In this document: positions 1-64,000 of the stretch, piece by piece
Layout: every line of letters begins with the position of its first letter
How positions within the stretch are numbered: the first letter of the stretch is position 1
Assembly: GCA_944391515.1 (NCBI GenBank)
Contig: CALXTW010000005.1
Coordinates: 5,127-69,126 of the forward strand
Direction of reading: 5' to 3'
DNA from: an uncultured Alphaproteobacteria bacterium
Lineage (GTDB): Bacteria > Pseudomonadota > Alphaproteobacteria > RF32 > CAG-239
Length of the DNA stretch: 64,000 nt
Notes under the pieces: generated by a model
Database searches by the model: none
What the model was told of the DNA's origin: nothing
Seen by the model: only the letters and a program-made list of their open reading frames with translations
Translations under genes and position numbers: made by a program

Positions 1-2
1 CG

Positions 3-674
3 GATATTTCAGTCGTGGCGGCTTATGGATTGATTTTGCCTAAAGAAGTGATTGAGGCTTTCCCAATGGGGTGTGTGAATATTCATGGTTCTTTGTTGCC
101 ACGTTGGAGAGGAGCTGCCCCGATTCAAAGAGCTATTGAAGCCGGAGACAAAGAGAGCGGCATTACCATTATGAAAATGGTCGAACAACTTGATGCCGGT
201 GATATGTTGCTCAAAGGTGTGGTGCCGATAACTCTTGATACAACAGGTGAAACACTGCATGATGCCATGGCCGAAATGGGTGCAAAACTTATTTTGGAGG
301 CATTGAATAATTGGCAAAATCTTAAAGCTGTTCCTCAAGACGAATCGCTTGTGACCTATGCTGCCAAAATAGATAAGGCGGAAAGTCATTTGGACTTTTC
401 GGAAAAGGCTGAAGTTTTGGAGCGCAAAATCAGAGCCTTTAATCCTTATCCGGCGGTTTATTTTGAATATGAGGGCGAGAGGTATAAAATCTTGCGTGCC
501 AAAGTGGTTGATGGAAACGGGGCTGCCGGAGAGATTTTGCAAGGCTCGGAGCGCTTGGTGATTGCTTGTGGCGATAAGGCTTTGGAAGTGGTGGAAATTC
601 AGCGTCAGGGCAAGAAAAAAATGCCGATTGAGGAATGTTTACGCGGTATGCAGTTTGTTGGCAAAGTTGCGTAA
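3..674 (+). CDS. fmt: Methionyl-tRNA formyltransferase, C-terminal ~220 aa (5' end upstream of window)
   Basis: Frame is open from base 3. Translation ...VAAYGLILPKEVIEAFPMGCVNIHGSLLPRWRGAAPIQRAI... carries the formyltransferase core motif plus the Fmt C-terminal domain. A hairpin terminator follows. Confidence 0.9.
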   Translation, partial: DISVVAAYGLILPKEVIEAFPMGCVNIHGSLLPRWRGAAPIQRAIEAGDKESGITIMKMVEQLDAGDMLLKGVVPITLDTTGETLHDAMAEMGAKLILEALNNWQNLKAVPQDESLVTYAAKIDKAESHLDFSEKAEVLERKIRAFNPYPAVYFEYEGERYKILRAKVVDGNGAAGEILQGSERLVIACGDKALEVVEIQRQGKKKMPIEECLRGMQFVGKVA

Positions 675-683
675 GAAGTAATG

Positions 684-724
684 AAAAACCCCGTAGATGA
701 AAGTTCATCTGCGGGGTTTTTTTT
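684..724. terminator. Bidirectional intrinsic terminator between fmt and the convergent 249-aa ORF
   Basis: Arms ccccgtagatga and tcatctgcgggg (one G-U pair) with loop aagt. An A-run lies upstream and a T-run downstream. Confidence 0.8.
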
Positions 725-1472
725 AAGCGAAGACCTGCAAAAGGTTGTATACATTGAGGATGCTTTTTTCCTCAGTGTACAACCCGCGGGTCAAGGACTT
801 TTCAAAGAGCTCTGTGACAAGCCGCATCATATCGGCTTCATGCGCTTCATACTCCTTGCGGGGAGGAAGTAGGCCTTCCTTACGGCAAAGAGTATAGAAC
901 ATATTCTTTAAAAGATGGGTTGCTCGACCATTGAGCCCAAGCTGGCGAATCAGCTTGCGGTGCTTGGTCAGCAATATCCAGCTTGAGGAACTGAAATGCC
1001 CACCCATAAAGATGAACTCAAGAGCCATACCATTGAAGAAATTGTGCTGTTCAGCTGCCTGGTCTAAGAATTTGTAACCTAAAGCGTGCTGAAAAGCCGC
1101 TTCTTCGGCGGTCTTATTCTGCACAAACAGGTTGCAGAGATATTTCATCTGCTTTTCCCATACGTCAGTAGTGTAGGGAACTTGCAGTGCTTTTTCCAAG
1201 AGTTCCATATCCATAGGGTCCTTTTGCGCTTCCTTAATGGCAAGGAGGATGTTTTCGTCATGCTCCTTGTGTGCTTGTTCATCTAATTCCGCCTGCTTTT
1301 TTGCATTTTGAGCCTCATTGAGGCGGTGTTTGAATTCCTCCTCAATATTTTCAAATTTTTCTCCGGCATTGAGGCGCATAATAAATTCTTTGCGCAGTAG
1401 GGGAAAAATCAGAGTTTTTGAAAATGCTTTTTCGGATGCCGTTAAGCGGCGAGATTTAAATTTTGTTTCCAT
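723..1472 (-). CDS. Hypothetical protein, 249 aa, helical/charged, no recognisable family
   Basis: Long ORF in AT-rich DNA with its own sigma-70-like promoter at 1523-1551 and a terminator at 684-724. Confidence 0.65.
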   Translation of the reverse strand: METKFKSRRLTASEKAFSKTLIFPLLRKEFIMRLNAGEKFENIEEEFKHRLNEAQNAKKQAELDEQAHKEHDENILLAIKEAQKDPMDMELLEKALQVPYTTDVWEKQMKYLCNLFVQNKTAEEAAFQHALGYKFLDQAAEQHNFFNGMALEFIFMGGHFSSSSWILLTKHRKLIRQLGLNGRATHLLKNMFYTLCRKEGLLPPRKEYEAHEADMMRLVTELFEKSLTRGLYTEEKSILNVYNLLQVFA

Positions 1473-1522
1473 TGCTAATAATATTTAAAGTTTTACATAA
1501 TTCTTATTTTACTCAATTTTGC

Positions 1523-1551
1523 ATTATAGACAAAAATGCGTGTTTTGGCAA
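1523..1551 (-). promoter_or_regulatory. Sigma-70-type promoter for the 249-aa ORF
   Basis: On the minus strand: TTGCCA, 17-nt spacer, TATAAT, about 45 nt upstream of the start codon at 1472. Confidence 0.6.
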
Positions 1552-1627
1552 GAAGTATTTGCGAAAAAAATGCAAAAAAAGACCCGAAACTTATCACAAG
1601 TTTCAGGTCTTTGAATTAAGAGGTCAA

Positions 1628-2227
1628 TTAGCTCACTTGAGCCGAGAACTCTTTGACAAAGTCATAGTGAGTTCCGAGTTCGTCGTCGAGCTCTTGCCAC
1701 TTCTTCTGGGTGGTAGCATCTTGAGCCCAGAATTTGATGTCTTCTTTTAAGACCAACTTGGCGTATGGCGGAATTTGGTCTATATGGGTGCGCAAGAGTT
1801 TCCATGCATATTTGGAAACGTATTGCTTGCCCAAGAGTCTTTTCCACCATCCCATATCTACGAAGCCTGCTCCAATGTGCTTGTCGGCATATTCAAAGCA
1901 GTAACGTTTGATATCTTTTTGCTGATACTTCAAACCTTCTATCAATACATCACCGATTTGGTTGCGGTAGATGTTCAGAGGGCAATATGTAAATATCATC
2001 AAAAAGGCAATCTGGCGCTCCTCGTTGAGTGCCGTCATTTCATCATTTCCGGCGGCCAGTGCGCCTTTTCTTGCACTCCGGAGTTCAGCGGCAAAATTGC
2101 GGATGAACTCTTTCTTTTGTTGATGGGAGCTGAAATGATTTTCCCACAATTTCTGCGCAATTTGCTTGCGTCTCTCATAGTCCTCTGCCGACATCTGCGA
2201 GAGGATTTCGTTAATTTGTTGTGCCAT
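1628..2227 (-). CDS. Hypothetical protein, 199 aa
   Basis: Long ORF 27 nt downstream of the 113-aa ORF on the same strand, so probably a bicistron. No motif recognised. Confidence 0.65.
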   Translation of the reverse strand: MAQQINEILSQMSAEDYERRKQIAQKLWENHFSSHQQKKEFIRNFAAELRSARKGALAAGNDEMTALNEERQIAFLMIFTYCPLNIYRNQIGDVLIEGLKYQQKDIKRYCFEYADKHIGAGFVDMGWWKRLLGKQYVSKYAWKLLRTHIDQIPPYAKLVLKEDIKFWAQDATTQKKWQELDDELGTHYDFVKEFSAQVS

Positions 2228-2254
2228 TTTTTTAGGTATTTTAAGGTATTATAA

Positions 2255-2596
2255 TTAAAGTTTTTTCTCAAACGCCTTGGCTTTGCCACAGATTCTTGTG
2301 CTGAAGAATTGTGGGTTTGCCGTTACCACATGGCAGAGCAGTCGGTAATTCTTTTGACATTCCGGCGTAACATAACTTGTTTTGCCTAGAAGCAAAGATA
2401 TTTTCTGCTCGTCATAATCAGATACCGCTTTCGCAGCGACATCTTTGAGGATTGAAGTTATGAGTTCTTTACGGTATTCACTACTACATTCAATCATCTT
2501 TTTGATACTAACCAATTTCTTTTGGTCTCTCTGGCTTAATTCTTTTTTTTCTTTCATTTTTTTAAAGATTTTATGGCTCGGATGAACATATTCCAC
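2255..2596 (-). CDS. Hypothetical protein, 113 aa, Lys-rich N-terminus
   Basis: ORF directly downstream of the promoter at 2645-2673. No motif recognised. Confidence 0.55.
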   Translation of the reverse strand: MEYVHPSHKIFKKMKEKKELSQRDQKKLVSIKKMIECSSEYRKELITSILKDVAAKAVSDYDEQKISLLLGKTSYVTPECQKNYRLLCHVVTANPQFFSTRICGKAKAFEKKL

Positions 2597-2644
2597 CTTT
2601 GCCTCGTTAATAATTATAGTTATAAAAATCGCATTTTGGATTTT

Positions 2645-2673
2645 ATAATAGACAAAAGAGACTTATTTGGCAA
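2645..2673 (-). promoter_or_regulatory. Sigma-70-type promoter for the 113-aa/199-aa gene pair
   Basis: On the minus strand: TTGCCA, 17-nt spacer, TATTAT. The spacer end (TTTTGTCTAT) is nearly identical to that of the promoter at 1523-1551. Confidence 0.55.
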
Positions 2674-2760
2674 GGGGTAATTTGGAATTTTTTAGATTAT
2701 TTTAAAGAATATACCTTATAATTACCCATATTTAAATGTTTTACTTGAGAGGTTGAACGG

Positions 2761-3921
2761 ATGAATAAAAATTTAAAGATTGCTTTAGCGGTGATTGTTG
2801 GCGGTGCGGCTTTGAGTTTGATGCTTAAAGATGACGTTAAAGTCGGTTCGTATATTACGCATAAATTGGCTAAAGGTGATATTGTTGAAAAAATTACCGC
2901 GTCAGGCACGATTAATCCGATTTCAACCATTAATATCGGTACGCAAGTATCGGGAACAATTTCTGAAATCTATGTCGATTATAACTCAAAAGTGACTAAA
3001 AATCAGCTTTTGGCGCAGATTGATCCAGCTTTGTTTGAAGCAACCGTCGGGCAAAAGAGAGCAGCTCTCAGTGTGGCTAAAGCCGAAGTTCAAGTGGCCG
3101 AAAATGAAGTCGATTATGCTAAGAAAAATTTAGAGCGTATTAAAAAACTTAATGCTTCCAGATATTCGGCGGATAAAGATTTGGATTTGGCTGAAAAAGA
3201 GTATAACAATGCCGTGGCTCAATTAGCTTTGAAAAAAGCTCAGGTGGAGCAAAACCAAGCCGCTCTTGATTCGGCTGAAACGGAACTACGCTATACCAAA
3301 ATTATTTCTCCCGTGGATGGAATAGTCGTATCAAAAGAAGTGGAAGTTGGGCAAACCGTAGCTGCTAGTTTCCAGACGCCGACTTTGTTTAACGTGGCAG
3401 AAGATTTAACAAAAATGCAGATTGAAGCATCTGTGGTGGAGGCTGATATTGCCAAAGTACATAATGGGCAAGTAGTGGAATTTAGTGTTGATAGTTTTCC
3501 TGATGAAGTATTTATCGGAAAAGTTACACAAGTTCGTAACGAGGCCATTAATACCTCAAATGTGGTAACTTATGAAGTCATTATAGAAGTGGATAACAAA
3601 GATCTCAAACTCAAGCCCGGTATGACAGCTAATGTGGAAATTATTACCGCTAATAAAAAAGATGTTTTCTTGGTTCCGAACAAGGCTTTGCGTTTCTACG
3701 TTACCGATGAAAATGGTGATACAAAACGATATAAAGATAAAGGTATTTGGGTGTTGGAAGGAAATACTCCGGAAAGAATCGTCATTAAAACCGGTGTGGC
3801 TGATGATGATTTTACCGAAATCAGTGCTGATGGTTTGACAGAGGGAATGAAAGTTATTTTGGAAGAAAATTCTGCCGAAGCTGAAGCTAAACGCCAAATG
3901 AGAATGAGGATGCCACATTAA
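2761..3921 (+). CDS. HlyD/MacA-type periplasmic adaptor (membrane fusion protein) of an ABC efflux system
   Basis: 386 aa with an N-terminal TM/signal segment, a lipoyl-like domain, a long coiled-coil hairpin and a beta-barrel region typical of HlyD_D23 adaptors. Its stop overlaps the ATPase gene start (ATG at 3921). Confidence 0.85.
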   Translation: MNKNLKIALAVIVGGAALSLMLKDDVKVGSYITHKLAKGDIVEKITASGTINPISTINIGTQVSGTISEIYVDYNSKVTKNQLLAQIDPALFEATVGQKRAALSVAKAEVQVAENEVDYAKKNLERIKKLNASRYSADKDLDLAEKEYNNAVAQLALKKAQVEQNQAALDSAETELRYTKIISPVDGIVVSKEVEVGQTVAASFQTPTLFNVAEDLTKMQIEASVVEADIAKVHNGQVVEFSVDSFPDEVFIGKVTQVRNEAINTSNVVTYEVIIEVDNKDLKLKPGMTANVEIITANKKDVFLVPNKALRFYVTDENGDTKRYKDKGIWVLEGNTPERIVIKTGVADDDFTEISADGLTEGMKVILEENSAEAEAKRQMRMRMPH

Positions 3922-4631
3922 TGTCATTGATTGAGCTTAAAAATATTACAAAATCTTATCCTTTGGATGGATTAAATCTTAAAATTCTGAAAGGTATTTC
4001 TTTGCAAATTAATACCGGAGAATTTGTGGCAATTATGGGACCATCAGGGTCTGGAAAATCAACTTTGATGAATATTTTGGGCTGTTTGGATAAGCCTAGC
4101 AGCGGGCATTATATTTTAGATGGAAAAAATGTTGAAAAGCTCTCTTCCGATGAATTGGCAGAAATCAGAAATCAAAAAATCGGTTTCGTATTTCAGGGGT
4201 TTAATTTACTCTCTCGTACAAGTGCTTTAGAGAATGTTGCGTTGCCGATGGTGTATGCAAATGTGCCGGCAGAGGAAAGACAAGCACGCGCCATAAAAGC
4301 CTTAAAGCAGGTCGGTTTGGAAAAAAGAATGTATCACCAACCAAATCAGCTTTCTGGCGGACAACAACAACGTGTGGCAATTGCCAGAGCCGTGGTAAAT
4401 GAAGCTCCGATTATTTTTGCCGATGAGCCGACGGGTAATTTGGATACCAAAATGAGTGTTGAAATTATGGAGTTGTTTACCAAGCTCAATAAAGATTTGG
4501 GAAGAACCATTATCTTAGTGACACATGAAGAAGATATTGCGCTCTATGCGGATAGAATTATTAAAATTGTTGACGGTGAAATCCATTCCGATGAAAAAGT
4601 AAAAAATAAGAAAGTTGTGGCACATGATTGA
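3921..4631 (+). CDS. ABC transporter ATP-binding protein (MacB/LolD-like)
   Basis: Walker [10 protein letters not shown], signature [14 protein letters not shown], Walker B IIFADEPT and H-loop VTHE. Confidence 0.93.
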
Positions 4632-5853
4632 TTTAACAACAGTTTCTAGTATTGCGTTTCGCGCTATTAAGGCTAATAAAATGCGCTCAATCCTGACCAG
4701 CTTGGGTATTATTATTGGTGTGGGTGCTGTTATTGTCATGCTTTCTATCGGGAATGGGGCTCAAATTTCAATTCAGCAAGAAATGAAAACCATGGGCTCT
4801 AATTTGTTGATTGTTCGTTCAGGTGTGGCTACTTCCAGCGGGGCTAGGGGTGGCAGAGGGTCTCAACCTACCATGAAAAAAAGTGATGGTGATGCCATTC
4901 AGGCAAAAATTTCAAAAATAAGATTAGCGGCTCCGGTGTTGGAAGAAACAGCACAAATGGTGTATGGTAATGCAAACTGGTCAACACAAGTGACCGGTAC
5001 GGACAGACGCTATTTCCAGATTAAAGATTGGAACTTGAATTATGGGCGAAATTTTACCAATAGCGATGTGAAAAACGCAAGCAAAGTTACCATTTTGGGG
5101 CAAACAGTGGTTTATGAATTGTTTGGTGATGTTGACCCTTTGGGAAAAACAATTCGTATAAAGGGAATTCCGTTTGAAGTTATCGGTGTTTTGGAAAAAC
5201 GAGGCGAAAACGGTATGGGCTTTGACCAAGATGATGTGGTGTTTATTCCAATTACAACGGCTCAGAAAAAAGTTATGGGTATCCAATTACCCGACCAGGT
5301 TAAAATGGTGATGTTGCAGGCAATAGATGCCGAAAGTACTTATTCCGTGCAAGATGAAATTAGGCAGCTCTTGCGCCAAAGACATAATTTGGGGAGCAAT
5401 AAAGAAGATGATTTTGTGATTATGAACTTAACACAAATGATGGAAATGATGGAAAACTCAACCCGAATTATGACGATTTTGCTGGGGTCAATCGCTTCCA
5501 TTTCTCTCTTGGTGGGTGGTATCGGTATTATGAATATTATGTTAGTTTCCGTAACCGAAAGAACGCGTGAAATCGGAATTAGAATGGCAATAGGGGCTAA
5601 GTCTTGGGATATTCGTTGGCAATTCTTAATGGAATCTTTGGTCTTGTCTTTAATCGGCGGATTGGTTGGTGTGATGCTTGGTGTTGGAGGGGCTATTGCT
5701 GTCGGGTACTTTAGTTCTTTTCCGGCAAAGGTGTCTTTGATGTATATTTTATTGCCGTTTTCTTTTTCGGGTGTGGTTGGCTTGTTCTTTGGATTCTATC
5801 CGGCCTATAAAGCTTCGCTCTTGAACCCGATAAATGCTTTGCGCTATGAATAA
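4624..5853 (+). CDS. ABC transporter permease, MacB-periplasmic-domain/FtsX family
   Basis: N-terminal TM helix, a large periplasmic domain and a C-terminal FtsX-type 3-TM bundle (...MNIMLVSVTERTREIGIRMAIGA...). The ATG at 4624 overlaps the ATPase stop; the ORF track opens at 4615 (TTG). Confidence 0.88.
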   Translation: MIDLTTVSSIAFRAIKANKMRSILTSLGIIIGVGAVIVMLSIGNGAQISIQQEMKTMGSNLLIVRSGVATSSGARGGRGSQPTMKKSDGDAIQAKISKIRLAAPVLEETAQMVYGNANWSTQVTGTDRRYFQIKDWNLNYGRNFTNSDVKNASKVTILGQTVVYELFGDVDPLGKTIRIKGIPFEVIGVLEKRGENGMGFDQDDVVFIPITTAQKKVMGIQLPDQVKMVMLQAIDAESTYSVQDEIRQLLRQRHNLGSNKEDDFVIMNLTQMMEMMENSTRIMTILLGSIASISLLVGGIGIMNIMLVSVTERTREIGIRMAIGAKSWDIRWQFLMESLVLSLIGGLVGVMLGVGGAIAVGYFSSFPAKVSLMYILLPFSFSGVVGLFFGFYPAYKASLLNPINALRYE

Positions 5854-5870
5854 ATCGGACAAAATTGATG

Positions 5871-5899
5871 TTGCGTAGTTTGTCTAAATATGGTATAAT
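5871..5899 (+). promoter_or_regulatory. Strong-looking sigma-70 promoter with extended -10; no ORF for about 290 nt downstream
   Basis: TTGCGT, 17-nt spacer, TGgTATAAT on the plus strand, just after the permease stop. Confidence 0.5.
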
Positions 5900-6183
5900 C
5901 ATTTCTATGATTTGATTATTTAGATACTATTAGTTGTTGCGTTGTTTCATTCACTGCTTCGGCGGTATTGGGATGACTTCAGAGCAGTTTTCGGCGGCCG
6001 TCGATAAATCATCTGAAGCGCTTTTCCGACAACGAGTAATTATGTAACAATAACAAGTTGAAAAATAAATATCATTAAGACAGGGATGTTGCTTTATTTC
6101 CCCACGGTTGAAGTATAGTAAACTGTGATTTAAATCTAAAATGATTACTTTATTGGACGATTTGTGAAAATGCAAAACCAAAG

Positions 6184-6816
6184 TTGTTGGAAAATTTAAA
6201 TTTTTTCATTATGAAAAATTTAAATAATAGCAACAACAACAACGCAACAGTATCAAACCTGATTTTCTGCGGTCTTATCGCAGGTTATCAAGGTGAAAAA
6301 AATGTCACAACTCCGCAAAATGCAGCGGAGGCAGTCGCAAAAGCTCTCGGACGTGATGTTTTTCCCGGCGTGTGTGTTTATCACACGGATTGGGGATGTC
6401 CAAAGGGGGGAGAACCCGTCGGTGCTTATCGTGCTGAGGGAACTTATGCCAACATACTTGAAGAAGCTGAGAAGCTTCGTAAAAGTTTGCACCAATCCAC
6501 GTTAAGTGTGGCGTTGCAAGGGTTTGGTTCTGAGACTGTCGGTTTCGAAGCCAAAACTCATCTTCCTCTTTTGGAAGTAGGAGTAAAATGGCAAGAAGCT
6601 GCTGCTCGTTATATGTCATCTACCGGAACATATGTTTCCTGTGGCATGGCTGAGCAGGGGTGTGGTGATATAATCATATCTGCGGAGGCAAATCCGGCCT
6701 TCGTCCAAGATTTAGAGGCTTGGAAAAAGATAGTAAAATCTATCTGTGCCGAGATTGGTACAGAAGAGCCTGTCTTTAAGACAGTTGGATTTAATTATCT
6801 TAAAGATGCCGAATAA
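6184..6816 (+). CDS. Hypothetical protein (about 200 aa; ATG at 6211 is the likelier start), Asn-rich N-terminus
   Basis: Long ORF that is visibly GC-richer than its flanks and is followed by the terminator at 6835-6868. No family recognised. Confidence 0.6.
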   Translation: MLENLNFFIMKNLNNSNNNNATVSNLIFCGLIAGYQGEKNVTTPQNAAEAVAKALGRDVFPGVCVYHTDWGCPKGGEPVGAYRAEGTYANILEEAEKLRKSLHQSTLSVALQGFGSETVGFEAKTHLPLLEVGVKWQEAAARYMSSTGTYVSCGMAEQGCGDIIISAEANPAFVQDLEAWKKIVKSICAEIGTEEPVFKTVGFNYLKDAE

Positions 6817-6834
6817 TCTTGGTATCAGGTATGG

Positions 6835-6868
6835 TAGAGGGGTGCTTGGCATCCCTCTATTTTTTTTG
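6835..6868 (+). terminator. Intrinsic terminator of the 6184-6816 ORF
   Basis: Stem agagggg/tccctct with loop tgcttggca, followed by T8. Confidence 0.75.
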
Positions 6869-6923
6869 CAATTTAGCCTAATTATTTGAATGTAAATTAA
6901 AAATAGATATGTGCGCTTAGCTC

Positions 6924-6955
6924 ACAAAAAAACCCGCAGAGAGCGGGGTTTTTTG
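6924..6955 (-). terminator. Intrinsic terminator of ctrA (usable in both directions)
   Basis: Stem acccgc/gcgggg flanked by A7 and T6, about 15 nt past the ctrA stop. Confidence 0.8.
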
Positions 6956-6968
6956 GTATATTATGCGG

Positions 6969-7661
6969 TTATTGCTTTTTGGGTTCATCAGGGTCGCGTA
7001 AGACGTAGCCTCTTCCCCAAACGGTTTCAATATAATTCTTACCGCCTGATGCTTTTTCCAATTTTTTACGAAGTTTGCAGATGAACACGTCGATAATTTT
7101 TAATTCCGGTTCATCTATGCCGCCATAAAGGTGGTTTAAGAATTGGTCTTTGTTAAGAGTTGAACCTTTGCGCAAAGAAAGCAATTCCATAATGCCGTAT
7201 TCTTTGCCTGTAAGGTGCAAAGTTTTGGTGCCGACAGTAACGGTTTGGGTATCCAAATTAACTTCAACTTCGCCGGTGCGAATAATGGAATTTGAGTGGC
7301 CTTTGGAGCGACGAACAACAGCTTGAATACGAGCCAATAATTCAGCTTTGTCAAAAGGTTTGGTCAGATAGTCATCGGCGCCGTAGCCCAAGCCTTTAAC
7401 CTTTTTATCGGGTTCGGTGAGACCAGATAAAATCAATACGGGAGTGTTGACTTTTGAAGCGCGCAAGTTCTTCAAGACTTCATAGCCGTTCATATCCGGC
7501 AACATCAAATCCAAAATGATGATGTCATAATCATATAATTTGCCGATTTCCAAACCATCTTCGCCCAAATCCGTTGTATCAACAATCATGCCTTCTTTTT
7601 TGAGCATGGTCTCAATACTTTGGGAGATGGCGTAATCATCTTCAACCAATAAAACCCGCAT
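6969..7661 (-). CDS. ctrA: Cell-cycle response regulator CtrA (OmpR family)
   Basis: 230 aa. MRVLLVEDD...[13 protein letters not shown]...VVRRSKGH...[18 protein letters not shown]...[19 protein letters not shown]...[13 protein letters not shown] matches CtrA nearly block-for-block as I recall the Caulobacter protein. Confidence 0.93.
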
Positions 7662-7692
7662 TTTTTAGACCTCCAAATAAGTTATTTTTTAT

Positions 7693-7706
7693 TGATGAGC
7701 TCATCA
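7693..7706. promoter_or_regulatory. Perfect 14-bp palindrome in the ctrA leader
   Basis: tgatgagctcatca, about 30 nt upstream of the ctrA start codon. Confidence 0.3.
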
Positions 7707-7746
7707 TAAACTCTTATTTTTTATTTGTTAACTTTTTAATCGAGCT

Positions 7747-7764
7747 TGTTAATAATTATTAACA
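7747..7764. promoter_or_regulatory. Perfect 18-bp palindrome with TTAA half-sites in the ctrA-fliI divergent region
   Basis: tgttaataattattaaca, which reads as TTAA-N6-TTAAC, one nt short of the canonical CtrA box spacing (N7). Confidence 0.3.
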
Positions 7765-7856
7765 AAATATTGTAAGGCTTGAAAACTGTGAAAAACCTTT
7801 AATTATCTGCCAAAATCTGTATTTTATGTGTTAGCATAAGAGGAAATGATTTGTTG

Positions 7857-9212
7857 ATGAGGATGAAGTTGTCGGAACTGCTCAAAAATATTGAAGGCGA
7901 AATTGAAAAAATTAGTTTTGGAGAATACTTCGGAACCGTTACCGCCGTGCAAGGTTTGTTTATTGAAGTGAGCGGCGTGCGTTCGCCTTTGACAATCGGC
8001 GACAGATGTAATGTGCATACGACGCATAATAGTGTTGTGCCTTGTGAGTTGGTCAGCTTTAGGGGGGATAAACTTCTGCTTATGCCTTATGGGTCTTTGC
8101 AAGGAATTGGCCCCGGGTGCAGAGTGGATGTGGAAAATGCCGCACCGGTGATTTATCCTCATGCTTCGTGGCTTGGGCGAATCGTTAATGCTTTCGGCGA
8201 GCCAATCGATGGCAAAGGTCCATTAATTAAAGGAGCAAAACCTTATTATATTAAATCTTCTCCGCCGCCGGCTGCTTTTCGCGATAGGGTTAAAGGCAAA
8301 GTTGATCTCGGCGTTCGTGCCGTAAATACTTTTTTGACCATTTGCAAAGGGCAACGTATGGGTATTTTTGCCGGTTCGGGTGTCGGTAAATCAACCTTGA
8401 TGTCTATGATGGCAAAGCACACAAACTCAGATATCTCTATTATCGGGCTTATCGGTGAACGTGGGCGTGAGGCTAAAGAATTTGTGGAAGATGTTTTGGG
8501 CAAAGAAGGACTTGAAAAATCTGTCCTTGTCTTGGCAACTTCAGATGAAAGCCCGTTGATGCGTCGGCAAGCCGCTTATGTCACCATGGCCATTGCCGAA
8601 TTTTTCAGAGATGAAAATAAAGATGTTTTGTGCATGATGGATTCCATTACGCGTTTTGCTATGGCTCAACGAGAAATTTCGCTTTCGGTAGGTGAACCTC
8701 CGGCATCAAAAGGATATACGCCAAGTGTGTTTGCCGAATTGCCGCGTTTGTTGGAACGAGCCGGTCCCGGAGCCGGTACGGGGACTATTACCGGATTATT
8801 TACCGTTTTGGTGGATGGTGATGACCATAATGAACCGGTGGCCGATGCCGTGCGCTCAATTTTGGACGGACATATTGTTTTAGACCGCGCAATCGCCGAG
8901 AGAAACCGTTATCCGGCCATCAATATCTTGCGCTCAATCTCTCGTACGATGCCTGATTGTGATACGCCGGAAGAATATGCTCTTGTTGCAAAGGCCAGAA
9001 AATATATTGCCTCTTATGAAGATATGGCGGAGCTTATTCGTTTGGGTGCTTATAAGGCCGGTTCAAATAAAGAAGTTGATGAAGCTATCTTCTATTATCC
9101 TAAACTCGAGGCTTTCCTTTCACAAAAGAAAGGTGAAAAAATTTCTTTGGAAGAAGGATATGCTCAACTCAAGGCAATTCTTGATACACCTTATGTGGCA
9201 GCACAAAAATAA
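7857..9212 (+). CDS. fliI: Flagellum-specific ATP synthase FliI
   Basis: Walker A GSGVGKST, Walker B VLCMMDSITR and an F1/T3SS-ATPase fold throughout. The ORF opens at 7851 (TTG); the first ATG is at 7857. Confidence 0.93.
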   Translation: MRMKLSELLKNIEGEIEKISFGEYFGTVTAVQGLFIEVSGVRSPLTIGDRCNVHTTHNSVVPCELVSFRGDKLLLMPYGSLQGIGPGCRVDVENAAPVIYPHASWLGRIVNAFGEPIDGKGPLIKGAKPYYIKSSPPPAAFRDRVKGKVDLGVRAVNTFLTICKGQRMGIFAGSGVGKSTLMSMMAKHTNSDISIIGLIGERGREAKEFVEDVLGKEGLEKSVLVLATSDESPLMRRQAAYVTMAIAEFFRDENKDVLCMMDSITRFAMAQREISLSVGEPPASKGYTPSVFAELPRLLERAGPGAGTGTITGLFTVLVDGDDHNEPVADAVRSILDGHIVLDRAIAERNRYPAINILRSISRTMPDCDTPEEYALVAKARKYIASYEDMAELIRLGAYKAGSNKEVDEAIFYYPKLEAFLSQKKGEKISLEEGYAQLKAILDTPYVAAQK

Positions 9213-9226
9213 CGGGGTGATGATTT

Positions 9227-9655
9227 ATGGCAGATCCTCTGAAAACGCTTAATCGTATTCAAAAATTTCATATTGATGAGCAACGCAAAATCTTAAATGA
9301 GTTGTTCAAACAACAAGATATTTTACAAGAACAGCTTGAGCAACTGAATGAGGCTTTTGAAAGAGAAAAAGAATTTGCCAGAACCAATTCGGGGGTGGGC
9401 GATTTTGGGGCATATGTTAAACGTTATATGCAACAAAGAGAAAATTTAGAAATGCAAATCTCCGTTTTGCAAGCCAAGATTGAACATGAGCGCGATATTA
9501 TGGCAGATATGTTTAAAGAACAAAAGACATTTGAAATTGTTGATGAAAGACGCGCTCAAAGACGCCAGAAGGAAGCCGATGATAAAGAGCAAAAAATGCT
9601 TGATGAAATCGGTACTAACAGCTTTCTTAAAAATACAAAAAAAACACCGTCATAA
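9227..9655 (+). CDS. fliJ: Flagellar export chaperone FliJ
   Basis: 142-aa coiled-coil protein immediately downstream of fliI, with size and heptad character typical of FliJ. Confidence 0.7.
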   Translation: MADPLKTLNRIQKFHIDEQRKILNELFKQQDILQEQLEQLNEAFEREKEFARTNSGVGDFGAYVKRYMQQRENLEMQISVLQAKIEHERDIMADMFKEQKTFEIVDERRAQRRQKEADDKEQKMLDEIGTNSFLKNTKKTPS

Positions 9656-9671
9656 AAGGCGGTGTTTTTTC
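9637..9671 (+). terminator. Intrinsic terminator after fliJ
   Basis: Stem acaccg/cggtgt flanked by A8 and T6, overlapping the fliJ stop. Confidence 0.7.
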
Positions 9672-9686
9672 TTGTTTCCTTATATC

Positions 9687-11033
9687 TTAAAAATATTGGA
9701 TATAAAGGAAAACGGTTGCTATTGCCACGCTGGTCAGCATGACCGGAATTGACCACAGCAAGAACCGCATAAAGTGAATTGGGTGACCTTCACGTTGTGC
9801 CATGCCGGCAACAATGACGTTGGCCGAAGCACCAATCAAGGTTCCGTTGCCGCCAAAGCAAGCACCTAAGGACAATGCCCACCATACAGGCATCATAGCT
9901 TCGCGGCCGCCCATGTCGGCTTCCATTGATTTTATCATCGGAATCATGGTGGCAACAAACGGAATGTTATCAATGGCACTGGAGAGTATTGCTGAAGTCC
10001 ATATAATCAATATGGTGGCTTTTTCAATACTGCGATCCGTTAATTCAATAAACATTTGTCCGAGCATTCTTAATACTCCGGTTTCTTCCAAACCATAAAC
10101 AATGACGAATAAACCAGAGAAGAAGAAAATGGTGGTCCAATCGACTACGCCTAAAATTGATTCTACTTTGTGGTCTCTTTCAGAGTGAGAGTTGCCCAAG
10201 GTGTAGAGCAATAATAAAACAGCCGCTCCGAAGATGGCAATCGTACCGTTGGCGATATGCAGATGTTCTGCGGAAATAAAGCCGGCAATTACCGTGAACA
10301 AAACAAATAAGGACTTAATGAGTAAGCCTTTATCTGTAATCGACTCGGCAGCGTTAATCTTCATTACTTCTACTTGACGGCGGAGTGTGGTTTTAATTCT
10401 TTTTTTATAAACAATGTCAAATGCCAAAATAATTACAGCCATCGTTACAATTACGATTGGGGTTAACTCTTTGACGAAGTCCATAAATGATAAACCCAAA
10501 GATGAACCGATTAAAATGTTCGGTGGGTCACCAATGAGAGTTGCCGTACCGCCAATGTTGGAAGCAAAAATTTCCAACAAAAGGTATGGGTAGGGGTTAA
10601 TATCTAATTTTTGAGTAATCTTAAAAGTAACCGGAGCAATCAGTAAAACGGTTGTAACGTTATCCAGAAATGCTGAAAACATAGCTGTTACTACGGCTAA
10701 AACGACCAATAGACCTCTCGGGTTGGCTTTTACTCTTTGAGCGCCCCAGATGGCAACGTATTGGAACATACCTGATTTTTCGGATATGCCGACAATCGTC
10801 ATCATACCAACGAGCAGTGAAATGGTGTTAAAGTCAATACCCTTGAGGGCTTGGGCTTGGGTTAATATTCCGCTGAAAATCATTACGCAAGCGCCGAGCA
10901 AAGCGACAACCGCGCGATTGAGTTTTTCAGAGAATAAGATGAGGTAGCAGACAACAACTATAGAGGTTGCGACTACTTTCGGGTCAAGTCCCCAAATCAG
11001 ATTGGCGGCTTGAGCAAGATGTTCTGCTTGCAT
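9687..11033 (-). CDS. ArsB/NhaD-superfamily (CitMHS-like) ion/anion permease, paralog 1
   Basis: 448 aa and polytopic, with motifs IGGTATLIGDPPNILIG and DNIPFVATMIP typical of this permease superfamily. Confidence 0.8.
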   Translation of the reverse strand: MQAEHLAQAANLIWGLDPKVVATSIVVVCYLILFSEKLNRAVVALLGACVMIFSGILTQAQALKGIDFNTISLLVGMMTIVGISEKSGMFQYVAIWGAQRVKANPRGLLVVLAVVTAMFSAFLDNVTTVLLIAPVTFKITQKLDINPYPYLLLEIFASNIGGTATLIGDPPNILIGSSLGLSFMDFVKELTPIVIVTMAVIILAFDIVYKKRIKTTLRRQVEVMKINAAESITDKGLLIKSLFVLFTVIAGFISAEHLHIANGTIAIFGAAVLLLLYTLGNSHSERDHKVESILGVVDWTTIFFFSGLFVIVYGLEETGVLRMLGQMFIELTDRSIEKATILIIWTSAILSSAIDNIPFVATMIPMIKSMEADMGGREAMMPVWWALSLGACFGGNGTLIGASANVIVAGMAQREGHPIHFMRFLLWSIPVMLTSVAIATVFLYIQYF

Positions 11034-11086
11034 TTGTTTCTTATTCCTCTTTGTAGTTAATTCTAATACATCTTTTTTATATAACG

Positions 11087-11121
11087 AAAGCTCCTAATTT
11101 TGTGTTAAAATTAGGAGCTTT
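11087..11121 (-). terminator. 15-bp perfect hairpin between the two permease paralogs
   Basis: aaagctcctaatttt / aaaattaggagcttt with loop gtgtt, 25 nt past the stop of paralog 2. Confidence 0.6.
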
Positions 11122-11145
11122 GTTAGAAGTTTGAGGCTTTATTTT

Positions 11146-12495
11146 TTACATAAAGTGTCTGATATGTAAATATAAAGCTGCAATGCCGACACTACCCAAC
11201 ATTACGGGCAATGACCACAGCAAGAACCGCATAAAGTGTATCGGTTCACCGTGGCGTTGCGACATACCGGCAACAATGACGTTGGCAGAAGCGGCGATAA
11301 GTGAGCCATTGCCGCCATAGCAAGCACCAAGTGATAAAGCCCACCAAACCGGCATCATGGCTTCACGTCCGCCCATGTCAGCCTCAATGGTTTTTACCAA
11401 AGGTATCATGGTTGCAACAAAGGGAATGTTATCTATAGCTGTGGAAACTAATGCAGAAACCCAAACAATTAGCATTGTTGTTTTTTCGATACTGCCTTCG
11501 GTAAACTCTGTAAACTTGTGTCCCAGAAGTTCTAATACACCGGCTTCTTCCAAACCATAAACAATAGCAAAAAGGCCGGCAAAGAAGAAAATGGTGGTCC
11601 AATCTACCAAATTAAATGCTGATTCAACCTTGTGGTCGCGCTCAGAATGTGTGTTGCCAAATGTGTACAGAAACATCATAACTGCTGCTCCAAACATAGC
11701 TATTGTACCATTGGCAATATGGAAATGTTCGGCCGAAATAAAGCCTAAAATGACGGCTGTTAAAACAAATAAGGATTTTTTTAACAACGCCCAATCTGTA
11801 ATGGTGTCAACGGCTTTAACTTTCATAACCTCTACTTGGTTGCGTTTATCGGTTTTGAGTTTGCGACCATAAGCAAAGTCAAATACCAAAATCAAGACCA
11901 ACATAGTTACAGCCACAACAGGGGTTAGCTCATTTACAAAATCCATAAAGGATAAGTTAAGTGCTGAACCGATTAAAATGTTCGGTGGGTCACCTATGAG
12001 GGTTGCCGTACCGCCAATGTTGGAAGCAAAAATTTCCATTATCAGGTAAGGGTAGGGGTTAACCTTGAGTTTATCGGTAATTTGAAATGTTACCGGCACA
12101 ATTAACAATACCGTGGTCACATTATCCAACAGAGCCGAGAAGACAGCTGTTATCAAACCAAGTGTGAATAGCAGACTTCTGGGGTTGGCACGGGTTTTGT
12201 GAACTGCCCAAATGGCCACATATTGGAACATACCTGATTTTTCGGCAATGCCGACGATAATCATCATTCCGGTTAAAAGGGCCAATGTGTTAAAGTCAAT
12301 ACCGGCAATGGCTGCTTCTTGGGTCAAAACACCGGCAAATATCATAATGCAGGCGCCGACAAGAGCCACAACCGCACGATTGAGCTTTTCGGTAAAAAGT
12401 ATCAGGTAGCTGATTATTAAAATAGTAGAAGCCACTATCTTAGCATCCCAGTTGAAAATAACCGATGATGCGTGGCTTAGTTCTTCAAGAGGCAT
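11146..12495 (-). CDS. ArsB/NhaD-superfamily permease, paralog 2 (tandem duplicate)
   Basis: 449 aa and collinear with the 9687-11033 product, with long identical blocks such as SERDHKVES, GREAMMPVWWALSLGAC and PIHFMRFLLWS. Confidence 0.8.
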   Translation of the reverse strand: MPLEELSHASSVIFNWDAKIVASTILIISYLILFTEKLNRAVVALVGACIMIFAGVLTQEAAIAGIDFNTLALLTGMMIIVGIAEKSGMFQYVAIWAVHKTRANPRSLLFTLGLITAVFSALLDNVTTVLLIVPVTFQITDKLKVNPYPYLIMEIFASNIGGTATLIGDPPNILIGSALNLSFMDFVNELTPVVAVTMLVLILVFDFAYGRKLKTDKRNQVEVMKVKAVDTITDWALLKKSLFVLTAVILGFISAEHFHIANGTIAMFGAAVMMFLYTFGNTHSERDHKVESAFNLVDWTTIFFFAGLFAIVYGLEEAGVLELLGHKFTEFTEGSIEKTTMLIVWVSALVSTAIDNIPFVATMIPLVKTIEADMGGREAMMPVWWALSLGACYGGNGSLIAASANVIVAGMSQRHGEPIHFMRFLLWSLPVMLGSVGIAALYLHIRHFM

Positions 12496-12530
12496 AACGT
12501 ATCTCCAAAGAGTTATAGAAAATGTGAAAT

Positions 12531-13265
12531 TTAGTCAGGTTGGTGCCTGTCTAAATAATTTATTATTCCGTAAAGCGTATTCAACTCCTGTAATGTTAAT
12601 TGATTGCGTGTAAAGATGTTTCTTAAGTTAATTATCATTCTTTCACGCTTTTCACTTTGACGGAAGTTTCCACAGTTATCTAATTTATCCTCAAAGTACT
12701 TAAGAAATTGTAAAACCTTTTCTTTATCTGCCAAAGTCGTCTTATTGGTAATGAACTGGAGTTCCGGTGCGTCGATTTGTCTTTTATACCACTCGTAGCC
12801 TACCAATAAGACTGCTTGCGATAGGTTTAGCGAACAATGCTCTGGATTTAGTGGAATTTCAATAATGGCGTTGGCTAAGCATACATCTTCATTGTGAAGC
12901 CCCGTGCGCTCGGGGCCAAATAAAATGCCGCAACGGACATCGTTTTGCAAAGCTTGCGTCATATTTTCGGCGGCATAAGATGCTGTCTCAACCGGCTTTA
13001 TCATATCTCGACGGCGGGCTGTAGTTGCATAAATTTGTTCTAAATCGGCAATGGCTTCTTCGGTGGAGTTAAAAATTTGTGCTGATTGCAAAATTTTTTC
13101 AGCTCCTGAAGAGGCGGCAATGGCTTTTTCGGATAAGTGGTTTTCTCTTGGATTTACCAGTCTTAACTCATATAGTCCGCAATTCATCATGGCGCGAGCA
13201 GCCATGCCTACGTTTTCGGCTAATTGAGGCTCGACCAAAATTATACTTGGTTGTTTGTGAATCAT
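12531..13265 (-). CDS. SpoU/TrmH-family RNA 2'-O-methyltransferase (TrmJ-like)
   Basis: 244 aa. N-terminal ILVEPQLAENVGMAARAMMNCG and the later GPERTGL...IPLNP...SLNLSQAV match SPOUT-class motifs. Confidence 0.8.
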   Translation of the reverse strand: MIHKQPSIILVEPQLAENVGMAARAMMNCGLYELRLVNPRENHLSEKAIAASSGAEKILQSAQIFNSTEEAIADLEQIYATTARRRDMIKPVETASYAAENMTQALQNDVRCGILFGPERTGLHNEDVCLANAIIEIPLNPEHCSLNLSQAVLLVGYEWYKRQIDAPELQFITNKTTLADKEKVLQFLKYFEDKLDNCGNFRQSEKRERMIINLRNIFTRNQLTLQELNTLYGIINYLDRHQPD

Positions 13266-13281
13266 TTAATGGGCTCTTTTG

Positions 13282-13644
13282 TTACTCAAAATTGCTAGGA
13301 TTAACTAGTTCTAAATTAATATCTTTTTTGAAATAGTACTTTAATCCGATTTTATCATTTACGTCAATAGGTTCAGGTTCTACGTATTCTTTATTATTTT
13401 GGCGAGCGTATCTTTTGTCTGTTTCGTTTTTAAACTTCATAATTGCTTTTAATTTTTGTGGTGAATAGTTGTTTATTTTGTAATAATTTTTTTTATTGAT
13501 GCTGTCTAATATTTTGGCTTGTTGTTCGGGAGATATGGCATTGATGTTATCTGCTTGAGCTTCTAACTTGGCAATGGCATCTTCTGCACCATGAGCCGGA
13601 GATGTCATGAGTAACAATAAAAATAAAATGGAAAATTTACGCAT
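13282..13644 (-). CDS. Secreted hypothetical protein (about 120 aa)
   Basis: Signal peptide MRKFSILFLLLLMTSPAHGA. AAGGAGA lies 6 nt upstream of the ATG at 13644. Translationally linked to the upstream 200-aa ORF. Confidence 0.65.
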   Translation of the reverse strand: MRKFSILFLLLLMTSPAHGAEDAIAKLEAQADNINAISPEQQAKILDSINKKNYYKINNYSPQKLKAIMKFKNETDKRYARQNNKEYVEPEPIDVNDKIGLKYYFKKDINLELVNPSNFE

Positions 13645-13655
13645 CAAATGTCTCC

Positions 13656-14255
13656 TTAGTCGGTGCTCAAAATGTCCATGGTATTAAACAAAATGTTTTC
13701 CATATCTAAGCCGGTTCCTAATTCGACACCATCCATAATTTTGCTGAAGGAAACACTTAATGGGTCATTGGCAACATATACTTCGTCATAGCTTTCTTGC
13801 AAAATCTTTTTGTATTTTTGTGGCATATCTTTAATGTTTTGGTCATAACTTTCGGGAATTTTGTAGCCCATTTTGCGCAAGTAATCGGTTAAAACTAGCA
13901 TGTTGTGGCGGTTAACTTCAGGAGCTAATAATTCTTGTCCATTGGCATCACCCCAAGAGGTGGCTTCACCAATATAGTTTAATTTACCGTGTTGAGCTGA
14001 ACCGCGCCAGGTCTTTACACCACTGCGGTCACGTGTACGTGCCCATGGGTCAACAGGCAAAACCTCTCCATTGGTTTGTCCTTCGGAATATTCCGGAATT
14101 GTCGGGGTGCCGGTATCAACAGGTTTGTTGGCGACATTTTCAAAATAACCATCATTGGGGTTGGGAGCCCAAGGGTTTGATGGTAATTGCGCATAGCTGT
14201 AAGATGCTGTTGCCATGCATCCTAAAAAGGCTAGTATAGAGAAGTATTTATTCAT
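13656..14255 (-). CDS. Secreted hypothetical protein (about 199 aa)
   Basis: Signal peptide MNKYFSILAFLGCMATASYSYA. GGAGG lies 5 nt upstream of the ATG at 14255; the ORF track opens 12 nt earlier. Confidence 0.65.
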   Translation of the reverse strand: MNKYFSILAFLGCMATASYSYAQLPSNPWAPNPNDGYFENVANKPVDTGTPTIPEYSEGQTNGEVLPVDPWARTRDRSGVKTWRGSAQHGKLNYIGEATSWGDANGQELLAPEVNRHNMLVLTDYLRKMGYKIPESYDQNIKDMPQKYKKILQESYDEVYVANDPLSVSFSKIMDGVELGTGLDMENILFNTMDILSTD

Positions 14256-14356
14256 GGCCGCCTCCATAATTCTCCTGCTTCATTTTATATAATACTATAT
14301 TTTTTGCAAAAATGATAGTTACATTTGCGTTACAACTTTACTCTAATCGGCAAAAG

Positions 14357-15046
14357 TTAGTTTTTACTTAATGAAACGGAAGATTGCTTTAATTCTTCTA
14401 ACTCTTTCCTTAGTGCCTTGATTTCGTTATATAATTCATCGGTTGAAATGTTTTCTTGTAATTTCTCGTCAAAACCATAAGCGCGAAATTGTTTGCGGCC
14501 TTTTCTTAAGTCATCAACCTTATGAGCGGCTAAGCCCATGACGGTGGTGTTATTGGCTACATCTTTGGTGACAATTGCATTTGAACCGATTTTGACGTTG
14601 TTGCCAATAAGAATAGGCCCCAAAACTTGTGCGCCGGAGCCAATGATAACGTTGTTGCCAATAGAGGGGTGGCGTTTGGTCATGACTTTGCCGTGTTCAT
14701 CAAAAACAGTAGTGCCTCCTAAAGTAACATCGTGATAAAGTGTTACATTGTCGCCAATTTCGGTGGTTTCACCTATGACAACACCCATACCGTGATCAAT
14801 GAAAAAGCCTTTGCCTATTTTTGCTCCAGGGTGAATTTCAACACCGGTTAAAAAACGCCCCAGTTGCGAGATGATACGAGAAGTGAGGCGAAATTTTTTG
14901 CCCCATAGGTAGTGTGAAAAGCGATAAATAAGAATCGCGTGAAGCCCTGATGAAAGTAAAAAAGCTTCCGTACGGTTCTTGGTGGCAGGGTCACGGGCTA
15001 TTACCGCATCGACGTCTTGCATTAAAAGCTTGAATTTTGATTGCAT
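14357..15046 (-). CDS. cysE: Serine O-acetyltransferase
   Basis: An N-terminal SATase helical domain (DPA...[16 protein letters not shown]) followed by hexapeptide repeats ([44 protein letters not shown]). Confidence 0.9.
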
Positions 15047-15152
15047 TTTGTGCTAAAGTCCTCTGAAATTGTGTGAATTTGTTAATAATTTGTACAACAT
15101 TTGTATAATATACTTAATCGACGTTTAAATTTAAGTAAAAAAGAGAAGTTAT

Positions 15153-15953
15153 ATGACTGAAGTTTTATTTAACGGACATGCGGGGCGTTTGGAAGGACGC
15201 TATCATCAAAGTGACAAACCCGGTGCTCCGATTGCTTTGATTTTACATCCGCATCCGCAATACGGCGGTACTATGAATAACAAAGTGGTTTATACTTTGT
15301 TTAGTTGTTTTCAAAATTTGGGTTTTTCTGTTTTACGTTTTAATTTTCGGAGTGTTGGGCGTTCGCAAGGTGAGTTTGAGGATGGTCCAGGAGAACTCTC
15401 GGATGCAACAGTTGCTCTTGATTGGTTGCAATCAGTTAATCCCGAAGCCAGACAATGCTGGATTGCCGGATATTCTTTCGGGGCGTGGATTGGCTTGCAA
15501 CTCTTAATGCGTCGTCCTGATATTAATAACTTTATTGCCGTTTCTCCTCCGGCCAATGAAAAAGATTTTACTTTTTTGGCTCCTTGTCCGACTTCAGGGC
15601 TTGTAGTGCAAGGCGGAATTGATGAAATTGTTAATCCGGCAAGTGTTGCTTCTTTGGCAAAAAAACTTAATCAGCAACGAAATGTGGATGTTGATTTTGC
15701 ATTAATTGAAGAAGGCGACCATATGTATAACAACCATTTGGTGGATTTGTACAAAGTTGCCGGAAACTATATTATCGGCGCAATGCAACGAAAAGCTCCG
15801 GCTAAAAAGCGTCGTGGTCGTCGCAAAAAAGTAGAAATGGAGCAAGATCCTTTGCTTATTGGAAATTCTTCAGATGATTTTGAAGATGAGGAAATGGATA
15901 ATGAAGCTGAATTTGATAATGATGAGGCTTTTGATGATGAAGGTGAGGAATAG
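15153..15953 (+). CDS. Alpha/beta hydrolase (COG2945-like) with a basic-then-acidic C-terminal tail
   Basis: Oxyanion LILHPHP..GG and nucleophile elbow GYSFGAW. The last ~60 aa are KKRRGRRKK followed by a D/E-rich tail. Confidence 0.7.
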   Translation: MTEVLFNGHAGRLEGRYHQSDKPGAPIALILHPHPQYGGTMNNKVVYTLFSCFQNLGFSVLRFNFRSVGRSQGEFEDGPGELSDATVALDWLQSVNPEARQCWIAGYSFGAWIGLQLLMRRPDINNFIAVSPPANEKDFTFLAPCPTSGLVVQGGIDEIVNPASVASLAKKLNQQRNVDVDFALIEEGDHMYNNHLVDLYKVAGNYIIGAMQRKAPAKKRRGRRKKVEMEQDPLLIGNSSDDFEDEEMDNEAEFDNDEAFDDEGEE

Positions 15954-15973
15954 GCGTCTTTCATTCTTTTATT

Positions 15974-16016
15974 CAAAAAAATCCCGAAGTTTAGACTTCG
16001 GGATTTTGATTTTTTA
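15974..16016. terminator. Bidirectional terminator between the hydrolase and the RHH gene
   Basis: Stem atcccgaagt/acttcgggat with loop ttag, flanked by an A-run and a T-run. It overlaps the last codons of the minus-strand RHH gene. Confidence 0.75.
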
Positions 16017-16209
16017 AATATCTCAAAATATAAATTCGGATTGCACTAGAGAGATTTTCGTGTTCACGTTTTGAATCAATTTCGGTGACTAACTGATTGA
16101 TACTGACTCTTTTTTGTCTTGCAATATTTTCCAGTTCGGTTAGGAATTCATCTTCCAGAGAAATACTGGTGGAGTGACGTCCGGCGATGACAACAGATTT
16201 TTTCTTCAT
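15991..16209 (-). CDS. Small ribbon-helix-helix-like protein (COG4321-type)
   Basis: 72 aa. ...VVIAGRHSTSISLEDEFLTELENIARQKRVSINQLVTEID... matches the RHH_4-type pattern. Its start overlaps the sspB stop. Confidence 0.55.
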   Translation of the reverse strand: MKKKSVVIAGRHSTSISLEDEFLTELENIARQKRVSINQLVTEIDSKREHENLSSAIRIYILRYLKNQNPEV

Positions 16210-16691
16210 TAATTTTTCTTGCGGAAAGCATCAATTGAAACAACGCTGGCAACGCCGCCTGAGGTCTTGCGCGGTGTTTCTTCTTCCTCATCGTCGTCAA
16301 ACAAGCTACCCGTTGGTTCGGTCTCGTTTTCGCCGGAGGTAAAACTTAAACCAAACTTGGCGTATGGGTCGCCAAAATAGGTGATGGCATCAAACGGTAT
16401 GGTTAAAGTTTGAGGTACACCATTGAAGCTTAGGTCTATGGAGAAAGAAGAGTTTGATACAATTAAATTGGAATACTGGTGTTGGATGACAATGGTCATT
16501 TCGTTGGGATATTGTTGTTTGAGCGAATCTGTCATGCCTACTTGCGGGTGAGAGGTCTTGAATGTAATGTAAAAATGATTTTCGCCGGGAAGACCTTGTC
16601 TTTCAGCTATCTTTAAGGCTTCAATCACAACATGTTTGAGCGATTTTTCGATTAATTTATCATAATTGATTTCTGTTAAATACTCACTCAT
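16209..16691 (-). CDS. sspB: ClpXP adaptor SspB, alphaproteobacterial type
   Basis: HFYITFKT, EMTIVIQHQY and the C-terminal VVSIDAFRKKN (ClpX-binding tail) match alpha-type SspB as I recall it. The ATG at 16691 is preferred because the longer ORF (to 16748) would run into the tmRNA gene. Confidence 0.8.
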   Translation of the reverse strand: MSEYLTEINYDKLIEKSLKHVVIEALKIAERQGLPGENHFYITFKTSHPQVGMTDSLKQQYPNEMTIVIQHQYSNLIVSNSSFSIDLSFNGVPQTLTIPFDAITYFGDPYAKFGLSFTSGENETEPTGSLFDDDEEEETPRKTSGGVASVVSIDAFRKKN

Positions 16692-16719
16692 CCGTTTCCC
16701 TTTCTGTTTGATAAGGGCC

Positions 16720-17017
16720 GTTCTGTTGCTAGGTGGCCCAAACCCCACTTACGACTATCCAAAGTCATAAGAATTTAGATTTGTCGCTTTAGACTAAGCA
16801 GCCAAAGCAACTGGAGCTACGTTATTATCGTTAGCATTCATTTTAATTTGAACCGATAACGGTGGTATCTCACCGGACACAGCTCATATCTTTACTGCTC
16901 CCAGTCAATCCTGTTTCACCCCCGAAGATTTTTAATTGGTGGAGGTGCCGGGTACTGCCCCCGGGTCCTAAAAGCCTATTTTATACTGCCTCTAGTGTCA
17001 TAGCTGATTTCTCAGCG
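16720..17017 (-). ncRNA. ssrA: Two-piece (circularly permuted) tmRNA gene; ends approximate
   Basis: Read on the minus strand. The acceptor piece ends ...GGACCCGGGGGCAGTACCCGGCACCTCCACCA at 16937. After a 13-nt linker the coding piece starts GGGGGTGAAACAGGATTGACTGGGAGCAG at 16923. GGGGGUG pairs with CACCUCC and includes G3:U70. The tag ORF GCT AAC GAT AAT AAC GTA GCT CCA GTT GCT TTG GCT GCT TAG encodes ANDNNVAPVALAA (16835-16794). Confidence 0.9.
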
Positions 17018-17023
17018 GAAAAT

Positions 17024-17052
17024 AGTATAGCTTTAATCTTGTGAGATTTCAA
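17024..17052 (-). promoter_or_regulatory. Sigma-70 promoter of ssrA
   Basis: On the minus strand: TTGAAA (17052-17047), 17-nt spacer, TATACT (17029-17024). Confidence 0.6.
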
Positions 17053-17162
17053 GTGAATTAGTTGAAGCGAACAGATGTTTTATTGACAAAATGCTAATTA
17101 TTGCTAATATTGAGCTCATTATTTTATTTTTATGTCAAATTTAACTTAAAACTTATCTTATT

Positions 17163-18068
17163 ATGGAAAATTATGAGAAAAAGTTAGATTTTCTAACACC
17201 AGAACAGAGTAATCAAGTTTTGTTTTGCAAAATTAAAGATGGTCAAATCAAAGCCTTTTTGAGAATGGTAGCACAAGGTTATGGGTTAACGCCTTTTATT
17301 TTGAATGCTCTGATTGACTTTGGTTATGCAAATGTCATTCCTAAAGCATTGAGAACGAGTGTTCGTCTGACTGATGATTGCTATAATTTCTTGTGTGTCT
17401 ATTGGGGAAAGAAAAAAACTGAGGATTTTTTTGTTAAATACGAATGTTTCAATTATATTCAGCAAACTTTTCCTGTAGAATCTTTGGTCGAATATCAATT
17501 ATGGGATATTTTGGCGCAAAGAGGAGAATTTGAAACCTTGGCCAAGCATGGGCAATTTGATATTTTGGCAAAGTATAAACAATATCTAATTTTAGTCAAA
17601 TATGGTCAATTGGATTATGCGTGTCATAAGGGATTGTATCAATTTCTTGCTTTTACAAAGGCTGGTATGGAAAGACTTATTCAACTCAAAAAATGGAAGG
17701 AAGTTTTTGGGGGAACGTCTTTTACTTCATTTAATGGTTTTTCTGTATCTGACATTTTAGAAATTTTGTATGATAATGGTATGCAAAAGCTATTGTTTGC
17801 AAAAAATTATGATGATTTCTTGTTGGATGAAAAGAAAAGCACTGACCTCTATGTAAAAAACAAAAAGTGGGGAACTTTAGTGGCTTATGGTTTTTATGAC
17901 GTGATAGATTGGGATGACTATCTGGGGCAAGTTATTGAGAGCAATAGGGGAGATGTTTTCCAGCAAGCTCTTAAAGCTGAAAAGTGGGAATTTTTAGCCA
18001 AACACCAACAACACAAGTTGCTTTTTAAGAAAGGACAGTTCAAGTGGTGGTGGAAATCGTTCCGTTAA
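17163..18068 (+). CDS. Hypothetical protein, 301 aa, containing a 9-residue tandem repeat
   Basis: Long ORF preceded by TTGACA-17-TAATAT at about 17084-17112. Contains consecutive 9-mers of the type G-Q-F-D-x-L-A-K-H/Y. Confidence 0.7.
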   Translation: MENYEKKLDFLTPEQSNQVLFCKIKDGQIKAFLRMVAQGYGLTPFILNALIDFGYANVIPKALRTSVRLTDDCYNFLCVYWGKKKTEDFFVKYECFNYIQQTFPVESLVEYQLWDILAQRGEFETLAKHGQFDILAKYKQYLILVKYGQLDYACHKGLYQFLAFTKAGMERLIQLKKWKEVFGGTSFTSFNGFSVSDILEILYDNGMQKLLFAKNYDDFLLDEKKSTDLYVKNKKWGTLVAYGFYDVIDWDDYLGQVIESNRGDVFQQALKAEKWEFLAKHQQHKLLFKKGQFKWWWKSFR

Positions 18069-18084
18069 CTCTCTGAGTTTAAAA

Positions 18085-18117
18085 TAAAAAAGTCAAAGTT
18101 TATCTTTGGCTTTTTTA
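18085..18117 (+). terminator. Intrinsic terminator of the 301-aa ORF
   Basis: Stem agtcaaag/ctttggct (one G-U pair) followed by T6. Confidence 0.65.
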
Positions 18118-18171
18118 TTGGCTTTTAGAAAAATAAGTTTATACTCATCTTAATATGACGGAGGATACACT

Positions 18172-18741
18172 ATGACGAAAGTTGCCATTTGGTGTCGAGA
18201 AAAAACAGAAAATCTGATTGGAGTTGGAAAAGAAATTCCTTGGAATATTTCATCTGACAGTCGTTTCTTTGCAGATGTGATTGCTGAACAAAATGTGGTG
18301 TTCGGTCGTAAAACATTTGAGACCATTCCGAAACAGGTTTTGGAAAAATGTGAGGTTTGGGTGCTGTCTTCTCTTCGGCCGGAAGATGAGCAAATGCCCA
18401 AAAATGAACATTGGCTTTCAGATATTCGGCATTTTAAGGAATTTGAAGAAGATTTGTATATCGGAGGCGGGGCACAGGTTTATGATGCTTTTGTGAATGG
18501 TGCACCGAAATTAATGCCGGATATTATTGTTGATTGCGTGTATTCGGGCGAGATAAATTCTAAGCTCGAGGGTGAAAAAATTACCATTACACCATGTGTG
18601 GAAACCTTGCAAAAAAAATATTTTAAGATTACGGATGATTTTGAAAAAGATGGCGTGAGTGCCGCTCTTTGGGTGAAAAAAGGTGATTTTGTCGAGCAAT
18701 CGGTTTTGAAACGTTTGTTGCTCTTATTAGAAAATAGGTAA
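18172..18741 (+). CDS. folA: Dihydrofolate reductase-family protein (divergent)
   Basis: The DHFR landmarks appear in order: IGVGKEIPW, GRKTFETIP, VWVLSS and YIGGGAQVY. The C-terminal half is longer and more divergent than in E. coli FolA. Confidence 0.65.
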   Translation: MTKVAIWCREKTENLIGVGKEIPWNISSDSRFFADVIAEQNVVFGRKTFETIPKQVLEKCEVWVLSSLRPEDEQMPKNEHWLSDIRHFKEFEEDLYIGGGAQVYDAFVNGAPKLMPDIIVDCVYSGEINSKLEGEKITITPCVETLQKKYFKITDDFEKDGVSAALWVKKGDFVEQSVLKRLLLLLENR

Positions 18742-18744
18742 ATG

Positions 18745-18778
18745 AAAACCCCGATATTCTGATATATCGGGGTTTTTT
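18745..18778. terminator. Bidirectional terminator (folA-like gene and the convergent 118-aa ORF)
   Basis: Stem ccccgatat/atatcgggg flanked by A4 and T6. Confidence 0.8.
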
Positions 18779-18792
18779 AGAGATGCGCAATC

Positions 18793-19149
18793 TTACTTTC
18801 TTGCATATTTCCAGCCTTTTTCGGTATTTTTTAGTTCCAGCTGAATGCCGTTTAAGCAGATGTTATCTTCCAGAGGTTTGATTGTGGCGTGGCTTGCTTC
18901 AATGGTGCAGATGTTGCCAGAGCCCATGTCAAAGATGAGATAACTTTTGCCGTCAGTACTTTTGTAACCGGCGCAGCAATAAGTGTGATTGGCACTTAAA
19001 AAGTAAGTTTTGCGATTGGGTGAGATTTTTAATCTCTCCAGCAGCGTGTCTGGCGCAATGGTAATGTTAAAACGCTTTTGAGCCGCTTGAAGTTGAGGGA
19101 TGATTTTGTCGGCCTCAACATTTTTGCTTTGAAATCCTTTGGGTTTCAT
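18793..19149 (-). CDS. Hypothetical protein, 118 aa
   Basis: Isolated ORF with its own terminator. No family recognised. Confidence 0.55.
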   Translation of the reverse strand: MKPKGFQSKNVEADKIIPQLQAAQKRFNITIAPDTLLERLKISPNRKTYFLSANHTYCCAGYKSTDGKSYLIFDMGSGNICTIEASHATIKPLEDNICLNGIQLELKNTEKGWKYARK

Positions 19150-19231
19150 ACGTTATATTTTTTAAGGGTTAATAAATATAGAAAAATAATGTTATTGACG
19201 TTGTTATAATGGAAATTTTTTATTTTTCAAG

Positions 19232-19271
19232 AAAAAACGCCCTGATCAGGTATGATTGGGGCGCTTTTTTT
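19232..19271. terminator. Weak bidirectional terminator-like hairpin
   Basis: Short stem cgccc/gggcg around a tgatca core, flanked by A6 and T7. Lies downstream of the 125-aa minus-strand ORF. Confidence 0.45.
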
Positions 19272-19349
19272 GTGTTTTTTCAATAGTAAGTTGCGGGGAG
19301 GTATCTCACGATAGCTGCACGCAACTGTTTTGGTTTGCAAGATTGGAGA

Positions 19350-19727
19350 TTATTTTTTTCTGATTTCCGCAAAGCGGTGGACGTTTTCCACGCGCTGGCG
19401 GAGGTAATGAACACCGTCGTAGTCAAATTCCGTGAGTGGCGTCATCGATACCACGTTTGCGGTGTCAATAATCTCTACTTTTGATTTTTTTCCGGCTTCT
19501 TTGATGAGCGGGCGAACCGCAAAGTCTGCGCCGGATGTTATTTCTGCCCAGACTTTGACCGGAATGTTGGGCTGTATCAGGTCTTTGCGGTCTCCTTTTC
19601 CACTTTGTTTGGAAACCACCAAGGTGAATGATCCAACTTCTTTAATTTCACGTCCGGTTGCAGCAATCATTGCTGATTTTGTAGTGGCTGCGTTCAAGTA
19701 CTCCTGGTTCAAATTTTTCTTACACAT
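19350..19727 (-). CDS. Hypothetical protein, 125 aa
   Basis: Isolated ORF between terminator-like hairpins. No family recognised. Confidence 0.55.
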   Translation of the reverse strand: MCKKNLNQEYLNAATTKSAMIAATGREIKEVGSFTLVVSKQSGKGDRKDLIQPNIPVKVWAEITSGADFAVRPLIKEAGKKSKVEIIDTANVVSMTPLTEFDYDGVHYLRQRVENVHRFAEIRKK

Positions 19728-19839
19728 AATTCTTAAGTTTTATGCCCGAGGGCGGTTAAACAATATAATTATAAAATCACTGAAAAGTATAAAAGCACAA
19801 ATAAAATAAAAAAGCAAGCGAAAAATGACAAAAATTTCA

Positions 19840-19880
19840 GAAAATATACAAAATGGCTTAAGCCGAAAGACTTAAGCCAT
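19840..19880 (-). terminator. Intrinsic terminator of the 121-aa ORF
   Basis: 10-bp perfect stem atggcttaag/cttaagccat, followed on the minus strand by TTTTGTATATTTT. Confidence 0.75.
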
Positions 19881-19894
19881 TGGAATTGAAGAAT

Positions 19895-20260
19895 TTACTT
19901 CTTAGTTACCGGTTCAAATTTTGCAAAACTGTCTTGCTTGTGGAGTGTGAAAGTTTGTCCGGCGATTTTGGCCTCGCTTATTTCTGCAAACTTAACATCT
20001 TCTGGATTGGTCAAAACCGCATTGTGCAAGGTTTCGCCAACCGCAAGCAACAGATATTTTGGTTGTTCTTGTTCATCTTGACAGCGGATATACCAGACGG
20101 CAACCTTTTGTCCTTTACCAAATTGGGAACATTTCTTTTGAAAAGTGGCCAAACGGGTGTGGACTTGTGATGATTCAACATGAACTTTGAATTTTCCGGC
20201 AGCATAGCCCAATGCTGTATAAGCATCGTGGCTGTTTAAATTCATTACTTCTTTCTTCAT
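19895..20260 (-). CDS. Hypothetical protein, 121 aa
   Basis: Isolated ORF with its own terminator. The promoter region contains a 12-bp inverted repeat. Confidence 0.55.
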   Translation of the reverse strand: MKKEVMNLNSHDAYTALGYAAGKFKVHVESSQVHTRLATFQKKCSQFGKGQKVAVWYIRCQDEQEQPKYLLLAVGETLHNAVLTNPEDVKFAEISEAKIAGQTFTLHKQDSFAKFEPVTKK

Positions 20261-20289
20261 GATAATAAAATTTGGTTAGACATAATGAT

Positions 20290-20322
20290 AACTGCTTGTG
20301 CTGGATATAAGCACAAGCAGTT
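20290..20322. promoter_or_regulatory. 12-bp perfect inverted repeat (operator-like, or a terminator lacking a U-tract)
   Basis: aactgcttgtgc, 9-nt spacer, gcacaagcagtt. On the minus strand it follows a TTGCCA -35-like hexamer and spans the expected -10 of the 121-aa gene. It is also 40 nt past the stop of the 251-aa gene. Confidence 0.4.
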
Positions 20323-20362
20323 AGTTTTGGCAAGTCTTATTCTATGGTGTTGATAGTTTATT

Positions 20363-21118
20363 TTAAGGAAGAAGGGTGATGATTGCACCAATGCTTAAAG
20401 GAATTGATAAATTATCATCAATTTCGAGTTTGTCTTCATACATCTCGGCCATAGTTGCGGCAAAAGCGGCAATGATGCTGGCATAAGTGACCGGCAAAAT
20501 CATGTTGCATAAAATCATAATGACTAATGCACTAAGGAAAAAGGCAACAGTTCCTTCTAAGGATTTGTACTTGTAGAGTTTTCTTGTGCCATAGGCTTTG
20601 CCAAAAATAGCGGCACAAGTATCAGAAACAAGCATTACGCTTAAGGCGACAACTGCAACGTTGGCCGGAAAGAGTAGGGCGCAGGCAATGGCCGCCAACA
20701 TAACATAAGCTCCGCCGCTTAGTTGCAGTTCATTGCGTTTGAGCTCTTTGTTGCGAAGTGCCTTGTAAAAAAGCAGACCAAAGGTTCTTCTTGCCCAACG
20801 CCATTTCTTATAATTTCCATATTCCAAAATTACGTCGCCAATGAAAATAGTGGCAAAAATAGTGATGCAAATTGCCGGTTCCACAAAATAAATTAAGGCA
20901 GGAATCCAAAGCGAGCTCAAATGGATTAATTTGCGAAGGCACTCCTTTTTGAAGGATTTGTTGACATCAATGTGCAAATCAGCGGCTAGAACGCTGGGAT
21001 TGAGTGCAGAATTGCGGAGTCGGTTGCGGTATTTGTCAATATTGGCTTTGTAGGTGTCTATGTTTAGACGCAGTCCGTAGTGTCTGATTTTCATGGTGTT
21101 TCTCAGTATTTTTTTCAA
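20363..21118 (-). CDS. Polyprenol/diacylglycerol kinase-like integral membrane protein (CTP-transferase_1 / dolichol-kinase-like)
   Basis: 251 aa and polytopic. ...VSDTCAAIFGKAYGTRKLYKYKSLEGTVAFF... resembles the C-terminal catalytic block of the CdsA/phytol-kinase/dolichol-kinase family. Confidence 0.55.
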   Translation of the reverse strand: MKKILRNTMKIRHYGLRLNIDTYKANIDKYRNRLRNSALNPSVLAADLHIDVNKSFKKECLRKLIHLSSLWIPALIYFVEPAICITIFATIFIGDVILEYGNYKKWRWARRTFGLLFYKALRNKELKRNELQLSGGAYVMLAAIACALLFPANVAVVALSVMLVSDTCAAIFGKAYGTRKLYKYKSLEGTVAFFLSALVIMILCNMILPVTYASIIAAFAATMAEMYEDKLEIDDNLSIPLSIGAIITLLP

Positions 21119-21194
21119 ATTCTATTGTTTGATATCATTATTTATTTGTAAAGTAAAGTCTCAAGCAGTGAATTTAATAACTCTTTGATAAAAA

Positions 21195-21884
21195 TCAATA
21201 TCTTTTTAGGTAAAATTTTCTTACCAGATAATTTATTATCATAATGACCATGAAGGCAGATATCATACTAAATACAGAATGAGAAAGAAAATGTTGTCCG
21301 CGATACATTTGATAAGTGGCAGCCGTCCAACCTAAAATGAGCCCTAAACTTAAGCCTAAAATACGCTTCTTTCTATCGTTGAAGCAATAGTAGAGCGCCA
21401 TAAAGGCAAAGCCAGCTGTGGCGTGTCCTGCCGGAAAACAACGTCCCGGTTTGGGCTGGATAAAGTCAGCGGGGTAGTCTTCCAAGATTCTGACAAAAGG
21501 GTAAAGCCCGTTGTAGATGTTGAGCTGATAGGGGCAATAGACGTTGGTAAAATATTTGGCGCTGGCAACAATTAATGGCACAAAAATAATACTCAACAGC
21601 ATAATTAGGTAAGGTTGGTTGTTTGTTCTTAGGTCTTTGCGCTTGATTGACAAGAGTAGGCGAATTAAGCAAAAAACTGCCGTGGCAATTAAGACATTCT
21701 TTAATCCGGAATAAAAAATAAAACTCAGTTTCTTGTGCAAAGCCGGATAAATTAACCAGCGATTATTAGCTCGGTCAAAAAAATGCTCCTGCAATATCAA
21801 ATCCCAATCAGTGTAATATTCCAGAGCTAAAACACCTAAAAGTAAGAGTATGCCAATGCTTAAGCCTATGAGGAGTTTCTTCAT
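21195..21884 (-). CDS. PAP2-family lipid phosphatase
   Basis: 229 aa and polytopic. Carries PAP2-like motifs ...RCFPAGHATAG... and ...RGQHFLSHSVFS... Confidence 0.7.
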   Translation of the reverse strand: MKKLLIGLSIGILLLLGVLALEYYTDWDLILQEHFFDRANNRWLIYPALHKKLSFIFYSGLKNVLIATAVFCLIRLLLSIKRKDLRTNNQPYLIMLLSIIFVPLIVASAKYFTNVYCPYQLNIYNGLYPFVRILEDYPADFIQPKPGRCFPAGHATAGFAFMALYYCFNDRKKRILGLSLGLILGWTAATYQMYRGQHFLSHSVFSMISAFMVIMIINYLVRKFYLKRY

Positions 21885-21889
21885 TTATA

Positions 21890-23755
21890 TTAGTCCTTGA
21901 GATTTTGTTTCCAATCCGCCGCTGTTTGGTAGAAAGCAACTGCTTCATTTAGTAGCTCACTTTGCTTTTGTGGGGATACTTCTTGCGGGTGGAATGAGTG
22001 TTCTTTAATGGGTTTTAAGATGATATCAATTCCGTCTTTGACATAGCCGATTTTTTGAAAATTGCTAACAAAAAAGCGACTTTCATAGTTAGGTGCAAGT
22101 GCATCTTGTCCATAAAAATGGCTTTCATAGTCAAAGTCGAGTAAACCCAAAATGGTCGGTAAAACGTCTAATTGGCTGACAGGTGTGTCTATTCTTTGGG
22201 CTTTTACCAATTTGGGAGCATAGATAATCCAAGGAATATGGTGATCTTCAAGAGTGATTTCTTCATCACCGGCGGCTCCGGCCGTATGATCTGCCACAAA
22301 TACAAACAGAGTATTGTCAAACCAAGGTTTACTCTTTGCTTGAGAGATAAATTCTCCAATGGCGTAGTCTGCATATTTTACCCCGCCTTCGCGACCGCCT
22401 TTGAGGTCTATTTTGCCAGCAGGGTAGGTGTAGGGACGGTGATTGGATATTGTGAGTATTAAGCTTAAAAATGGTTTGCCTGATGCATAAGACTTATCTG
22501 CTTCTTTGATGACTTTGGCAAATGTGTCCTCATCTGATGCACCCCAGGCATTGGCAAAGGTTACTTCTTCTTTGCTCCAAGCTCCTCTGTCAATGACTTG
22601 AAAACCATTGTTGCCTAAAAAATAATTCATATTATCAAAATAACCAAAGCCTCCGTATATCCACTTGTTATCGTATCCTTTTTTTGCAAAAACAGAGCCT
22701 AAGCTGTGGAGATTTTCGTTTTCTGGACGGCGAACAATTGATTGTCCGGGAAGCGGTGGAACACTCAGCGTAACCGCTTCAATCCCTCGAACCGAACGAG
22801 TACCGGAGGCATATGTGTTGCTGAAAAATAGACCTTCTTGACTGAGGCGATCCAGGTTTGGGGTTACTTTATAGAGACCGGGATAACGATTTTCGGTTAG
22901 AAATTTTGAGCTCATACTTTCCATTAACACAATGATAACATTGTGTTTTTGCTCCGGGCGGGCAGAGCTGATGTGTCGCGTAATATCACTATTCTTCTTG
23001 AATGTGACATTATTGCCTTTGAATTTGTTTTGCAAAATTTCAACATTCGTCTTAGGGTCGTGAGTGATATAAAAATCTGAGTAAGAAATTTCATTCTTAA
23101 GGTAAGCACTGAATAAACTGTAACGTCCGTTTTTAGAGAGCTCGTTGTTAAAGCGGTTGGCGTTAATTTCTAAATTACTCATATCGACATTATTATATGC
23201 TAAAACACAGATGAGCGCATAGACAAGCGTATAAAATAAGCGACGGAAGAATTTGGGTGCCGCAATTTCAACAAATAACCAACGTTTGGTGAAATATACG
23301 GTTATAAAGGTGAGGGCAAAAAGCGTGCCTATAATACTCCAGACGGGATAAGATTCTGTAATGTTGGCAATGACTTCGGTGGTGTAAACCAAATAGTCAA
23401 CGGCAATAAAATTAAAGGCTGATTGGAATTCATCCCAGAATATCCACGCTGCTGCTAACTCAAAATAGGTGGAGAAGACAAATAAACTGTATGAGAAAAT
23501 TGTGAAAAATTTATCGAATTTTTGATTGACCCAAGATTGGGGTAAAAATAGTAAATAGAGTACAAAAGGTACCATACTAAACAAAAATGCAACCAGGCTG
23601 GTTACTAATAAGATACCTAATGTCTTGATTATGGCTGTAAGGGAAAAATCCAAGACATTAAAATTATTAATGGTTTGACAGAGTAGATATATGCCACCGG
23701 CGATTAAGGTAAATACTAAAAAAGGTAGTAGTCGTCGAACAAGGTATGTGTTCAT
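21890..23755 (-). CDS. LTA-synthase/phosphoglycerol-transferase-family (sulfatase-fold) membrane enzyme
   Basis: 621 aa with an N-terminal multi-TM region and a periplasmic sulfatase domain (VIIVLMESMSSKF..., ...TYASGTRSVRG..., ...FVFVADHTA...). Confidence 0.8.
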   Translation of the reverse strand: MNTYLVRRLLPFLVFTLIAGGIYLLCQTINNFNVLDFSLTAIIKTLGILLVTSLVAFLFSMVPFVLYLLFLPQSWVNQKFDKFFTIFSYSLFVFSTYFELAAAWIFWDEFQSAFNFIAVDYLVYTTEVIANITESYPVWSIIGTLFALTFITVYFTKRWLFVEIAAPKFFRRLFYTLVYALICVLAYNNVDMSNLEINANRFNNELSKNGRYSLFSAYLKNEISYSDFYITHDPKTNVEILQNKFKGNNVTFKKNSDITRHISSARPEQKHNVIIVLMESMSSKFLTENRYPGLYKVTPNLDRLSQEGLFFSNTYASGTRSVRGIEAVTLSVPPLPGQSIVRRPENENLHSLGSVFAKKGYDNKWIYGGFGYFDNMNYFLGNNGFQVIDRGAWSKEEVTFANAWGASDEDTFAKVIKEADKSYASGKPFLSLILTISNHRPYTYPAGKIDLKGGREGGVKYADYAIGEFISQAKSKPWFDNTLFVFVADHTAGAAGDEEITLEDHHIPWIIYAPKLVKAQRIDTPVSQLDVLPTILGLLDFDYESHFYGQDALAPNYESRFFVSNFQKIGYVKDGIDIILKPIKEHSFHPQEVSPQKQSELLNEAVAFYQTAADWKQNLKD

Positions 23756-23880
23756 CTATTCTCTCCAGATGATTATTGTTATTGAGGTCAATGTATAAGA
23801 GCTTCAACTAATTGGCAATATTAAAGGTAAGTTATACAGTATAAATTTAGAAAGAGGCTCCTTGGGGAGCCTCTGCTTTT

Positions 23881-26511
23881 TTAGATTGCTTGTTTGACAG
23901 CTTCGATGGCATCGGTGATTTTGTCACCATTTGGGCCACCGGCCTGAGCCATATCAGGACGTCCGCCGCCACCTTGGCCACCAACGGCTTGAGAAGCTTT
24001 CTTGACCAAATCAATGGCTGAATATTTTTCGGTCAAATCTTTGGTGACACCAACTACAATTGAGGCTTTGTCATCTTTATTGGAAGCTAGCACTACAATA
24101 CCAGAGCCAAGTTCGGGGGTAATCTCATCAATAAAGGCTTTCAATTCTTTTGGGTGGACATTCGGAATGGCGCGACCCACAAATTTGACACCATTGATGA
24201 GTTCAAAATTATCACGATTGTCGGCAGCTTTGTTGCTGGCAAAACGTTTTTTCAACTCAAACATATCGTTTTCGAGTTTTTTCTTTTCTTCTAAGAGTTG
24301 TTTTACTCTCTTTTCCAAATCATTAGAGCTGGTTTTGAGTAAATTACCAACAGCGTGGAGTTTATCTTCCATCTCTTGAACGAATTGTTCGGCACCGTGT
24401 CCGGTTAAGCACTCTAAACGACGAACGCCTGCAGAAACGGCACTTTCAGATATAATATTGAAATAGCCGATATCTCCGGTTTCTTTGACGTGTGTACCGC
24501 CGCAAAGTTCTCTTGAGAAGACTTCTTTATCATCGCCCATGGAGACAACGCGGACTTCTTCGCCGTATTTTTCACCAAACAGAGCCATAGCACCGGATTT
24601 AATGGCTTCATCTTGAGACATTAAAGCGGTGGTAACATGGTAGTTTTGGCGGATGGCGTTGTTGACAATGTTTTCAACCTGACGAATCTCTTCGGCTGTG
24701 ATTTGTTTGGGGTGAGATAAGTCAAAACGCATTCTTTCAGCTGAAACGTATGAACCTTTTTGTGCAACGTGATTACCTAATACATCACGCAAAGCACGGT
24801 GAAGTAGGTGAGTAACCGAGTGGTTAGCGCAAATGTTTTTGCGATTTTGTTCAGCTACTTGGAACGTTAAAACATCTCCAACTTTGACACTACCTTTGAT
24901 GAGTTTGCACAAGTGGGCCGAAATGCCGTCTAATTTCTTTTTGACATCCAAAACTTGGATGGTGACATCATCACTGCTGATTAAACCGATATCACCGACT
25001 TGTCCGCCCATTTCGGCATAAAACGGAGTTTGGTTGGCAATTAACCAAAATTCACCGCGGCTAACAACATTCAAAGCTTCATTGTTGACAACCAAAGCCG
25101 TAACTTGACCGTCAGCTTTTAAGGTGTTGTAGCCCAAGAATTCGGTTGCTCCGACTTTTTCTTGAATCTCGAACCAAACTTTTTCCGTGCCGGCATCGCC
25201 AGAACCCGCCCAGTTTTTACGGGCTTCGGCTTTTTGTTTGGCCATGGCGTCATCAAAACCTTTGGTGTCAACAGAGATGTTTTTGTTGCGCAAAGCATCT
25301 TGGGTGAGGTCAAGCGGAAAACCATAAGTATCATAGAGTTTGAAAGCAACGGAGCCGCTTAATTCATCTCCTGATTTGAGGTTTGCCGTTTCTTCATCCA
25401 AAATACGAAGACCTTTATCCAAAGTTTTGATAAAACGGCTTTCTTCGGTCTTGATTGTTTCGCTGATGAGAGCTTGAGCGCGATAGAGTTCGGGATAAGC
25501 TTCGCCCATTTCTCTTTGTAGAGAGGGCAAAAGTTTATAAATCATCGGCTCATGAATGCCAAGCAGTTGAACATGGCGCATAGCTCTGCGCATAATGCGG
25601 CGCAAAACATAGCCACGGCCTTCGTTGGTTGGCAATACGCCGTCGGCAATCAAAAAGCTCATGGCGCGCAAGTGGTCGGCAATGACGTTGAAAGAAGATT
25701 TCAGCGGACCTTCCGGGTCAGCACCGGTGAGTTTGGAAATATCGTTTATCAGGTTTTTGAATAAGTCAATTTCATAATTAGAGTGAACGCCTTGCAAAAT
25801 GGCAGACATTCTCTCCAAGCCCATGCCGGTATCAATACAACGTTGCTTTAATGGAATTCGGCTGCCGTCGGGTAAGTCTTCAAATTCATCGAAAACCAAG
25901 TTCCAAATTTCAATCCAGCGGTCGCCGTCTTCTTCAGGTGTGCCGGGGAGGCCGCCCCAAACTTCAGGACCATGGTCATAGAAAATCTCAGAGCAATAAC
26001 CGCAAGGACCGGTATCACCCATTTGCCAGAAGTTGTCTTTGGTGGAAATACCGATAATGCGGTCTTCAGGTAAACCAGAGACTTTGCGCCAGATGTTGCG
26101 AGAAACATCATCGGTGTGATATACGGTAACGGCTAAGCGCTCTTTCGGAATACAAAACTCTTTAGTAACCAGTTCCCAAGCCCAAGCAATGGCATCTTCT
26201 TTGAAGTAATCACCGAAAGAAAAGTTACCCAACATTTCAAAAAATGTGTGGTGTCGGACATCGTATCCGACAGAATCCAAGTCATTGTGTTTGCCACCGG
26301 CTCGAACAGATTTTTGGGAAGTCGTCGCTCGTGTATAGTCGCGTTTTTCGTTGCCAGTGAAAATGTTTTTGAATTGAACCATTCCGGAGTTGGTGAACAT
26401 CAAGGTCGGATCATTGTCCGGTACAAGTGATGAGGACGGAATGATTTTATGATCGTGTTTTGCAAAGAAATTTAAGTATGTATTTCTTATATCTTTTAGC
26501 GTTGTTGTCAT
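23881..26511 (-). CDS. alaS: Alanine--tRNA ligase
   Basis: 876 aa and full-length, with class II motifs, the editing-domain HxxxH/CxxxH region (SVTHLLH...CGGTH) and a C-terminal DHHA1 domain. Confidence 0.97.
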
Positions 26512-26596
26512 GGTTAATTTTACTTCCCAAAAAATTAATTATTTAAACCTTCCTTTTTTTATTGTATTTTGGGCTAAGAGTCTAGTAAAATTTTCA

Positions 26597-27079
26597 TTAA
26601 AATTCAATTATACTTCCGTAAGTGTAAACAAAAGTTGAATTCAAAAATGTGGCGTAGCACATCCAAGCAAAACCAAGCCAATTCAGATGCCCGGCCATGG
26701 GGGTGATTTTGTGAAAAAATTGTATCATCTTAAAGAACACAATATCTAATGCGATGATGATGACTAAGCCCACGCCCAGCAAACCTTCGCTGAAATATGC
26801 CCAACACCATACAATTTGCAAAAACAGCTGCGAGATAAACAAAATAACGGCACGCTTTTTTAAGTGTGAAGCGGTGTTGAGAACCATAAAAAATGAAACA
26901 ATCATCAGCGCATAGATGAGTGTCCACATCGGAGAAAAGACCCAGTTTGGCGGTGTGCCGAAAGGTTTTTCATAACCATTATACCAACCTTCAATACCAA
27001 TATGTGTGAATATTCCGCAGAGCCAGGCTGAAACCATAACCAATACCGTAGAATAGATGAATTTAAGAATCGCTTGCAT
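26597..27079 (-). CDS. tspO: TspO/MBR tryptophan-rich sensory protein
   Basis: 160 aa with 5 TM helices. WYNGYEKPFGTPPNWVFSPMWTLIY is the family N-terminal signature. Confidence 0.85.
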   Translation of the reverse strand: MQAILKFIYSTVLVMVSAWLCGIFTHIGIEGWYNGYEKPFGTPPNWVFSPMWTLIYALMIVSFFMVLNTASHLKKRAVILFISQLFLQIVWCWAYFSEGLLGVGLVIIIALDIVFFKMIQFFHKITPMAGHLNWLGFAWMCYATFLNSTFVYTYGSIIEF

Positions 27080-27236
27080 GGGGAATCTCCTTATTTTTGA
27101 CGCTATTTTAAAGATAATCTTAAGTCAGAAAATTTCAAGGAAAGAAAAATTGCGAAATTTTGTAGAAAAAAAACTTGAAATTTTGTCAAATATAGGCATT
27201 ATATAGGCATTAATCTTGATATTTGCAGGAGGCGTT

Positions 27237-29219
27237 ATGTCTAAAAATTTGCAACCCAATCTGACTAAATGGCACAAAGCCGCGGTGAAAAAAATTGAAC
27301 CAGGTACCAAAGTTGAGTTTATCGGTGGTGTGAACAAAGACCGTATCGGTGGTAACTGTATGGTGATTGAGCATACAAACGAAGCTTTGGAGACAAAGCG
27401 AGTGATGTTTGATTTGGGTTGTATTTTTGCGCCTTACGAATCGGGATTTAGTACGGCTTATCCGGATATTGGGGAATATTTTGACCGGATTGATCCTGAC
27501 ACTAAACAAGAAATTAAAGCAAAAAAGCCGGTAGCAATTATTTGTTTGACGCATGCGCATGAAGACCATATCGGCGCATTGATTAATTATGTGCGTATGG
27601 GCTATGAGCTTCCGCCGATTAAGGCAAGTGCTTTTACTCGCAGTTTAATTTCTAAAGCTTTTTTGCAGTTGGGAATGCAACCTCCTTTTATTGAAAAGAT
27701 TAATCCCGGTGATAAAATTTTAGTAGGTCAAGATATTGAAATAGAACCATTTAGCGTAAGTCACAGTGTGGTGGATGCTTTGGGTTTCCATACTTTGACC
27801 AAAGTGAATGGTCAACCTTCTGCCGGTATTATTAATAATGGAGATTTCTTGGTTGAAGAGAATATGCCGGTGGGTAAAAGTTTTAGTTTTGAGCAATATC
27901 AAGATTTATTAAAAAGAAAACTCACAACCAATGTTCAGATTGATTCAACCTCTACCGTTCCGAATGGAAAAGATAGAATCGGCTTTGAAAAGGCGGTCGA
28001 AAATACTTATAATGTTGTTAAAGCTAATCCCGATAGAAGTTTGATTATTTCTCCGGTGATTTCACGCAGTGTTGAAAATATTGCTATTGATATTGAAGTG
28101 GCAAAGAAATTAAATACTAAAGTTTATTTGGACGGAAAATGGTTGCAATTGGTTAAGCAAGCCATGACTGATAGCGGACATCTGGATTTTGATAAGTTTG
28201 TGTACAGCGGTACCTTAGAAGCTTATCTCAATGATAAGAATGTTAAACCAAAATATGTGGTTGCAACCGGTGCTTTTGCCCAAGGTTTGGAAGAATATAA
28301 TCACAATAAGGGTGATTTGGCAAATATTCCGATGGCTTCCGTTACTTTAATGTCTTTAGATTTGCACAAAACTATTCGGGTTGGAAAAAATACACTCATT
28401 TTGGCAAGACAGAGAATTATTGATGACATTAATGGTAAAACCGGTCCTGAAATGTTACAGCGTTTGGCTGCGAAAGGGGCTAAAGTCGTGATGACGCCAT
28501 CTTCTCACAAAATTGCTGATTTTGAAGAAGTACAAATGCAAGATTCCGGACATATTAATGCCAAGGCTTTGGGAAGTTTGATTGAGGTTATTAAAACTTA
28601 TGCTCCGAATGCAGTTTATACGCCAATTCATGGTAATCCCGAACAATGCGAAAATACCAAACGAATTATTGAAGCTCATGGCGGAAAAGTTGTTTTGGCT
28701 GAAAACCAAGAAGTGATGCAAGTGGGACAAAGCAGAACTGTTAATGAACCAAAACCTTTTGAGCCAATGACTTGGATTGGTGTGAAAGTTATTTATCAAA
28801 ACCCAATTCACCCCAATCCGAATATTCCGCAAGAAGGTATTACGGAATTTTGGCGGATAGATGAAAACTATATGCCAATTGAAAAACTGATGGAAATTGA
28901 AAACACTCCGGTGACAAAAGGTCCTTATTCGACGCGTTTTGTATCCAGCAGCCCAAATATGTTGGATGATACGATGACGGAATTGCCACTTGAGGATGAA
29001 CCTCAGCGTCTTTCACCCAAAGAACTTAAATATGGAACCTATCGCTCTAAAAGAAAGCATGATAGGCAAGAGGGAGAAAATTTGGTCGGGAAAATGACCA
29101 AGAAAGAGTGGAAAAAAGCTAAAGCTCTGCAAGCAATTGAAGCTTATAAAAAATCTTTAGAGAAGAATAAATTAAATAATATTCAAGTTCTGAAGATGAA
29201 TAAAGGCAGAAATTCTTGA
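27237..29219 (+). CDS. RNase J-like metallo-beta-lactamase/beta-CASP ribonuclease with a Lys-rich C-terminal extension
   Basis: AGGAGG lies 5 nt upstream of the ATG at 27237. Has the MBL motif THAHEDHIGAL and beta-CASP-like spacing. The last ~100 aa are basic and low-complexity. Confidence 0.65.
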   Translation: MSKNLQPNLTKWHKAAVKKIEPGTKVEFIGGVNKDRIGGNCMVIEHTNEALETKRVMFDLGCIFAPYESGFSTAYPDIGEYFDRIDPDTKQEIKAKKPVAIICLTHAHEDHIGALINYVRMGYELPPIKASAFTRSLISKAFLQLGMQPPFIEKINPGDKILVGQDIEIEPFSVSHSVVDALGFHTLTKVNGQPSAGIINNGDFLVEENMPVGKSFSFEQYQDLLKRKLTTNVQIDSTSTVPNGKDRIGFEKAVENTYNVVKANPDRSLIISPVISRSVENIAIDIEVAKKLNTKVYLDGKWLQLVKQAMTDSGHLDFDKFVYSGTLEAYLNDKNVKPKYVVATGAFAQGLEEYNHNKGDLANIPMASVTLMSLDLHKTIRVGKNTLILARQRIIDDINGKTGPEMLQRLAAKGAKVVMTPSSHKIADFEEVQMQDSGHINAKALGSLIEVIKTYAPNAVYTPIHGNPEQCENTKRIIEAHGGKVVLAENQEVMQVGQSRTVNEPKPFEPMTWIGVKVIYQNPIHPNPNIPQEGITEFWRIDENYMPIEKLMEIENTPVTKGPYSTRFVSSSPNMLDDTMTELPLEDEPQRLSPKELKYGTYRSKRKHDRQEGENLVGKMTKKEWKKAKALQAIEAYKKSLEKNKLNNIQVLKMNKGRNS

Positions 29220-29294
29220 GTAAATCTTAAAATGAATTGCAAATAGGGCATTGAAAGAGTATGCTCTATTTGTTTTTTATAGGAAAGAGAAAGT

Positions 29295-29993
29295 ATGAAT
29301 TTCGGTTCTGAATTGATAAAAGGTGAAATTATCAGGTGTTATAAGAATTTGATTTTGGATGTGAAAATCAATTCAGATGAGATTGTTTCTGCTTTTTGTC
29401 CCGAATTAGATGCTAAGCAAAATCTTTATAAAGTCGGAACGATTGTTTGGTTATTGCCCATAAATAAAACAAGTAATCGTCTTAAATATGAAGCCGTTAT
29501 GGTGCAAAAAGACGGCGCTTTAGTTATGATTAGTCCTTTGTATGCACAAATATTGGTCCAAGAGGCTTTTGAAAAAGGTTTGTTGCAAGAGTTTTCTCGT
29601 TATACCAAATTGAGAGCAATCGGAACGAGCGAAAATATTAAATATGCTAATTTGGAATTTTCAAACGAAAATGAAGAATTGGCTTATGTTTATGCTGTTA
29701 GTATTTATAATAAGCAAGGTGCTAATGTGGTATTTCCGTCGTTTTTGAATTTTTTTGAGATGTCGATGTTTGGCGAGTTTACCAATTTACGCAAAATGGG
29801 ATATGACACATATGTTTTGTTGATTGTTCCTAGAATGGACTGTCAGAATATTAAATTTAGCTGGACAATCGAGCCCGCTGCCGCAGCCAGAATTTTTGAC
29901 GAAGCAAAAAACGGCTTGAAATTTTGCGGTTATGGTTGCACTATTGATGATAAAAGTATAAACATTACTCAAAGTATGAATATTTTGTATTAG
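29295..29993 (+). CDS. sfsA: SfsA-like protein (divergent)
   Basis: 232 aa. The N-terminal L.GEIIRCYKNLILDV...AFCP parallels SfsA (L.ATLIQRYKRFLADV...LHCP), but the C-terminal nuclease-domain motifs look degenerate. Confidence 0.5.
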   Translation: MNFGSELIKGEIIRCYKNLILDVKINSDEIVSAFCPELDAKQNLYKVGTIVWLLPINKTSNRLKYEAVMVQKDGALVMISPLYAQILVQEAFEKGLLQEFSRYTKLRAIGTSENIKYANLEFSNENEELAYVYAVSIYNKQGANVVFPSFLNFFEMSMFGEFTNLRKMGYDTYVLLIVPRMDCQNIKFSWTIEPAAAARIFDEAKNGLKFCGYGCTIDDKSINITQSMNILY

Positions 29994-30003
29994 GAGATTT
30001 AAA

Positions 30004-30810
30004 TTGGAAATCAAAAGAAAAGACGGCATTATGATTCACGATAAAGCCGGATTTGAAGGAATGAGAAAAGCCGGAAAAGTAGCTGCGGAATGTTTGGATT
30101 ATATTACTCCTTTCGTGCAAGTCGGTGTGACTACCGGTGAACTCGATGATAAGTGTCGGGAGTTCCTTATTTCTAAAGGGGCAATTCCTGCATGCTTAGG
30201 TTATCATGGTTATCCTAAGTCAACTTGTATTTCCATTAATCATGTGATTTGTCATGGTATTCCTGATATGGAACATAAGTTAGCAGATGGCGATATCTTA
30301 AATATTGATGTCACAGCAATTGTTGATGGTTGGTATGGTGATACCAGTCGAATGTATTATGCCGGTAAGCCAAAACTCAAAGCTACACGCTTGTGCGATG
30401 TGACGTATGAGTGCATGATGCGTGGTATTGATGTGGTTAAACCCGGGGTGCATTTTGGGGATATCGGTTATGTGATTGCCGAATATGCTCACAAATACGG
30501 TTATGGCGTGGTTGATATGTTTTGCGGTCATGGCTTAGGAAAAGTTTTTCATGATGCGCCAAATGTTATGCATATTGCTCGCAAAGGAACGGGGCCGATT
30601 ATGGAAGAGGGGATGTTCTTTACCATTGAACCTATGATTAATATCGGTAAACCAGATGGTTTTATCTTGAAAAACGGTTGGACGGCCGTAACCAGAGATA
30701 AATCTTTATCCGCTCAATTTGAGCATTCTTTAGGTGTTACTAAAGATGGTTATGAAGTATTTACTTATTCTCCTAAAGGATTGGATAAACCTCCTTATAA
30801 AATTGACTAA
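30004..30810 (+). CDS. map: Methionine aminopeptidase type I
   Basis: Metal ligands lie in the conserved blocks (DILNIDVTAIVDGWYGDTSRM, CGHGLG, FTIEP, QFEH). TTG at 30004 has AGGAG 6 nt upstream; ATG at 30031 is the alternative start. Confidence 0.93.
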   Translation: MEIKRKDGIMIHDKAGFEGMRKAGKVAAECLDYITPFVQVGVTTGELDDKCREFLISKGAIPACLGYHGYPKSTCISINHVICHGIPDMEHKLADGDILNIDVTAIVDGWYGDTSRMYYAGKPKLKATRLCDVTYECMMRGIDVVKPGVHFGDIGYVIAEYAHKYGYGVVDMFCGHGLGKVFHDAPNVMHIARKGTGPIMEEGMFFTIEPMINIGKPDGFILKNGWTAVTRDKSLSAQFEHSLGVTKDGYEVFTYSPKGLDKPPYKID

Positions 30811-30815
30811 CAAAT

Positions 30816-31550
30816 ATGACTAATCAAAAAGATATTTCTGACAATAAAGAGCAAGTTCCCGATTATTATGGGCATAGAAAACGTTTGAAAGAGCGTTTTC
30901 TATTGGGCGGTGGGCGTGATATGCCCGATTATGAATTATTGGAACTCTTGTTAATGCTCTCAATTCCCAGAAAAGATGTTAAACCTTTGGCTAAGCAGCT
31001 CTTGGCTAAGTTTGGCAGCTTTTCTGCGGTGATTAATGCGCCGGCTGCCGCTCTTTATGAAGTATCCGGCATTAAGGAAAGCAGTTATATCGTCTTTAAT
31101 ATTGTGCGAGAAGCAGCTGTTCGCTCTAGCTGGGATAGTTTGAAGAATCAAGATGCTCCCGTGATTAATAATTGGGATTCTATGCTGGATTATTGTCGTA
31201 CGGCAATTGGTTACAGAGATGTGGAAGAATTTCGTATTATCTTTTTGGATGTGAAGCTGAAAGTTATTGGGGAAGAAGTTCAACAAAGAGGTACAATTAA
31301 CCAAGTGGCAATTCATCCCAGAGAAGTTATTAAGTCCGCTATGCTTCATGGTGCACGTGCCATTATATTGGTTCATAATCATCCCTCAGGTGATGTGACC
31401 CCATCGCGTGCCGATGTAGAAATTACCAATAAAATCAATGTGGCAGCGGCCGCAGTTGGTATTAAATTGTTTGATCATTTGATTGTCAGCAATAGCGGTT
31501 ATTATAGTTTTCAGGAAAAAGGTTTAATTACTGAACCAAAAATTATATAA
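30816..31550 (+). CDS. radC: RadC/JAB-domain protein (UPF0758)
   Basis: An N-terminal HhH region and a C-terminal JAMM motif HNHPSGDVTPSRAD. Confidence 0.9.
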   Translation: MTNQKDISDNKEQVPDYYGHRKRLKERFLLGGGRDMPDYELLELLLMLSIPRKDVKPLAKQLLAKFGSFSAVINAPAAALYEVSGIKESSYIVFNIVREAAVRSSWDSLKNQDAPVINNWDSMLDYCRTAIGYRDVEEFRIIFLDVKLKVIGEEVQQRGTINQVAIHPREVIKSAMLHGARAIILVHNHPSGDVTPSRADVEITNKINVAAAAVGIKLFDHLIVSNSGYYSFQEKGLITEPKII

Positions 31551-31613
31551 AAATGCTTGCATTTTATTTTATTTGAGGTAATTTATTTTTCGTGTTAAGA
31601 ATCGAAAGGTCAA

Positions 31614-31690
31614 CGGGACATAGCTCAGCCTGGTAGAGCGCTTGCTTTGGGAGCAAGATGCCGACGGTTCGAATCCGCCTGTCCCGACCA
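31614..31690 (+). tRNA. tRNA-Pro (anticodon TGG), CCA encoded
   Basis: Cloverleaf read by hand: acceptor cgggaca/tgtcccg, anticodon stem cttgc/gcaag with loop tTTGGGa, and T-arm ccgacGGTTCGAATCcgcc. Confidence 0.9.
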
Positions 31691-31708
31691 CCTAGATTTT
31701 TTTCAGAT

Positions 31709-31785
31709 GCGCCCTTAGCTCAGCTGGATAGAGCAACAGCCTTCTAAGCTGTGGGTCAGACGTTCGAATCGTCTAGGGCGCGCCA
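31709..31785 (+). tRNA. tRNA-Arg (anticodon TCT), CCA encoded
   Basis: Acceptor gcgccct/agggcgc, anticodon stem cagcc/gctgt region with loop cTTCTAa, and T-arm agacgTTCGAATcgtct. Confidence 0.9.
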
Positions 31786-31793
31786 TAAAAAAA

Positions 31794-32133
31794 GCCTCCA
31801 TCAGCGGAGGCTTTTTTTATGGCGCGGTGAAGGTTGGTTAACGTGCTCAGCCGCGATAGCGGTGCAAGCACGTGTTAACAACCGAACGACTGGCGCAAAT
31901 CGGCTTGTCCGATGCCGCGACACGCCATGCCTCCATCAGCGGAGGCTTTTTTTATGGTGCGGTGAAGGTTGGTTAACGTGCTCAGCCGCGATAGCGGTGC
32001 AAGCACGTGTTAACAACCGAACGACTGGCGCAAATCGGCTTGTCCGATGCCGCGACACGCCATGCCTCCATCAGCGGAGGCTTTTTTTATGGCGCGGTGA
32101 AGGTTGGTTAACGTGCTTAGCCGCGACAGCGGT
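31794..32133 (+). repeat. Tandem repeat, 135-bp unit x about 2.5, starting at the tRNA-Arg terminator hairpin
   Basis: gcctccatcagcggaggc starts at 31794, 31929 and 32064, an exact 135-bp period. Copies 1 and 2 differ by one base. Copy 3 diverges after about 70 nt. Each copy holds a terminator-like hairpin with a T7 run and a second imperfect hairpin (gttaacgtgct...agcacgtgttaac). Confidence 0.95.
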
Positions 32134-32262
32134 AAACGCGGCGCGTTTAATCGCAAGACTTAGCTGTTTTTACTGTTCGTGCCTAGACACCGCGATGCTG
32201 CTTTTTTCTTTGCTCAATCATTGAGACTTGAGTTTTTTTATAAACGCGGCGCGTTTAATCGC
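32133..32262 (+). repeat. Second, degenerate direct repeat (22-bp exact core taaacgcggcgcgtttaatcgc twice, 108 bp apart)
   Basis: Exact 22-mers at 32133-32154 and 32241-32262. Flanking similarity (ctgttcgtgc) suggests an older duplicated unit. Confidence 0.8.
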
Positions 32263-32430
32263 CAAGCGTAGCACGCTTGACCGCACAAATTGATGACGTG
32301 GCTGTTCGTGCTCTGAAATCGCGTTGCCCTCTCCTTTATCTGTCGTAAATGTCGCTGATACTTCGTTATTGTTTTTTCTTTTGTTTCTTGCTTATTTATG
32401 CTATTCTGTGTTTAAGTTCTTGAAAATAGC

Positions 32431-34008
32431 ATGGAGAATTTTTTTATGGCGGAAATGATTAAAGAAGAAGTTGTTACTTTCGAACAATGTGACTTTGATG
32501 CTCAAAGAAATATGGTTGTTCAGTATTTTTCAGATGGAAGTAAAATTGAATTAACCAAAAGAGGGGAGAAAGTGGCTTTTAAAAAAGTTATTCATGCAGA
32601 CGAAAGCTATGAATTATATAATGCCAAACAAGTTAAAATTGAAGAACTGACCGGTGACGGAACAAAAAGAAAATTTGACGGTGTTTCCGGTATCTTGCTA
32701 GAAGAGATATGTAAAGATGGAAGTGTTACAAGCTTTCATGCAAACGGGAATATTTCATCACGGAGATGGAATAATAATTCTTGTTATGTTAGCTATTATG
32801 AAAACGGGCAATTAGCACGCAAACAAGAAGATGGATATGAAATTTCTTTGAACTCTAAAGGTGTGGTTAATTATGAGTTTAAGGATGGAAAATTAACAAT
32901 CAATCCAGATTATTTTTCCTTGTATCGATTGGGAGTCAAAATTCCTCAAAGTGAAACTCATTGGGAAGAAAAGGGCGCTCTTTCTCCTAAAAAAAAGACG
33001 TTGTTGTGTTTGGGCGGAGATCAATCCAAAACGGCTAAATCCGCTAATGGAAATATTAAACCTTTTTTGTTTGTGTTGGGGTTGTCTCCGGAACAAATTG
33101 ATAATATGCAACTGTGTTCTTGTTACCGCCCTTTAAGTATGGAACTTAATAGCTTACTTGTTGAAGCAGAGCAGTATGAGCAACAATTTCATGATGATTA
33201 CAAACGAGAGATTTTGCAAAAATTTATGCCTTTTATGGCACAAGTGAAAAATGGAAAATTGGAGAAATATAGTTCTGAAGAGCTTTGTGCGAATTTCAGA
33301 AATATCATTATTCAAGCTCATTGTTATGGAGCTAATGATTTGCCGGTCTATTCTCAAGTGTTTAAGGAAGCCATGACCTCGCTGGGCTATTCTCAAAAAG
33401 AACAGAAAAATGCTTTACGCCAGGTTATCTGTATTACCAATAATTCTCAACGAGAATTTAGAGATAATTTAGGTTTTACCATGATTCATCGCTATTCGGT
33501 GAAAGATGGTCAATTTGAACCTGAATATGAAACCAAATTTTCCGATGGTTATCCTGAATTTTTGAAAGATATTGCTGAATATACCGCTCAAAAAGGTGAA
33601 AAAGCGGCCTTTGTTCCAATGAAGAATAATGAAGTCTTGATGGTGTTTGATAAGGTTTTGATTGACGGTGGTGAGCATAATGCTGGTTTTTGGACGACAA
33701 ACGAAAATAATTTAACAGAAGTAGGAAGAAAACAAGCCTTGCTTATGAAGAATATTGGAACATTTTGGTATAATAATCAAAAAGATTTGCCTGATGTTGT
33801 TAATTTATTAGAAGAATGTTCAAAGCAAAACGGTTTGGAAGATTTTGTTCAAAACTCTCTCCAACAAGGTAAAAAACTCAAAAAAAGTCAACATAATGTT
33901 TTGGAAAATCGACATATTTTGAAAAGTGCCAAAAATAAGTTTAAAAGCCCTGATTATGAGCCTGAGAAAACTGGTATTTATAAATTGCTTTCGCAAAATG
34001 TGAGATAA
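32431..34008 (+). CDS. Hypothetical 525-aa protein with N-terminal MORN/YwqK-like repeats and an unassigned C-terminal domain
   Basis: Repeats of the type ...DGS.I.L...GE.V.F..., FHANGNISSRRWNNNSCYVSYYENGQLARKQ in the first ~170 aa. The remainder has no recognised motif. ATG at 32446 is an alternative start. Confidence 0.65.
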   Translation: MENFFMAEMIKEEVVTFEQCDFDAQRNMVVQYFSDGSKIELTKRGEKVAFKKVIHADESYELYNAKQVKIEELTGDGTKRKFDGVSGILLEEICKDGSVTSFHANGNISSRRWNNNSCYVSYYENGQLARKQEDGYEISLNSKGVVNYEFKDGKLTINPDYFSLYRLGVKIPQSETHWEEKGALSPKKKTLLCLGGDQSKTAKSANGNIKPFLFVLGLSPEQIDNMQLCSCYRPLSMELNSLLVEAEQYEQQFHDDYKREILQKFMPFMAQVKNGKLEKYSSEELCANFRNIIIQAHCYGANDLPVYSQVFKEAMTSLGYSQKEQKNALRQVICITNNSQREFRDNLGFTMIHRYSVKDGQFEPEYETKFSDGYPEFLKDIAEYTAQKGEKAAFVPMKNNEVLMVFDKVLIDGGEHNAGFWTTNENNLTEVGRKQALLMKNIGTFWYNNQKDLPDVVNLLEECSKQNGLEDFVQNSLQQGKKLKKSQHNVLENRHILKSAKNKFKSPDYEPEKTGIYKLLSQNVR

Positions 34009-34012
34009 ACTT

Positions 34013-34138
34013 CCACTAGCTAACGCAAGTGGTATTACCTGTTCCGAACTACGTTCGCCCTGCCCAAAGGCTTCGCAAGCCTAACGGCTGGGCAGGTATG
34101 TCTACATCTACCTGCTTACGCAGGTAGTGTTACGTTCG
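34013..34138 (+). repeat. GC-rich multi-hairpin module in the 3' UTR of the 525-aa gene
   Basis: Four hairpins: 34013-34032 (ccact/agtgg); 34045-34057 (cgaac/gttcg); 34059-34096 (cctgccca/tgggcagg enclosing aggctt/aagcct); and 34108-34127 (ctacctgc/gcaggtag, loop ttac). A second gttcg at 34134-34138 could close the module. Confidence 0.7.
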
Positions 34139-34143
34139 AATCA

Positions 34144-34181
34144 TAAAAAAATCCCCTTTGATTTTTCAAAGGGGATTTTTG
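34144..34181. terminator. Bidirectional intrinsic terminator (525-aa gene and the trxB / Cys-rich operon)
   Basis: 11-bp stem atcccctttga/tcaaaggggat with loop tttt, flanked by A7 and T4-5. Confidence 0.85.
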
Positions 34182-34197
34182 ATTTACAAGTTAGAGT

Positions 34198-34533
34198 TTA
34201 TTTGCAGCTTTTTACGGCTTCATAGATTTTTTTGAAGGCTTCGGCAACACCTTCGGCAGTATAGGTGCGACCTTCAATCATGGTGCGGCAGAGTTCAAAA
34301 GCAATTTCTTTATCGGAATTACAACCGCATCCGCAATCGCAATCACAATCGCATTCGCAACTGCACGGGCAGAGGTTGTTCTCATGGCAGCCACAGCCGC
34401 ACTCACAATCACAATCGCAACCGCAAGGGCAGGGATTGTCTTCTCGGCAACCGCAATCGCAATTTTCATCGCAATGGCAGTGGTGATTGTGTTCTTCTTC
34501 GTGACAACAGCAACAATTTTCGTGTTTTGACAT
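34198..34533 (-). CDS. Cysteine/histidine-rich metallothionein-like protein, 111 aa
   Basis: 28 Cys and 7 His, with 26 of the Cys in residues 7-71 as alternating C-x-C runs. Two internal repeats of C(R/H)E(D/N)N(P/L)CPC(G/S)C... A non-Cys helical C-terminal ~40 aa. AGGAAAGGA lies upstream, 16 nt after the trxB stop. Confidence 0.7.
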   Translation of the reverse strand: MSKHENCCCCHEEEHNHHCHCDENCDCGCREDNPCPCGCDCDCECGCGCHENNLCPCSCECDCDCDCGCGCNSDKEIAFELCRTMIEGRTYTAEGVAEAFKKIYEAVKSCK

Positions 34534-34549
34534 TGTGTTTTTCCTTTCC

Positions 34550-35491
34550 TTAGTCTAAAGATGCAAGATATTTTTCAGCTTCAAGGCAGGCTTGACAACC
34601 CGCGCCGGCGGCAATAATGGCTTGTCTGAAGTGTCCTGATTGAACATCTCCGGCAGCAAAAACACCGGCAATGTCGGTTTGGCAGCTATCAGGGTGAGTG
34701 ATGATGTAGCCTTCGGCATCAAGTTTTAGAGAATCTTTGAAAATTGCGGTATTTGGTTTGTGACCAATGGCTATAAATAATCCTTCAACGGCTATGTCTT
34801 TGGTGGCGCCGGTTTGCGTGTTTTTGAGTCTTACACCGGTGACGCCCAAAGGTGTATCTTGGCCCAGAACTTCATCTACCACGCTGTTCCACTCTACTTT
34901 AATTTTGGGGTTTTTGAATAGTCTTTCTTGCAAAACTTTATCGGCACGCAATTCATCGCGACGGTGAATAAGGGTGACGCTTTTGGCAAAGTTGGTTAGA
35001 TAAATAGCTTCATCAACGGCAGTGTTACCTCCACCGACAACAGCCACATCGCGGTTACGATAGAAAAAGCCATCGCAAGTGGCACATCCTGATACCCCGA
35101 ATCCTCTGAATTTGTTTTCGGAAGGAATACCTAACCAACGTGCTGATGCACCCGTGGCGATAATGACTGTGTCTGCCGTGAAACTATTGCCATTCTCAGA
35201 TTTGCAGACAAACGGACGGGTTTGGAAATTGACTTCCGTGATTTGGTCTTCAATCATTTGAACCCCTAGATTCAAGGCTTGTTGGCGCATATCTTCCATT
35301 AATTGCGGACCGGATACGGGTTTGGGAAAACCCGGGAAATTTTCAATTTCGGTGGTGATAGTTAACTGTCCGCCAAGCTGTGAGCCGGAGACAATTATCG
35401 GATCTAAGCCTGAACGTACGGCATAAATGCCTGCGGTATAACCTGCTGGACCTGAGCCGATAATCAACATTTTGGTTTTGTAGTCTGACAT
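34550..35491 (-). CDS. trxB: Thioredoxin-disulfide reductase
   Basis: 313 aa with FAD motif GSGPAGYTAG, redox-active CATCDG and NADPH motif GGGNTAVDEA. Confidence 0.95.
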   Translation of the reverse strand: MSDYKTKMLIIGSGPAGYTAGIYAVRSGLDPIIVSGSQLGGQLTITTEIENFPGFPKPVSGPQLMEDMRQQALNLGVQMIEDQITEVNFQTRPFVCKSENGNSFTADTVIIATGASARWLGIPSENKFRGFGVSGCATCDGFFYRNRDVAVVGGGNTAVDEAIYLTNFAKSVTLIHRRDELRADKVLQERLFKNPKIKVEWNSVVDEVLGQDTPLGVTGVRLKNTQTGATKDIAVEGLFIAIGHKPNTAIFKDSLKLDAEGYIITHPDSCQTDIAGVFAAGDVQSGHFRQAIIAAGAGCQACLEAEKYLASLD

Positions 35492-35569
35492 GTTTTTATC
35501 CTAGTTTGTTATGTTTCTCATAAAATAGGATTTATATTTGTTTTTTGCAAGGGTGTTTGAGAGTTTTTG

Positions 35570-35606
35570 CAAAACAAAAGCCGACTTGTGATAAAAGTCG
35601 GCTTTG
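35570..35606 (-). terminator. Intrinsic terminator of greA
   Basis: Stem aaagccgactt/aagtcggcttt, followed on the minus strand by TTTTGTTTT. Confidence 0.8.
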
Positions 35607-35625
35607 AGGGGGTTGAATTGTTGGA

Positions 35626-36099
35626 TTATTGATAAATAACTTCAACAATTTCAAAAGATTTACGTCCTCCCGGAGCAGCAAATTCAGCGGTATCTCCTGC
35701 TTCTTTACCTATTAAGGCTTTTGCTAAAGGAGAAGACAAAGAAATACGGTTCTTTTCAATGTCAGCTTCATAATCGCCGACAATTTGGTATTGTTTTTCT
35801 TCATCGGTGTCTTCATCAACCACAACTACCGTTGCACCAAAGCGAATAACGTCGCTTTTGGTTTGTGCCGGATCAATAACTTGAGCACGGCTGATGACAG
35901 CTTCCAACTCTTGAATGCGTCCTTCAATAAAACTTTGTTTTTCTTTGGCGGCGGAATATTCGGCATTTTCAGACAAGTCGCCATGAGAACGGGCTTCGGC
36001 AATGGCCGCAATAATGTTCGGGCGTTCAACCCCTTTGAGGTTCTTTAATTCTGCTTCCAAGGCAATGTAACCATTCTTGGTTAATGGGAATTTATCCAT
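35626..36099 (-). CDS. greA: Transcription elongation factor GreA
   Basis: 157 aa. ...ARSHGDLSENAEYSAAKEKQ... is the coiled-coil finger with the acidic tip, followed by the C-terminal GreA/B domain. Confidence 0.95.
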   Translation of the reverse strand: MDKFPLTKNGYIALEAELKNLKGVERPNIIAAIAEARSHGDLSENAEYSAAKEKQSFIEGRIQELEAVISRAQVIDPAQTKSDVIRFGATVVVVDEDTDEEKQYQIVGDYEADIEKNRISLSSPLAKALIGKEAGDTAEFAAPGGRKSFEIVEVIYQ

Positions 36100-36341
36100 T
36101 TTAACCCTCCAAAAAATTATGATTTAGTTAGAAAAATGAGACTGCGAAGGGAGAATTCCGTTCACAGCCTTAATGTATTTGCATATATGTTATATATACC
36201 ACAATTTTTATAGACTGCAAGTGATTTTATTTTTTTGTCTTTCTTGGGGATTAAACGCTCAAAAAAGAATATCTATCTATACAATATTTAATTTTTTTGC
36301 TAGCGTAAATAAGTCTTCAATTTGTAAAGAGGAGAATAAAA

Positions 36342-36803
36342 GTGAGAAAACTTTATTTAGCTTCATTAGTATTAGGTTCTATGATGCTGGCCGGAAATGC
36401 CAGCGCTGTTGATTCGACCGGTTGTGGTTTGGGGTCTATGGCTTGGCGCGGACAAAAAGGTATGGGACCGCAAATCTTAGCTGTTACCACTAATGGTTCT
36501 TTCAGTAACCAAACCTTTGGTATTACTTTTGGTACTTCCGGATGTGATCCGAACGGACGTATATCAGGCGGAACCCAAAGAATGGTTTTGGCCTTTATTG
36601 AAAATAATATGGAGCAATATGCTTTGGATGCTGCTCGCGGCGAAGGTGAAACTATTACTACTTTGGCTGGTATTATGAATATGGATAGTGAAAAATTAGG
36701 CCAGATTTCAAAACAAAATTTTGCCGCTATTTTCCCATCTGAAAATGCCGAAGCTGTTGATGTGACATTGGCTTTGTTTGAAGCAGTTAAACAACAAGCT
36801 TAA
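36342..36803 (+). CDS. Secreted DUF3015-like protein
   Basis: GTG start 8 nt after GAGGAG. Signal peptide ...MMLAGNASA, then STGCGLGSMAW...GTSGCD, which resembles DUF3015 as I recall it. Confidence 0.6.
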   Translation: MRKLYLASLVLGSMMLAGNASAVDSTGCGLGSMAWRGQKGMGPQILAVTTNGSFSNQTFGITFGTSGCDPNGRISGGTQRMVLAFIENNMEQYALDAARGEGETITTLAGIMNMDSEKLGQISKQNFAAIFPSENAEAVDVTLALFEAVKQQA

Positions 36804-36869
36804 GTGAGACTTATTTTTTAGTGCCGTTTGAAAGATTTCCAAACGGCACTGTTTTTTTCTGGTTAGAAT

Positions 36870-38687
36870 ATGAAGAGATTTGCGGCTTTTTTTATTGCAG
36901 TTTTGTTTTCCTCTAATGTGTGGGCTATAACACCCCAAGAGGCGGCTCAAACACCTCAATGGTTGGCCTTGGTGCATTATCGTCCGCAACTCTTTGGAGG
37001 AGTGGAAAGCACAATTGATTCTCCAGAATTCTTTTTAAGCCAAAAAGGAAAAGTTAATCCTTTGGCTGAGCTTAGTGCAACTATCTCTTTGTTTGAACAA
37101 AATTCTGATAAAGAGAAAATGTGTTTGTTCCTGGCACGCTATTTGTTTTTGAAAAAACATGGCTTGATTGAGAAAACTTTTCCCGAATGTGAAGAATATG
37201 AGCAATTTTATAAGGATGTGTCTCCGTCAGGCGTCACATTATTATTTACCAATGCCTATATGAATAATCCGTCATCTTTGTTTGGGCATACTTTAATTCG
37301 AATCGATACTTCGCGCAAAGGAACGCAACTTTTGGCTCATGGTATGAATTACGGTGCTTTTACGGGAGATGAAGCCGGTGTTTTGTTTGCCGTGTATGGT
37401 TTGACAGGGGGATATTATGGAGGTTTTACGGTAAAACCTTATTATGACATCATAAATACTTATAATAACATTGAAAACCGTGATATTTGGGAACTTAATC
37501 TCGATTTAACACCCGAAGAGTTAGATTTTTTTATGGCGCATACTTGGGAGCTTGGTCATACGCAGACCAGATATTTCTTTTTTACCGAGAACTGCTCTTA
37601 TATGTTAATGGAGCTCTTAGATGCGGTGCGTCCTTCGCTCAAATTGGCTGATGATTTTCCGGTGCAGGCCATTCCTTTGGATACACTCAAAGCGGTTAAT
37701 TCAAGAGAAGGTTTGGTTAAAGGGGTTAATTATCGTCCTTCTCGCCAAAACAAAATAAAGCATATGTATGCGCAAATGTCTGACGAACAAAAAGAGGCTT
37801 TTGAAAAAATTATTACCTCTGATGTTTATGAGCTTGATGATTTATCGGAAGTAGGCAAAGCAGGGGTGTTTGAGGCAGCTTATCAATATGTGCAATATCA
37901 ATATGTGGCCAAAGATATTGAACTGAAAGAATATCGAAAAAAGAGTTTCAGACTTCTTAAAGAACGAGCCGGAAGTGAGGTAAAAAGTTCATTCGAACCT
38001 TTAACTCAAGGGCAAAGCCCTTTGATGGCTCATGATTCAATGCGTTTGGAAACGGGAATTGGTGTCAGAAACGGTGAGGGGTTTCAGCAAATTGCTTATC
38101 GTCCGGCTTATACTTCGCTGACGGATAATAGTTTTGGTTTGTTGTCGGGAGCGGAAATTAATTTCTTGAATGTCGCTTTCAGACATTATGACAGCCAAGA
38201 CAAATATGTTTTGCAAAATTTTGATATTGTCGGAATTCGCTCCTTGGCTCCGGTTGATGTGATGTTTTCCCCGTTTTCTTATAATATTCAATTTGGAATT
38301 AACCGTGTGATGAATCCCGATACGGAGGAAGAAGGTTATAGTGCTGATTTGGTTGTAGGGGGCGGTGTGACTTATGCTGTGAGCGATAATGTCAAAGTTT
38401 TCGGATTTATGAATAATCATGTTTCTTATGGCGGATTTTTGCCTCATAACCAATGGGTAGGTCTTGGTGCTAACGGCGGTATTTATGGTGATTTCGGAGA
38501 TTGGCGGATTTTAGCTGATGCTGAAAAAATTTGGGCGACTTCGCAATTTGGCGATAAGGTCAAATACAAAGCTGAATTGTCTTATAGTTTGTCTGTTAAT
38601 TCATCTTTAGCATTCAATTATGTTTTTGAAGATAATCACGGGCATGATGTGGATGAAAGCATGCTTTCTTGGCGTTGGCACTTCTAA
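36870..38687 (+). CDS. DUF4105 (Lnb N-terminal domain)-like secreted/outer-membrane protein, 605 aa
   Basis: Signal peptide; motif PSSLFGHTLIRID characteristic of DUF4105. The C-terminal third has alternating beta-strand character. Confidence 0.6.
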   Translation: MKRFAAFFIAVLFSSNVWAITPQEAAQTPQWLALVHYRPQLFGGVESTIDSPEFFLSQKGKVNPLAELSATISLFEQNSDKEKMCLFLARYLFLKKHGLIEKTFPECEEYEQFYKDVSPSGVTLLFTNAYMNNPSSLFGHTLIRIDTSRKGTQLLAHGMNYGAFTGDEAGVLFAVYGLTGGYYGGFTVKPYYDIINTYNNIENRDIWELNLDLTPEELDFFMAHTWELGHTQTRYFFFTENCSYMLMELLDAVRPSLKLADDFPVQAIPLDTLKAVNSREGLVKGVNYRPSRQNKIKHMYAQMSDEQKEAFEKIITSDVYELDDLSEVGKAGVFEAAYQYVQYQYVAKDIELKEYRKKSFRLLKERAGSEVKSSFEPLTQGQSPLMAHDSMRLETGIGVRNGEGFQQIAYRPAYTSLTDNSFGLLSGAEINFLNVAFRHYDSQDKYVLQNFDIVGIRSLAPVDVMFSPFSYNIQFGINRVMNPDTEEEGYSADLVVGGGVTYAVSDNVKVFGFMNNHVSYGGFLPHNQWVGLGANGGIYGDFGDWRILADAEKIWATSQFGDKVKYKAELSYSLSVNSSLAFNYVFEDNHGHDVDESMLSWRWHF

Positions 38688-38691
38688 AAAA

Positions 38692-39156
38692 TCAGTAATT
38701 AGGGCTTGGGTCCGGAAAAAGCTTAATCCTTTTAGGCTTTGCGGGTGATGCGGTTGTCGGTGCGATTTCTTCTTGAATTGGTTCTTTGATAGCTTGAGCT
38801 TCGGCAAAAGGATTTTGCGGCTTTATTTCGGGATAGTTATATTGTTCAGCTTGTTGGGCATTTTCTTCGGCAGCTTTGATAATCGGTTGTAAGGATTGAA
38901 TGAAATCTTGAGAGCTTTTGGCAATTTCCGGAATTGATTCATTGATGGCTTGGGTCATGCGATTCATGGTTTGGACCATAAATTTGCTCATGGCGGTTAG
39001 TGCTTGCTGCATTTCTTCAATTTCTTTTTGACGTTGGCGCTGATATTCTTCTTGAGAGTAGGCGATTGTGTCCGTTTCAGGCGCAGGTGTTTCTTGAGCC
39101 TGCAGAGAGGTGAAAAATAGGCTGATGCTCAGTAGCAGTAAAATCACTTTAGGCAT
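38692..39156 (-). CDS. Secreted hypothetical protein, 154 aa, Gln/Glu-rich
   Basis: Signal peptide MPKVILLLLSISLFFTSLQA. Convergent with the DUF4105 gene, with 4 nt between the stops. Confidence 0.6.
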   Translation of the reverse strand: MPKVILLLLSISLFFTSLQAQETPAPETDTIAYSQEEYQRQRQKEIEEMQQALTAMSKFMVQTMNRMTQAINESIPEIAKSSQDFIQSLQPIIKAAEENAQQAEQYNYPEIKPQNPFAEAQAIKEPIQEEIAPTTASPAKPKRIKLFPDPSPNY

Positions 39157-39290
39157 TTGATATCTCCTTTATTGCGTGGTTTTACTTTAGTGTATTTCAT
39201 AAAAAATGACAAGAGGACTCGATTAGGTACTTGCATTTTTTAGATGATGTGTTTATCCTTGCCTCAAATGCAACATATTAGGAGAAGAAA

Positions 39291-39743
39291 ATGTTAAGAG
39301 AAGATTTGCAAAAAACTCTCAAAGAATCCATGCTCAACAAAGATACTACTACTGTTAGTGCCGTTCGTTTGATTATTGCCGGTATGAAGGAAAAAGACGT
39401 TGAAGCAAGAGGTAAAGGTCAAGCTCAGGCCAGCGATGCTGAATTGCTCTCTATGATGCAAGGTATGATTAAACAACGCAATGACTCTATTAAGATGTAT
39501 GTTGAAGGAAATCGTCAGGATTTAGCCGATAAAGAATTAAGCGAAATCAAAGTGATTGAAAAGTTTTTGCCTAAACAAATGAGTGATGCCGAAATTGAAA
39601 CCGTGTTGAAATCTATTATTTCAGCAACAGGTGCTGCTTCTATGCGCGATATGGGCAAAGTTATGGGTGAGTTGAAGGCTAAATATGCCGGTCAATTGGA
39701 TATGGCTAAAGCCTCTTCCATGATTAAGTCTTTGCTTAGCTAA
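39291..39743 (+). CDS. yqeY: GatB/YqeY-domain protein
   Basis: 150 aa. ...LKESMLNKD...VSAVRLIIAGMKEKDVEARG...MIKQRNDSIKMY... is the typical YqeY pattern. Confidence 0.85.
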   Translation: MLREDLQKTLKESMLNKDTTTVSAVRLIIAGMKEKDVEARGKGQAQASDAELLSMMQGMIKQRNDSIKMYVEGNRQDLADKELSEIKVIEKFLPKQMSDAEIETVLKSIISATGAASMRDMGKVMGELKAKYAGQLDMAKASSMIKSLLS

Positions 39744-39827
39744 AAGTCTTGCTTAAAATTCAAAAGCACGTTATCTCTTCTTTGAGAGAGGTGCTTTTAA
39801 GTTTCTTTATGGCGTTTTCGGTGTGAA

Positions 39828-41657
39828 ATGGCGGGTATTGATTTACAGAAATTTTGTGATGAACTGAGAGCAAAAGTCTCAATCGTAGATGTTGTCGGTT
39901 CAAAGGTAAAATTGGTTCGCAAAGGACGCGAATATCAAGCTTGTTGTCCATTTCATAACGAAAAAACGCCTTCTTTTACCGTTAACGAAGCTAAAGGTTT
40001 TTATCACTGTTTTGGCTGTGGTGCTCACGGTGATATTATTAAATTTGAGATGGAAGCTAATAATCTTCCCTTTATGGATGCTATTCGCAAATTAGCCGAT
40101 AAAGCCGGTTTGCAAGTGCCGCAAATTTCTAAAGAAAGCCATGAAGAAGCCGTTAAACGTAATTCGCTTTATGATATTATGGAAATGGCTTGCCGCTTTT
40201 TTGAAAAATCCTTGCGTTTACCTGAAGGCCAAAGAGCAATGGATTATTTTCATCATCGCGGGTTTGAAGAAGATATTATTACCAAATTTCGTTTAGGCTA
40301 TGCTCCAAACAATAATGGTTTGAAAGCTTTGCTTGCCTCTAAAGGTGTTTCGGAACATGATATGGCAGAGCTGGGCTTAATTGCTATTCCTGAAGATAAA
40401 AGTCGCCGCTCGCATGATTTCTTTCGTGACAGAGTTATGATTCCGATTATGGATAAAGCTGGTCGTGTTATTGCTTTTGGTGGCAGAATTATGGGAGATG
40501 GGCAACCCAAATACCTTAATTCTCCGGAAACACCATTGTTTAATAAAAGACGGGTGTTATATAATTTGAATAATGCTCGTGATAGGGCTTTTGCCGCACG
40601 CAATATTATTGTTTGCGAAGGCTATATGGATGTAATTGCTCTGGATAAATATGGTTTTGGTTATGCGGTGGCTCCGCTTGGAACAGCTTTAACCGAAGAC
40701 CAAATCAGTGAGGCGTGGAAAGTTTGTCCAGAGCCGACACTTTGTTTTGATGGTGACGGAGCAGGTATCAGAGCCGCAATTCGCTCTATTGACCGAGGTT
40801 TGCCAATCTTAAAAGCCGGATATTCTCTTAAATATGTCTTTTTGCCCGATAAAATGGATCCTGATGAGTTCTTAAAAGCTCATGGGCATGATGCTTTTGC
40901 TGAATATTTACAAAATACAACGCCGTTGGTCAAACTTTTGTGGCGCAAAAATATTGAAGGACGTGTGTTTGATACGCCTGAACAAAAAGCCTTAATCGAA
41001 AAAAACGTTATGGAAGAAGTGGCTAAAATTCAGGATGAAAAAGTTCGTGGATATTATAGCCAAGAAATGCAAAACTATATCTATAACGAACTTGGACGAG
41101 GGTTTTGGAAAAATCAATATTCTTCTAAAAAAACTAAAAACTTAGCACATCCGGATGAGCGAAAAACTCAAAATACTCATATTGAACGACCAAAAGTCAG
41201 TTTGGATGAATTGGTGGTTAAATTTGTGTTGGCGGCAATGGTCTTTTATCCCGAATTGATTGCCGAATATGAAGAAAAAATGGGAATGTTTGATATTCCT
41301 AATGAAAAATTACGCAAATTTTTTGATACTTTGCTCGAAATTTCTCACGATAATGAAGATACTGAACTCAAAAGCGAAGATGTTTGTAAGGCTTTGCAAG
41401 ATAAAGGGCAGGGAAAAGAGTTGGCGGCTTTGTGGGAGTTAGAGATGTTTCGTCAGCAAAATCCTTATATTAATAAAATCAGAGAAGAAATTGATACTAA
41501 AATTATTGAGGTGCAACTCAAACAGCTCGATAATGAGATAAAAGAGTGTTTGCGTATTATGCAAGTTTCCGAGTCGCTCCCAGAAGATGTTTATTTGCAA
41601 TATGAATCCTTGAAAAAAGAAAAAGAAACGCTACTTAATACACAAAATGTTATTTAA
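39828..41657 (+). CDS. dnaG: DNA primase
   Basis: Zinc ribbon CCPFHNEKTPSFTV...YHCFGCGAHGD, the RNA polymerase core and the TOPRIM domain (VCEGYMDVIAL...DGDGAG). Confidence 0.95.
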   Translation: MAGIDLQKFCDELRAKVSIVDVVGSKVKLVRKGREYQACCPFHNEKTPSFTVNEAKGFYHCFGCGAHGDIIKFEMEANNLPFMDAIRKLADKAGLQVPQISKESHEEAVKRNSLYDIMEMACRFFEKSLRLPEGQRAMDYFHHRGFEEDIITKFRLGYAPNNNGLKALLASKGVSEHDMAELGLIAIPEDKSRRSHDFFRDRVMIPIMDKAGRVIAFGGRIMGDGQPKYLNSPETPLFNKRRVLYNLNNARDRAFAARNIIVCEGYMDVIALDKYGFGYAVAPLGTALTEDQISEAWKVCPEPTLCFDGDGAGIRAAIRSIDRGLPILKAGYSLKYVFLPDKMDPDEFLKAHGHDAFAEYLQNTTPLVKLLWRKNIEGRVFDTPEQKALIEKNVMEEVAKIQDEKVRGYYSQEMQNYIYNELGRGFWKNQYSSKKTKNLAHPDERKTQNTHIERPKVSLDELVVKFVLAAMVFYPELIAEYEEKMGMFDIPNEKLRKFFDTLLEISHDNEDTELKSEDVCKALQDKGQGKELAALWELEMFRQQNPYINKIREEIDTKIIEVQLKQLDNEIKECLRIMQVSESLPEDVYLQYESLKKEKETLLNTQNVI

Positions 41658-41834
41658 TAAAACTCCCGTCAGGCAACGTTTTGCGGGAAAGGGGCGATTT
41701 GTCTTGAGTGTTTTGTCAAAGGCAAGTGTTGACAAATCGTACATAAATTATTAAAAGTTTGCTAGCTGCAGTAGTAGGATTCATTTGTGAATCCGTTAAA
41801 TTTTAAACTTTAAACCGGTTTTGTGGGAATTGAC

Positions 41835-43913
41835 ATGTCAGATACCGATGAAAATCAAGACTATTATGAGGGTAGCATTAATGATGCTCCTTTGATTGAT
41901 TCTTTAGGAAGCGCAGTCAAAAGACTGATTGAAAAAGGTAAAGCCAGAGGCTATATTACCGTTGAAGAATTAAATAAAGCTTTGCCTTCCGAACGTGAAT
42001 CCTCTGAACAAATTGAAGATATTATGGCTGAAATTTCCGATATGGGAATTAGCATTATTTCTGAGTCTGATGTCGATAATTTTGAACAAGAAAATGACGA
42101 TGACGAAGATTATGGTGATGATGATGAAAGCGGAAATTTTGATGAACGTGAATTAGGACGCTCAGATGACCCGGTTCGTATGTATTTGAAAGAAATGGGA
42201 ACTGTTGAGCTCTTGTCGCGTGAGGGTGAAATCGCGATTGCAAAACGTATTGAAGCCGGTAAAACCGTTATGATTGACGGTTTGTGCGAAAGCCCAATGA
42301 CAATTAAAGCCATTGCTGATTGGCGAGATGATTTGCTTAATGGCAGGATGCAACTTCGCGATATCGTTGATTTGGAAATGATGTATGGCGATGATGCCGA
42401 AGCTATGGTCTATGATGAAGACGAAGCCTCTGTTGATGATTTGGAAAAAGTTGCCGAAGAAATTGCTACCAAAGATAATTTGGACGATATCGATGATGAT
42501 TTGGCAGAGGATATTGAGCTGGAAGATGCCGTCGAAGATGATGTTGAAGACGAAGATGAAGAAGCCGTTACAGATGAAGACGGCGATGGTGAAGGTGTTT
42601 CCGTCAGCGATGAAGATGATGAAGATGGTGTCGGTGGGAGAGTATCTGCTTCTGTTGCTGCAATGGAGGAAGCTCTCCTGCAACCGGTTTTGGATATTTT
42701 GACCAAAATATCCAGTTACTATGATGATTTGAAGAAAATTCAAAATCAACGTGTGGCTGCTATTATTGCTGGTAAATCAATTTCTTCTACTGTCGAGAAA
42801 AAATATCTGCAAGTTAAGAAAGAATTGGTTGAGTTGATGAGCTCAATCCACCTGAATGCAACACGTGTTGAACAATTGGTTGAACAACTCAATGGTTTGA
42901 ACAAACGTTTGATGGGTTTGGAAGGAAAACTCTTACGCTATGCTTTGTCTTGCAAAATTAAACGTGAAGATTTCTTGGAGGCTTATCAAAAATCTGAGCT
43001 TGATCCGAATTGGTTAGAGAAAATTTCTCATAAAAAAGATAAACATTGGCAAATGTTTGTTGAAAAGTATGGGGCAGAAATTGTGGAACTCAGAGATTCC
43101 GTTGCTCAGATGGCTCAAGAATGCGGTTTGCCGATTTCGGAATATCGCCGCATGGTCGATACCATTAAAAAAGGTGAACGTGAAGCAGACAGAGCTAAAA
43201 AGGAAATGATTGAAGCGAACTTGCGTTTGGTTATTTCCATTGCCAAAAAATATACCAACCGTGGTTTGCAATTCTTGGATTTGATTCAAGAAGGTAATAT
43301 TGGTTTGATGAAAGCCGTTGATAAATTTGAATATCGTCGTGGCTATAAGTTCTCAACTTATGCAACTTGGTGGATACGGCAAGCTATTACTCGCTCGATT
43401 GCTGACCAAGCACGTACTATTCGTATTCCGGTTCATATGATTGAAACAATCAATAAACTGGTTAGAACTTCTCGTCAAATGCTTTCCGAAATGGGACGTG
43501 AGCCTGTGCCTGAAGAATTGGCCGCAAGGCTCTCTATGCCTTTGGAAAAAGTGCGTAAAGTGATGAAAATTGCTAAAGAGCCGGTTTCTTTGGAGGCTCC
43601 GGTCGGAGATGAAGAAGATTCTTCTTTGGGTGATTTTATTGCTGATGATAATGCTTTACAGCCGTTGGATTCCGCAATTCATTCAAACTTGAAAGAAACT
43701 TGTACTCGTATTCTTTCATCCTTAACTCCAAGAGAGGAGAGGGTATTACGTATGCGTTTCGGTATTGGTATGAACACAGATCATACTTTGGAAGAAGTCG
43801 GACAACAATTTAACGTTACGCGTGAGCGTATTCGTCAGATTGAGGCGAAAGCATTGCGTAAGTTAAAGCATCCGTCTCGTTCAAGAAAGTTACGTTCTTT
43901 CCTTGATCAATAA
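41835..43913 (+). CDS. rpoD: RNA polymerase sigma factor RpoD (sigma-70)
   Basis: Regions 1.1 to 4.2 are present ([58 protein letters not shown]; [30 protein letters not shown]), with a long acidic non-conserved insert. GTG at 41823 is an alternative start. Confidence 0.96.
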
Positions 43914-43928
43914 TGAGATAGAAATTTG

Positions 43929-43962
43929 AAAGAGGCAGAAATTTATTCTGCCTCTTTTTTGT
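43929..43962 (+). terminator. Intrinsic terminator of rpoD
   Basis: 10-bp stem agaggcagaa/ttctgcctct with loop attta, followed by T6. Confidence 0.85.
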
Positions 43963-44021
43963 GATTGTTTTTATTTTTGTCTTTGTTAAAATAATTAAAA
44001 ATATTAATGGAGAGAATCAAT

Positions 44022-44474
44022 ATGGTAAGCTATTCGACTGAAGATAAAGAAGAAATGAAAAATGCCTTTCAGGCTTTGGTGAAATCAAAACGCTCACGTT
44101 TGTTGGAGCTAATTGAATTTATGAAAGTCTCGGGCTATAAAAAAATTGGAATAGCTAATTGTTTATCTATGCAACAATATGCGAATAAATTAGTTGAGAT
44201 TTTACAAAATGAAGGGTTTGAGGTTTTCTCAATTAACTGTAAGCAAAGCGGATTAGAAGCTTCTGAGATTAGTCCGGATATGAAAGGACCTAGTTGTGAT
44301 CCTCTTTCTCAGGCTGAGTATCTGAATGAAATGGAAACTGACTTTAATATCAATGTTGGCTTGTGTTTGGGGCATGGATTGTTGTTTGATAAATATTCAA
44401 AAGCACCGGTTACAACCTTTATTGTGAAAGATTTTGCTCATAATCATAATGTGTTGGAAAGTTTAATAGATTAG
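44022..44474 (+). CDS. Small Cys-containing protein, possibly DUF1847-like metal-binding
   Basis: GGAGAGA lies 6 nt upstream of the ATG at 44022; the ORF opens at 44007. ...IGIANCLS...CDPLSQAEYLN...GLCLGHGLLF...PVTTFIVKD... resembles DUF1847 from memory only. Confidence 0.5.
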   Translation: MVSYSTEDKEEMKNAFQALVKSKRSRLLELIEFMKVSGYKKIGIANCLSMQQYANKLVEILQNEGFEVFSINCKQSGLEASEISPDMKGPSCDPLSQAEYLNEMETDFNINVGLCLGHGLLFDKYSKAPVTTFIVKDFAHNHNVLESLID

Positions 44475-44519
44475 GTAAAACTATTTGTTTATCGACTTGT
44501 TTTTAAAATAAAAAGAGGG

Positions 44520-45296
44520 CTAGCCCTCTTTTTGAATTTTTGCGTAAGCATCTTGTAAAGAGCGTTTGAGCTCCAGAAGTGCTTCTTTGTCTTGCATGTG
44601 ATGATTGCTCTTTTTTAAGATTTTCATGACAACCTGAGTGCTGGCTAGTTTTTCACAAACTTTGAGCACCGAGTGCCAATCGATAAAAACGTCATCTTGT
44701 CCTTGTAGAAGATAAACAGGGCAGGTGATGTTGATTTTGTCTTGTTTGAGCAGATTGTTGCTCAAAAAGCTGGTCCACAAGTTTTGAGAAAAGATATAGT
44801 GATATTTCTCAATTCTGGCTTCGACAAAGCCCGTATCTTCCAAACATTTTATTTGTTCAGGTGTGGCACGGAGTAGCATTTGCTCTATCAAGTCCGGTGC
44901 AACACTCAGGCAAATTACTGATTTTATGCGATTGGGAAATTTTTCGGCAGTACATAAAGATAACCAACCTCCGACACATGTTCCTACCATTATGATATTG
45001 TTATGAATATAACGTTTGATAATGGTTTGGAGTTGTTGTTTCCACGAGTTAAAATCACATAAGAGAAAATTGTCTTTGTCGTCTCCATGTCCAAGCAAGT
45101 CAAATCTTAAAAAATTGATGCTTAAGTCTTTACAGGTATCTTTGATGGTGTCTCCTTTCCGTCCCCATGGGGTGGCTCGTAGTCCGTGAACAAAGATAAC
45201 CGTTACATCACTTTTCACATTAAATTGACAGTACTCATAAGCAATTGAATGTCCTGCAAAATGGTACAGTTGTTTGTTAATAATATCCTTTTTCAT
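44520..45296 (-). CDS. Alpha/beta hydrolase with a Cys in the nucleophile elbow (paralog A)
   Basis: 258 aa with oxyanion FVHGL, elbow VGTCVGGW (G-x-C-x-G), Asp block LLQGQDDVFIDW and His block SNHHMQD. Confidence 0.7.
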   Translation of the reverse strand: MKKDIINKQLYHFAGHSIAYEYCQFNVKSDVTVIFVHGLRATPWGRKGDTIKDTCKDLSINFLRFDLLGHGDDKDNFLLCDFNSWKQQLQTIIKRYIHNNIIMVGTCVGGWLSLCTAEKFPNRIKSVICLSVAPDLIEQMLLRATPEQIKCLEDTGFVEARIEKYHYIFSQNLWTSFLSNNLLKQDKINITCPVYLLQGQDDVFIDWHSVLKVCEKLASTQVVMKILKKSNHHMQDKEALLELKRSLQDAYAKIQKEG

Positions 45297-45358
45297 AATG
45301 CATAAATTTAATAATATAATTTTATGCTTAATGTAGAGAAAAAATAGGTTTTGTCAAG

Positions 45359-46120
45359 TTAAAGGTTCTGAGTGATTTCTCGCAGAGAATTGTTAATTTC
45401 AGCCAAATCTAATGGGTGTTGTAGATGATGATTGCTGTTTTTGAGCAATTTTATGGTGACTTGTTGGCTGGCGAGTTTTTGAGCAATCTTGTAGATGATT
45501 TTCCAATCAATAAAAGTATCTTGTAGGCCTTGTATTAGCTGAACGGGGCAAGTGATGGGAATTTCTTTTTGCTCTAAAATGGCACTCTCTATACCGGTTT
45601 TGATGAATTGTTTGGTAAAGGTGAAAACCATACGCTCAATTTTTATGGTGACTTTTTCTTTTGTCTGTAATTCAGAACGTTGCGAGGGGGACATTTGCAT
45701 TTCCATGAGCTCGGTTAAATTGGGTGCGGTTGAAGTACAGATTAGTCCTTTTAGCCTTTGTGGGCGCTCTTGGGCGGCCAATAGTCCAAGCCAACCTCCA
45801 ATACAGTGTCCGACAATGATAAAATTGCCTTTGATTTGTGTATCAATAATGTCCAGAATTTGCGATTTCCAAAGATTAAAGTCTGTTTTTTCATAATTGA
45901 GGCTATCAATGCCATGGCCCAGCAATTCAAATCGATAAAAATTAAGGCCGAGTTCGCGACAGAGTTCTTTTACGGCTTCAGGTTTGCGTCCCCAAGGATT
46001 TGAAGACAGACCGTGAATGTACAAAACCGTTAGTTTTGCTTTTTTAGAAAACTGAATATATTCGTATTGAGTGGTAAAGCCATTCCAAAAATATGTGGGG
46101 TAGTTGTTTGAATTTTGCAT
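45359..46120 (-). CDS. Alpha/beta hydrolase with a Cys in the nucleophile elbow (paralog B)
   Basis: 253 aa and collinear with paralog A: YIHGL, VGHCIGGW, LIQGLQDTFIDW, SNHHLQH. Confidence 0.7.
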   Translation of the reverse strand: MQNSNNYPTYFWNGFTTQYEYIQFSKKAKLTVLYIHGLSSNPWGRKPEAVKELCRELGLNFYRFELLGHGIDSLNYEKTDFNLWKSQILDIIDTQIKGNFIIVGHCIGGWLGLLAAQERPQRLKGLICTSTAPNLTELMEMQMSPSQRSELQTKEKVTIKIERMVFTFTKQFIKTGIESAILEQKEIPITCPVQLIQGLQDTFIDWKIIYKIAQKLASQQVTIKLLKNSNHHLQHPLDLAEINNSLREITQNL

Positions 46121-46260
46121 TTTGTTTTTGTTACCAGATTAATCCTAGTAAAAGACATAACAAATATAATTTAAGAAATAGTTACATAACCTGTTGGTAT
46201 GTTAAAAAGCTCTTGACTATGATGATAAATTGTCATAGTTTCTTGCCTGTGATAGTTACG

Positions 46261-46337
46261 GGCCCATAGCTCAGTTGGTTAGAGCAGGCCGCTCATAACG
46301 GTCTGGTCGTTGGTTCGAGTCCATCTGGGCCCACCAT
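46261..46337 (+). tRNA. tRNA with anticodon CAT (elongator Met or lysidine-modified Ile2; cannot be distinguished by eye), CCA encoded
   Basis: Acceptor gggccca/tgggccc, anticodon stem ggccg/cggtc with loop cTCATAa, and T-arm gttgGTTCGAGTCcatc. Confidence 0.88.
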
Positions 46338-46339
46338 TA

Positions 46340-46368
46340 AAAGCTCTCATTGGTGAGAGCTTTTTTAT
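46340..46368. terminator. Bidirectional terminator after the tRNA and after the convergent 268-aa ORF
   Basis: Stem agctctca/tgagagct with loop ttgg, flanked by A4 and T6. Confidence 0.8.
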
Positions 46369-47171
46369 TTTGAAAGGTGGTTTGCGTGAAGTTTTTGTAT
46401 GTATCTGTTGTAGAATGATAGGGTGTTTTGTATCGCTTGCTTAATTATGTTTTTATAGTTTTTTTCTTGGGTTAGGCGGTATTTGAAATCTCTGTAACCA
46501 TTCTTTTTACACTCTAAAATGTATTTCTTGGATAGTACTTCATCGTGTTTTGCTTTAGGGATATAAGAGCCTTTATTGGAAGAATCTTTTTCAATGTGCT
46601 TTACAATCTCCCATACGGCTTTTCTTGCTTCACTACTGTCATATTCTTTAATGTACTGAGTTTGATTGTTTTTACGATGCCACATGTCCAAAATATTATA
46701 TTCAGCCAAAAGATAGCATGAACTGTCGTTCTTTTCTTTGAATTGCTGAATCTGGTTGAAACAGGTGATTTTGTAGTCCGGAAAAAGTTGTTTGAGAAAA
46801 TCTCGCAACTCTTTTCTCATCTCTATTCCATAAGAATCTTGGTACCATATTGTTTTTGCCTTGCTATCTGTCATAAAGGCAACAGCGTGATAACTTCCCA
46901 TTTCGTTTACGGATGGAAGGGTAAGATTGTAGGCATTAATTGTTGCGTGGAGATTGTTTTTGAGAAGGGTTTGTCCTAGTTTTTCTAGTGCTGCCCCATC
47001 CACAATAGCATGATCGGAGTTTTCCTTTTGACTGAAAATAAGTGCTCTGGATGGGCGAGGGTACGAAAAACCTTCATACATCTTTTTTTGTATAAAATAG
47101 GCATCTAAATTACCCTGGATAAAAGTTTGGGTAACGTCCAGTATCTCTTGTTGTGTATATTTGCTTGACAT
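46365..47171 (-). CDS. Ulp1/SENP-like (clan CE, C48-type) cysteine protease candidate, 268 aa
   Basis: Catalytic order is His, 17 residues, Asp, then Gln/Asn, then Cys: SYHAVAFMTDSKAKTIWYQDSYG...FNQIQQFKEKNDSSCYLLA. The block H-x6-D-x-K-x-KTI-x-Y-x-DS parallels the yeast Ulp1 core as I recall it. Confidence 0.6.
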   Translation of the reverse strand: MSSKYTQQEILDVTQTFIQGNLDAYFIQKKMYEGFSYPRPSRALIFSQKENSDHAIVDGAALEKLGQTLLKNNLHATINAYNLTLPSVNEMGSYHAVAFMTDSKAKTIWYQDSYGIEMRKELRDFLKQLFPDYKITCFNQIQQFKEKNDSSCYLLAEYNILDMWHRKNNQTQYIKEYDSSEARKAVWEIVKHIEKDSSNKGSYIPKAKHDEVLSKKYILECKKNGYRDFKYRLTQEKNYKNIIKQAIQNTLSFYNRYIQKLHANHLSK

Positions 47172-47233
47172 GATTTTCTCCTAATGAAAAATTAGTCATA
47201 TTTTGGAAAATTTGTCAAGTTGTTTATGGGAGA

Positions 47234-47731
47234 TTATTGGTTAAAAGCAAATAAGACTTCAGTGGTGTTGAGCTTTGGGTCGGGGAGAGGGCGCTCATAG
47301 GAGGAGAGTTCAATTCCTCCATTACGAAGGTAGAAGTTTTGCGCCGGCGTGTTTCCTTTTAGCATATAGGCATAAAAAGGCTGATGTTTAATTTGGTGGT
47401 TAAACGCGTCAAACAGAGCTTGCCCAATGTATTGGTGTTGATATTGGGGAAGGACGTAAAAAGCATACAATTCATAAGTAAACGGAAAATCTTTATCTCT
47501 GGCAAGTCCTCCAATCAGATAACCAATAACTTGGTTTTGAATTTCTGCTACCAGCATAATGTGTTGTTGGTTTTGAATTTGTTGCTCAATTTTTTGAATT
47601 CTCTCATCTGTGAGATTGCGATTTTTTAGGAATGAGTGAGGCAACAGCGAAGCATAGGCTTGTTTCCAAGTTGTGATGTTAATTTGGGCGATGCTTGCAG
47701 CATCTTTGATTTGAGCTTGGCGGATTATCAT
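47234..47731 (-). CDS. GNAT-family N-acetyltransferase
   Basis: 165 aa. MIIRQAQIKDAASIAQI... and the acetyl-CoA pocket YVLPQYQHQYIGQALF are typical of GNAT motif A. Confidence 0.85.
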   Translation of the reverse strand: MIIRQAQIKDAASIAQINITTWKQAYASLLPHSFLKNRNLTDERIQKIEQQIQNQQHIMLVAEIQNQVIGYLIGGLARDKDFPFTYELYAFYVLPQYQHQYIGQALFDAFNHQIKHQPFYAYMLKGNTPAQNFYLRNGGIELSSYERPLPDPKLNTTEVLFAFNQ

Positions 47732-47745
47732 GGCTTGTTCTCCTC

Positions 47746-47889
47746 TTAGGGATTCTTCTGAAGTAATTCAAAAGCCCTGTCTGTAAAAATATCTGAAAGT
47801 AACTGATTAATTACAATATCATTTAACCCATAAGATTGCAAAATTGGAGTTAAAGCATTTTTTAATTCATTGGCATTTAAATAGCTCAT
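47746..47889 (-). CDS. Possible small ORF (47 aa) translationally coupled to the GNAT gene
   Basis: Not in the ORF track (under 60 aa). Encodes MSYLNANELKNALTPILQSYGLNDIVINQLLSDIFTDRAFELLQKNP. Its TAA stop lies 14 nt before the GNAT ATG, with GAGGAG in between. Confidence 0.35.
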   Translation of the reverse strand: MSYLNANELKNALTPILQSYGLNDIVINQLLSDIFTDRAFELLQKNP

Positions 47890-47929
47890 AAAATTTCTTC
47901 TAATAAAAAGTTAATAAAATTAATGATTT

Positions 47930-48853
47930 TTATTCATAAGTTTCTATTTCAATATCTCCTCGTTGGTCTAAAAGAATTCTTTGCTTTACAGATTTTACAT
48001 CATAATAAAATGCCCCTTCAGCATTCTTAATATTTTCATCAGCTCCAGCTTTTATAAGTTCATTTACAATTCTATCATTTTCTACACTATAAGCCCAAAA
48101 TAATGCTGTATTTCCATCACTATCTTGAATATTGATATCAGCACCTTTTTGAATCAGATATTTCAAAGGTTCCAATGTTATTTCCTGAGGATTTGCAGCC
48201 GCAAGATGCAAAGGAGAAGTTTCGAAAGTTCCTGCTTTCAAATTAATATCAGCACCGCTTTTAACAAGAAAATCTATAATTTCCATAAAATATGGAATAA
48301 ATTTACGATATGCTAGCTGCATTGCTCCTTTTATAGCTATTCTGATTTCCTCTCTTTCTTCAGAAGTAATTTCTCCGCACGGTTTAGAAACAATTCCTGG
48401 AAAATTACATTCTCCGATTTTATTTTTTATTTTTTCATCAATTGCAATATTTACATCTCGCTCCATATCTGGAATAAGAGATGGCAAAGCAACAGCCCAA
48501 TGCAATGCAGGCATTGATATTCCAATACAAGAAACTTTGTTTATATTTGCCCCTGCTTTTGCTAACAGTTTAATTTTTTCCAATGCATATGTTGGATGTT
48601 TATTAGCATTTCGACTGTATACAGCACTTTTAACCGCAACATTTAAAAGTGTGTTGCACTGATAAACATTATTCACATCATAACCACTTTGAATAAGTTT
48701 TTTAACATCATCAGGAGTTCCGGTTAAAACAATTTCATGAGCTTGTTCATCGCTAATTTGAGAAGAGGTATTTTGTGCCTGCAAAGAAGCGGTGCTTAAC
48801 GTCACAATTACAAAAATTAAAAAGCCTATAGTTTTCTTCATTGTTTTTTCCAT
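47930..48853 (-). CDS. Secreted ankyrin-repeat protein
   Basis: Signal peptide (MKKTIGFLIFVIVTLSTASLQA; the ATG at 48841 may be the true start). ANK repeats, e.g. TSPLHLAAANP...YLIQKGADINIQDSDGNTALFWA...LIKAGADENIKN. Confidence 0.85.
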   Translation of the reverse strand: MEKTMKKTIGFLIFVIVTLSTASLQAQNTSSQISDEQAHEIVLTGTPDDVKKLIQSGYDVNNVYQCNTLLNVAVKSAVYSRNANKHPTYALEKIKLLAKAGANINKVSCIGISMPALHWAVALPSLIPDMERDVNIAIDEKIKNKIGECNFPGIVSKPCGEITSEEREEIRIAIKGAMQLAYRKFIPYFMEIIDFLVKSGADINLKAGTFETSPLHLAAANPQEITLEPLKYLIQKGADINIQDSDGNTALFWAYSVENDRIVNELIKAGADENIKNAEGAFYYDVKSVKQRILLDQRGDIEIETYE

Positions 48854-48909
48854 TCTTTAGTTATGATTATACAAACAAAGCTTTTGTGGAATTAACCACA
48901 AAGGTTTAA

Positions 48910-49215
48910 CTAAAAAATATTAAGAATAAATTGACCCGTTTTGTATCCAATCCATTGAAATAGTGATATATTTCCAACGTTTGATATGAAATATATAGAA
49001 ATTAGAAAATATGAAAATAATAATCTATTAAGATTTTTATTTTTGTATTTTAGTAACTCCCAATACATAAATATATAGAAAGTTGCAGATAGAAATACTC
49101 GCAGGAATCTTAGCGTAAAGTAACTTGTTGATGTCGTTGATGGAATTAAAAGAAACGCTAATATTATTCCTATTATTAGTTCTCCCAAACAAAACATACA
49201 TAATTTTTTTATCAT
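48910..49215 (-). CDS. Small integral membrane protein, 101 aa
   Basis: Three hydrophobic segments in very AT-rich DNA. No family recognised. Confidence 0.5.
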   Translation of the reverse strand: MIKKLCMFCLGELIIGIILAFLLIPSTTSTSYFTLRFLRVFLSATFYIFMYWELLKYKNKNLNRLLFSYFLISIYFISNVGNISLFQWIGYKTGQFILNIF

Positions 49216-49227
49216 AGGTGTGGTTCC

Positions 49228-49581
49228 TTATTGTATCTGATGTTGAGCTAATTTTATGCCAATGAGAAAAAATGGAGAATAACTTCCGCTAACTAATGTA
49301 TAAGAAATTATAGAGATTATGTAAAAAAGCAATAGTCCCAACTTAATGTATCTGATATAATCTGGAAAATGTTTTTTTAGTGTTGAATAGACAGAGATGA
49401 AACAATATACAGTATATATAACACAAACTAAAGTGATGAAATAAGAATATAAGGGGAAGATATTTTTGTAATTTTGCGCAATAAAATACGAACTTTTGAT
49501 TAAAAAGTATCCTAATATTATTTGAATGATAAACAATATTCCAATATACATAAGATATGTTTGTTTTTTTATATTAATCAT
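49228..49581 (-). CDS. Small integral membrane protein, 117 aa
   Basis: Three to four hydrophobic segments. Its upstream region duplicates the upstream region of the ankyrin gene. Confidence 0.5.
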   Translation of the reverse strand: MINIKKQTYLMYIGILFIIQIILGYFLIKSSYFIAQNYKNIFPLYSYFITLVCVIYTVYCFISVYSTLKKHFPDYIRYIKLGLLLFYIISIISYTLVSGSYSPFFLIGIKLAQHQIQ

Positions 49582-49812
49582 ATAAATATTCCTTAAAACC
49601 TTTTCTCTTTTAGTTATGATTGTACAAACAAAGCCTTTGTAGAGTAAAAATTTTATAGTATTTTGTTTGATTTTTTATTAATATTTTTAACCTTAATTCT
49701 CAAAGGTACTTAGTTACATTATATTGGGCGAGGAAAGGGAGATTTTGCTTGTTTTTGAGGCTTGCGGAATTAATTGTTTGAGCGTATATTGTACTCAAAA
49801 CGGAGAAATTTG

Positions 49813-50346
49813 ATGTTGGATAAGTTTTTATTGCTCTCTTGTTGTGCGCCGTGCTCTTGTGCGGTGATTGAAAAATTAGCCAAAGAAAAGGCTTTGGCTG
49901 AAGTGGTTTTTTATAACCCTAATATTCGTCCGTTGGCAGAATATCAAAAAAGATGTGAGGAAAACAAACGCGTTTGCCAAATCTATCAAATTCCGTTTAT
50001 TGAGCTTGAGTACGATAATGAGCGTTGGTGTGCCTTAACACAAGGTTTGGAAAATGAACCAGAACGCGGAAAACGTTGCTCAATCTGCTTTTATATGCGT
50101 CTGAAACGCGTGATGGAATATGCCAAAGAAAAAGGCTATGGTGCCGTGGCTTCGGTTTTGGGGGTTTCACGGTACAAAAATTTAGCTCAAGTTAATCAGG
50201 CCGCGCAAAAAGCCTCAGCAGAAACCGGTGTGCCTTACCTTGAAATTGAGGGGCGAAAAGGCGGTATGCAAGAAAGAAGACAAAATTTAATTAAAGAGCT
50301 CAATCTTTATTCGCAAGACTATTGTGGGTGCAAACCCAGAGCATAA
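49813..50346 (+). CDS. queH: Epoxyqueuosine reductase QueH (DUF208)
   Basis: GGAGA lies 6 nt upstream of the ATG at 49813. LLLSCCAPCS...FYNPNI.P..EY..R...RC..C...R......DYCGC is the QueH Cys pattern. Confidence 0.8.
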   Translation: MLDKFLLLSCCAPCSCAVIEKLAKEKALAEVVFYNPNIRPLAEYQKRCEENKRVCQIYQIPFIELEYDNERWCALTQGLENEPERGKRCSICFYMRLKRVMEYAKEKGYGAVASVLGVSRYKNLAQVNQAAQKASAETGVPYLEIEGRKGGMQERRQNLIKELNLYSQDYCGCKPRA

Positions 50347-50434
50347 ACAGAGTATAAGTTGTGGTTTAGCCTTTTATTTTTGCTAAAATATATTATATTC
50401 CCAGACATCGCTATTTAATGTTGGTGAGGCTAAA

Positions 50435-51232
50435 ATGAGCTTTTTAAAAACTGTATCCAGACTTGTTACTCTTCCTATCCCGTGCAAAAAATATCGTAAA
50501 AAAGCCAGAATTAAATTGGAAGAAGTTTTAGATCTTATGTTTTTGCCCGAGAAATCAAAATGTATTCGAGGGGTTAAAAAAGAGTGTGCTTATAATGCCT
50601 CTTTGCCGAGAGATAAATTTCACATCGTCTCTTTGGGAACGAATTGTTTTCCAAGACTCACTCTTACGTTATGGGAAATGAAACCCAGAAAAGCTGAAGG
50701 TGAGTTAAGCATGCCGTTTGATTTGTCTGTACATCCATTGGATACAATTGTTCAAGTGTTGAAAACAGATTTTAGCGGCTATTTTGATGATATTGTTTAC
50801 GATGATGAACATGGTTATTGGATTAACCCAACCAGAGGAATCAAGTTTATTCATGATCATGAAAAAGAAAAAGATATTTTTGTAACAAGGTTTCAAAATC
50901 GGATTAGCAATTTTCAAGCAGCTTTGAAAGATGATAAGCCTTGTCTTTTTGTTTGCCATATTATGGGGGATGCGGAACCTCAAAAGATAAATGAGCTTTA
51001 TGATTTGTTAGCCCAAAGCTGTAAATATAAAAAGTTTAAACTCGTTGTTGCGGTCTTTAACGGAACCCTCGGAAAATGCAACGAAAATGTAAAAGTCTAT
51101 GTAAAGAATTTTCCTTATAAAGACTACTCCTATATGGATAAAAAAATAAAATTTACAAAAGACGGATACGATTTTGAATATACATTTGTTGCTTGTTGTC
51201 GTGAAGAATTGTTGAAACTCCTGGAGGATTAA
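50435..51232 (+). CDS. Hypothetical protein, possibly DUF1796-like (papain-fold)
   Basis: 265 aa. HIVSLGTNCFPR...SMPFDL... resembles the N-terminal signature of DUF1796 as I recall it; this is a weak call. Confidence 0.45.
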   Translation: MSFLKTVSRLVTLPIPCKKYRKKARIKLEEVLDLMFLPEKSKCIRGVKKECAYNASLPRDKFHIVSLGTNCFPRLTLTLWEMKPRKAEGELSMPFDLSVHPLDTIVQVLKTDFSGYFDDIVYDDEHGYWINPTRGIKFIHDHEKEKDIFVTRFQNRISNFQAALKDDKPCLFVCHIMGDAEPQKINELYDLLAQSCKYKKFKLVVAVFNGTLGKCNENVKVYVKNFPYKDYSYMDKKIKFTKDGYDFEYTFVACCREELLKLLED

Positions 51233-51859
51233 ATGCCCGATTTTGAGCTGGAAAATAAATGTAACGGTGTGGTGTGCGGAATTGATGAGGCGGGGCGCGG
51301 ACCTTGGGCCGGACCGGTAGTGGCCGGTGCAGTAGTGATTAAAGATAAGAATCTGAATCCGGAGCTCTTAATGTATCTCAATGACTCAAAAAAACTTTCA
51401 GCTCAAAGACGAGAAAAACTCTATAACCTTTTGTTTGAAGAAGAAAAATTAGGGAAAGTAAGTATTGGTGTTGGGCAGGCTAGTCGGCAAGAAATTGATG
51501 AAAAAAATATTCTTAATGCGACTTTCTTGGCAATGGAACGTGCTCGAGCAAATCTTAATATCGTTCCCGATTTGGCTTTGGTTGATGGTAATCAAAAACC
51601 AAGGAATTTTAACTGCGCTTCCCAAACCGTGGTTAAAGGCGATGCTAAATCGTATTCTATTGCTGCGGCTTCAATTGTGGCTAAAGTTTATCGTGATTAT
51701 TTGATGCAAGAATTAGCAAAGAAATATCCTTATTATGCATTTGAAAAAAATGCCGGATATGGCACTAAAGCTCATATTGAAGGCTTGAAAAAGTATGGTA
51801 TTACACCAGAGCATCGCTTGTCTTATAAGCCAATTCAAGAAATCCTTGCTCAAAAATAA
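51233..51859 (+). CDS. rnhB: Ribonuclease HII
   Basis: GIDEAGRGPWAGPVVAGAV, ...DSKKLS... and ...LVDGN... are the RNase HII catalytic blocks. Confidence 0.94.
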   Translation: MPDFELENKCNGVVCGIDEAGRGPWAGPVVAGAVVIKDKNLNPELLMYLNDSKKLSAQRREKLYNLLFEEEKLGKVSIGVGQASRQEIDEKNILNATFLAMERARANLNIVPDLALVDGNQKPRNFNCASQTVVKGDAKSYSIAAASIVAKVYRDYLMQELAKKYPYYAFEKNAGYGTKAHIEGLKKYGITPEHRLSYKPIQEILAQK

Positions 51860-52011
51860 TTTTTGCAAAAAAAATATCAGCTTTTCAAAGGTATGGATTC
51901 TTTTGGAGTCTGATGAAAAAGTTTTTTCGTCCTTGTTAATAAATTTATAACTATCTCTCGTCCATACTGTGCTCATTGAGAAACAAACCTTAGAAAAGTG
52001 GTTGAAGCTAA

Positions 52012-53109
<1,098 letters not shown>

Positions 53110-53127
53110 AAGTTCTCTAAAGCAAAA

Positions 53128-53165
53128 GAAAAAGCCTGATTCCCCTAAAACAGGCTTTTTCTTTT
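53128..53165 (+). terminator. Intrinsic terminator of ccrM
   Basis: Stem aagcctg/caggctt with a 12-nt loop, followed by TTTTTCTTTT. Confidence 0.7.
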
Positions 53166-53264
53166 GGGAAAATCTTGAGGAACTTAAAAAAAATCTTGTC
53201 GCAAGGGGAAAATGGGATTATAACTAACTAAATTTAGAAAATTTTAGCAGAAACAGTAAAATAA

Positions 53265-54425
53265 ATGCAAAAATGGTACCGAAAGAACTATAAAAACAAA
53301 ACTAAAGGTCCAGCTAATACGAATCCTCAAGGGCAAAAAATCTTTGCCGCTATTGATTTGGGGACTAATTCTTGTCGTCTGGTGATTGCAACACCTACAC
53401 CGGCGGCTTTTCGCGTGGTGGAAACTTTTTCCAAAATTACACGCTTGGGAGAAGGAATTATTCAAGATAACGAACTCTCACGCGTGGCTATCAAACGAAC
53501 AGTCGCGGCTTTGAAAGTTTGTGCTGGCGTGATTAATGAATATGCTCCAATCTATCGTTCGCGGTTTGTGGCTACGGCTGCTTGCAGAAGAGCTAAAAAT
53601 TGTCCTGAATTCTTAGAGTTGGTTAAACGCGAAACCGGTTTGAATTTGGAAATTATCTCTTCAAAAGAAGAATCTCGTTTGGCGGTTGTGGGGTGTATTC
53701 CTCTCCTTAACAGAAGTATTAAAAGAACGCTAGTGTTTGATATTGGCGGAGGGTCAAGCGAAATCTCTTTGGCGAGAATTACCAATACAGGCAAAACTTT
53801 TATTGAGGGTTTTGTTTCTTTGCCTTATGGCGTGGTAACTATTTCTGAGGCTTTCCCTGAACAGGAGATGACCCAACTCGCATATGACACCATTATTGAG
53901 CGGACCCACAAAATTTTGCAGGAATTTGAAGATAAGTATCATATAAACGAGGCAATCCGTAACCAGGAAATTCAAGTTATCGGAACGTCCGGAACAGTTA
54001 CGGTTTTGGGGGCGGTTCATTTGAACCTTTCTCGCTATAACCGTTCAGCCGTTGATGGAATTTCTATTTCGAGACAAGATATTGACCGGACAATTAGTAA
54101 AATTAAGCGCTTAGGCGATGAGGGACGAAAAAAACATCCTTGTATCGGAGCTCAAAAAGCTGATTTAACCATGGCAGGTTGTGCTATTATTGAAGCTCTT
54201 TGCTCTTTCTGGCCAATTGAAGAAATTACCGTGGCAGATAGAGGTATTCGTGAGGGAATTTTACTTGATATGATGCATTCTCAAGAAGCTCACCCGGCTC
54301 ATTCTTATCATAAAAAGAAACATAGCAGACATCCATTTAATCGTGGTAAAAATTGGAATAATAAAAAGAAAAATGAAGCAAAATCTTTGATGAATCAAAA
54401 CGGGGAAGTTGCTAATGACAGATAA
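53265..54425 (+). CDS. Ppx/GppA-family phosphatase, paralog 1 (basic tails at both ends)
   Basis: ASKHA motifs AAIDLGTNSCRLVIA and FDIGGGSSEISL. The C-terminus is Lys/His-rich. Confidence 0.8.
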   Translation: MQKWYRKNYKNKTKGPANTNPQGQKIFAAIDLGTNSCRLVIATPTPAAFRVVETFSKITRLGEGIIQDNELSRVAIKRTVAALKVCAGVINEYAPIYRSRFVATAACRRAKNCPEFLELVKRETGLNLEIISSKEESRLAVVGCIPLLNRSIKRTLVFDIGGGSSEISLARITNTGKTFIEGFVSLPYGVVTISEAFPEQEMTQLAYDTIIERTHKILQEFEDKYHINEAIRNQEIQVIGTSGTVTVLGAVHLNLSRYNRSAVDGISISRQDIDRTISKIKRLGDEGRKKHPCIGAQKADLTMAGCAIIEALCSFWPIEEITVADRGIREGILLDMMHSQEAHPAHSYHKKKHSRHPFNRGKNWNNKKKNEAKSLMNQNGEVANDR

Positions 54426-55362
54426 GACTTTTGCGGCAATCGATTTGGGAACAAATTCTTGCCGTTTGTTGATTGCTGATGAAAACCAAAACAAAGTATA
54501 TTCCGATACGCAAAATGTTCGCTTAGGCGAGGGAATGCATGCTCAGATGCGCTTTACTGAACAGGCAATGCAGAGGGGATATCAAACGCTGCAAGAGTTT
54601 GCTCAAAAAATTAAAGAATATAATTGTGTTAAGGTTCGGGCTATTGCTACGGCTGCTTGCAGAATGGCCTCTAATGGTGCGGAATTTGTGAAGAATATAA
54701 AAAATAATTGCGGTATTGATTTAGAAGTGATTGACGGAAAAGAGGAAGCCAGACTTAACCTTAAAGGCGCAATTATGAATTCTTTGGATAAAGCTCCTTA
54801 TGTGGTGGTCTATGATTTGGGCGGCGGTTCGACCGAAATTACGCTGGCAACAAATGATAAAGAACAAAAAATTCTTTATACGATTTCTATCCCTTGGGGG
54901 GCAAGAAATGCCTCTGAAGCCTTTGGTTTGGAAGAAGAATATGTGGCTGAAAAAGCTCTCGAATTAAAAGAGGCTGTTAAAGCTTATTGCGATGATTTTG
55001 TTAAAAATTCTAACTACCTTGCCTATAAAGACAAATGCTGTTTTGTGGCAACCTCTAGTTCTCCTTTGCGCTTGTCAGCGTGGATTCATAACCGTGGTGA
55101 GTATGTACGCGAAAACGAAGATGGACAAGTCTTAAAGCGTGAGGATATGGATAAGGTAATTGCCCAAATTTATAAAATGAATCGTGAAGAACGAGGAAAA
55201 TCGCCTTATATTGGGCAAAAAAGAGCGTCGGTGTTTGTGGCGGCGGCTATCATTTTCCAAACGATTTATGAGGTACTTGAGATTGATGAACTCATTGCCT
55301 CACTCAAAAGTGCCAAAGACGGGATTATTGCGGAATTGACGGAGGAGAACAAAAATGGGTAA
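54415..55362 (+). CDS. Ppx/GppA-family phosphatase, paralog 2
   Basis: AAIDLGTNSCRLLIA and YDLGGGSTEITL. The start overlaps the paralog 1 stop by 11 nt, and the stop overlaps the rlmE start. Confidence 0.8.
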   Translation: MTDKTFAAIDLGTNSCRLLIADENQNKVYSDTQNVRLGEGMHAQMRFTEQAMQRGYQTLQEFAQKIKEYNCVKVRAIATAACRMASNGAEFVKNIKNNCGIDLEVIDGKEEARLNLKGAIMNSLDKAPYVVVYDLGGGSTEITLATNDKEQKILYTISIPWGARNASEAFGLEEEYVAEKALELKEAVKAYCDDFVKNSNYLAYKDKCCFVATSSSPLRLSAWIHNRGEYVRENEDGQVLKREDMDKVIAQIYKMNREERGKSPYIGQKRASVFVAAAIIFQTIYEVLEIDELIASLKSAKDGIIAELTEENKNG

Positions 55363-56056
55363 ATTAACAAAATCCGCCAAAGAAGTGCGTGGAAGACATC
55401 AACTCAGTGTTCGGGTTAAGACCTCAAAATATCGGGATAAATCTTCAAACAAATGGTTAGCAAGACAATTAAACGACCCGTATGTTGCCGAATCTAAGAG
55501 ATTGGGCTATCGCTCAAGAGCTGCTTTTAAGCTTATTCAATTAGATGAAAAATATAAATTTTTGGGCAAAGGAAAACGTATTGTTGACTTGGGTTGTGCT
55601 CCGGGCGGCTGGACGCAAGTGGCCGTGATGCGCAATAAAGGTTTGGGCAAAGTGGTCGGGATTGATATTTTGGAAACACAGCCGATTGAGGGCGCTACAC
55701 TTATTCAACAAGATTTTACTCAAGAGGATGCTGCCGACAAATTGAAAGCTTTGCTTGATGGCGAGGCGGATATTGTGATGAGCGATATGGCGGCTAACAC
55801 GACCGGACACCAACAAACCGACCATTTACGAACCATTGCCTTGGTTGAAATTGCTTATGATTTTGCTAAAGATGTGTTGGCTGAGGGTGGAATTTTTATT
55901 GCTAAAGTGTTTAAGGGCGGTGCAGAGGCCGGCCTTTTGGCTGATATTAAAAAGAACTTCAAAAAAGTCAGCCACTGCAAACCAGATGCAAGTCGCTCAG
56001 GTTCGCCTGAAGAATATTTAGTTGCCGAAGGTTTTAAGGGAAAAGAACAAGCTTAA
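55355..56056 (+). CDS. rlmE: 23S rRNA (U2552-2'-O)-methyltransferase RlmE/FtsJ
   Basis: GGAGGA RBS; YRSRAAFKLIQLDEKY, VDLGCAPGGWTQV, SDMAANTTG and FIAKVFKG are the FtsJ motifs. Confidence 0.92.
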   Translation: MGKLTKSAKEVRGRHQLSVRVKTSKYRDKSSNKWLARQLNDPYVAESKRLGYRSRAAFKLIQLDEKYKFLGKGKRIVDLGCAPGGWTQVAVMRNKGLGKVVGIDILETQPIEGATLIQQDFTQEDAADKLKALLDGEADIVMSDMAANTTGHQQTDHLRTIALVEIAYDFAKDVLAEGGIFIAKVFKGGAEAGLLADIKKNFKKVSHCKPDASRSGSPEEYLVAEGFKGKEQA

Positions 56057-56084
56057 TTTTTTGCGATTTCGTTTGTGAGGGAAA

Positions 56085-57470
56085 ATGGAAAAAGCCGTTA
56101 TTGAAAGAGTATTGCTTAAAGCTAGTGAAACAGGTGCTGATTTTGCCGAACTGTTTGTTGAACAAGGTCGAGATTTAAATTTTTCGATGGGGGCGGGGAA
56201 AGTCCACTCAATTTCATCTGATTTGGAAAATGGTGCCGGAATTCGTTTGTTTAAAGGTGATTTTGCGGCTTATGCTTATACCAATGACTTATCAGAACAA
56301 GGTTTAATGCTTGCTGCAGAGAGAGCCGCCTTAGCTCTTAATGATAAAAAGCTTATCTCTTCGGTGAATTTGGTGCGCCAAGATGTGGAAAATAAACATT
56401 TTGTAAAAGAAGCTCTGTTTAGCAAAACACATGGTGATTTGATTGATTTTATGCGGCAGGTATCAGACAAACTTTATCAAACTAGCTCGTTGATTTCACG
56501 TACGGACATCGGTCTCAGGCAAAAACAACGCCATATTTTGATTGCCAATAGTGAAGGGCGTTTGGTGGAAGATGACAGAAATTATGCCCTTTATGGTTTG
56601 ACTGCCGTGGCCGAAAAAGGAAATGAAAAGTTTTCGGATTGTGTGAATGTCGGCGGAATGTGCGGTTGTGAGATTTTTGATATTGCAAAAGCAGAAGAAA
56701 AAGCCGAAATTTTGGCCAAAAATTGTGTGGAAATGCTTGGTGCGCAAAATTGTCCAATCGGCAAAATGCCGGTGGTACTTGACCCATATGTCGGCGGTGT
56801 TTTGATTCATGAGGCTTGCGGACACTCGTTAGAGGCAACTTGTGTGGCTAAAAATGCTTCGGTATTTGCCAATCGTTTGGGTGAACAAATTGCCAATGAA
56901 AAAGTTACGCTTATTGATGATGGAACTTTGCCCAATTCCTGGGGCTCGACAAATATTGATGACGAGGGTGAAAAGACGCAGCGTAATGTGTTGATTAAGA
57001 ACGGAATTTTGCAAGGCTATTTGATTGATAAGTTTAATGGTCGCAAGATGGGGATGAAACCAACGGGAAGTTCGCGTCGCCAAGATTATACCTTTGTGCC
57101 GACATCACGTATGAATAATACCTTTGTGGACAGCGGAACAGATAATCCCAAAGAAATTTTGGCCTCTACCGATTATGGTATTTATGTGGCGCAAATTAGT
57201 GGCGGGTCGGTTCAGCCTCAAAGCGGAGAATTTAATTTTTCGATGAAAAGAGCTTATTTGATTGAAAACGGCAAGCTCACCACTCCTTTGAAAGGGGCTA
57301 AACTCATCGGAACAGGAGCGGAATTGTTGCAAAGTATTGTGATGGTCGGTAATGATTTGGGATATAGCGGGCCGGGGAGATGCGGTTCCGTATCCGGTTG
57401 GGTGCCGATTGGAAAAGGTGTTCCTACCTTAAAAGTAAGTGAAATGACAGTCGGAGGGCAAAAGGCATGA
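56085..57470 (+). CDS. tldD: Metalloprotease TldD
   Basis: 461 aa. HEACGHSLE is the HExxxH motif, and the C-terminal GxC...P region is typical of TldD. Confidence 0.9.
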   Translation: MEKAVIERVLLKASETGADFAELFVEQGRDLNFSMGAGKVHSISSDLENGAGIRLFKGDFAAYAYTNDLSEQGLMLAAERAALALNDKKLISSVNLVRQDVENKHFVKEALFSKTHGDLIDFMRQVSDKLYQTSSLISRTDIGLRQKQRHILIANSEGRLVEDDRNYALYGLTAVAEKGNEKFSDCVNVGGMCGCEIFDIAKAEEKAEILAKNCVEMLGAQNCPIGKMPVVLDPYVGGVLIHEACGHSLEATCVAKNASVFANRLGEQIANEKVTLIDDGTLPNSWGSTNIDDEGEKTQRNVLIKNGILQGYLIDKFNGRKMGMKPTGSSRRQDYTFVPTSRMNNTFVDSGTDNPKEILASTDYGIYVAQISGGSVQPQSGEFNFSMKRAYLIENGKLTTPLKGAKLIGTGAELLQSIVMVGNDLGYSGPGRCGSVSGWVPIGKGVPTLKVSEMTVGGQKA

Positions 57471-58789
57471 TTGAAAACTATTTGCAAAAATTAGAGGCTT
57501 TTTGTCAGAGCAAAAATATTAATCAATATGAAATTCGCTATTTTCAGGAAAATAACCGCGTTTTGAAAGTTTATGAACAAAAAGTTTGTGAAGCGCGCGA
57601 CAACGCCTCGCAAAGTGTGGCCTTGATTGTGGTGCAAAACGGTAAAAGAGGACGCTTTGACACAACTGATGTGGATGAAAATAAAATTCCGCTCATCGTT
57701 GAGGATGCATTGAACAATGCTTTGTCAATTGATACGGATGAAACATTTTTTCTTTATGACGGAAAAGGCGATTATCCAAAAGTTAAACCTTATCATCCGT
57801 TACCGCAATTAGCGCAATTGGATAAAATTGATTATTTGAAAACTTTGGAAAAAGCGGCTTATGAGGCTGATAAACGTATCAATAAAGTGATTCATACCAT
57901 TTATAAAGAAGGGTATACTCGGTCGCTTATTCGCAATTCTTTGGGACTGAAGTTGGAGAAAGAAAAGAATTATGCTTTTGCCTCTATTTATCTGAGTGCC
58001 AAAGAAGGTGAGGTGATTAAAACCGATAGTGAGGGCGTTTGCTTTAACAAAGAAGAGGACTTTAACCCCAAAGCAATAATTGAAAAAGTTGTTCCGCGGG
58101 TGGTATCTCGCCTTGATGCTAGAGATTGCAAATCGCAAAAATGTAATGTGATTTTTAACCATGAAGTTGCTGGTGATTTGTTAGCGGCTTTTCGCAATAT
58201 TTTCTCAAGCTTTAATGTGGATGCCGGAATTACAAAACTGAAAGGCAAAATCGGTGAAAAGGTAGCCTCAGATATTGTGACGATTGTTGATAATCCTTTG
58301 CTTGATGGTGGTTTGGCAACGGCTGCTTTTGATAATGAAGGTGTGCCAACTCTCTACAAAGAACTGGTTACAGACGGGGTGTTAAAAAAATTTGTGTATG
58401 GTATGGCCTTGGCTGACAAGCACAAAACCCAAACAACCGGTAACGGCAGTGGCGGTTTACGACCGATATTTTTTAACTTGTATATCAAAAACGGCAATAG
58501 CTCAAAAGAAGAGTTGCTTCAGCATTTAGGTAATGGTGTTTATATTGACATCTTAAACGGATTGCGTGTTGGATGTAATGAGACTTCGGGTGAGTTTTCT
58601 TTGGGAGCGGAAGGTTTTGCCATCGAAAATGGTAAACTCACAAAAGCTCTAAATCAATTTACTATTGCTGGAAATATTTTTGATTTGCTTCAAAATATTG
58701 AAATGCTCGGAAATGATTTGGATTTGTCAAAGTCATCTTGTGCGGCGCCGTCGTTGTTGGTTAAAAATTTGGTGGTTTCGGGCGTATAA
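57467..58789 (+). CDS. pmbA: TldE/PmbA (TldD partner)
   Basis: 440 aa from the same fold family but lacking HExxxH. ATGA overlap with tldD. Confidence 0.85.
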   Translation: MIENYLQKLEAFCQSKNINQYEIRYFQENNRVLKVYEQKVCEARDNASQSVALIVVQNGKRGRFDTTDVDENKIPLIVEDALNNALSIDTDETFFLYDGKGDYPKVKPYHPLPQLAQLDKIDYLKTLEKAAYEADKRINKVIHTIYKEGYTRSLIRNSLGLKLEKEKNYAFASIYLSAKEGEVIKTDSEGVCFNKEEDFNPKAIIEKVVPRVVSRLDARDCKSQKCNVIFNHEVAGDLLAAFRNIFSSFNVDAGITKLKGKIGEKVASDIVTIVDNPLLDGGLATAAFDNEGVPTLYKELVTDGVLKKFVYGMALADKHKTQTTGNGSGGLRPIFFNLYIKNGNSSKEELLQHLGNGVYIDILNGLRVGCNETSGEFSLGAEGFAIENGKLTKALNQFTIAGNIFDLLQNIEMLGNDLDLSKSSCAAPSLLVKNLVVSGV

Positions 58790-58811
58790 TTATTGAGGAA
58801 AGTATAAAATT

Positions 58812-60017
58812 ATGCAAAAAGGGGCGCAATATCAGGCTGTTTTGGAACTTATTTCTGAAATTTTTCAAGATAAGGCTCCAGCTGATATTATCATCAATTC
58901 TTATGTTAGAGAACGCAAATATATCGGCTCAAAAGATAGAAAGTTTATTTGCGATACGGTTTGGAAGATTATTCGTAATCGTCGCAAGTTGACTTTTGAT
59001 GCCGGTTCTGAGGACCCAAGAAAAATTTTGCTCACTTATCTGCGAGATGAAGATTTAGATGTCATTTGTTGCGGGGAATATGCGCTTGCACCTCTAAGTA
59101 AGGAAGAAAAAATTTGGCTCCAAAACCCAAATGAAGAAGTTTATCCGGCAGCTGTTGAAGCGGAATGTCCTGATTGGTTGTTTCAAAAAATTAAAGATAT
59201 GGATTTATTGAAAACCTTAAATGAACCGGCAACGGCTGATTTGCGCATTAATAAAAATACGCGCGCCATTGAGGTTGAAAAATTGCGTGCCGAAGGCTTG
59301 TGGTTTGCACCGACGCCTTATTCGCCGATTGGGCTACGCTCTACTGAGAGAGTTAATCTCAATAATTGCATTGCCTATAAGGAAGGTGAGGTAGAAGTTC
59401 AAGACGAAGCCTCACAGTTGGCGGCAATATTAGCCGATGTTAATCCTCAGCATAAAACCATTGATTATTGTTGCGGGGCGGGCGGTAAGAGTTTGACAAT
59501 GGCCTTTTTGATGAAAAATCAGGGCAAAATTCAAATTCATGATATTAACTGGGGACGCTTGGTGGCAGTGAAAGAGCGTGCGCAACGCTTGGGTGTTACT
59601 AATTTGGAAATTGTGAAAACACTAGTCGATAAGGATTATGATAGATTTGTGGTGGATGCGCCTTGCTCGGGTACGGGAACTTGGCGGCGTAGTCCCGATG
59701 CAAAATATCGCTTAACTGAAGAAAAATTAAACGAACTCAATAAGACGCAAAGAGAAATCCTTGAAATTGCGTATAATCATACCAAAGTCGGGGGAAGAAT
59801 TGTTTATATAACTTGCTCGATTTTGGAAGATGAAAATGAAAATATAATCAACTCGTTTCTCTCAAAAAACGCAGATATGCGTCCTATTAATATGCATCGC
59901 CTTTGGGAGGAAAAATTAGCTTGCCGGTATCCGGGACAAAATGATTTTTGGCTTAAACTCAATCCTTTGACGACGCAGACAGATGGCTTCTTTGTTTGTG
60001 TTTTGGAAAAATTTTAG
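58812..60017 (+). CDS. RsmB/Sun-family RNA m5C methyltransferase
   Basis: SAM motif DYCCGAGGKS and catalytic motifs DAPCSGTGTWRRSPD and YITCS. Confidence 0.85.
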   Translation: MQKGAQYQAVLELISEIFQDKAPADIIINSYVRERKYIGSKDRKFICDTVWKIIRNRRKLTFDAGSEDPRKILLTYLRDEDLDVICCGEYALAPLSKEEKIWLQNPNEEVYPAAVEAECPDWLFQKIKDMDLLKTLNEPATADLRINKNTRAIEVEKLRAEGLWFAPTPYSPIGLRSTERVNLNNCIAYKEGEVEVQDEASQLAAILADVNPQHKTIDYCCGAGGKSLTMAFLMKNQGKIQIHDINWGRLVAVKERAQRLGVTNLEIVKTLVDKDYDRFVVDAPCSGTGTWRRSPDAKYRLTEEKLNELNKTQREILEIAYNHTKVGGRIVYITCSILEDENENIINSFLSKNADMRPINMHRLWEEKLACRYPGQNDFWLKLNPLTTQTDGFFVCVLEKF

Positions 60018-60099
60018 ACTTGACTTTTGGTGATTTGGGTATAGTATTTAGACAAAATTTTATTATTTTTCATTTATTAACCATTTAAAATTTTTCATT

Positions 60100-61002
60100 A
60101 TGGAAAAAATTTTTAATTTCAATGATTTGGTGGCGGCAAATAGGGATATTTTCTCAAAAGAATTGAAAAAGTCCGATTTGGTTGATACGGCATGGGGAAG
60201 TTATCATTTTAAGGGAACACCAAAAGATGATCAGCCCTTGGTTTTGGTTTTTCGCTATCAAAAAGAGAATGGGGAAACTCTCTCCGTGGTTTGGGATTTA
60301 GCCAAAAAGCAAGCGCATTTTTTGCCTTGCTTTGTACGAGTTCAAAAAGATACAGACTGTTGTCGGCTTGAATATGACAATCAGCTCTTTGTTGAGTTGG
60401 ATGAAAAAAACGGCTATATTTGTTATAAAATCACTAAAAAACAGGTATTTGGGAAAGAATTTGCTCAAATTTGGTGGCGAATTCAGATGGGCGAAAATGG
60501 TCTGGAACAGAATTTGCGTGCCGTTAACGGTGGCAAAGACTTAGGTCTGGGCTATGCTTGTCGGGACAGAAAAGCTAAAAAGACTTGGTTCTTTTCTCTC
60601 ACTCATCCGGATAATGGCTTTGTTGAAGTGGGCGGACTATTTTTTGCTCGCTTGCCGAAAGAAGCTGTTTGCTATGATGATAGGTCTCAATCTTATTGGA
60701 GCTTGATTGACGGAGAATGGATAAATCCAAGGCCAAGAAAATGGACGAGTATTACAAATGCCAGCGAGGTATGGAAAGTATTTTTGCAGAGCCATCCCAA
60801 AGAAAGCAGGAAAATCAGCTCATACCTGCAACCGGTTGCGGCTTATTGGGCTGGGGAACCTTGTTGGGTTTTGGGTGTCGATAATAACCTTATCTATCTG
60901 ATTATGGTGGAAGACGTGTTACAAGTTTTCTGCATTATTCTCTCAGAATGGGAAAGTTTGAAGCTAGCCTTGCCCGGAGATAAGAAGTTTTTCTATGATT
61001 GA
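60100..61002 (+). CDS. Hypothetical protein, 300 aa, Trp/Cys-containing; no family recognised
   Basis: Long isolated ORF between the rsmB-like gene and a bidirectional terminator. Confidence 0.6.
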   Translation: MEKIFNFNDLVAANRDIFSKELKKSDLVDTAWGSYHFKGTPKDDQPLVLVFRYQKENGETLSVVWDLAKKQAHFLPCFVRVQKDTDCCRLEYDNQLFVELDEKNGYICYKITKKQVFGKEFAQIWWRIQMGENGLEQNLRAVNGGKDLGLGYACRDRKAKKTWFFSLTHPDNGFVEVGGLFFARLPKEAVCYDDRSQSYWSLIDGEWINPRPRKWTSITNASEVWKVFLQSHPKESRKISSYLQPVAAYWAGEPCWVLGVDNNLIYLIMVEDVLQVFCIILSEWESLKLALPGDKKFFYD

Positions 61003-61006
61003 GTAC

Positions 61007-61044
61007 AAATCCCTTGTCTTGGAAAAGACGAGGGATTTTTTTTA
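61007..61044. terminator. Bidirectional terminator
   Basis: Stem aatcccttgtctt/aagacgagggatt (one G-U pair) with loop ggaa, followed by T8. Confidence 0.85.
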
Positions 61045-61365
61045 ATTGTCGGGTAGGGTGGTGTTGTTGGCTTTATAGATATAGGAAATGATTTCAGCTA
61101 CCGCGGCAAAGGCTTCTATCGGAATTTCACTATCAATATCCACCGCTTTGAGAATTTGTATTAAATCTGCGTCTTGATGAATCTCTATGCCTTCATCAAT
61201 GGCAATTTGAATTATTTTTTGCGCAATCTCGCCTTGGCCTTTGGCTAAAACCGTCGGTGCATCGTGTTTGCTTGGGTCATAGCCTAAGGCAACCGCATAA
61301 TCTGGGGATAACCTTTCCTCGGCGTTGTTTTTATCAAAGCTTTTGTTATTATTGGTTTCAGACAT
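61042..61365 (-). CDS. FlhB C-terminal-domain-like protein (EscU/YscU/HrcU-family fragment, COG2257)
   Basis: ...AVALGYDPSKHDAPTVLAKGQGEIAQKIIQIAIDEGIEIHQDADLIQIL...IPIEAFAAVAEII.YIY matches standalone FlhB-C homologs. The ATG at 61365 is preferred over the longer ORF. Confidence 0.75.
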   Translation of the reverse strand: MSETNNNKSFDKNNAEERLSPDYAVALGYDPSKHDAPTVLAKGQGEIAQKIIQIAIDEGIEIHQDADLIQILKAVDIDSEIPIEAFAAVAEIISYIYKANNTTLPDN

Positions 61366-61434
61366 GAGCAATCTCTTAACAATGTTTTTATTTATTGTAA
61401 GATGCCTTTTTAGGAATTGCAACGTTTTTTAATT

Positions 61435-61450
61435 TGGCACAAAGATTGCA
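61435..61450 (+). promoter_or_regulatory. Sigma-54 (RpoN) -24/-12 promoter for flgB-flgC-fliE
   Basis: TGGCAC-aaaga-TTGCA is an exact match to TGGCAC-N5-TTGCW, about 55 nt upstream of the flgB start. Confidence 0.75.
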
Positions 61451-61504
61451 TCTGTTCGGTTATGTTGGGGAACGTAGCCTGTTGCATATAGGGGAGATAT
61501 GTAG

Positions 61505-61906
61505 ATGGATTTGAATAATCTTTCTATTTTTAATATGGCTAATACAGAAATGGCCTATTTGACTGAGCGTCAAAAGGTTTTGGCAACGAATATTGCCAAT
61601 GCCAATACGCCTCATTATCTTCCCCAGGATTTAGAAAAACCAAGTTTTGCTAATGTTTTGCGGACTTCTTTGCCGATGACGGTAACCAATGAAAAGCATT
61701 TGAGCGGTTTGCCCAGTCGTAACGGTGGATTTCGACTCTATACGCCCAAATCTGATACCGCTTTGACGATTGATGGTAACGGCGTTGTCTTGGAAGACCA
61801 AATGAATGAAGCCAGCAAGACCAAAAGTGACTATAACCGCGTGTTGACGATTTATGGCAAGTATAAAACCATGCTGCAAACCGCAAACACAAAAATTAAC
61901 GCCTAA
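61505..61906 (+). CDS. flgB: Flagellar basal-body rod protein FlgB
   Basis: 133 aa; the N-terminal ...LTERQKVLATNIANANTPHY... rod-protein motif; first gene of the flgBC-fliE order. Confidence 0.85.
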   Translation: MDLNNLSIFNMANTEMAYLTERQKVLATNIANANTPHYLPQDLEKPSFANVLRTSLPMTVTNEKHLSGLPSRNGGFRLYTPKSDTALTIDGNGVVLEDQMNEASKTKSDYNRVLTIYGKYKTMLQTANTKINA

Positions 61907-61916
61907 GGGATAGAAT

Positions 61917-62330
61917 ATGGCCGGAGATTTATCAGTTAGTGCAGATATTGCCGTATCAGGGATGAAGGCACAAGCCGAAAGGTTGCGCATTATCTCTGAA
62001 AATATGGCTAATGCCGACTCGGTCGGGGTTCGTCCCGGTGATGATCCTTATCGTCGTCAGGTGGTCACTTTTAAAGACTATATTGATAAAGAAACCGGTG
62101 CCAGAATGGTGAAAGTGGATAAGGTGATTAAAGATAAATCCGAATTTCCACTGAAATATGAGCCAAATAATCCATTGGCAAATGCTCAAGGATATGTGGC
62201 TCAGCCTAATGTTAATCCGTTGATTGAAATGATGGATATGAAAGAGGCTCAACGCAGTTATGATGCAAATTTGAATATGATGCAAACTGCAAGAGATATG
62301 AATTCAAAAGTATTAGATTTATTGAAGTGA
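61917..62330 (+). CDS. flgC: Flagellar basal-body rod protein FlgC
   Basis: 137 aa. ...RLRIISENMANADS... and C-terminal GYVAQPNVNPLIEMMDMKEAQRSYDANL are typical of FlgC. Confidence 0.9.
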   Translation: MAGDLSVSADIAVSGMKAQAERLRIISENMANADSVGVRPGDDPYRRQVVTFKDYIDKETGARMVKVDKVIKDKSEFPLKYEPNNPLANAQGYVAQPNVNPLIEMMDMKEAQRSYDANLNMMQTARDMNSKVLDLLK

Positions 62331-62345
62331 TAAATGGGGATGTAA

Positions 62346-62666
62346 ATGACAAATAATATTTCTAGTGCGTTAAATGCTTATCAACAGGCTCTGAGCCGTA
62401 TCGGCGCAAAAATGCCGGTGGAGGAAAATGCTCAGGTTTCTTCAGGTCAGTCCGATTTTCAGGCAATGGTAGAGAATGCTTTGACAAATGCCGTCGATAT
62501 TAACAAAAAAGCAGAGAGTCTCTCTATGCAAGGTATTGCCGGAAAAGCTGATATTCAAGATGTGGTTTTGGCTGTGGCTAATGCCGAAATGGCTTTGGAA
62601 ACAGTTGTGGCCGTCAGAGATACCGCTATTAAAGCTTATAAAGAAATTATGCAAATGACAGTGTAG
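62346..62666 (+). CDS. fliE: Flagellar hook-basal body protein FliE
   Basis: 106 aa. The C-terminal ...VVLAVANAEMALETVVAVRDTAIKAYKEIMQMTV matches the FliE C-terminal signature. Confidence 0.85.
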   Translation: MTNNISSALNAYQQALSRIGAKMPVEENAQVSSGQSDFQAMVENALTNAVDINKKAESLSMQGIAGKADIQDVVLAVANAEMALETVVAVRDTAIKAYKEIMQMTV

Positions 62667-62786
62667 GCTGATTTTGCAGTATTATTATATGCATTGAAAA
62701 GTATTTTGGTGAAAAAATGTGAAATTTTGCAAAAAATACTTGATTAATTATTTTAGTTAGTTTAAATCAATCTTGTTTTTGTTATT

Positions 62787-62872
62787 GCGGCCGTGGCGAA
62801 ATTGGTAGACGCGTAACGTTGAGGTCGTTATGAGCTAAGCTCATGGAAGTTCAAGTCTTCTCGGCCGCACCA
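62787..62872 (+). tRNA. tRNA-Leu (anticodon GAG), class II with long variable arm, CCA encoded
   Basis: Acceptor gcggccg/cggccgc, anticodon stem taacg/cgtta with loop tTGAGGt, variable arm gagctaagctc, and T-arm ggaagTTCAAGTcttct. Confidence 0.9.
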
Positions 62873-63284
62873 TACAAAAATAATGTTATGAGCAAGTGCC
62901 TCGGGAGGTATGAGAGCAGGGTTTTGGCTCAGAAGACTATCCCCTCAAAGATGTAACGCTTGCTGCGACCATTGTCATTGGTCTGGCGCGCTAACATCTC
63001 AAGGATTGTTTCGTAAAAACTCAACGTTGGTTGACTTTTTACTCACAATTCTCGGCCGCACCATACAAAAATAATGTTAGGAGCAAGTGCCTTGGGTAGT
63101 ATGAGAGTAGGGTTTTGGCTCAGAAGACTATCCCCTCAAAGATGTAACGCTTGCTGCGACCATTGTCATTGGTCTGGCGCGCTAACATCTCAAGGATTGT
63201 TTCGTAAAAACTCAACGTTGGTTGACTTTTTACTCACAATTCTCGGCCGCACCATACAAAAATAATGTTAGGAGCAAGTGCCTC
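62858..63284 (+). repeat. Tandem repeat, 191-bp unit x about 2.2, each unit bounded by a copy of the last 15 nt of tRNA-Leu
   Basis: ttctcggccgcacca occurs at 62858-62872 (the tRNA 3' end), 63049-63063 and 63240-63254. The distal ~140 bp of units 1 and 2 are identical, and a few substitutions cluster in the first ~50 bp. The third copy stops about 30 bp after the 15-mer. Confidence 0.95.
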
Positions 63285-63340
63285 AGAAAGAATTGAAAAA
63301 ATATGAGTTTGAAGGGGTATTTGATTAGAAAATATTTTAG

Positions 63341-63368
63341 AAAATCCGTTACAGGATTTATTTTTTTA
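63341..63368 (+). terminator. Intrinsic terminator closing the tRNA-Leu / repeat-array unit
   Basis: Stem aaatcc/ggattt with loop gttaca, followed by aTTTTTTT. Confidence 0.7.
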
Positions 63369-63447
63369 TAAACAATATGGGAATTGCGTAAATCGATTGA
63401 GCTTTAATTTATAAACATTAGTTTATTTTTATTAAGAGGGAGGGGAA

Positions 63448-64000
63448 TATGAAAAAAAATTTGAAAAAACATAGACCAGGCTCTCAGCTCAACAAAAAAC
63501 ACAATCTTCCTAAGAAATCTCATCAAGAACAGTTTTTAGGTATCGGACCGAAAATCATTAATTCTATCCTCATTGGGTTGCATGAGGAAGATTATATTCA
63601 TGTGCGCAAAATTGCCGATGGCTTAGATGAGTATGAACTTGCCAGTTTGCTCGAAAGTTTGAGTATTCATGACCGGCAAAAATTGGTTGAGGTTTTGGGT
63701 AACCGCCTTAATCCTGAAGTATTTCCTGAATTAAATGATGTTGTTCAAGAGCAAATCATTGACAGTATGGATGAAAAACAAATCGTTCATATCGTTAATG
63801 AGTTGGATTCAGATGATGCTGTTGAAATTTTGGAGCATATGGATGATGACGAACAAAAGAAAATTATTCGTCAACTCTCTCCAGAACTAAAAGTTCAAGT
63901 CCAATCGTCTTTAAGCTATCCGGAAGATTCGGCCGGACGTATTATGGAACGCCAATTTGTCAGTATGCCTGACGATTGGACCGTTAAAGAAGCAAAAAAG
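63448..64000 (+). CDS. mgtE: Magnesium transporter MgtE, N-terminal part (continues beyond the window)
   Basis: Absent from the ORF track because there is no stop in the window. AGGGAGGGG RBS with ATG at 63448. The MgtE_N domain (...DEYELASLLESLSIHDRQKLVEVL...DSDDAVEILEHMDDDEQKKII) is followed by the start of the CBS pair (AGRIMERQFVSMPDDWTVKEA). Confidence 0.8.

Follow-up and report, generated by a model that had tools for sequence, protein, structure and literature searches.

The window analysed here is a 64,000-nucleotide stretch of DNA from an uncultured alphaproteobacterium which we refer to as species 1, with species 2–4 being other species of the same group and the outgroup a more distant relative (coordinates are window positions, and all features are on the forward strand except for one palindrome which is given without strand). 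It carries a tRNA-Pro/tRNA-Arg operon with tRNA-Pro(TGG) at 31614–31690 and tRNA-Arg(TCT) at 31709–31785, both identified by ARAGORN and matched by the Rfam tRNA model (64.8 and 66.7 bits, respectively), and the CCA of tRNA-Arg is encoded at 31783–31785. A putative promoter for the operon at 31557–31584 (TTGCAT, 16 nt, TAATTT) was missed by a consensus promoter scan, and in the other species we read, the pattern TTGCA(T/A)-N16-TA(A/G)(T/G)(T/G)T is found at the equivalent position 3' of the stop codon of RadC. Directly behind tRNA-Arg, the last tRNA of the operon, and starting 9 nt 3' of its CCA, is a head-to-tail array at 31794–32133 with a period of 135 bp and 2.5 (2.52) copies (98% matches and a score of 659 in TRF), which has a GC content of 0.574 compared with 0.392 for the window. 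The 2.52-copy structure recurs in two more independent metagenome assemblies (L001 and L002). ARAGORN and TRF agree with the original prediction of a tRNA-Arg(TCT) followed by a 135-bp tandem array, which was made from the sequence alone, and all of its statements about the sequence itself hold.

Repeat unit 1 (31794–31928, 135 bp; recovered by TRF, as repeat family D1 and by nhmmer with an E-value of 2e-32) opens with a hairpin plus T7 (31794–31818) which is followed by ATGGCGCGGT (31819–31828), a body (31829–31920) and a vestigial tRNA 3' end, CACGCCAT (31921–31928), this being the echo of the tRNA end that the prediction had pointed out. Unit 2 (31929–32063, 135 bp) is 99% identical to unit 1 with a single C>T substitution (T at 31958) within ATGG[C/T]GCGG, and its hairpin plus T7 (31929–31953) has no A-run ahead of it. 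The partial unit 3 (32064–32133, 70 nt or 0.52 of a unit) has the hairpin plus T7 (32064–32088), then ATGGCGCGGT and just 35 nt from the start of the body in which two bases are substituted, and stops at a GCGGT junction. Internal copies of the tRNA end are 8 nt long, CACGCCAT compared with the tRNA's own GCGCGCCAT, and without an A-run, while ATGGCGCGG, the complement of the tRNA end, is located directly behind the hairpin plus T7 in each unit. The repeat search also confirmed that the 18-nt hairpin, GCCTCC-ATCAGC-GGAGGC, begins 9 nt after the CCA and recurs as had been described, with exactly three occurrences in 64 kb (31794, 31929 and 32064) where 0.03 would be expected.

All three hairpins have the sequence attributes of an intrinsic terminator (a 6-bp stem with five G-C pairs, a 6-nt loop and T7), and a terminator scan lists two of them, with the first having the same sequence plus A7/T7 pairing. 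The predicted energy of this first hairpin with its A7/U7 extension is -17.8 kcal/mol compared with -11.8 kcal/mol for an internal copy. It lies at the centre of a perfect 48-nt palindrome (31779–31826) made up of the CGCGCCAT tRNA 3' end, A7, the hairpin, T7 and ATGGCGCG, in which the two 21-nt arms (31779–31799 and 31806–31826) are 100% complementary around a 6-nt loop, and this bears out the palindrome of about 21 bp proposed for copy 1 and the tRNA 3' end. The palindrome has a folding energy of -37.5 kcal/mol as RNA (z -10.7) and -25.9 kcal/mol as DNA, and in the predicted read-through RNA the tRNA acceptor stem is intact with an 18-bp hairpin beginning directly behind it. Judged by its sequence, the palindrome appears to join a bidirectional terminator to the end of the tRNA. 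The bidirectional intrinsic terminators of tRNA operons similarly consist of an A-run, a GC-rich hairpin and a T-run directly after the CCA, and plain examples are found behind the tRNA-Met (46260–46336) in the window and the outgroup tRNA-Arg, but these differ from the structure here which is repeated three times and has a symmetry that reaches 8 nt past the A/T runs into the acceptor strand.

Folding of the whole unit gave an MFE of -60.2 kcal/mol with z -3.6 to -4.0, and none of 200 shuffles folded as well. The long imperfect hairpin claimed for the unit body is present in the MFE structure (unit 1, 31822–31896; GGTTGGTTAACGTGCT / AGCACGTGTTAACAACC around CCGC-GATA-GCGG), and as it was not recovered in the homologous species 2 unit, we regard it as species-specific. 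A small second hairpin which we read from the sequence (31899–31913; ATCGG-CTTGT-CCGAT) is found just ahead of the tRNA-3'-like end, and a hairpin of different sequence occupies the equivalent position in species 2–4; the folding energies of these segments are no better than those of shuffles (z -0.3 to -2.2). A conserved body fold was rejected, with the long hairpin missing in species 2 and the second hairpin not significant, and the comparative alignment that had been proposed as a check on the hairpins likewise gave a body almost without invariant columns. The block AACCGAACGACTGGCGC (31880–31896) is kept in species 1–3 according to the species 1/2 and four-species alignments, and bears a weak resemblance to the tRNA-Arg T-arm in reverse complement. 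With the reverse-complemented tRNA-Arg, local matches were also found in species 2 (11/12, p about 0.03) and species 3 (29 nt), and the global test was not significant for species 1 or 2. We rejected the possibility that the unit is a mosaic of tRNA-Arg fragments: the local matches are suggestive in species 2–4, but species 4 alone gave a significant global test, in part because of its 19-nt tRNA end (see below), and we take this similarity as a hint about origin only. A tRNA-like RNA or pseudogene was also rejected, with searches of the species 1, 3 and 4 arrays using the tRNA model returning only true tRNAs at E≤5–10, and the similarities to tRNA-Arg being just short and local.

The array is followed by a second, degenerate repeat (32133–32272) whose two cores, at 32133 and 32241, are palindromic and read TAAACGCG-G-CGCGTTTA followed by ATCGC, in agreement with the older-looking direct repeat with 22-bp exact cores noted earlier. 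The cores are 108 bp apart and the two copies (32133–32164 and 32241–32272) are 88% identical over 32 nt with the first 22 exact, and the first copy ends with an AT-rich hairpin and T7 (about 32205–32240). The copy number of this repeat is strain-variable, with L014 having a single copy and L008 a larger deletion, and L007 and L026 have additional copies of the module after the second repeat. The downstream co-directional gene (32431–34008) encodes 520/525 aa with no Pfam domain on record, and its start, GGAGAA-T7-ATGGCG (32433–32451), echoes the hairpin arm, T7 and ATGGCG of the unit (repeat family D2). This gene is also strain-variable, being missing in L007 and L011 and truncated in L026.

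The ORF listing for the window includes a 157-aa reading frame (31751–32224) which stays open through the array because 135 bp is equivalent to 45 codons. The gene annotations of L001 and L002 include it, and a public protein record exists. If this were a real repeat protein, comparable to the tpr of the E. coli tyrT repeats, it could account for the period being divisible by three (as is the 141-bp period of species 2), the predictions made by gene callers, and the GGAGG found 8 nt ahead of an ATG in every unit. However, the frame from this ATG closes after three codons (ATG GCG CGG TGA), the ORF begins within the tRNA, the species 2 sequence (read by eye) has stops in all three forward frames, and the periods of species 3 and 4 (142–143 and 159–160 bp) are not divisible by three. 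As no relative besides the ORF itself was found among 5.8 billion proteins, we consider it almost certainly spurious.

The number of hairpins per contig varies from one to four within species. In species 1, a 1.26-copy allele with 135+36 bp fewer and a unique junction, ATGGCGCGGT/AAACGC, at 5-nt GCGGT repeats was found in four independent assemblies (L004, L008, L011/L025 and L026). We also found minimal contigs with 0.5–0.7 copies, and it should be noted that these are what a de Bruijn assembler gives by skipping the repeat cycle and may represent collapse. The unit length is near the read length, several contigs terminate in or beside arrays (L003, L005, L020–L022 and L024) and there are N gaps inside the first hairpin of species 3 scaffolds, all of which would be expected if the array or its variation were an artefact of short-read metagenome assembly. 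We find this very improbable given that three independent assemblies agree on the 2.52-copy structure down to the substitutions specific to each copy, the junction of the 1.26-copy allele is shared by four, a 1.89-Mb species 3 contig has 1.5 copies, arrays are present in four species, and the E. coli analogue is variable among complete genomes. The copy number thus differs between strains, with the reservation that some of the minimal alleles may be due to assembly collapse.

Comparison with related species identified homologous arrays behind the same tRNA-Arg in species 2 (RadC and SfsA with 75% and 64% aa identity; 141 bp and up to 3.7 copies), species 3 (142–143 bp and 1.5–2.5 copies) and species 4 (159–160 bp and 1.9 copies), with only a plain terminator behind tRNA-Arg in the outgroup, which is the most distant relative we read (RadC with 64% aa identity). 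Copies in one array are 94–99% identical compared with about 65% for species 1 and species 2 units, and the hairpin sequence is uniform in each array (GCCTCC/GGAGGC in species 1 and CTCCCC/GGGGAG in species 2–4). The only invariant columns in the four-species alignment are the T-run, ATGG..CGGT, a short ACG.C and GCCA(T), and these correspond to the terminator plus two images of the tRNA end (ATGG..CGGT is the complement of the CCA-T end). The species 4 unit still has the tRNA sequence from the T-loop to the 3' end (19 nt, AATCGTCTAGGGCGCGCCA) followed by the trailer T, and a degenerate internal tRNA end (..ACGCCAT, no A-run) is common to species 1–3. Species 1 and 2 share identical blocks of 17–19 bases (T7-ATGGYGCGGTGA and AACCGAACGACTG) which are more conserved than the adjoining intergenic DNA, and a C/T polymorphism at ATGG[C/T]GCGG recurs in three species, where a G-U pair with the tRNA end would survive in RNA. 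The lengths of the A-run and T-run covary (A8/T8 in L035 and L044), and decay of the internal hairpins is under way in some alleles of species 2 (TTCCC arm). The original prediction had allowed for an array with no homologs anywhere that was simply a neutral local duplication of the tRNA terminator region, but homologs are found in three other species, and this alternative is too weak as written since four species have either retained this type of array or formed it anew. Such persistence is unlike that of a purely neutral and easily collapsing repeat, and therefore some selection may act on the multi-copy array.

Other tRNAs are also associated with repeats of this kind. In the window, tRNA-Leu(GAG) and its array (62787–63284; tRNA at 62787–62872 and array at 62858–63284) have a 191-bp period and 2.2 copies, with 1.2 copies in other strains, and the unit has the final 15 nt of the tRNA at its start and an A5-stem-T5 hairpin at its end (no Rfam match was found for this array, and the fold has a z of -1.2). 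Both high-scoring long-period arrays in the window start ≤15 nt from one of only four tRNA 3' ends, and by our own arithmetic the probability of this occurring by chance is roughly 1e-5 to 1e-6, which supports the earlier argument that the layout shared by the two loci is not a coincidence. The tRNA-Leu array and the tRNA-Pro repeats found in species 2–4 carry 15–18 nt of their own tRNA 3' end, and at tRNA-Pro in species 3 a clean 'empty' allele (L048) differs from a 'filled' allele (L046) by one 180-nt unit bounded by an 18-nt tRNA end. At three different tRNAs, and also in E. coli, the repeat boundary is located in or just past the T-loop, and simple slippage does not explain this recurrence. 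We note that GAACGACTG is common to the Arg units and a species 4 Pro unit; the suggestion that these belong to one mobile family was rejected as a profile search shows no link.

Searches for further copies, as the original prediction had advised, found none in the window, in a scan of 185,579 species genomes (where a unit 25-mer occurs once per genome and in two MAGs only) or in a profile search of 522 kb, in which the Arg-unit profile recovered tRNA-Arg arrays only and nothing at the Pro or Leu loci. Similarly, a 48-mer allowed up to three mismatches matched nothing in the 64 kb besides the two copies in the array. A dispersed miniature repeat (MITE, REP/BIME or Rickettsia palindromic element) was rejected as these searches gave no copies at unrelated sites, and the single IMG/VR match (L044) is the same chromosomal locus rather than a dispersed element. 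The Rfam covariance search that had also been advised provided no family for the unit at the gathering score over the window or, with the cut-off relaxed to E≤10, for this locus, the one at tRNA-Leu and the species 3 and 4 arrays, with the matches obtained being limited to tRNAs, tmRNA and weak terminator-driven matches to leader families, and RtT (RF00391) in particular had no match at the gathering score (window) or at E≤10 (31550–32450). No promoter-like site was found in or before a unit by a consensus scan, and no Phage_integrase among 20 window ORFs of 250–460 aa or integrase in the precomputed Pfam lists of flanking genes on related contigs.

The closest parallel is provided by the repeats of the E. 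coli tyrT operon (rttR/RtT, RF00391; tpr), where transcription enters the repeats and undergoes Rho-dependent termination, and a 171-nt RNA is processed out. In E. coli K-12 the tyrT/tyrV locus has an array of 178 bp × 3.1 copies which overlaps the tyrV 3' end, and the unit starts with AATCCTTCCCCCACCACCA, the 3' end of tRNA-Tyr, at the same T-loop position as the species 4 repeat. All 5,426 complete E. coli genomes matched the query, and among 60 of these spread evenly down the ranking we found 0–5 annotated RtT copies. In both systems the final tRNA of the operon is followed directly by a tandem array, the E. coli unit has the tRNA 3' end (AATCC...CCA) as does that of species 4 (AATCGTCT...CCA), and there are 2–4 copies plus a fraction which vary between strains (0–5 in E. 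coli and 1–4 hairpins here). They differ in that sequence and covariance-model similarity is absent, the units here open with a strong predicted intrinsic terminator and copy 1 is palindromic with the tRNA end, the internal tRNA end of species 1 has decayed to 8 nt, and the host is an uncultured gut alphaproteobacterium. A literature search on the original tyrT repeats and on tRNA-flanking bacterial tandem repeats provided nothing directly relevant beyond the rttR preprint and the Islander paper. Bacterial minisatellites (VNTRs) are also alike in having periods >100 bp, near-identical copies, strain copy-number change and concerted evolution, but the array here is anchored at a tRNA 3' end, is built from what seems to be a terminator, and is of the same type at the orthologous site in four species.

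We consider it probable that the array is a minisatellite lying distal to its tRNA, like the tyrT/RtT repeats of E. coli, which evolves by unequal recombination and provides at most a series of stacked terminators. Under this explanation, an ancestor would have duplicated the segment running from the tRNA-Arg T-loop through the 3' end and bidirectional terminator to about 100 nt of trailer. Our comparison shows that units of the direct repeats are added and removed and that the copies of any one array are kept alike, and from established knowledge of tandem repeats this would occur by unequal homologous recombination or replication slippage. In species 1 the internal tRNA-end copy would then have decayed to CACGCCAT with the loss of the A-run, and therefore the unit now reads as hairpin plus T7, ATGGCGCGG, a GC-rich spacer and a vestigial tRNA end. 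Transcription of the tRNA-Pro/tRNA-Arg operon would halt mostly at the first and strongest hairpin, and the extra copies may act at most as back-up terminators insulating the downstream co-directional gene and would not be independent genes. Counting against this explanation are the persistence of the array in four species, the 17–19-base blocks common to species 1 and 2, the recurrent C/T polymorphism, the T-loop boundary at several tRNAs, and the minimal contigs that an assembler could produce. The original reading is retained in part: the array is real, non-coincidental, tied to the tRNA 3' end and has a terminator hairpin in each unit, but we do not support tandem RNA genes of about 130 nt, for which we found no promoter-like site, no Rfam family and no long body hairpin kept in species 2, and where the first and strongest terminator precedes every unit body.

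An RNA product nonetheless remains as a minority view because the E. coli repeat of this type yields a processed RNA. Units might specify a functional small RNA in the manner of E. coli rtT or the leuZ 3'ETS, in which case read-through would give a transcript of tRNA-Arg and a single unit that stops at the next terminator, cleavage at the A/U-rich site past the CCA would free an RNA of about 130 nt, and copy number would set the dose. The tRNA 3'ETS sRNAs are similarly trailers behind the last tRNA which end at a terminator and can be released by 3' processing, and this likeness is best for the tRNA-Leu unit with a hairpin at its end; at tRNA-Arg, in contrast, the terminator comes first, the body would be transcribed only by read-through, and a conserved fold was not found. 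A predicted terminator at the end of each unit, the folding of the species 1 unit (z -4.0), the blocks kept between species 1, 2 and 3, and the small hairpin of changing sequence at an equivalent place in all four species all point towards an RNA, as does + strand pairing which some substitutions keep via G-U (AAGTTGT/ACAGCTT in L051, and ATGGTGCG with the tRNA end). The E. coli analogue is also an annotated sRNA, with rttR/RtT reported to be stress-responsive with an unknown mode of action (bioRxiv 10.1101/2024.07.17.603846). We judge a functional small RNA to be unlikely, though, as no promoter-like site was found in the unit, the A7/U7-extended terminator comes before all of the bodies, the long hairpin is not kept in species 2, the second hairpin is no better than shuffles (z -0.3 to -2.2), Rfam has no match at E≤10, RtT included, the body is almost without invariant positions once species 4 is added, and internal hairpins are degenerating in some species 2 alleles.

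The units might otherwise be the scars or miniature non-autonomous cassettes of tyrosine-integrase integration at the tRNA 3' end with crossover in the T-loop, each unit being an attP-like copy of the tRNA end plus terminator which had integrated in tandem. Repeats run from the T-loop to the CCA at tRNA-Arg (species 4), tRNA-Pro (species 2–4) and tRNA-Leu, and this counts for integration as it is the pattern expected of islands in tRNA genes, which one study describes as having a regenerated target plus a displaced fragment (PMC4383910). The one-unit difference between the empty and filled tRNA-Pro alleles of species 3, the presence or absence by strain of the gene beside the tRNA-Arg array, and copy numbers of n plus a fraction, which fit Campbell-type insertion, are also in agreement. 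The direct repeats of islands (Islander-type att sites and cis-mobilisable elements) are alike in having a displaced tRNA 3' end behind an intact tRNA, a T-loop boundary and variable adjoining gene content, but differ from the 135–191-bp repeats here, for which our searches gave no integrase and no units elsewhere and which have degenerate internal tRNA ends in three species. Exact copies of the tRNA 3' end, a feature of att scars, are found at tRNA-Leu and at tRNA-Pro/Arg in other species but not in the tRNA-Arg array here, and ongoing integration in species 1–3 would need to rebuild a mutant tRNA. Furthermore, no Phage_integrase was found among the 20 window ORFs or in the gene lists of related loci, the Arg-unit profile has no relatives at the Pro and Leu loci or elsewhere in 522 kb, the scan of 185,579 species placed the unit 25-mer in just two genomes, once in each, a 135-bp circle is on general grounds implausible as a recombination substrate, and simple recombination between direct repeats also makes empty sites. 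Integration is therefore an improbable explanation, and we rate equally low a dedicated process acting at the T-loop that repeatedly makes and amplifies cassettes of tRNA 3' end, terminator and trailer at Arg, Pro and Leu tRNAs, which are then kept because their read-through transcripts give tRNA-linked regulatory RNAs or tune termination. A recombinase might be responsible, or else structure-specific replication or repair at the palindrome of the tRNA end and terminator, and such a process could perhaps be general and include E. coli RtT.

As a tRNA-distal minisatellite, the array would extend the old and poorly understood tyrT/RtT architecture from the enterobacteria to uncultured human-gut alphaproteobacteria. 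It has practical consequences as the arrays are strain-variable markers that break or collapse short-read assemblies, and this one yields a spurious 157-aa 'protein' that is already in public databases. One T-loop boundary recurs at three different tRNAs, and the four related species with homologous arrays provide a test bed for the origin and any function of these repeats.

On the + strand, downstream of a RadC gene, ARAGORN and Rfam agree on tRNA-Pro(TGG) at 31614–31690 and tRNA-Arg(TCT) at 31709–31785, and the encoded CCA of tRNA-Arg is followed by T, A7 and then the hairpin GCCTCC-ATCAGC-GGAGGC with T7. Tandem Repeats Finder (TRF) reports a 135-bp unit in 2.5 copies at 31794–32133 (98% matches) with a single base difference between copies 1 and 2, and the 64 kb contain exactly three occurrences of the hairpin, where 0.03 would be expected. 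The anticipated palindrome of about 21 bp reaching into the tRNA 3' end has perfectly complementary 21-nt arms (31779–31799 and 31806–31826; RNA fold −37.5 kcal/mol), and the second direct repeat is a 22-nt core at 32133 that returns at 32241. GC content is 0.574 in the array and 0.392 in the window. The layout was also said to recur at tRNA-Leu(GAG) (62787–62872), where we find 2.2 copies of a 191-bp unit, extending to 63284, which takes in the terminal 15 nt of this tRNA. As these features were all re-found in the window, the observation behind the original prediction is confirmed in full.

The 135-bp unit can be divided into the parts H (31794–31828; the hairpin, T7 and ATGGCGCGGT), x (31829–31863) and z (31864–31928). 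The palindrome of copy 1 is perfect because ATGGCGCG in the unit is the exact complement of the tRNA-Arg end CGCGCCAT, while the 3' end of the unit, CACGCCAT, is a degenerate image of that tRNA end and the A-run is missing at internal unit junctions. The isolated unit folds well (z −4.0), with x and z pairing into a long hairpin and a second, small one at 31899–31913. No promoter-like site was found in the unit, and the covariance-model search that had been proposed, run with Rfam, matched no family to the arrays of the window or to those of two related species (species 3 and 4). Every unit also carries GGAGG(C)-T7-ATG GYG CGG TGA (31819–31830, repeated at 31954 and 32089, and seen in species 2), in which a Shine-Dalgarno-like arm lies 8 nt ahead of a mini-ORF of three codons; this arrangement probably arises incidentally from the palindrome with CCA-T.

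Comparison within the species (species 1), using contigs from other assemblies with RadC variants at ≥90% identity, revealed three states between tRNA-Arg and the flank: H x with one hairpin (contigs L007 and L012–L014), H x z H with two (L004, L008, L011/L025 and L026), and H x z H x z H x (the window, L001 and L002). The two-hairpin state, which lacks 171 bp relative to the window and has its junction at a 5-nt GCGGT repeat, is a real allele since four independent assemblies show this distinctive junction together with linked substitutions; the one-hairpin state may or may not be real, as an assembler skipping a repeat cycle would give the same product. Copy number is also variable in the 108-bp repeat downstream and in the module that follows it. 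The rest of the spacer before the 520-aa gene (32133–32360) consists of more repeat modules around a palindromic core, TAAACGCG-G-CGCGTTTA(ATCGC), which could be a candidate protein-binding site; these modules vary in copy number by strain: L014 has lost 108 bp, and L007 and L026 carry additional modules of ~129 nt (L008 is also affected). The arrays of species 1, 2 and 3 all show the same C/T polymorphism at the leading C of GCGC, in ATGG[C/T]GCGG (31823 vs 31958; L026–L045); the site could be prone to recurrent deamination, or the change could be tolerated because a G-U pair preserves the pairing with the tRNA end.

The 520/525-aa protein adjoining the array (32431–34008) has no Pfam domain on record and is present, absent or truncated depending on the strain (the gene is absent from L007 and L011), and the ribosome-binding region of its gene, GGAGAA-T7-ATGGCG, copies the unit's hairpin arm, T7 and ATGGCG. 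Beyond it, a metallothionein-like 111-aa protein (34198–34533, − strand) is largely made of Cys-x-Cys and Cys-Asp-Cys repeats; its coding region overlies short tandem repeats in the DNA (TRF 34312–34360), and its length differs from strain to strain, with 63–94 aa called in other contigs. The window also has a tmRNA (16703–17056, − strand) of the two-piece (permuted) alphaproteobacterial type with the tag ANDNNVAPVALAA.

Homologous arrays follow the orthologous tRNA-Arg in three further species: 0.7 to 3.7 copies of a 141-bp unit in species 2 (amino acid identity RadC 75%, MAP 90%, SfsA 64%), 1.5–2.5 copies of 142–143 bp in species 3 (including a 1.89-Mb contig), and 0.6–1.9 copies of 159–160 bp in species 4, with a plain terminator and no array in the outgroup, the most distant of the relatives read (RadC 64%). 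This pattern is concerted evolution of a tandem array, because copies inside one array are 94–99% identical, the units of species 1 and 2 are only ~65% alike, and the terminator stem is uniform inside each array and entirely different between these species (GCCTCC/GGAGGC vs CTCCCC/GGGGAG). The A- and T-runs are both 8 long in contigs L035 and L044. Columns invariant in the four-species alignment (T-run, ATGG, CGGT, a short ACG.C and GCCA) are the tail of the terminator, the tRNA-end complement and the vestigial tRNA end. AACCGAACGACTG is common to species 1–3 and has a local likeness to the reverse-complemented tRNA T-arm which is not significant overall. When the hairpins were checked across relatives as had been suggested, the long hairpin of species 1 was not recovered in the species 2 unit, and the small hairpin, at the same place in all species, was no better than shuffles.

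Many of the related contigs come from human-gut metagenomes, the proteins of the window are also in ENA/NCBI metagenome assemblies, RadC relatives are in MAGs labelled 'Alphaproteobacteria bacterium' or 'Azospirillum sp.', and the unit is also present in MAGs of uncultured Alphaproteobacteria bacterium. In the species 3 contig L054, the orientation of tRNA-Arg and its hairpin is reversed relative to RadC and there is an extra 188-aa gene, which indicates an inversion at the locus. The 44-kb contig L044 (IMGVR_UViG_3300045988_183517), filed as viral in IMG/VR, holds the chromosomal tRNA-Arg locus of species 2 with an A8/T8 single hairpin; it is either misclassified or has a prophage close to tRNA-Arg.

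Repeats at several tRNAs take in the tRNA 3' end. In species 4 the repeat still opens with the final 19 nt of tRNA-Arg, which start in the T-loop (AATCGTCTAGGGCGCGCCA). The window's tRNA-Leu unit begins with TTCTCGGCCGCACCA, and units after tRNA-Pro in species 2–4 end in ATCCGCCTGTCCCGACCA (degenerate in species 4), with empty, one-unit and multi-unit alleles in species 3. A profile of the Arg unit detected neither the Pro nor the Leu units; the three loci therefore have a common architecture and not a common sequence. The tRNA-Leu unit ends in the hairpin GTAAAAACTCAAC-GTTG-GTTGACTTTTTAC and is present in 1.2 copies in most other strains; in the divergent strain L023 both copies of a 45-nt repeat share the same substitutions, indicating concerted change. 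The tRNA-Pro unit is 160–180 nt (L027 5964–6139; L046 3895–4075; L057 about 3940–4100) and terminates in a duplicate of the tRNA-Pro 3' end, with a ~95-nt core ~95% identical between species 2 and 3, against 64–75% amino acid identity for RadC and SfsA in the sole cross-species comparison (species 1 vs 2). RNAalifold pairs AUAGGCG in this unit with the tRNA fragment CGCCUGU, and the unit may represent a conserved RNA linked to the tRNA. Several species also have a pseudo-tRNA-Pro upstream of tRNA-Pro itself (L045 3758–4256; L051 3815–4030; L055/L056/L057; L060; L068) made up of the first 19 nt of the tRNA, an insert, an anticodon-arm-like GCGCTTGCTTCGGGCTTGAGG and its own terminator, forming a 210-bp × 2.4 array in L045.

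The E. coli K-12 tyrT/tyrV locus has a 178-bp × 3.1 array annotated as rttR and tpr, whose unit begins with AATCCTTCCCCCACCACCA, the 3' end of tRNA-Tyr starting at the same position in the T-loop. Our E. coli query matched all 5,426 complete genomes, and none to five RtT copies are annotated at the locus among the 60 matches listed, which were evenly spread down the ranking; such arrays are thus a known class, whose copy number is polymorphic in E. coli as well. The arrays in the window have no Rfam RtT match and are not members by sequence, and here a strong intrinsic terminator opens every unit, unlike in the tyrT repeats.

Taken as a whole, we consider a tyrT-type tandem-repeat mechanism the probable explanation. 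An ancestor would have partially duplicated the tRNA 3' end, terminator and trailer. That units expand, contract and homogenise is shown by our comparison; the process behind it, from what is established for tandem repeats, would be unequal recombination or replication slippage between units. The 48-nt perfect palindrome may add fragility. The first A7-hairpin-U7 terminator would end most transcripts, leaving later copies as possible back-up terminators ahead of the co-directional gene or with no role.

A processed RNA of the rtT kind, a rival akin to the original reading of the units as RNA genes, finds some encouragement in the blocks conserved between species, the good fold of the species 1 unit and the E. 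coli precedent, but is unlikely given that each unit opens with its terminator and no fold is conserved. Integrase scars or miniature cassettes at tRNA ends might account for the T-loop boundary and the empty and filled alleles, yet degenerate internal tRNA ends are common to three species, no integrase was found among 20 window ORFs of 250–460 aa, and neither a scan of genomes from 185,579 species nor the profile search, over 522 kb, found unit copies elsewhere, making this a distinctly improbable origin. It is very hard to credit the array as an assembly artefact, and the chance that it encodes a real protein is negligible (no relatives were found of the 157-aa ORF running through it). Overall, the array is real, reproducible and evolutionarily persistent but ordinary, a new form of tyrT-type tRNA-distal repeat, and is of moderate interest because the same T-loop boundary is used at several tRNAs and across four species.

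Follow-up and report, generated by a model that had tools for sequence, protein, structure and literature searches.

The Locus and Its Transcription Unit

The window (the whole 64,000-nucleotide stretch of DNA analysed here) carries on its minus strand a small gene encoding a poly-cysteine protein, located directly after trxB. The relevant features are the following:

34147..34180, minus strand: intrinsic terminator, 15-bp stem plus T-run, 17 nt past the stop of the cysteine-rich gene
34198..34533, minus strand: poly-cysteine protein gene, 111 aa, stop codon at 34198-34200 (ORF list and translation)
34201..34320, minus strand: codons 72-111, helical-hairpin tail NSDKEIAFELCRTMIEGRTYTAEGVAEAFKKIYEAVKSCK, with 17 invariant columns including C82 and C110
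34321..34533, minus strand: codons 1-71, cysteine-rich, acidic, histidine-containing region of variable length (from composition)
34321..34386, minus strand: module 2, aa 50-71, HENNLCPCSCECDCDCDCGCGC, an extra copy; 56/65 nt identical to the single module of locus L019
34387..34446, minus strand: module 1, aa 30-49, REDNPCPCGCDCDCECGCGC; 56/57 nt identical to the L017 allele and 48/57 to L019
34542..34550, minus strand: Shine-Dalgarno-like AGGAAAGGA in the spacer between trxB and the cysteine-rich gene (read from the sequence)
34550..35491, minus strand: trxB, thioredoxin-disulfide reductase with a CATC active site, first gene of the two-gene unit
35577..35605, minus strand: terminator-like hairpin 3' of greA (hairpin prediction)

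An earlier note on this DNA had proposed the reading frame at 34198-34533, and the minus-strand translation agrees with it exactly over all 111 residues. The note's 16-nt distance to trxB, ribosome-binding site and terminator are likewise all present in the sequence. The 16 nt run from the trxB stop to the ATG of the cysteine-rich gene and include AAGGAAAGGA, which ends 9 nt before the ATG. The identity of trxB is clear from the match of its product to TIGR01292 in NCBIfam (1.5e-123, 411 bits against a cut-off of 343) and to Pyr_redox_2 in Pfam (8e-55). The hairpins at 34147-34180 and 35577-35605 frame trxB and the cysteine-rich gene as their own two-gene unit. The first of these hairpins has an A-run on its opposite side and is thus potentially bidirectional. 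A promoter-like TTGCAA-17-TATTTT can be read by eye within 35492-35576, below the threshold of the promoter scan.

A Narrow Family in Gut Alphaproteobacteria

A total of 56 homologues, 63-130 aa in length, were recovered. Protein searches gave 55 of them, with "hypothetical protein, MAG Alphaproteobacteria bacterium" as the sole source name, and when the tail was compared exhaustively to 1.84 billion cluster representatives by phmmer, P0056 was the only further member, which indicates that the family is narrow. The 56 homologues match no Pfam or NCBIfam family, and no informative name is attached to any of them. When one genome per species was scanned, the family turned up in 15 MAGs, all from uncultured Alphaproteobacteria and including Candidatus Scatocola faecipullorum, which NCBI places in the Rhodospirillales. 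The sources, all vertebrate gut or rumen, are chicken, mouse, human (Hadza), deer rumen or cecum and similar samples. The window also holds a permuted tmRNA of the alpha type, in agreement with an alphaproteobacterial origin.

All members are built from two parts, a variable, acidic N-terminus rich in Cys-X-Cys and a 40-aa tail. The 52 intact members from the protein searches are 63-93 aa long, with up to 94 aa in the loci. Across the loci, the proteins range from 65 to 111 aa and from 12 to 28 cysteines, and the window allele is at the top of both ranges. Cysteine makes up 24-43% of the 52 family domains, which contain only 10 aromatic residues in total, spread over eight members. The aromatics seen in the sequences are mostly tyrosines at positions where close relatives have cysteine. 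One homologue, P0046, joins a CD1247 N-terminal domain to the family tail and was considered as a clue to function, but it was set aside since it comes from an 812-nt contig that is probably chimeric, joined through shared Cys/Asp codon repeats.

A Real Gene under Purifying Selection

The frame is intact in the window and in 28 related loci, and AGGAG, AAGGA or GGAG is found at the same distance before the ATG in 28/28 of the related loci. In codon comparisons, the tail has a pN/pS of ~0.1-0.17 (mean ~0.17) with synonymous sites near saturation, and the cysteine-rich region has a pN/pS of 0.08-0.25 in most within-lineage pairs. Many cysteine columns vary only by exchange of TGC and TGT, few cysteines have been lost, and a core CxCDExCxCGC(Q/R/H)ExxxC(P/T)CxC is common to three of the four lineages. 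The gene is real and codes for a protein, both halves of which are under purifying selection. The earlier note had listed a broken frame, a lack of purifying selection and a non-coding microsatellite as findings that would speak against its proposal; none of them was found.

It is scarcely credible that the frame is a spurious one lying over a non-coding hexamer microsatellite, or that its 111-aa length is an artefact from the assembly of two strains' alleles. What can be said for it is that TRF detects periods of 6, 12 and 24 nt in the gene, that there is no record of the exact 111-aa product and that the allele combines L019-like with L017-like sequence as a mosaic. Against a spurious frame stand its integrity and that of the Shine-Dalgarno sequence in 28/28 loci, a pN/pS of ~0.1 in both halves, and a tail that is 71-100% identical while its synonymous sites approach saturation. 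Furthermore, the longest perfect repeat tract is only 20 nt, and frameshifted copies were not found in close relatives. An assembly artefact would leave the existence of the gene untouched, and alleles of 87-94 aa occur on many independent contigs.

The Cysteine-Rich Region

The protein has 28 cysteines in total, and a recount agrees with the 26 cysteines and seven histidines that had been claimed for residues 1-71. The same region has 17 Asp/Glu and two Lys/Arg, no aromatics (F, W or Y), 20 overlapping C-x-C motifs and three CC motifs. Cysteine thus makes up 25% of the whole protein and 37% of its cysteine-rich domain, compared to a background of 1.35% in long ORFs of the window. The binomial probability of finding at least 26 cysteines in 71 residues by chance is ~2e-30. 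CPC and CHC motifs are present, and the single CxxC lies within a CCCC run. In the lineage of the window, the N-terminus is the histidine-rich HEEEHNHHCHC, which would add borderline-metal ligands. The protein lacks a signal peptide.

An internal module duplication, as proposed in the earlier note, is borne out by the 42/53 nt that are identical between module 1 and module 2. The note had also described an underlying TGY-GAY hexamer repeat that could make the length hypervariable. The period of 6 nt is there (4.8 copies, 82% match), with periods of 12 and 24 nt as well, but the repeat is degenerate. A contingency locus or coding microsatellite would have a long perfect tandem tract for slipped-strand switching; the longest perfect tandem tract in this gene is 20 nt, and the repeat is therefore a degenerate coding one rather than a microsatellite.

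Length does vary, with intact members ranging from 63 to 111 aa, and all differences are in frame and confined to the cysteine-rich region. Nearly identical alleles may be 2-4 residues apart, such as P0005, P0012 and P0013 (91, 93 and 87 aa) or P0036 and P0037 (73 and 71 aa). Hypervariability by way of a microsatellite was, however, overstated. The window allele, by its sequence the longest known, is a mosaic with two diverged modules of 20-22 aa: its first 87 nt are those of L019 (87/87), as is its tail (122/123), and module 1 is closest to L017. Slippage explains such a patchwork of L019- and L017-like pieces less well than unequal recombination or gene conversion between diverged alleles. 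Change in length thus looks like the result of occasional unequal recombination between diverged alleles and not of rapid microsatellite slippage. A look-up showed that the exact 111-aa product is absent from public assemblies, and the second module may be an artefact of strain mixing during assembly.

The Helical Tail

The tail follows a consensus, DKEIAFELCRTLIEGRTYTAEGVAEAFKKIYEAVKSC, of 40 aa across the family. It was described in the earlier note as an ordinary helical tail, but it is in fact the most conserved portion of the protein, more so than TrxB, and defines the family. Identity to the window copy is 71-100% at loci where TrxB is 59-97% identical, and the comparison with L017 gives nine synonymous and no non-synonymous differences. 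The tail is nearly neutral in charge. A conservation above that of TrxB implies that the protein is not simply a metallothionein.

AlphaFold2 was run with family alignments on the window protein and on the 65-aa P0023. In both models, the cysteine-rich region has a pLDDT below 50 and no secondary structure, and the tail reaches ~60-73 (~60-66 in the window protein). In the window protein, the tail is predicted to form two helices, residues 73-88 and 93-108, both of which have heptad-like hydrophobic faces when read from the sequence. In such a hairpin, Cys110 would be placed near the end of the cysteine-rich region and Cys82 in the middle of helix 1. With Foldseek, the model matched no PDB structure at E<=0.001, which is unsurprising given its pLDDT of ~50.

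Searches for remote similarity gave no family either. The full protein has no match among Pfam-A and NCBIfam at E<=1, metallothionein models (Metallothio*, PF02069) included. Sixteen tails compared to Pfam at E<=10 gave only a sub-threshold match to DUF7917 (best E 0.047, 9/16 members), which is functionally uninformative. A PDB sequence search with the full protein produced a Kunitz-type conkunitzin (E 0.03), rejected since the cysteine positions do not correspond. The tail profile matched a hairpin, FELCRKVVEDRTY, of 7,8-dihydroneopterin aldolase (E 0.0014 over 32 columns with a 5-residue gap), which was taken not as homology but as a local similarity of two helical hairpins. With phmmer, the GRTYTAEGVAEAFKKIY part of the tail resembles GATYTSNGIIEALNKLF of P0057, a protein with five FMN_bind repeats. 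The corresponding loop and helix of FMN_bind (PF04205), where flavinylation takes place, align to the tail with an hhalign probability of only 34% and there is no Pfam hit at E<=10. In addition, the conserved alanine of the (S/T)GA(T/S) motif is replaced by arginine, so that the tail reads EGRT. The likeness to FMN_bind was consequently taken as chance; the preceding β-structure and a signal peptide are also missing.

Genomic Neighbourhood

The earlier note had called for a search for homologues next to trxB in related genomes, and the link is conserved: in 28/28 loci, from 15 species-level MAGs, the cysteine-rich gene directly follows trxB on the same strand. The two genes are 15-46 nt apart except in the Scatocola lineage (L008-10, L014), where an opposing gene for an outer-membrane protein lies in a gap of 1071 nt. 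Co-transcription with trxB, which the note had considered likely, is therefore not universal and appears to be dispensable in the Scatocola lineage. Since all the carriers belong to one clade, part of the adjacency to trxB reflects inherited synteny.

The rest of the neighbourhood is less constant. The Lnb-DUF3015-greA flank is ancestral in most lineages; it is missing within 5 kb in L005-7, L020 and L023, which keep the pair of trxB and the cysteine-rich gene. Downstream, a convergent 525-aa ORF, DUF1796, AP_endonuc_2 or no neighbour is found, depending on the lineage. Two lineages have a gene for a 2-Cys peroxiredoxin between greA and trxB. In the "short" lineage (L005-7, L020, L022-26), the gene immediately before trxB encodes a second small Cys-motif protein, whose gene lies ~115 nt upstream of trxB in the lineage of L016, L027 and L028. 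It is characterized by the motif KCDCxxDDxCGCx(Y/F)PxN, to which the longer forms in the "short" lineage add C(Y/F)CxPxDCDC, and it is clade-restricted, unannotated and unrelated to the poly-cysteine family. Neither a thioredoxin nor this second Cys-motif family was found within the window. Similarly, there is no conserved metal-responsive regulator of the SmtB/ArsR, Zur, CueR, MerR or Fur families and no metal transporter beside the gene. The one constant partner is trxB, in a neighbourhood of thiol and peroxide defence.

A Metallothionein-Like Protein Coupled to TrxB?

The earlier note had interpreted the protein as a novel metallothionein-like metal or redox buffer serviced by the TrxB system. 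In composition, the resemblance holds, with a small size, C-x-C motifs, a domain that is 37% cysteine and a lack of aromatics. These are also the features by which metallothioneins are classed: low mass (<~10-12 kDa), cysteine content and motifs, and few or no aromatics. A metal sensor, which would be expected next to a metallothionein gene, is not among the conserved neighbours, of which trxB is the only one. The note's statement that the protein looks different from SmtA/BmtA was checked as well, and no Pfam or NCBIfam metallothionein model matched at E<=1.

As judged from sequence and context, the chances are about even that the protein is a metallothionein- or phytochelatin-like, redox-gated buffer of metal and thiols that is coupled to TrxB. 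In this model, the N-terminal 71 residues would be a disordered, acidic (Cys-X)n chain in which X is mostly Asp, Glu, Gly or His. Most likely, this region would fold only around metal, as metal-thiolate clusters with Zn(II), Cu(I) or Cd(II). The 40-aa tail would form an amphipathic helical hairpin that serves in oligomerization or in docking to a partner. The 26-28 thiols would be kept in the reduced state by NADPH and TrxB, either directly or by way of thioredoxin, as proposed from the shared transcription unit with trxB; that the gene is always paired with trxB suggests that it matters whether these thiols are reduced or oxidized. Oxidation would release the bound metal, and the protein would thereby act as a redox-gated buffer of metal and thiols in the cytoplasm. 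That metal is bound, which metal it is, that TrxB or thioredoxin reduces the protein and what the tail does are all inferred.

Some observations fit less easily with a metallothionein. The 17 acidic residues against two basic ones are unlike the Lys-rich classical metallothioneins and would make metal-thiolate clusters extremely anionic. The strongest constraint is on the non-cysteine tail, which a metallothionein does not need. Membership in a metallothionein sequence family and a neighbouring metal regulator or transporter are both lacking.

The main rival is a purely redox function, in which the protein would be a dedicated partner or substrate of TrxB that works as a thiol/disulfide (or persulfide) buffer or as a shuttle to peroxiredoxin. 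The tail would then dock to TrxB, and the gene would occupy the slot that thioredoxin has in trxB-trxA operons. It is possible, although rather unlikely, that this is the whole function. It would account well for trxB as the sole conserved neighbour in 28/28 loci, for the prx-trxB-Cys-rich clusters in two lineages, for the second small Cys-motif protein that flanks trxB in others and for the absence of metal genes nearby, and a tail more conserved than TrxB is what one would expect of an interaction surface. However, the low-Mr TrxR enzymes specifically recognize the fold of thioredoxin with its CxxC motif. The poly-cysteine protein has no match to the Thioredoxin, Glutaredoxin or Redoxin families of Pfam, its model is one of disorder and two helices, and its lone CxxC is buried in the CCCC run. 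Moreover, C-x-C in combination with histidine and acidic residues is a metal-ligand pattern and not a dithiol redox motif, and 12-28 cysteines suit a capacity buffer better than a defined electron relay.

The other rivals are weaker. A carrier of a cofactor or sulfur, either a binder of Fe-S or other clusters or a store of cysteine or sulfide in the H2S-rich gut, is improbable. The ligand set of Cys and Asp/Glu with CPC and CHC motifs, the redox gene context and the origin of all carriers from oxygen-poor gut or rumen would be compatible with it, but the canonical Fe-S spacing (CxxCxxC...CP) is absent, isc, suf and nif neighbours were not found, and a variable number of cysteine repeats is unlike a defined cluster site. 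Quite improbable, too, is a redox or metal sensor or regulator in which the poly-cysteine region is the switch and the tail the partner-binding effector, similar to an anti-sigma factor or adaptor. What suggests it is that the tail is extremely conserved next to a cysteine region that is free in length, but the conserved neighbours include no sigma factor or regulator, the tail is nearly neutral and just 40 aa long, and there is no match to ZAS or another regulatory family. The small size and the joining of a hypervariable cysteine-rich part to an invariant part also bring to mind a RiPP precursor, with a cysteine-rich core and a C-terminal recognition "follower" peptide. This is very improbable, considering that the conserved neighbours do not include a maturase (radical SAM, YcaO, LanM, peptidase or exporter), that the downstream gene differs by lineage and that the cysteine-rich region, with its core CxCDExCxCGCxExxxC, is itself under purifying selection.

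Comparison to Known Systems

The fungal (CUP1, Neurospora MT) and mammalian metallothioneins share with the family a small size, C-x-C and CC motifs, a lack of aromatics, predicted disorder and a capacity that is varied through module duplication. They differ in that there is no relation through Pfam or NCBIfam, and in that the family is acidic rather than Lys/Ser-rich, has an obligatory 40-aa helical domain and is found in a trxB operon rather than with a metal-sensing regulator. Few bacterial metallothioneins have been described, and the group is poorly sampled. SmtA/BmtA (PF02069) and MymT are, like the window protein, bacterial Cys/His proteins of the cytoplasm, in their case proposed or known to bind Zn or Cu. 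SmtA/BmtA has a zinc-finger-like fold with 9-10 cysteines, histidine ligands and aromatics and is paired with SmtB, whereas the window protein has 2-3 times more cysteines, a different context and no match to the model. MymT has ~53 aa and no helical tail.

Phytochelatins and the (Glu-Cys)nGly peptides (EC8-EC20) come close in their alternation of cysteine and acidic residues, seen here as ...CDCDCECGCGC... in an α-linked chain, and in having a capacity that is set by length. Unlike these, the family is encoded by a natural gene, its repeats are interrupted by His/Asn/Pro linkers and it has a fused tail. Synthetic, ribosome-made (Glu-Cys)n with 8-20 cysteines bind Cd in bacteria, according to a passage in PMC4292183 that cites Bae et al. 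2000.

The thioredoxin of trxB-trxA or trxC operons is also a small cysteine protein encoded right after trxB and probably co-transcribed with it, but the poly-cysteine protein has neither the thioredoxin fold nor WCGPC. The Csp copper storage proteins are bacterial and helical, with many cysteine thiolates and a high metal capacity. In Csp, the cysteines are inside a four-helix bundle, while those of the window protein are outside the helices, apart from two in the helical part. On this comparison of sequence features, the poly-cysteine protein is not a thioredoxin, an SmtA/BmtA, a Csp or an FMN_bind protein. A literature search on bacterial metallothioneins with thioredoxin reductase or trxB produced no relevant paper and no such pairing.

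Implications

The data are consistent with, but do not prove, a new, unannotated and clade-specific family of metallothionein-like proteins with an added conserved domain and a dedicated linkage to trxB. A more specific and rather doubtful idea is that the family represents an unrecognised class of TrxB partner, a phytochelatin-like poly-thiol whose hairpin docks to TrxB, with NADPH directly gating when metal or sulfane sulfur is loaded and released.

The family would add an unusually cysteine-dense architecture, an acidic poly-cysteine region with a conserved folded tail, and would be a natural counterpart to the engineered (Glu-Cys)n metal binders. It would also allow a long-standing idea to be tested, in which metallothioneins release their metal under the control of the thiol redox state of the cell. 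As it stands, the family is a marker of one clade of uncultured Alphaproteobacteria from the vertebrate gut, and it could bear on how gut microaerophiles and anaerobes handle Zn, Cu, Cd, sulfide and oxidative stress. If the coupling to TrxB is true, these gut Alphaproteobacteria would have a redox-switched metallothionein system paired with its own reductase, with a second, unrelated Cys-motif protein, encoded beyond trxB, as its complement in some lineages.

Cysteine-rich genes on both sides of trxB

Other lineages within the clade carry, immediately upstream of trxB, a gene for a second small Cys-motif protein of 57–99 aa, which is unrelated to the Cys-rich family found downstream of trxB. 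Its position is represented by:

L005, 3756–4010, (+), second Cys-motif gene
L020, 4607–4906, second Cys-motif gene

The gene is also found directly upstream of trxB in loci L022–L026, and about 115 nt upstream of it in L016, L027 and L028. The protein carries the motif KCDCxxDDxCGCx(Y/F)PxN, and the longer forms of the L005, L020 and L022–25 lineage have a further motif, C(Y/F)CxPxDCDC. Only seven homologues were found, none of them in the window, and searches against Pfam and NCBIfam gave no match. In these lineages, trxB is thus flanked by two different Cys-rich genes.

Two lineages have a peroxiredoxin gene inserted between greA and trxB:

L001, 3031–3891, peroxiredoxin
L008, 1955–2848, peroxiredoxin

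Typical 2-Cys peroxiredoxins are about 190–200 aa in length. At 286–297 aa, these proteins are unusually long because of an unannotated N-terminal extension.

Other features of the window

Several other features were identified in the window:

16703–17056, (-), two-piece (permuted) alpha-proteobacterial tmRNA, tag peptide ANDNNVAPVALAA
31614–31690, tRNA-Pro(TGG)
31709–31785, tRNA-Arg(TCT)
31794–32133, 135-nt tandem repeat, 2.5 copies, 98% identity
32431–34008, (+), 525-aa ORF
34009–34146, intergenic hairpins
62787–62872, tRNA-Leu(GAG)
62858–63284, 191-nt tandem repeat, 2.2 copies, 97% identity

The permuted tmRNA confirms that the source organism is an alphaproteobacterium. The 135-nt repeat begins 9 nt past tRNA-Arg(TCT), which has tRNA-Pro(TGG) just upstream, and its unit opens with a terminator-like GCCTCC...GGAGGC-T7 sequence. 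The 191-nt repeat overlaps the 3' end of tRNA-Leu(GAG) and recalls the att-site duplication seen with integrative elements.

The 525-aa ORF has the Cys-rich gene on one side and the tRNA/radC block on the other, and its only match was to a MORN_2 repeat, below threshold. This ORF, a variable insertion, has a counterpart with 81% identity in L021, whereas L011/L018 and L019, the closest relatives, lack it at this position. Between this ORF and the convergent Cys-rich gene, three strong hairpins precede the terminator. The stretch has a fold z-score of -7.5 when the terminator is included, is single-copy within the window and has no match in Rfam. One possibility is a REP-like element, another a small RNA.

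A mosaic allele and a probable chimera in the Cys-rich family

The Cys-rich allele of the window is a mosaic (34321–34446). Its backbone matches the L019 allele at 87 of 87 nt at the 5' end and 122 of 123 nt in the tail, while module 1 matches the L017 allele at 56 of 57 nt. The exact 111-aa product has no record in public assemblies. The mosaic arose either by recombination between strains or through an assembly join of mixed strains.

Homologue P0046, a 130-aa protein on an 812-nt ENA contig, has a composite sequence. An N-terminal domain of CD1247, a Clostridia family (NF045650, 1.5e-23), is followed by ...CDCGCCG and then by the tail of the Cys-rich family. This tail is close to the type found in the Candidatus Scatocola lineage, with one residue difference over a 47-aa stretch shared with the homologue P0014. 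The contig is probably chimeric, joined via the Cys/Asp codon repeats common to both parts. If real, P0046 would represent a domain fusion.

Follow-up and report, generated by a model that had tools for sequence, protein, structure and literature searches.

Towards the end of the window (the whole 64-kb stretch of DNA that was analysed), a tRNA-Leu(GAG) gene lies downstream of fliE and is followed by a tandem array and then by mgtE (ATG at 63450), a gene encoding MgtE_N, CBS and MgtE domains. The tRNA gene is also matched by the Rfam tRNA model (62787-62869, 51.6 bits). The features of this interval are:

62740-62768, + strand: putative tRNA-Leu promoter (TTGATT, 17 nt, TAAATC), recognized by eye; the promoter scanner made no call
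62787-62872, + strand: tRNA-Leu(GAG) with encoded CCA (ARAGORN); its final 15 nt (62858-62872) are core copy 1
62873-62923, + strand: linker of unit 1, with an AU-rich start (TACAAAAATAATG...), variable among clades
62924-63063, + strand: structured domain of unit 1, 140 nt (RNAalifold, covariation), ending with core copy 2 (63049-63063)
63064-63114, + strand: linker of unit 2
63115-63254, + strand: structured domain of unit 2, identical to that of unit 1 and ending with core copy 3 (63240-63254)
63255-63284, + strand: partial third copy, comprising the first 30 nt of the linker only
63342-63367, + strand: terminator-like hairpin (AAATCC-GTTACA-GGATTT, then A and T7), upstream of mgtE

The final 15 nt of the tRNA (TTCTCGGCCGCACCA, the core) recur exactly at 62858, 63049 and 63240, while any given 15-mer is expected by chance 6e-5 times per 64-kb strand. 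The 191-bp spacing, already noticed in a preliminary description of this DNA, is confirmed both by exact matching and by TRF, which places the array at 62858-63284 with a period of 191, 2.2 copies, 97% matches and no indels. Between units 1 and 2 there are five substitutions (unit offsets 32, 45, 49, 50 and 60), all within the linker region. The distal identity between the two units extends over 131 nt and not the ~140 nt first described. The third copy retains 45 nt (the 15-mer plus 30 nt) before diverging, and the global alignment score for a putative decayed remainder of a third unit reflects mainly the 30 linker bases that are identical. The array is also, as had been seen, richer in GC than its surroundings (44%, compared with 39% for the window overall and 21% and 25% for the spacers on either side), a pattern as expected of structured RNA genes in AT-rich genomes. 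What had been called the first good terminator after the tRNA, at 63341-63368, is indeed a hairpin (63342-63367) that forms in the precursor fold, but a weak one, since it contains only 2 G-C pairs and the terminator scanner made no call.

Relatives of the locus were collected through exact FliE look-ups, a metagenome scan with the 3' half of the tRNA, and look-ups of FliE homologues. In four clades, these loci share the order tRNA-Leu, unit(s), a leftover, a terminator-like hairpin and mgtE:

Clade 1 (the window and L001-L012): unit of 191-192 nt, 1 or 2 units, leftover of 30-34 nt
Clade 2 (human-gut contigs L021, L035, L060, L061, L073 and L086): unit of 192 nt, 1 unit, leftover of about 73 nt
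Clade 2, loci with zero units: L028, L082 and L085
Clade 3 (L058): unit of 190 nt, 1 unit, with only the 15/16-mer repeated
Clade 4 (L102 and L103, FliE 68% identical): unit of 167 nt, 1 unit, leftover of 36 nt

The host bacteria are uncultured and at least partly from the human gut. The terminator-like hairpin is retained in clades 1-3, and the TTGATT-N17-TAAAT arrangement upstream of the tRNA is found again in L102 of clade 4, and the outgroup locus L110 has a TTGATT box that resembles it. The outgroups of the same synteny (L101 and L110-112) have no units; in L110-112, the tRNA directly precedes a plain short terminator.

When the units are aligned (alignment A1), the first ~54 nt (columns 1-54) are variable and the last ~140 nt are nearly invariant. 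For the conserved part, RNAalifold gives a consensus of seven helices, listed here with their positions in unit 1:

62927-62933/63050-63056, + strand: P1
62943-62945/63002-63004, + strand: P2
62949-62954/62994-62999, + strand: P3
62958-62963/62986-62991, + strand: P4
62967-62971/62979-62983, + strand: P5
63005-63009/63045-63049, + strand: P6
63013-63025/63030-63042, + strand: P7

To check this fold for covariation, we used 15 units from the four clades, including the clade-4 unit and the L012 variant, aligned by MAFFT without reference to structure. Over the 42 pairs, 98.6% of the cells are paired, and 15 of the 42 pairs have changed on both sides, in a sample that consists of related sequences from four clades and in which one lineage (L102) supplies most of the new compensatory pairs. 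Shuffled controls gave 4.5 ± 1.2 two-sided pairs, with none of 500 reaching 15, and sliding the partners by 1-3 columns left 0-2. Every helix from P2 to P7 has at least one compensatory pair. The clade-4 unit (L102) played no part in the derivation of the structure; its domain is 73.5% identical, yet it keeps 36 of the 42 pairs and scores 100 bits with the unit covariance model R1, against 174.6 bits for each of the two units in the window. A good example is the central hairpin, which changes from GACCA/TGGTC to AGCCG/CGGCT between clades and independently to GACTA/TAGTC in L008, with its TGTC loop kept throughout. The junctions AGAAGACTAT, CTCAAAG and TCTCAA are invariant, while the stems vary.

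The alignment also bears on the strand. There are 24 G-U cells and 0 A-C cells, which argues that the structure works only on the + strand, that of the tRNA. Single-sequence folding had pointed the other way, with z = -1.2 for the + strand (not exceptional) and z = -2.8 for the - strand, and the - strand as the structured one was set aside in view of the comparative G-U evidence. Folding of the whole precursor gives mostly mispairing between the units. We regard selection for an RNA structure on the + strand as likely.

The degree of conservation is consistent with this view. The 140-nt domain is 87-88% identical in clades 2 and 3 and 73.5% in clade 4, compared with 74-77% and 68% for mgtE and 68% for fliE in clade 4. 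The linker has 48-54% identity in clades 2 and 3 and 39% in clade 4, and the downstream spacer 60-61% and 51%, where the random expectation is about 48-49%. The domain is therefore conserved beyond its flanking genes, and the linker stands at about the random level. The tRNA itself does not vary across clades 1-3, and in clade 4 its identity is 98.8%. A coding function of the unit is ruled out by frame-shifting indels, by a stop codon that arises from a paired change in L008, and by flat codon-phase counts; the earlier observation that copy 1 reads ATG-TTA-TGA where copy 2 opens a 63-aa ORF is correct, and the unit is judged non-coding. A search of 61500-64000 against Rfam 15 at permissive thresholds returned the tRNA only, with the other hits (E up to 10) far below their gathering scores and of no relevance to the unit.

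The relation between the domain and the copied tRNA tail deserves closer description. The first nine nucleotides of the core (UUCUCGGCC) pair with the invariant 5' edge of the domain (GGCUCAGAA) to form P1, with 8 of 9 pairs; the domain start GGCTCAGAA thus pairs into the terminal 15-mer, with P1 sealing off the entire domain and GCACCA left unpaired beyond it. The 3' strand of P1 runs straight on from P6-P7, much as the acceptor stem does from the T arm, and the predicted single-stranded tail is 6-7 nt, against 4 nt in the tRNA. P1 is invariant in clades 1-3 apart from L012, where the two core substitutions both keep their pairs (U-G to U-A and G-C to G-U), and in L102 the single mismatch is moved by one position. 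The predicted P1 is compatible with these data, with no two-sided covariation in the 15-unit, four-clade alignment. Directly after every CCA, in all clades, comes an AU-rich stretch. Neither ARAGORN nor the Rfam tRNA model detects the unit.

Extended to GGCTCAGAAGAC, the motif at the domain start is complementary to 8 of 9 nt of the core at the unit end and, within the tRNA itself, to 11 of 12 nt of the T-loop, T-stem and acceptor 3' strand. For the complement of the invariant AGAAGACTAT, there is no perfect match outside the units in the 64-kb window, only matches with one mismatch. A CsrA-type GGA site was considered by eye and rejected, because the GGA turns into CGA in L102 by a compensatory change. 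It should also be mentioned that P7 looks like a weak terminator placed ahead of the core, so that transcripts might stop short of the CCA copy.

Since the leftover past the last core (1, 30-34, 36 or about 73 nt, depending on the clade) always ends after the core, and since L058 repeats only the 15/16-mer, the 15-nt core belongs to the conserved domain and not only to the tRNA. At every locus, the distal half of the domain is followed by a core copy.

To see how widely the unit occurs, an invariant 22-mer of its body was matched exactly against one genome per species for 185,579 species. It is found only in two uncultured proteobacterial MAGs, and only at the fliE-tRNA-mgtE locus. Of these two, L011, an independent MAG, shares ~93% identity with the window and contains 2.2 copies with between-copy differences of its own, while L012 shares 98% and contains 1.2 copies. 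At least 2 units are present in L005. Model R1, run over the window and 76 loci (58 sharing the tRNA end and 18 further), retrieved syntenic units only. Viral contigs gave 0 matches to a body 24-mer or a tRNA-end 23-mer, and phage and plasmid records gave no blastn match to the unit. Seven further FliE lineages (P0010, P0015, P0018, P0022, P0026, P0033 and P0088) added no units, the tRNA being absent or the contig ending early. As judged from these searches, the domain is restricted to an uncultured proteobacterial lineage.

Among the findings that would speak against its readings, the preliminary description had named a unit that occurs nowhere else in the genome or in relatives, which would point to slippage or an assembly artefact. 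Two-unit arrays are present in three independent assemblies (the window, L011 and L005), so the two-unit state does not stem from a fault of this single assembly, and homologous units occupy the same locus in four diverged clades. Its suggestion of a family of structured RNAs with a tRNA-like CACCA end is favoured by the conservation, covariation and strand specificity of the last 140 nt, but the family is confined to one locus in one lineage and is not dispersed.

Among the loci, the copy number apparently varies between 0, 1 and 2, as called from short-read assemblies. Several short-read contigs break right at the array (L006, L007, L009, L104 and L105), and some of the one-unit contigs, such as L010, or of the zero-unit contigs could be collapsed assemblies. 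The unit is dispensable, since L028, L082, L085, L101 and L110-112 appear without it. The repeated segments of core and linker are identical or nearly so within a genome and different between clades (L008, for example). Tandem arrays of other, unrelated kinds also lie between genes in this lineage, at least three in number: after tRNA-Arg in the window and in the fliE-tRNA interval of L101 and of L110/L111; duplication as such may for this reason be a general habit of these genomes.

Building on the structure, strand, conservation, fixed position and apparent copy-number variation described above, the reading that we favour, tentatively, is that the unit is an uncatalogued structured RNA carried in the trailer of tRNA-Leu, transcribed together with it and cut free by the enzymes of tRNA maturation so as to end, like a tRNA, in ...CACCA. 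Transcription from the tRNA promoter would produce a single precursor containing the tRNA, n repeats of AU-rich linker plus structured domain, and the terminator hairpin at 63342-63367; the co-transcription of tRNA and units, proposed earlier, is plausible. Each domain would present the 3' context of the tRNA itself, that is, a helix, a free ...GCACCA and an AU-rich linker. During tRNA 3' maturation, an endonuclease would cut in the AU-rich linker and an exonuclease would trim back to the CCA beside the helix. Because of the shared context, the same pathway would also free each domain and stabilize it as a separate RNA that ends like a tRNA. The repeats of core and linker would undergo unequal homologous recombination, which would shift the copy number (0, 1 or 2) and also keep these segments alike within a genome while they diverge between clades. 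There is a precedent for a trailer with a life of its own in E. coli, where RNase E cuts the 3' trailer off the glyW-cysT-leuZ transcript and the trailer then functions independently as an RNA (PMC6191717, citing Lalaouna 2015).

The released RNA may have a role of its own. A more specific version is a trans-acting RNA that borrows the 3'-end identity of tRNA-Leu, is made in one or two copies per transcript and has its end finished by the enzymes of tRNA maturation. It might be a decoy or regulator of a factor that recognizes this end (for instance an enzyme, toxin or phage factor attacking the acceptor end of tRNA-Leu), or else a switch in tRNA-Leu maturation, which would use the invariant 12-nt motif complementary to the tRNA 3' strand. 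We consider this version, in either form, doubtful.

One alternative is a tandem duplication of the tRNA trailer that has no function of its own, generated by slippage or unequal crossing-over of a segment reaching from the last 15 nt of the tRNA to the end of its trailer hairpins, in which the stems are trailer or terminator hairpins serving termination or stability. The other intergenic arrays of the lineage (at least three) are in line with such an origin, and so are the terminator-like character of P7, the strains and lineages without a unit, and a copy number that varies as direct repeats would make it vary. On this account, however, it is difficult to see why the domain should outrank the neighbouring protein genes in conservation when the linker and spacer are at the random level. 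Seven helices with invariant junctions and 15 compensatory pairs also exceed what a terminator needs, and the simple state seen in the outgroup L110-112 is a tRNA with one short terminator. Moreover, a duplicated trailer does not predict that the distal half is always accompanied by a core after it. We therefore consider plain duplication unlikely.

Integration classically leaves direct repeats of the tRNA 3' end behind (PMC5704250, PMC3146451), and the unit might accordingly be the relic of an attP-bearing element that entered the tRNA gene, decayed to ~176 nt between attL and attR, and was then duplicated or is still moved in trans. The repeats that flank the unit (the 15-mer plus 1-73 nt, depending on the clade) are att-like, L058 repeats the 15/16-mer alone in the manner of an att core, and the presence of the unit is patchy. 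Marine bacteria that share the 3' half of this tRNA have, directly behind it, the start of a likely tyrosine-recombinase gene (DUF6538, with a weak match to Phage_int_SAM_4), which means that this tRNA end serves as an integration site elsewhere. The expected traces of movement are nevertheless missing. The exact 22-mer reveals no second copy of the body in the two carrier genomes and none in the rest of the 185,579 species, model R1 detects nothing beyond the syntenic units in the window and 58 further loci, and there are no relatives in viral contigs, phages or plasmids. No integrase lies at the locus in any clade or beside any tRNA or tmRNA gene of the window, and the preliminary description had likewise noted none in the window. 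(The tmRNA of this lineage is of the two-piece type, which points to an alphaproteobacterium.) The unit has instead been inherited at one locus across lineages whose FliE is only 68% identical, and a decaying remnant should neither covary nor outdo its flanking genes in conservation. Its 176-nt non-coding body bears no trace of integration or transfer genes, and a duplex circle of 191 bp is very small for integrase chemistry. The accretion of mini-elements mobilized in trans, as suggested earlier, thus finds no positive support in a single locus with locus-bound inheritance and no mobile-element relatives, and an integration relic seems improbable as an account of the present unit. An att-bounded element may still be its distant origin, because the att-like anatomy is real.

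About equally improbable is a cis-regulatory leader of mgtE, in which the domain would sense a ligand such as Mg2+ and control read-through of the terminator into mgtE. The position is suggestive, since mgtE comes next on the same strand at every unit-bearing locus with a terminator-like hairpin in between, and invariant junctions combined with covarying stems form a riboswitch-like pattern. In other phyla, mgtE is under the control of the M-box riboswitch. The domain, however, matches no Rfam family, the M-box included, and is tied to the tRNA end rather than to mgtE. The leftover between domain and terminator differs in length and sequence in every clade, so that there is no conserved expression platform. 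In addition, there are 0-2 copies of the domain, and the unit-free loci L101 and L110-112 keep the same order of tRNA and mgtE. Finally, a folded single-stranded DNA site of the integron attC or IS200/IS605-end type, with a role in recombination or replication, would also accommodate strand-specific hairpins with wobble pairs, and its tandem layout and copy-number change would recall cassette arrays, but we hold it to be highly improbable given that there is no recombinase or transposase nearby and no dispersal, that P7 resembles attC core sites only loosely (by eye), and that multi-helix junctions with invariant single-stranded joints typify RNA.

Taken together, the structured trailer RNA that we favour combines known and new elements. 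Functional RNA in a tRNA trailer is known already, as are RNA ends set by tRNA-like features; neither Rfam 15 nor the literature searched describes a multi-helix domain that is bounded by a literal copy of its neighbouring tRNA's tail and can be amplified in tandem. If this reading is true, a bacterial non-coding RNA would have its own end defined by the tRNA-maturation machinery, a strategy mainly known from organelles and eukaryotes. A practical point is that direct repeats of a tRNA 3' end, which are routinely read as integration scars, can mark a conserved RNA module instead, as illustrated by this array.

A number of known systems resemble the array in one respect or another. In type III toxin-antitoxin loci such as ToxI/ToxN, tandem structured RNA repeats are followed by a terminator and a gene, and are processed to unit-length RNAs. 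The ToxI units, however, are about 34-45 nt and precede a gene for an endoribonuclease toxin; an array of this type is ruled out here by the unit length of 191 nt and by mgtE as the next gene. The M-box (ykoK) riboswitch is likewise a structured RNA of similar size upstream of mgtE, but the present domain differs from it in having no Rfam match, an anchor at the tRNA end, a variable copy number and no conserved expression platform. In the t-elements of plant mitochondria and in MALAT1 mascRNA, a tRNA-like 3' strand lets the tRNA-maturation enzymes set the end of a transcript that is not a tRNA. These are eukaryotic or organellar and recognizable tRNA mimics, whereas our unit copies no more than the 3' strand of the neighbouring tRNA, sets a different sequence opposite to it and goes unrecognized by the tRNA finders.

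With att-flanked remnants and tandem accretion (PMC5704250), the array shares the serial repeats of a tRNA 3' end downstream of the gene and the variation among strains; in the ssrA islands of Dehalococcoides, similarly, 20-bp repeats of the ssrA 3' end form the boundaries (PMC3146451). Such att-bounded elements and islands are kilobases in size and unlike one another, and they have, or once had, genes for integration as well as cargo. The units described here are 176 nt, alike and gene-free, and they are inherited vertically at one locus with a structure that appears to be under selection.

A further parallel is 3'ETS-leuZ, which likewise lies downstream of a tRNA-Leu gene, ahead of the operon terminator and on the tRNA's strand (PMC6191717). 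3'ETS-leuZ, however, is short and single-copy, base-pairs with sRNAs and has no copy of the tRNA tail at its end. Our unit, on the other hand, is a 140-nt domain of seven helices that is present in 0-2 copies and carries the last 15 nt of the tRNA at its end. If the reading proposed here is true, the few known functional tRNA trailers would gain a structured and tandemly amplifiable example.

The short-read contigs L006, L007, L009, L104, L105 and L114-L116, which stem from different samples, stop within or close beside the region of tRNA-Leu(GAG) and its array, which is consistent with assemblies broken by the repeat. The copy number of the Leu-trailer unit at this locus in public MAGs is therefore unreliable.

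In marine metagenome contigs with the same tRNA-Leu 3′ half, an ORF starts within ~12 nt of the tRNA end:

L033:3532-4776, ORF beginning MKYIYKHGNQYWYQR, also present in L050, L068, L072 and L083

Because it matches DUF6538 and, weakly, Phage_int_SAM_4, this ORF is probably the tyrosine recombinase of an element inserted at tRNA-Leu in these contigs.

Relatives that keep the fliE-tRNA-Leu-mgtE order without the Leu-trailer unit were found to carry unrelated tandem repeats between fliE and the tRNA-Leu promoter, with a period of 181 (3.6 copies) at L101:1929-2583 and of ~120 nt at L110/L111:1940-2215, the L110 contig having a scaffold gap in this repeat region. The window's lineage thus seems prone to intergenic tandem arrays of 120-200 nt.

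A second tRNA-linked tandem array is also present in the window (region 31709-32330), downstream of tRNA-Arg(TCT):

31709-31785, tRNA-Arg(TCT) gene
31794-32133, tandem array 3′ of tRNA-Arg(TCT), 135-nt unit in 2.5 copies, 98% matches
32431-34008, plus strand, 525-aa protein adjoining the array, sole match a sub-threshold MORN-repeat

This array has a GC content of 54%, and every unit starts at its 5′ side with a terminator-like hairpin (GCCTCCATCAGCGGAGGC plus T7) and ends in ...ACACGCCAT, restoring the final five tRNA-Arg bases and the following base (CGCCAT). The folding z of one unit is -5.9. In the related strain L092 the array is one unit shorter, and past it in the window lies a further repeat with 108-nt spacing (32133/32241).

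Elsewhere in the window, two direct repeats of 265-300 nt with 71-75% identity, each with 1462-nt spacing (9690/11152 and 10711/12173, within 9690-12437), are probably two paralogous genes in tandem, and ~200 nt of degenerate repeat with a 6-nt basis (CAACCGCATCCGCAATCGCAATC..., 34298-34494) is possibly a low-complexity coding stretch. Two further features were annotated:

16703-17029, minus strand, permuted (two-piece) tmRNA gene, tag peptide ANDNNVAPVALAA
47930-48853, minus strand, ankyrin-repeat protein with a signal-like N-terminus

Ankyrin-repeat and MORN-type proteins are frequent in host-associated bacteria.
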